13,326 bases of DNA from Vulcanimicrobiota bacterium (lineage in GTDB: Bacteria > Vulcanimicrobiota > Vulcanimicrobiia > Vulcanimicrobiales > Vulcanimicrobiaceae). The notes beneath the pieces are model-generated. The model was not told the origin of the DNA, did no database searches, and was given only the letters and a program-made list of their open reading frames with translations. Each line of letters begins with the position of its first letter. Position 1 is the stretch's first letter. The stretch is from positions 1-13,326 of the forward strand of contig PLCF01000052.1 of assembly GCA_003135555.1 (NCBI GenBank). Reading direction: 5' to 3'. Shown piece after piece: positions 1 through 13,326 of the stretch. A program made the position numbers and the translations under genes.

Positions 1-70
1 GTCGCTCCCTGAACGGGTTCACCGGGCCGGCGCGAAACCGGCTCCCCCCGGGCCGGGTAGGTGGTGGAGG

Positions 71-2035
71 ATGACCGCCACCTGCGAGGTCTGCCGGGCA
101 AAGCCCGCTAGCGTCCGCGATCTAGCCCTGCGCGCCGGCCGCTGGGTTCAGGCCGAGGTCTGCGCCGACTGCGCGCGGCGGCGCCGGCGCGGCCCCCTAG
201 CGATCCTCGGCGTCGCCGCTGCCGCGGCCGCCCTCTTCGGTGGCGCGGCCGTTGCGATCGACGCGGCGAACCGGCGCAAGGACCCGTCCCGCGATGCGTC
301 GTCGCCGGCACCCCAGCCGCTGGGCGATCTGGGCCGGGTGTTCCGGCCCGGCGCGACCACGCTGGCGCAGTACTCGCGCGATCTGACCGAGGCCGCGAAA
401 CGCAACGAGCTCGACCCGGTGATCGGCCGCGACGACGAGGTCGAGCGCGTCGTCTCGATCCTGGCGCGGCGCAGCAAGAACAACCCGGTCCTCATCGGCG
501 AGCCCGGTGTCGGCAAGACTGCGATCGTCGAGGGACTCGCGCAGCGCATCGCGCGCGGGGACGTGCCGCAGGCGCTGCGCGACAAGCGCGTGTTGGCGCT
601 CTCGCTGGGTCCGTTGGTCGCGGGGACGAAGTATCGCGGCGAGTTCGAGTCGCGCGTCAAGAAGATTCTCGATGAGGTCAAACGCGCGGGCCGCGACATC
701 ATCCTGTTCATCGACGAGCTGCACACGCTCGTCGGCGCCGGCGCGGCGGAGGGGTCGCTCGATCTCAGCTCGATGATCAAGCCCGAGCTCGCGCGCGGCG
801 AACTGCAGTGCATCGGCGCGACGACGTTCGACGAGTACCGCAAATACGTCGAGTCCGATGCGGCCCTCGAGCGCCGCTTTCAACCCGTGCAGGTCGACGA
901 GCCGACCATCGAGCAGACCGTGGCGATCCTACGCGGCCTGCGCCCGAAGTACGCCGCCCATCACGGCGTGCAAATCGACGACGACGCGCTCGAGGCGGCG
1001 GCGACGCTGGCCGCGCGCTACATCGCCGACCGCTACCTTCCCGATAAGGCGATCGACGTGGTCGACGAAGCGTCGGCAGGCGCCGCGATGCGCGGCACCA
1101 AGCGGGTCGACGTCGACCTGGTCGCGGCGGTCGTCTCGCGTTGGACGGGGATCCCGCAAGGGACGATCACCGACGCGCAACGCGCCGGGCTGCTCGCGCT
1201 CGAAGCACAGCTCACCGCGCGCGTCGTCGGGCAAGACCATGCCGTCAGCGCGGTGGCGCAGGCGATTCGCCGCGCGCGCGCCGGCTTGAAGGACCCGCGC
1301 AAGCCGGTCGGCGGCTTCTTGTTCATCGGCCCCAGCGGCGTCGGCAAGACCGAGCTCGCGCGCGCGCTCGCGCAGGCGCTGTTCGGCACGGACGATGCGC
1401 TCGTCCGCCTGGACCTCTCGGAGTACACCGAGGCGCATACGATCTCGCGATTGCTGGGCGCACCGCCCGGCTATCAAGGTCACGACGAACCCGGTCAGCT
1501 CACCGAGCCGGTGCGCCGGCGGCCCTATTCGGTCGTGCTGTTCGACGAGATCGAGAAAGCGCACCCGGACGTAGCCGCGATCCTGTTGCAGATCCTCGAC
1601 GACGGGCGCGTTACCGACGCCAAAGGCCGCACGATCGACTTCCGGCACGCCATCCTGGTCTTGACGTCCAACCTCGACCGCGCGGAGCTCGAAGCGACGT
1701 TGCGCCCCGAACTCATCGACCGCATCGACGAGGTCGTCGTCTTCGACGAGCTGGGCTCGCACCAGATCGAGCAGATCGTCGCCCTGCAGGTCACGCTGCT
1801 GGCCGAACGGCTCGGCGCGCACGCGATGCGGCTCGACCTCTCCGATCCGGCGCGCCGCTTTTTGGCGCGCGAAAGCTCGGCGCAAGGCAGCGGTGCGCGC
1901 TACGTCGCGCGCGCGATCGCGCGCCACGTCACCACACCGCTGTCCGAAGCGATCCTGCGCGGTCGGCTCGTCGGTGGCCACACCGCTTGCGTCGACTACC
2001 GCGCCGGCGCGATCACCGTCGAGGCCGCGGCATGA
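71..2035 (+). CDS. Atypical class I Clp/Hsp100 AAA+ ATPase (ClpE/ClpC-related), 654 aa, with N-terminal CxxC-x22-CxxC Zn finger and a hydrophobic helix
   Basis: Two AAA modules: '[11 protein letters not shown]', '[18 protein letters not shown]' (Walker A1), KYRG pore loop, 'ILFIDELH' (Walker B1), 'DAALERRFQ', 'RYLPDKAID', 'GPSGVGKT' (Walker A2), '[14 protein letters not shown]' (Walker B2), 'GAR' sensor 2. GGTGGAGG immediately before ATG 71. Confidence 0.93.
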
Positions 2036-2619
2036 AACGGCTGCTGCTGACGCTGCTGCTTGCGGGCGCGACGAGCACCGCGGCGCTCGCGCAGTCGACC
2101 GTTCCGATCGGCACGCCGCCCGCACCCGGGACGCCGACGACGAACCTGATCCTCGACGCGATGTTGGCGACCGCGCGGGCCGCGTCGATCAATCCGACCG
2201 CCGCGAAGACCGCGTCGCTCAATGCCTCGGCGGCGCTGCAGCGCTACAACATGGGCGACTTCAACGGCGCGCGCTCCGCCGCGATCCAAGCGCTGATCGA
2301 CGCAAACCGCATACCGCCGACGTCGATCCCGGTCTTGCAGTCGACGATACCGCAGACCGGCGCGCTACGCTTTGCACCCTTCCCGATCGCCGGCGGGAGC
2401 GTGGCCGCGATCGACGCCGAGGCCTTCGTGGCACAAGCACGCGGCGCCGTCGCGGCGTGCCGGGCCCGCAACTCGCCCAACAGTGTGCCTGCCGCCCAGA
2501 AGCTCGCCGCAGCCGAGCACGATGCGCAGGCCGGACGCTATCAGAACGTGCGCATCGAAGCGCGCGACGCGGTGGACCTCTGCGCCGCCGCGCAGCAGCA
2601 GCTCAACCAGGGGCCTTGA
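2032..2619 (+). CDS. Secreted Ala-rich hypothetical protein, 195 aa
   Basis: C-terminal part of track ORF 1141..2619. ATG 2032 overlaps the Clp TGA (ATGA). Sec signal peptide [21 protein letters not shown], Pro-rich linker, helical segments, two Cys. Confidence 0.82.
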   Translation: MKRLLLTLLLAGATSTAALAQSTVPIGTPPAPGTPTTNLILDAMLATARAASINPTAAKTASLNASAALQRYNMGDFNGARSAAIQALIDANRIPPTSIPVLQSTIPQTGALRFAPFPIAGGSVAAIDAEAFVAQARGAVAACRARNSPNSVPAAQKLAAAEHDAQAGRYQNVRIEARDAVDLCAAAQQQLNQGP

Positions 2620-3442
2620 CCGGCGGCACGGCGGCCGGGTGCGTGACCGGCCGCGACGCGATCCCGTCGAGGACTGCGATGTTGTGCGCCACGTCTTGGC
2701 TCTCACGCGCCGCGATCCCGTTGACGATCGCCGCGAAGGGTTGCGGCGGATGCAGCAGCAGCGACCCGAAGGCGGCGATGGTGAGGTCGCGGATGCCGAT
2801 CGTCGGCGAGTCCAGGAAATGCGGCTCGGCCGCGAGGACGCGGGCGAAGTCCCAGGCCCGATCGCGAAATACGATGATGACCTCGTCGATCAGCTCGATC
2901 TCGGATTTGCGCAGCACGTCGTAGATGTCGGCCAGGATGGGTGAGATCTGGCCGATCTCATGCAGCACCGCCTTGACTTGATGCGCGAGCACGGTATTGA
3001 TTGTGTAGAAGTCTTCGCGCAGCGCCTCGAGCGGACCGGGCTTGGAGACCAGCCACGCGGTGACGCCGAGGTCGAGATGGATGTGCGCGTTCATCCCGGC
3101 GAGCATGTGCAGCAGGATGACGTGCGAAGGACGCTCGATCGCCTCGAACTTCACCCGCCAGCAGTGCGGCGGCGCGGGGCCCTGCGCGGGATAGAAATGG
3201 CCGTTGAGCGCGGCGAAGAAACGGTTCGCAAACGTCACGTCGAACCGCACCATCCGCGGCCCGTCCTGGAACAGGCCGTCGTCGACCCCTTTGCCGATCG
3301 CGCGCGTCACGCGCTTGTAGAGCGCCACGAAATATCCCAGCCGGCTCTGGTTCTCGCGCGACCACGCGATGACCACGTCGATGCGTTCGACGACTCCGGC
3401 GATGTCGGTGGCGGGGGTGAGCAGCGGGAACGGCGTCGCCAT
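2603..3442 (-). CDS. DUF5995-like family protein, 279 aa
   Basis: C-terminal part of track ORF 2603..3928, starting MATPFPLL at ATG 3442 with GGAG upstream. Motifs 'LGYFVALYKRVT', 'FDVTFANRF', 'LAGMNAHIHLDL', 'DFYTINTVL' recalled as DUF5995-like; not searched. Confidence 0.78.
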   Translation of the reverse strand: MATPFPLLTPATDIAGVVERIDVVIAWSRENQSRLGYFVALYKRVTRAIGKGVDDGLFQDGPRMVRFDVTFANRFFAALNGHFYPAQGPAPPHCWRVKFEAIERPSHVILLHMLAGMNAHIHLDLGVTAWLVSKPGPLEALREDFYTINTVLAHQVKAVLHEIGQISPILADIYDVLRKSEIELIDEVIIVFRDRAWDFARVLAAEPHFLDSPTIGIRDLTIAAFGSLLLHPPQPFAAIVNGIAARESQDVAHNIAVLDGIASRPVTHPAAVPPVKAPG

Positions 3443-3489
3443 CGGTCGATCTGCTCCGCCGCCGCGAACGGCTCCTCCGGGGTAGCCCG

Positions 3490-3987
3490 TTAGCCCCGCA
3501 GCGCGTCCTTGATCGCGGCTTCGATCTCGCCCGGGTTCATCTCGCCGAGACGATAGGTCTTCACCACACCGTGACGGTCGATGAAGACGTGGACGGGCAT
3601 CGCGATCGCGCCGTACGTCTTGCCGACGCTGCCGTTGCTGTCGATAGCGACGAGGCCGTACGGGTTCGCGTATTTCTTCTGAAACGCCGCACCTTGGCCG
3701 GGCGCGTCGAGCTCGTTCACCCCGACCACGAGCAGGCCGCGTTTGGCGTACTGCGCGCGCAGCTTGCCGATCGAGGTCGCCTCGGCGTTGCACGGCCCGC
3801 ACCACGACGCGAAAAAGTTGACGTAGACCACCTTGCCCCGCAGCGCGTCGAGCGAGACCGTCTTCTTGCCGTCCGGCGAAGGCAGCGAAAACGCCGGGGC
3901 CGGCTTGCCGGCCTGGGGGACGGCCCATGCCGTAGCGGGCAGCATCGCGAGCGCCGCAACGGCGGCGAGGGTCGTCCGGATACGCAC
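3490..3987 (-). CDS. TlpA/ResA-family thiol-disulfide oxidoreductase, exported, 165 aa
   Basis: GTG start, signal peptide ending ATAWA, 'GKPAPAFSL', 'GKVVYVNFFASWCGPC' active site, cis-Pro motif 'MPVHVFIDRHGVV'. Confidence 0.92.
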   Translation of the reverse strand: MRIRTTLAAVAALAMLPATAWAVPQAGKPAPAFSLPSPDGKKTVSLDALRGKVVYVNFFASWCGPCNAEATSIGKLRAQYAKRGLLVVGVNELDAPGQGAAFQKKYANPYGLVAIDSNGSVGKTYGAIAMPVHVFIDRHGVVKTYRLGEMNPGEIEAAIKDALRG

Positions 3988-4029
3988 GCTTTCTCTAACG
4001 CCCGACGCCCGCGGGCGGTTCCGGCACGC

Positions 4030-4950
4030 TCAGACGATCGTCGGGAACTTCACCGTTGCGGCGTCGTCGCGCATCTGCGCGACGAGCTCGTCGGCGGAGT
4101 CGAACCGGCGTTGGGCGCGCACGAAGCGGAAGTCGCGCAGCGAGAGCTCCTCACCGTAGAGCGCCCCGTTGAAGTCGAGCAGCCAGGCCTCGATCGTGCG
4201 CGCCGCCCCGCCGAAGGTGGGGTTGCTGCCGATCGAGACCAACCCGAGGTAGTCGCGCCCATCGTGCCGCCCGGTAACCCGATATACGCCGTCGGGCGGC
4301 AAGAGCTTGGTGCCATCGACGGCGACGTTGGCCGTGGGGTAACCGAGGTCGTGACCGCGGCCTGCGCCAAACGCGACCGGGCCGCGCACGCTGTAGGACG
4401 CGCCCAGCAGCCGGTCGGCGCTTTCCAGATCGCCGGCTTGGATGGCGGCTCGGATTCGGGTCGACGAGACACGCTCGCCGCCATCGAGCGTGTTGGGAAC
4501 CGCCACCATCTCGCGTCCGTGCCGGCCCAGATGCGTGGCGGCGAAGGCGACGTCACCGGCACGTTTGTGACCGAAGCGGAAGTTCGCGCCGACGACCATC
4601 GCACGCGCGTTCAGCCGGCCGATGAGCATGTCATCGAGGAATTGGGCCGGAGTCAGGGACGCGATCGAGGCGTCGAAGGACAGCACGTAGGTCTCGTCGA
4701 TTCCGGCGCGAGCGAACGCGTTGACGCGCTCTTCGAGGGTCGCGATCATCGGCGGTTCCTGGCCCGGGCGCAAGAACGCCGTCGGGTGCTCCCGGAAGGT
4801 GAACACCGCAGTGCGCTCACCGGCGCGCCGTAACCGCAGCGCTTCGCGCACGATCGCGCGGTGCCCGAGGTGAAATCCGTCGAAGACCCCGATCGCGACG
4901 ACGAAGGCCCGCTCGGGCGGCCGCTCCGGCAGCACGTGGCTGATCTTCAC
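4030..4950 (-). CDS. ribF: Bifunctional riboflavin kinase / FAD synthetase
   Basis: 'AIGVFDGFHLGH', 'VVGANFRFG', 'VSSTRIR', 'GRGHDLGYPTAN', 'SIGSNPTF', 'IEAWLLDFNGALYG'. GTG start overlaps the truB stop (GTGA). Confidence 0.97.
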   Translation of the reverse strand: MKISHVLPERPPERAFVVAIGVFDGFHLGHRAIVREALRLRRAGERTAVFTFREHPTAFLRPGQEPPMIATLEERVNAFARAGIDETYVLSFDASIASLTPAQFLDDMLIGRLNARAMVVGANFRFGHKRAGDVAFAATHLGRHGREMVAVPNTLDGGERVSSTRIRAAIQAGDLESADRLLGASYSVRGPVAFGAGRGHDLGYPTANVAVDGTKLLPPDGVYRVTGRHDGRDYLGLVSIGSNPTFGGAARTIEAWLLDFNGALYGEELSLRDFRFVRAQRRFDSADELVAQMRDDAATVKFPTIV

Positions 4951-5813
4951 ACGAACACCTTGCGTGGCGCCAGGAGCGTTCCGACCGTCTCACCGACGCC
5001 GACGAGCACGCGCGCGGAGTCGCGCACGAACACATGCTTGTCCGGCGGCAATTGCGCCAGCGGCACCATGCGGCCGGCGCGGAAATCCGTCGCGCCGCGG
5101 CCGTCGAGCACGATGGTCGGGATCGGGATCACGCGTTCGGGTGATACGAGCGCACCGCCCGGATCACGCTCGATCTCGTCGAGCGTAAGGCTCTCCGAAA
5201 TCACGAACGGACCTGACGCCTCGCGCAGCAGCGCGCCCATGTGCCCGGCGGTGCCGCAGGCGCGAGCGAGGTCTTCGCACAGCGTGCGCACGAACGTCCC
5301 TTCGCTGCACGCGATCCGCAAGCGTACGACGTCGCCCTCGCGGCCGAGCACGCGCAACGCATACACGGTGATGGAGCGGGCCGCCCGTTCGACCGTCTTT
5401 CCCTCACGTGCCAACTCGTAGAGCCGCTTCCCGTCGCTATGAACCGCGCTGTACATCGGCGGAATCTGCGAAACCGGCCCGACGAACGCGGCGACCGCAT
5501 CGCGCAGCCTGGCATCGACGTCGGTCGGAACATCGCACCGGACGATCGTGTCGCCGGATGCATCGCCGGTCGAGGTTGCTCGACCGAGTACAAGCGTACA
5601 CACGTACGCCTTGCGCCGGTCGACGATCAGCGGCAGCAGCCGCGTCGCCTTGCCGAGCGCAACCGGCAGCACGCCGGCCGCTTGCGGATCGAGCGTCCCG
5701 AGATGGCCGATGGCGAGCTTGCCCGCCGGATCGCGGTACACACGCCGCAGACGCGCGCCGAACTGCGTCGACGTGAGGCCCGCCGGCTTGAACAGGTTCA
5801 CGAAGCCGAGCAT
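4947..5813 (-). CDS. truB: tRNA pseudouridine(55) synthase
   Basis: 'KPAGLTS', 'GHLGTLDPQAAGVL' (catalytic Asp), 'QIPPMYSAV', 'GKRLYELAREG', 'CSEGTFVRTL'; canonical position before ribF. Confidence 0.97.
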   Translation of the reverse strand: MLGFVNLFKPAGLTSTQFGARLRRVYRDPAGKLAIGHLGTLDPQAAGVLPVALGKATRLLPLIVDRRKAYVCTLVLGRATSTGDASGDTIVRCDVPTDVDARLRDAVAAFVGPVSQIPPMYSAVHSDGKRLYELAREGKTVERAARSITVYALRVLGREGDVVRLRIACSEGTFVRTLCEDLARACGTAGHMGALLREASGPFVISESLTLDEIERDPGGALVSPERVIPIPTIVLDGRGATDFRAGRMVPLAQLPPDKHVFVRDSARVLVGVGETVGTLLAPRKVFV

Positions 5814-5823
5814 GCGCCCGGGT

Positions 5824-6822
5824 CTACAAACCCTGCGCGCGCAGCGCGGCGTGCACGGCCTCGATGGCCGCTTGCAGATTTCCCTCGAAGGTCAACCCCG
5901 ACGCCATGAAGTGTCCGCCGCCGCCCAGGGTCGCTGCCGCGGCCTGGACGTTGATCTTGCCGCTGGAGCGCAAGCTGACGCGCACCGCACCCTCGTAGTC
6001 CTTGAACAGCGCCGCTGCCTCGACGCCTTCGACGGCACGCAGATGCTGCACGATCTCCTCGGTGTCCTCACCGTCGGCGTTCACCGCCAGCAGCATCTTC
6101 TCATCGACGTAGGTCCAGCAGTAGCGGCCCTCGTCTTCGATCACCGCGCGCTCGAGCGCCATACCCAGCAACTTGGTCGCGGCGAAGCGCTTGTTCGCGA
6201 AGATCTCTTCGGTGATGCGCGGCTTGTCGGCGCCCAGCTCGACCATCTCCGCGGACATGCGCAACACGGCGGCCGTAGTGTTGGTGTGCATGAACGCCCC
6301 GGTGTCGGTCATGATGGTAGTCAGGATGCAGGTCGCGATCTCGGGAGTGATCGGTACGTCGAGTGCATGCAGCAGCCGCAGTACACACGTCCCGGTCGAT
6401 GCCTCACTGGGGATCACGTAGTTGAGAGCGCCGAAGTGCGAGTTGCCAAGGTGGTGATCGACGTCGAGCATGTTCTCGCGCTCGAGCGCCGGGAGAAATT
6501 CTCCGGCGCGCGAGAAATCGCTCATGTCGCAGAACACCCACAGCGTATCCGCCGGCAGATCGGCCGGAACGTCGCGCGTAACCAAGTCCGTATCGGGCAA
6601 GAAGCGCAAGTTACGCGGGACCGGGTCCTGCTGGAAGTACCCGACGCGCTTGCCGAGCGATTTGAGCGCCAAACCCAGCGCGAGCCCGGCGCCCAGGGTG
6701 TCGCCGTCGGGCTTGACATGCGAGACGAACATGAACGAAGAGCGCCGCCGCAGCTCGGCTACGACCTCCTCGGTGGTCGACGACACCGGCGCCATGGCCC
6801 CGGCGGGAACGGAACTACTCAT
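5824..6822 (-). CDS. nrnA: DHH/DHHA1 phosphoesterase (NrnA-like nanoRNase / pAp phosphatase)
   Basis: 'SHVKPDGDTLG', 'DVDHHLGN', 'MTDTGAF', 'RVSLRS', 'GGGGHFMASG'. Start chosen at ATG 6822, overlapping the rbfA stop; ATG 6795 is an alternative. Confidence 0.9.
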   Translation of the reverse strand: MSSSVPAGAMAPVSSTTEEVVAELRRRSSFMFVSHVKPDGDTLGAGLALGLALKSLGKRVGYFQQDPVPRNLRFLPDTDLVTRDVPADLPADTLWVFCDMSDFSRAGEFLPALERENMLDVDHHLGNSHFGALNYVIPSEASTGTCVLRLLHALDVPITPEIATCILTTIMTDTGAFMHTNTTAAVLRMSAEMVELGADKPRITEEIFANKRFAATKLLGMALERAVIEDEGRYCWTYVDEKMLLAVNADGEDTEEIVQHLRAVEGVEAAALFKDYEGAVRVSLRSSGKINVQAAAATLGGGGHFMASGLTFEGNLQAAIEAVHAALRAQGL

Positions 6823-7165
6823 CGACGACCTTCGCCTTTTCCAGCGTCTTGTGCAGCGCGATCGCACGTTCGGTCGTGCGGTCCTCGACGAACGTCAGCT
6901 CCGGCGTGTACCGCAGGTCGATCGCATGCCCGAGCTCCCCGCGCAAGAAGCGCGATGCCGACTCCAGCGCATCCATCGACTGGCGCGCCACGTGCCGGTC
7001 GCCGATGATCGAGACGAACACCTTGCAGAACTTCATGTCCTGCGTGATCTCGCACCGCACCACGGTAACGAACCCCAACCGCGGATCCTTGAGATCCTCA
7101 GCGATGATCTTCGCCAGCGCCTTCTGAATCTCATGATCGATCCGCGCCTGTCTCTGCTGCTTCAT
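6815..7165 (-). CDS. rbfA: 30S ribosome-binding factor A, 116 aa
   Basis: C-terminal part of track ORF 6815..7582: 'MKQQRQARIDHEIQKALAKII..LKDPRLGFVTV..FLRGELGHAIDLRYTPELTFVED'. ATG 7165 overlaps the upstream TGA. Confidence 0.96.
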   Translation of the reverse strand: MKQQRQARIDHEIQKALAKIIAEDLKDPRLGFVTVVRCEITQDMKFCKVFVSIIGDRHVARQSMDALESASRFLRGELGHAIDLRYTPELTFVEDRTTERAIALHKTLEKAKVVDE

Positions 7166-7566
7166 ACGGTCACTCCGTTGCGCCGGCGCAGCCGTTCGGC
7201 CGTCTCGAAGCCGCCGCGGATCGCCAACAGGATCACGAAATACGTTACTGCGAAGGCTCCGCCGGACTTCGCGAACCAACCCACGACGAACGCTCCGCCG
7301 ATCATCACCGCCGCAACGATCCACGACCCCATACGGGCGTCTACCACAGAGGCCGGCGCGCCTTTCGACGGTTCCGGCCTCCACGTGAGCATGCGCGATT
7401 CCGCCCGCCGCTTGCGCGAATCCAACCACGCGAGGACCGCGAACGCCGGCACGTAGATCAGCAGATACGGCCGATCGAAGCGCTCGCCGGCATGCCAGAG
7501 GACGAGCGCGGCCGCCACCAGTAACGGGACGAGCCCGAAAGCGCTGCGGACAGCTGCCCGTATCAC
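7162..7566 (-). CDS. Hypothetical integral membrane protein, about 4 TM, 134-138 aa
   Basis: Four hydrophobic segments with basic clusters; stop overlaps the rbfA ATG (ATGA). GTG 7566 is preceded by GGGGGA; GTG 7578 is an alternative start. Confidence 0.7.
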   Translation of the reverse strand: MIRAAVRSAFGLVPLLVAAALVLWHAGERFDRPYLLIYVPAFAVLAWLDSRKRRAESRMLTWRPEPSKGAPASVVDARMGSWIVAAVMIGGAFVVGWFAKSGGAFAVTYFVILLAIRGGFETAERLRRRNGVTV

Positions 7567-7598
7567 GCCATCCCCCACGCACGAACCACTACGTCATC

Positions 7599-7760
7599 GT
7601 GACAGGTGTTCGGGGTACGTGCAGTGTCACGACGGGGCGTCACAGAAATCGGCGGAGCCAGGATGGCGAGAGCCGATTTTGTGCGAGTAGCGTTTTCCCA
7701 CGGAAGGGAAAACGCGGGCGTCCCCGGCGGGGCACTGCACGTGCCCCGGACGCCCGCCAC
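7599..7760. mobile_element. Putative MITE/REP-like structured element (162 bp) with terminal inverted repeats and 4-bp flanking direct repeat
   Basis: 7599-7628 (GTGACAGGTGTTCGGGGTACGTGCAGTGTC) matches the reverse complement of 7731-7760 at 24/30, all six differences transitions. CATC directly flanks both ends (7595-7598, 7761-7764). Internal hairpins at 7641-7683 and 7690-7715. No transposase. Confidence 0.65.
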
Positions 7761-7768
7761 CATCGGCA

Positions 7769-10615
7769 TTACGCTGGCTGAAGTTCCGGCGCCACCAATT
7801 CCGACGTGAAGGCTTCGATGACGTCGCCCTGCTTGAGGTCGGCGAACCGCGCGACTTGGATTCCGCATTCGAAGTTCTCTGCAACCTCCCTGACATCGTC
7901 CTTGAAGCGTCGCAGCGACTCGATCTCGCCGTCGAACACGACGACGGAATCGCGCAGCACGCGGACCTTCGAGTTGCGGGTGATCTTGCCGGACTGCACG
8001 TAGCACCCGGCGATCGAGCCGACCTTGGAGACCTTGAAGATCTCGCGAACCTCGGCGCGTCCGAGGATGATCTCGCGGAACTTGGGCGCCAGCATCCCGA
8101 CCATGGCCTTCTTAAGGTCGTTCTCGACATCGTAGATGACCTGGTAGAAGCGCAGATCGACCTGTTCGGACTCCGCCAGACGCTTGACCGACTCATCCGG
8201 CCGGATGTTGAAGCCGATCAGCACCGCGTTGGACGCCGAGGCAAGGTTGACGTCGTTCTCGGTGATCCCGCCGACGCCGGCGAGGATGACACCCACGTCG
8301 ACCTCGCTGTTCGAAAGCGACACGAGGCGAGCCCGCAGTGCCTCGACCGAGCCCTGTCCGTCGGCTTTGAGGATCAAGTTGAGGGTCTTCTGTCCGCCGT
8401 CGGCCGGCATGAGCATGAACGTCTCGAGCGAGACCTTGGCGCCGCCCGTCGTCGCGGCCATGCGCACGTCGCGGCGCTTGGTCGAACGTTTTGCGGCCGC
8501 TTCACGTGCCGATTTCTCGTCGGAGACGACCATCATCGTGTCGCCCGCCGACGGTACGTCGTTGAGGCCCATGATCTCGACGGGCACCGACGGCCCGGCC
8601 TTTTTCGTCTGCTTGCCCTTGTCGTCGAGCAGCGCGCGAACTTTTCCGAAGGTCGGTCCGACGACGACGACGTCGCCGACACGCAACGTCCCGTTCTGCA
8701 CGAGGACGGTTGCTACCGGACCACGCCCGCGGTCCAGCGCGGATTCGATGACGACGCCGCTGGCGCGACGGTGCGGGTTGGCCTTGAGCTCCCTGAGATC
8801 GGCTTCGAGCAGCACGGTCTCGAGCAACTTGTCGATGTTGTCGCCCTTGCGTGCCGACACCGGGATCATCTCGATCTTGCCGCCCCACTCGACCGGCTGC
8901 AGCCCCTCGTCGGTAAGCTGCTGCTTGACCCGGTCGGGCTGCGCGTCTTCCTTGTCCATCTTGTTGATGGCCACGACGATCGGGACGCCCGCCGCCTTGA
9001 TGTGCGAGATCGCTTCGCGGGTCTGCGGCATGACGCCGTCGTCGGCTGCGACGACGAGAATCGCCACGTCGGTGACCTTCGCGCCGCGCGCCCGCATCGC
9101 GGTGAACGCTTCGTGACCCGGTGTGTCGATGAACGTGATCGCGCGGCCGTCCTTGCCGAGGACGGTGTACGCGCCGATCTTCTGCGTGATCCCGCCGGCT
9201 TCGCCCGCGGCGACGCTAGCCGAGCGAATCTTGTCGAGCAGCGAGGTCTTGCCGTGGTCGACGTGGCCCAGGACGGTGACGACCGGCGGCCGCGCCTGCA
9301 GCATCTCCGGCTTGTCCTCTTCCTGCTCGACGACGACTTCTTCGCCGGCTTCCTTGACGATGGCGTTGAAGCCGAACTTGCGCGCCACCGCGATGGCTTG
9401 ATCGGACGAGATGTTCTGGTTGATCGTCGCCATCGTGCCCATGTGAATGAGCGCGCGCATGACCTCCGCGGCCGGGACGATCATCGACGTCGCCAGCTCC
9501 TGAACGGTCAGGACGTCGGGAATCTCGATCGACTCGAGCTTCTTGGTCGGGTCGTTCTCGCGTTCGTCATAGGCCGCTCCGCCTTTGCGCCGCCGCTGCT
9601 TCTCGAGCAGCATCTCCTTCTCGCGGTCCTTCTTGGCCTCGAGCTGCTCACGCGTTTGACGCCCGCGGCCGCCGGGTCGACCGCCCGGCGCACCGGACGA
9701 CGGCGAGGGGCCCTGGCTGGGTGAAAGCGGACCGCCGCCGGGGCGCGAGGGCCCACCGAAGGGACGTGGGGGCGTGCCCTGCGCCGTGCCGCCGGGGATG
9801 GGACGGAAGGGGCCGTTGCCGGCGGGGCGGCGCCCCTGCGGCGGCGCACCCGGGACGCCGGGAACGCCCGGCGGGCCGGCCTGCGCCGGGCGCGGCTGCT
9901 GGTATTGCCCGGGTCCGCCTTGGCCGGGTCGCGGAGCGACGCCGGGGCGGCCGGGGATCTGGCCGTTGCCGGCGGCGGGCCCGACCGGGCGGGCCGGCGG
10001 GCGCACCGAGTTCTGGCCGGCGGGAACCGGACGCAACGTCGGGACGGGCTCGTTGGGGAGCAGGGGGCGCAGCGGCGGCATCGGTCCGGGCGGACCGGTG
10101 CGCGGCGGGGCGTCGGGAGTCGGCGCAATGGCGGCTTCCGGAGCTTCGGGGTCCGCCGCTGCGGGCTGCGGCGGCGGCGCGGCGGTACGCGCCGCGGGCG
10201 ACGTGCTGCGGACCGGGCGAAGCTGCGGGATCGGCGCGGCCGGCGGCTCCGCCTGCGCGGCGGTACGCCGTGCGGGAGCTTTCGGCGGGGCGGTTTCGGG
10301 CGCCGCGGCGACTGCTGGAGCCTGCGTAACGGCGGCCTTGGCCGCACGCGCGGCCGGAGCCTTGGCGGCGACCGGCGCCTCCCCGGCTGGCGCAGCAGCG
10401 GCGGCCGGAGCCGCCGGAGCGGCTACGGGCGCGGTCTTAGGGGCGGCTTTGGCCCCTTTGAGCTGTGCGCGGAGGAGGTCGGCGACCTTCGGCTCGACGA
10501 CGCTGAGCTGGTTCTTTGCCTCGAGTCCCAGCCGCCCGAAGAGGGCGAGCAGGTCCTTCGACGACATGCCGAGCTCTTTCGCGAGCTCGAAAATCCTGGG
10601 TTTACCGGTTGCCAT
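7769..10615 (-). CDS. infB: Translation initiation factor IF-2, 948 aa
   Basis: N-terminal '[18 protein letters not shown]', long Pro/Ala/Gly linker, G1 'GHVDHGKT', '[12 protein letters not shown]', 'DTPGHEAF', 'NKMD', C-terminal '[15 protein letters not shown]'. AAGGA RBS before ATG 10615. Confidence 0.98.
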
Positions 10616-10631
10616 GCAATCCTTCAAAGTT

Positions 10632-10651
10632 ATGGCGCCCGAGGGCACCAT
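10632..10651 (-). promoter_or_regulatory. Hairpin in the infB 5' leader
   Basis: Minus-strand AUGGUGCC-CUCG-GGCGCCAU, an 8-bp stem with one G-U pair on the mRNA strand, just upstream of the infB RBS. Confidence 0.45.
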
Positions 10652-10715
10652 CCGCCGTTAAGTCATTCTGTATGAGCTCCGAGATCCGGAGTGTTCCGGC
10701 GCCGTCGCCGGGCAG

Positions 10716-10924
10716 TCACCATTGTAGCAGAGCTTCGACACTGAACCCCGGATAACGTTTGTTCTTTGCGACCCGTTGCGCGCAGCCGCGAGAGCAGAGG
10801 TAGGCCCCTCGGCCGATGTGCCGCTTGGCCCCATCGACGATCCAGCGGCCGTCCTGCCGCGTGAAGCGCCGCAGCGCCGGTTGCGGAAAGACGGTCCGGC
10901 AGCCGACGCAGGTCCGCTCGGGCG

Positions 10925-10928
<4 letters not shown>
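10716..10928 (-). CDS. ylxR: YlxR/RnpM (DUF448) RNA-binding protein, 70 aa
   Basis: C-terminal part of track ORF 10716..11159: 'MTPERTCVGCR...LRRF...GRGAYLC...C'. ATG 10928 overlaps the nusA stop (ATGA); canonical position between nusA and infB. Confidence 0.9.
10721..10729 (-). promoter_or_regulatory. Candidate extended -10 internal promoter for infB (TGcTACAAT)
   Basis: Minus strand reads CTGCTACAATGGTGA at the 3' end of ylxR, about 105 nt upstream of the infB start; no convincing -35. Confidence 0.4.
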
Positions 10929-12153
<1,225 letters not shown>

Positions 12154-12157
<4 letters not shown>

Positions 12158-12684
12158 CGGTTCTTCTCTCGTTGTTTCGCGCGCTGGAGGTCCGCGCGCA
12201 CATCGTACTCCAGGTTGGCCGATTTGATGACGGCGATCGGAATGGGCAGCTCGCCGTCCGGACGCGTCAGGATCACGTTGGTCCCGCGCACGCCTTCGAG
12301 TCGCCCGCGATGCGTCTTGGCTTTCTCGATGGCGAGCGTGGTGACGATCTTCGCATCGCGTCCGGCGAAGCGCTCGTAGTCGGACGGTTTGGTCAGCGGA
12401 CGGTCCAGCCCGGCGGAGACGACCTCGAGCGTGTACGGATCGGCGAAGGCGTCGAGCGCGGCGTTGATGCGCGCAGCGATGCGTTCGCACGTCGTGATGT
12501 CCACGCCGCCTTCACGATCGACCGTCACTTGCAGCGCGCTCTGCTGGCGGTGCCGGTGCGCGCTCGACGACACGACCTCGACGTCGCGGAACTCGGGTTG
12601 GTGCGGCAAAGCGTGCACGACCCGCTCGAAAGCCTCCGTTAGAAGGCTGTCGGGGCCATGCTCTCGCGCTTGGTCCGTCACCAT
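12154..12684 (-). CDS. rimP: Ribosome maturation factor RimP
   Basis: 'LQVTVDREGGVDITTCERIA', 'YTLEVVSAGLDRPLTKPSDYERFAG'; first gene before nusA; GGGGA upstream of ATG 12684. Confidence 0.95.
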
Positions 12685-12697
12685 TGCCCAATCCCCT

Positions 12698-12730
12698 ACA
12701 ACAGAGAAGCGCGGGCCAGGCCCACGCTTC
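12698..12730 (-). terminator. rimP-leader hairpin (putative attenuator)
   Basis: Minus-strand GAAGCGUGGGC-CUG-GCCCGCGCUUC followed by UCUGUUGU, between the promoter and the rimP start. Resembles the conserved GUGGG..CCCRC rimP leader. Confidence 0.75.
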
Positions 12731-12751
12731 CAGCGTCAATCTCCGTCCGCC

Positions 12752-12780
12752 ATCATACGATAAGCGCGGCTTTTTCGCAA
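12752..12780 (-). promoter_or_regulatory. Sigma70/SigA promoter of the rimP-nusA-infB operon
   Basis: Minus-strand TTGCGA (12780-12775), 17-nt spacer, TATGAT (12757-12752). Confidence 0.8.
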
Positions 12781-13326
12781 TCAGAGGTGGAGCGGGACCG
12801 GTGTCCGCAGCGAGCCCGGGACCACCTTCTCCATCCGCGCGTCGTTGCACGAGACGTCGACGACCTCGACGATGGGCTTGAGATCGGGCGGCCGGTCGGG
12901 CAAATACGGCCGGGCGAAGCCGCCGCTCAGGCTCGGCGGCGGGGTCGGTGGAGGCGGCAGCGGGTGGTCGGTGATGCGGAAGGAGCGGCAGACCTCACGG
13001 CCCAGCAAGTCGCGCTTGCGCTCGAAGACGTACGCGATCGAGCCGGCGTGCGTCACGGTCCGCGAGATCCGAATCAAGCCGAACGTCGCGGCCAGAATCT
13101 CGGCCGGCGGCGCGAGCTTGCGCTCGTACTCCTCGCTCGCGGTCCGCGGATCGAGACCCGGCGTGTAGTGGCCCGGGACGACGGCGTTGTGCGGCAGCAG
13201 CGCCCGGAGCCTGTCGTTGAGGTTGCTGCCCGGACCCGGCGACGGGGCCGCCGTTGCCGACGGGCCCCCGGGGCTCGAAGCCGGCAGGGGTGCGCCGGTG
13301 CGCGTCGGCGCCGGGCCGCCGGTCGC
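12781..13326 (-). CDS. Partial (5'-truncated by window) hypothetical protein: Pro/Ala/Thr-rich linker then a small two-Cys domain
   Basis: The frame of track ORF 12781..13077 stays open to the window edge (182 codons including stop): '..GPAPTRTGAPLPASSPGGPSATAAPSPGPGSNLNDRLRALLPHNAVVPGHY..LAPPAEILAATFGLIRISRTV..AYVFERK..C..C..'. Confidence 0.7.
   Translation of the reverse strand, partial: ATGGPAPTRTGAPLPASSPGGPSATAAPSPGPGSNLNDRLRALLPHNAVVPGHYTPGLDPRTASEEYERKLAPPAEILAATFGLIRISRTVTHAGSIAYVFERKRDLLGREVCRSFRITDHPLPPPPTPPPSLSGGFARPYLPDRPPDLKPIVEVVDVSCNDARMEKVVPGSLRTPVPLHL

Follow-up and report, generated by a model that had tools for sequence, protein, structure and literature searches.

A candidate class-restricted Hsp100 subfamily with a zinc-finger-like N-terminus and a putative membrane helix in Vulcanimicrobiota

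Background

To our knowledge, bacterial Hsp100/Clp proteins are soluble. The DNA analyzed here, a stretch of 13,326 nucleotides (the window) from a genome of the Vulcanimicrobiota, raises the question of whether one of them might carry its own membrane anchor. A sequence-only reading had noted that a gene in it encodes a Clp ATPase in which a four-cysteine finger, five arginines and 21 uncharged residues replace the usual N-domain, and had proposed a membrane-tethered Hsp100. We ask what kind of Hsp100 this is, whether the hydrophobic segment is a membrane element, and what such an enzyme might do.

Domain architecture

The gene (71..2035, on the forward strand, as are all features given below) encodes P0001, a 654-residue double-ring Hsp100/Clp ATPase with the layout finger, hydrophobic helix, linker, D1 and D2, which lacks both the M-domain and the ClpP-docking loop; these two absences, and the ECF-type promoter described below, go beyond what the sequence-only reading had noticed. 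The C4 finger (residues 5-34; 83..172), a beta-hairpin plus helix, is followed by a lineage-specific arginine run, R36-R40 (176..190), on its C-terminal helix, and by a Gly/Ala-rich hydrophobic helix (residues 43-63; 197..259), a putative membrane anchor marked by a stripe of small residues, G47/A51/A54/G58. A conserved D/E64 and R68 then lead into a variable, Pro-rich linker (260..355), within which the proteins of two taxonomic families, that of the source genome (f1) and f2, show a short amphipathic helix at residues ~83-94. All the motifs of the D1 AAA+ module (356..1096) are intact, namely Walker A (143-150), the pore motif KYRG, Walker B, sensor 1 and the Arg fingers, and the D2 AAA+ module with its small domain (1103..2032) retains Walker A, the pore tyrosine (Tyr468) and the Arg finger; together they provide the two AAA+ modules, Walker A and B motifs, pore tyrosine, Arg fingers and D2-small domain of a double-ring Hsp100.

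The M-domain deletion site lies between T343 and K344 (1097..1102), where P0001 falls 63 residues below the ClpC of its own genome, and the site of the missing IGF/LGF loop lies between L535 and D536 (1673..1678), where it falls 33 residues below. Among the rows of this family that were measured, the former interval comes to 29-35 residues, against 92-93 in ClpC, 149-162 in ClpB and 33 in ClpA, and 81-93 in ClpC/ClpK/ClpL-type rows. The M-domain is missing from all 20 family rows measured and the IGF loop from all 19. P0001 also scores below the model cut-offs for ClpB (819 bits against 1232), TssH (672 against 885), ClpG/ClpK (629 against 1900) and ClpA. Its D1 is 62% identical to that of the ClpC of its own genome, and its best fold matches are ClpC structures (S. 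aureus, B. subtilis).

We accepted the annotated start because no ATG, GTG or TTG codon occurs between residues 2 and 89 and because the finger stands at residue 5-7 in 111 of 113 database relatives; a mis-called or downstream start, which the sequence-only reading had raised against its own proposal, is thereby ruled out. The same reading had entertained the hydrophobic segment as a decoy, an idea that finds no support because each of the 95 family sequences has its D1 motifs intact. D2 is less uniform: its Walker B reads DD in six of the eight loci of a third taxonomic family, f3 (6 of 95 sequences overall), and its sensor-1 asparagine is missing in 5/5 f2 and 3/8 f3 loci, a decay of motifs that may signify a weak motor in these relatives.

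The finger

In the translation of P0001 the finger cysteines are C5, C8, C31 and C34 (CxxC-x22-CxxC), as the sequence-only reading had described, and all four are invariant across the 95 sequences of alignment A2. The kinship with the ClpE/McsA type, likewise put forward there, is borne out by matches of the family profile to McsA (8wtb; E 7.4e-5) and to ClpE (29hb; positions 4-117, E 1.5e-6, partly via D1). The profile match to ClpG N1 (8p66) is weak (E 0.15), and an hhalign comparison of the finger with ClpK N1 gives a probability of 80.7 (E 1.3e-5). The finger is modeled with a pLDDT of ~83; a fold search with the N-domain model returned weak matches only (best Z 5.2), and phage sequences contain no match to residues 1-95. 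We infer that the C4 finger of P0001 binds zinc. In ClpG N1, V17 and L21 bind aggregates (PMC10641755), whereas their counterparts in the family are D17 (89/95) and R21 (87/95). The conserved apolar finger residues lie elsewhere, at 18, 20 and 25. Because of these replacements, the finger, though homologous to ClpG N1, probably has a different binding target. The arginine run is real in P0001, but does not generalize: an RR pair follows the finger in 112 of 114 sequences from f1 or unplaced genomes, in 3/5 of f2 and in 0/8 of f3.

Distribution and ancestry

When 401 genomes of the phylum were searched with an N-region profile, the outcome was bimodal; the counts were made by eye, with the source genome excluded. 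On this basis the gene is present in 299 of 331 genomes of a single class of these soil bacteria, and in 0/69 from other classes, which give a weak match to the start of D1 alone. By family, at E <= 1e-20, it was found in 278/296 genomes of f1, 5/5 of f2 and 16/30 of f3; the same profile finds it absent from the f3 genera g4, g7, g9 and g83. The relatives come from sources named Vulcanimicrobiota or Eremiobacterota. Two NCBI MAG records under other names (P0083, P0091) are 70-72% identical in the N-region and may be mis-binned. Searching 1.84 billion representatives with a profile returned 28 matches at E <= 1e-10; among the 42 of 150 listed matches that were inspected, every one that covers the N-region belongs to the family or is a fragment of a member, and the next ones with a finger are of the ClpE-like or ZnF-ClpC kind and lack the helix. 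A scan of named genomes gave three loci, and Atlas matches, at most 0.82, serve as leads only.

Genomes with the gene also carry ordinary ClpC and ClpB; in the source genome ClpC is a separate gene, on contig C34. A quick IQ-TREE analysis of 49 AAA regions places the 20 rows of the family on one side of a branch with a weak SH-aLRT of 78, apart from the ClpC (SH-aLRT 99) and ClpB (100) of the class. The split between f1+f2 and f3 matches that seen in ClpC, with longer branches in the family.

Two frameshifted copies (L018, L019) and a truncated copy on contig C32 were left out of all alignments. Of the unpublished genomes, G036 (locus L016) was used in every alignment and count and in the tree; G342 and G264 (L022, L023) enter the charge, control, promoter-locus and covariation counts, L022 also the tree; all twelve flagged ones enter the 401-genome tally, G256 and G264 the 101-genome promoter match, and G251 is also among the data used. 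No claim depends on unpublished genomes alone.

Relationship to known Hsp100 and AAA+ systems

ClpA of E. coli, which has a Clp-repeat N-domain, likewise lacks an M-domain (33 residues at the site against 29 in P0001), but has an IGL loop and neither finger nor hydrophobic helix. ClpC differs in its Clp-repeat N-domain, M-domain and IGF loop, none of which occurs in the family, and beside an intact ClpC the family forms a separate, faster-evolving branch. ClpB differs in its long, DnaK-binding M-domain of 149-162 residues, as against 29 here. The membrane-anchored AAA+ proteins Msp1/ATAD1 and TorsinA are eukaryotic and possess a single AAA domain. We regard them as possible functional analogs only: they are N-terminally membrane-anchored, protease-free AAA+ rings (PMC7018516, PMC12793716, PMC5425593), and Torsin is without the pore loops that the family retains.

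The closest parallel in layout is ClpE of Enterococcus faecalis, in which a C4 finger (C3, C6, C29, C32) is likewise the sole N-domain, followed by a variable linker and D1-D2, and in which a hydrophobic stretch after the finger is functionally required (PMC13125188). Nevertheless, ClpE is a soluble protein that possesses an M-domain and works with ClpP, and its post-finger stretch comprises a few Leu/Phe residues as against 23 uncharged residues here. ClpG/ClpK share a homologous finger, and the ClpK row too is without the IGF motif; they are also described as stand-alone disaggregases (PMC10641755), but ClpG has C3H ligands, a far longer N-region and an M-domain, of which the family has none. 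ClpIb of Actinomycetota (PMC10149685) and ClpV/TssH present a further parallel, each being an extra double-ring Clp beside ClpB and ClpC that lacks a ClpP loop and is read as an independent unfoldase; both, however, retain the M-domain (of ClpC length in ClpI), and the words 'membrane' and 'transmembrane' are absent from the available text of the ClpI paper.

Judged by these sequence characters, the Hsp100 family is none of ClpA, ClpB, ClpC, ClpE, ClpG/K, ClpI or ClpV, and the best explanation is that it constitutes an undescribed, class-restricted Hsp100 subfamily. Among published accounts, mainly open-access texts with supplements aside, we found none of this family or of a membrane-anchored bacterial Hsp100.

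The hydrophobic helix

The 21 uncharged residues at 43-63 (L43-I63) are exactly as the sequence-only reading had stated, and the run extends to 23 residues (41-63). Here P0001 reaches its best 19-residue Kyte-Doolittle mean (KD19), 2.25, while no stretch elsewhere in it exceeds 1.14. Homologs retain the stretch, a point that reading had left to be checked: among the 127 family sequences, near-duplicates included, KD19 is at least 1.6 in 125 and at least 1.9 in 110, and 121 have a run of at least 21 residues free of D/E/K/R/N/Q/H. Both the higher KD19 and such a run occur together in 0 of 171 soluble controls (51,488 residues), which were kin from ~18 families of the same genomes, labeled by us, in part via homology. 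Charged and amide residues are practically absent at 44-63 on every face (weighted share <=0.01), the stripe of G47, A51, A54 and G58 is conserved, and the segment is closed by D/E64 and R68 (the latter in 92/95). Helix and finger are about equally conserved (0.62 versus 0.60).

The hydrophobicity is only marginal and does not reach that of integral-membrane controls: summed on a Hessa-type scale without position terms, it has a median of +0.28 in the family, against -2.1 for integral-membrane controls (n=39) and +7.9 for soluble ones (n=158). The Ala+Gly share of the helix is 0.63, against a comparison value of 0.21. Both AlphaFold models give one unbroken helix from residue 32 to ~70, continuous with the finger and without a hairpin, in which no neighboring domain buries the segment; the pLDDT there is <50 at 42-60 in the full model and 61-73 in the N-region model. 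The helix has no central proline, and covariation of this region is uninformative, the alignment being shallow (effective depth 62).

Charges around the helix bear on its orientation. In f1 the N-side net charge exceeds the C-side one in 32/32 loci (mean +3.6 versus +0.4). The sequence-only reading had seen in this a paradox, as the positive-inside rule would place finger and ATPase on opposite sides; its premise stands for f1, but the bias is small in f2 and f3, where the N-side is greater in seven, equal in four and smaller in two of 13 loci. Two to four Lys/Arg residues follow the helix within 10 residues in 17/17 loci. That reading's way out, a re-entrant helix, draws partial support. Re-entrant anchors are indicated by preceding positive charges plus Gly/Pro in the hydrophobic segment, and segments predicted as spanning can be re-entrant, as in PglC and LpxM (PMC6133551). 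Positive charges indeed precede, and Gly/Pro occur within, the N-terminal hydrophobic segment of the family, with the charges weak in f3; against this stands the unbroken helix of the models.

Because the stretch is conserved throughout the class and is membrane-embedded rather than soluble in character, membrane tethering is the leading reading, as predicted from sequence; to this extent the original proposal is supported.

Genomic neighborhood and a candidate ECF promoter

We found no conserved neighbor or partner gene among the loci compared. Upstream of the gene, f1 and f2 have SIMPL or ferredoxin genes, and f3 has LON-substrate-domain and Nudix genes; no T6SS genes were recognized among the neighbors listed. 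A downstream gene for a 195-residue protein (2032..2619) with a signal-peptide-like start overlaps the Hsp100 gene by ATGA; it adjoins it in loci of the same genus only, and its product has no match in Pfam and NCBIfam. A link to McsA-McsB was considered and rejected, a McsB-type kinase being present in only one of five genomes. An extra ClpP or FtsH partner was likewise rejected, since the 1-2 strong ClpP and 1-2 FtsH-type matches per genome show no pattern with presence of the gene (five genomes each).

Upstream of the gene lies a putative SigW-like ECF-sigma promoter (34..59), with GAAAC at 34-38, a 17-nt spacer and GGTA at 56-59. GGTA ends 11 nt before the ATG of P0001, which predicts a very short leader. 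For comparison, the SigW consensus is TGAAAC/CGTA, and SigW is autoregulated (PMC5758882); the -10 element here is mostly GGTA at 17 nt, as against CGTA at 16 nt. The family motif, GAAAC-N16/17-RGTA (GCAAC in two), mostly ends 10-13 nt before the start and precedes 28 of 49 ortholog loci (28/36 in f1, 0/13 in f2/f3), against 45 of 10,400 random windows. Followed by a C-E-x-C start, it occurs in 67 of 101 f1 genomes, as against seven for a reversed control pattern; these are pattern matches, some possibly belonging to genes other than the Hsp100 gene.

Of 67 sites in the source genome with a 16- or 17-nt spacer, 13 stand before a gene start, against seven of 256 with other spacers; two of the 13 are the Hsp100 gene itself and its copy. 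The 11 other genes, and two more with GCAAC, comprise two ECF sigma genes, hslV, folC, genes for a DUF4097 protein, exported-looking M16 and beta-lactamase-like proteins, a winged-helix regulator, two small membrane proteins and three unknowns. For the two ECF sigma factors, SigW and RpoE are among the best models, below cut-off. In relatives, where 13 of 18 ORFs were scanned and several pattern matches are without a gene, the motif precedes yccA/Bax1-I (G020, G027), an M48 peptidase gene and hslV (both in G171), and TPM, HlyD and DUF4097 genes. Enrichment of envelope functions is suggestive only, because five of the 13 other motif genes have products that look exported or membrane-bound, while a related measure puts the genome-wide background at ~25%.

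The SigW-like combination of AAC and GTA elements at a fixed distance, also found before a sigma gene, is confined to f1. From these patterns we infer that the motif is an ECF promoter of the Hsp100 gene. No CIRCE or CtsR box, by the patterns applied, occurs in the 200 nt upstream at 49 loci. One RNA run, of small share, has contigs over 91-360, which is no proof of expression.

Proposed mechanism and its alternatives

Hsp100 N-domains sit at the entry face of the ring. We propose, giving it an even chance, that P0001 is an ECF-induced ATPase with a monotopic or in-plane anchor, its finger and ATPase both cytoplasmic, that acts as a ClpP- and DnaK-independent unfoldase with its entry pore facing the membrane. 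Envelope stress would switch the gene on through an ECF sigma factor; the Gly/Ala helix, of marginal hydrophobicity, would insert into the cytoplasmic leaflet, in-plane or re-entrant, without crossing, so that finger and ATPase would both stay in the cytoplasm, and basic residues at both helix ends would rest on lipid head groups. Six subunits would form a ring whose D1 entry face, given the position of Hsp100 N-domains, would be turned to the membrane, where the finger would select a membrane or membrane-proximal client or partner. As there is neither M-domain nor ClpP loop, the ring would thread its client without DnaK activation and, rather than degrade it, set it free in the cytoplasm in an unfolded, extracted or disassembled state, to be refolded or passed to another protease. 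The D1 motifs, intact in 95/95, and the homology of the finger to cytoplasmic zinc domains argue for a cytoplasmic location of both. Against the monotopic anchor count the 23 uncharged residues, a full spanning length, and the N-in/C-out bias of 32/32 f1 loci; against the ECF step counts the absence of the motif directly before the gene in f2/f3 (0/13).

A more specific reading, which we hold only tentatively, is that of an extractase dedicated to membrane proteins: a double-ring Hsp100, lipid-anchored and protease-free, that an ECF sigma factor of the envelope-stress type would induce and that would extract proteins from the inner membrane without degrading them.

A soluble Hsp100 is the alternative that survives best, although we consider it unlikely. 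Here the helix would be buried against a partner or in a homo-oligomeric bundle, or would be an enlarged client-binding stretch of the ClpE type, a notion suggested by the requirement for the Leu/Phe stretch after the ClpE finger (F52, F54) in aggregate recognition (PMC13125188). The small-residue stripe suits helix packing, the helix matches the finger in conservation, and its hydrophobicity falls below that of the integral-membrane controls. Yet the helix offers no polar face for the exterior of a bundle, no soluble control (0/171) has such a segment, and ClpE-like relatives and fragments reach a KD19 of at most ~1.2 at the helix position.

A single span with N-out/C-in topology is less probable still. 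It would keep the ATPase cytoplasmic and make the finger a periplasmic domain that senses or binds clients, and the small-residue helices of six subunits might pack together above the pore. The spanning length, the unbroken helix and R68 (92/95) all fit it, as does the precedent of Msp1, with one N-terminal TM helix, then linker and AAA domain (PMC7018516). It would, however, require a 40-residue finger of net charge +2 to +6 (17/17 loci) to cross the membrane without a signal peptide, against a charge bias that is opposite in 32/32 f1 loci, and its finger homologs are cytoplasmic zinc domains.

Of the alternatives, an N-in/C-out signal anchor (Sec or Tat) exporting the AAA core to work, or serve as a scaffold, in the periplasm is the most doubtful: it accords with the positive-inside bias of the 32 f1 loci, an Ala/Gly core like that of lineage signal peptides (TlpA, 0.42-0.53 Ala+Gly in loci of the same genus), the presence of TatC in 5/5 genomes examined and the decaying D2 motifs of some lineages, but the ATP-related D1 motifs are invariant (95/95), the periplasm is not known to contain usable ATP, the twin-arginine motif expected of Tat substrates is not conserved across the family (the TatP motif, as defined in PMC6085387, occurs in 27/114 f1 or unplaced, 0/5 f2 and 0/8 f3 sequences), and the RR pairs begin at residues 36-39, beyond the first 35 that TATFIND uses.

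Conclusions

As far as is known, membrane-protein extraction in bacteria is tied to degradation by FtsH. If the proposal of a monotopic, cytoplasm-facing unfoldase is true, an Hsp100 with its own anchor, and without a protease dock or an M-domain, would show a textbook motor put to a new use. Were the extractase reading to hold, its targets would be damaged, stalled or mislocalised proteins, and it would be a bacterial analogue of the mitochondrial Msp1, independently built from a ClpC/ClpE scaffold. Through the conserved promoter, an ECF stress regulon of a poorly studied phylum would become approachable for the first time. Moreover, the family presents a natural minimal D1-D2 ring, and it is therefore possible to test with it what keeps such a ring in check when the M-domain is missing and whether, in bacteria, extraction is separable from proteolysis.

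Genomic neighborhood of the Clp gene

The Clp stop codon overlaps the start of a second gene (ATGA; window 2032-2619), whose 195-aa product begins like a signal peptide, has two cysteines close to its C-terminus and matched no family; this gene adjoins the Clp gene only in loci of the same genus. It is followed on the minus strand by genes for a DUF5995 protein (2603-3442) and for a TlpA-like redoxin whose N-terminus bears a signal or an anchor (3490-3987), the latter being a neighbor of the Clp gene in loci of both its own family and a second family of the class (f2). The minus-strand translations at 4030-12684 form a gene string of an ordinary type, which we take, from their sequences, to be rimP-nusA-(ylxR-like)-infB-rbfA-nrnA-truB-ribF. 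Its IF2 displays a long Pro/Ala/Gly-rich N-terminal insert (~9500-10500), with GC reaching 0.82.

The promoter motif at other genes

The same genome codes for two SigW/RpoE-like ECF sigma factors (L089, C58:183097-183750; L090, C97:115142-115705), and each gene has the motif GAAAC-N16-(G/C)GTA upstream; both are likely to be autoregulated. A DUF4097 gene divergent from one of them is also preceded by the promoter motif. In five of the eight loci of a third family, f3 (L011, L013, L014, L015 and L017), the motif falls ~995 nt 5' of the Clp gene, within the coding sequence of the upstream LON-substrate-domain gene, where its GTA is a Val codon. It may act as an internal promoter or merely reflect coding constraint; it was not found at the two loci parsed from genomes lacking the Clp gene.

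Loss and additional copies of the Clp gene

In f3 genomes without the Clp gene (L130 of G251, unpublished, and L131 of G209), the Nudix gene and the aldolase or YciI gene on its flanks are still near each other, and this retained proximity suggests a clean loss of the Clp gene at this site. In the genome under study, a truncated 5'-end copy together with its promoter occupies the end of a different contig (L020, C32:1-390) and is 87% identical in DNA to the window gene over 427 nt; the assembly has probably merged two strains, or else the genome may contain the gene twice. Frameshifted copies in two low-completeness genomes (L018:6850-10077; L019:6700-8700) probably reflect sequencing errors.

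The finger in other Clp proteins

One f2 genome carries a gene for an McsB-type kinase directly upstream of clpC (L059, G027:C20, near 70869-71405); none was found in four other genomes searched. The N-terminal C4 finger is also combined with a Clp-repeat N-domain in the Clp ATPases P0138, P0141, P0143, P0150, P0163 and P0172; fusions of this finger to Clp proteins thus come in several arrangements.
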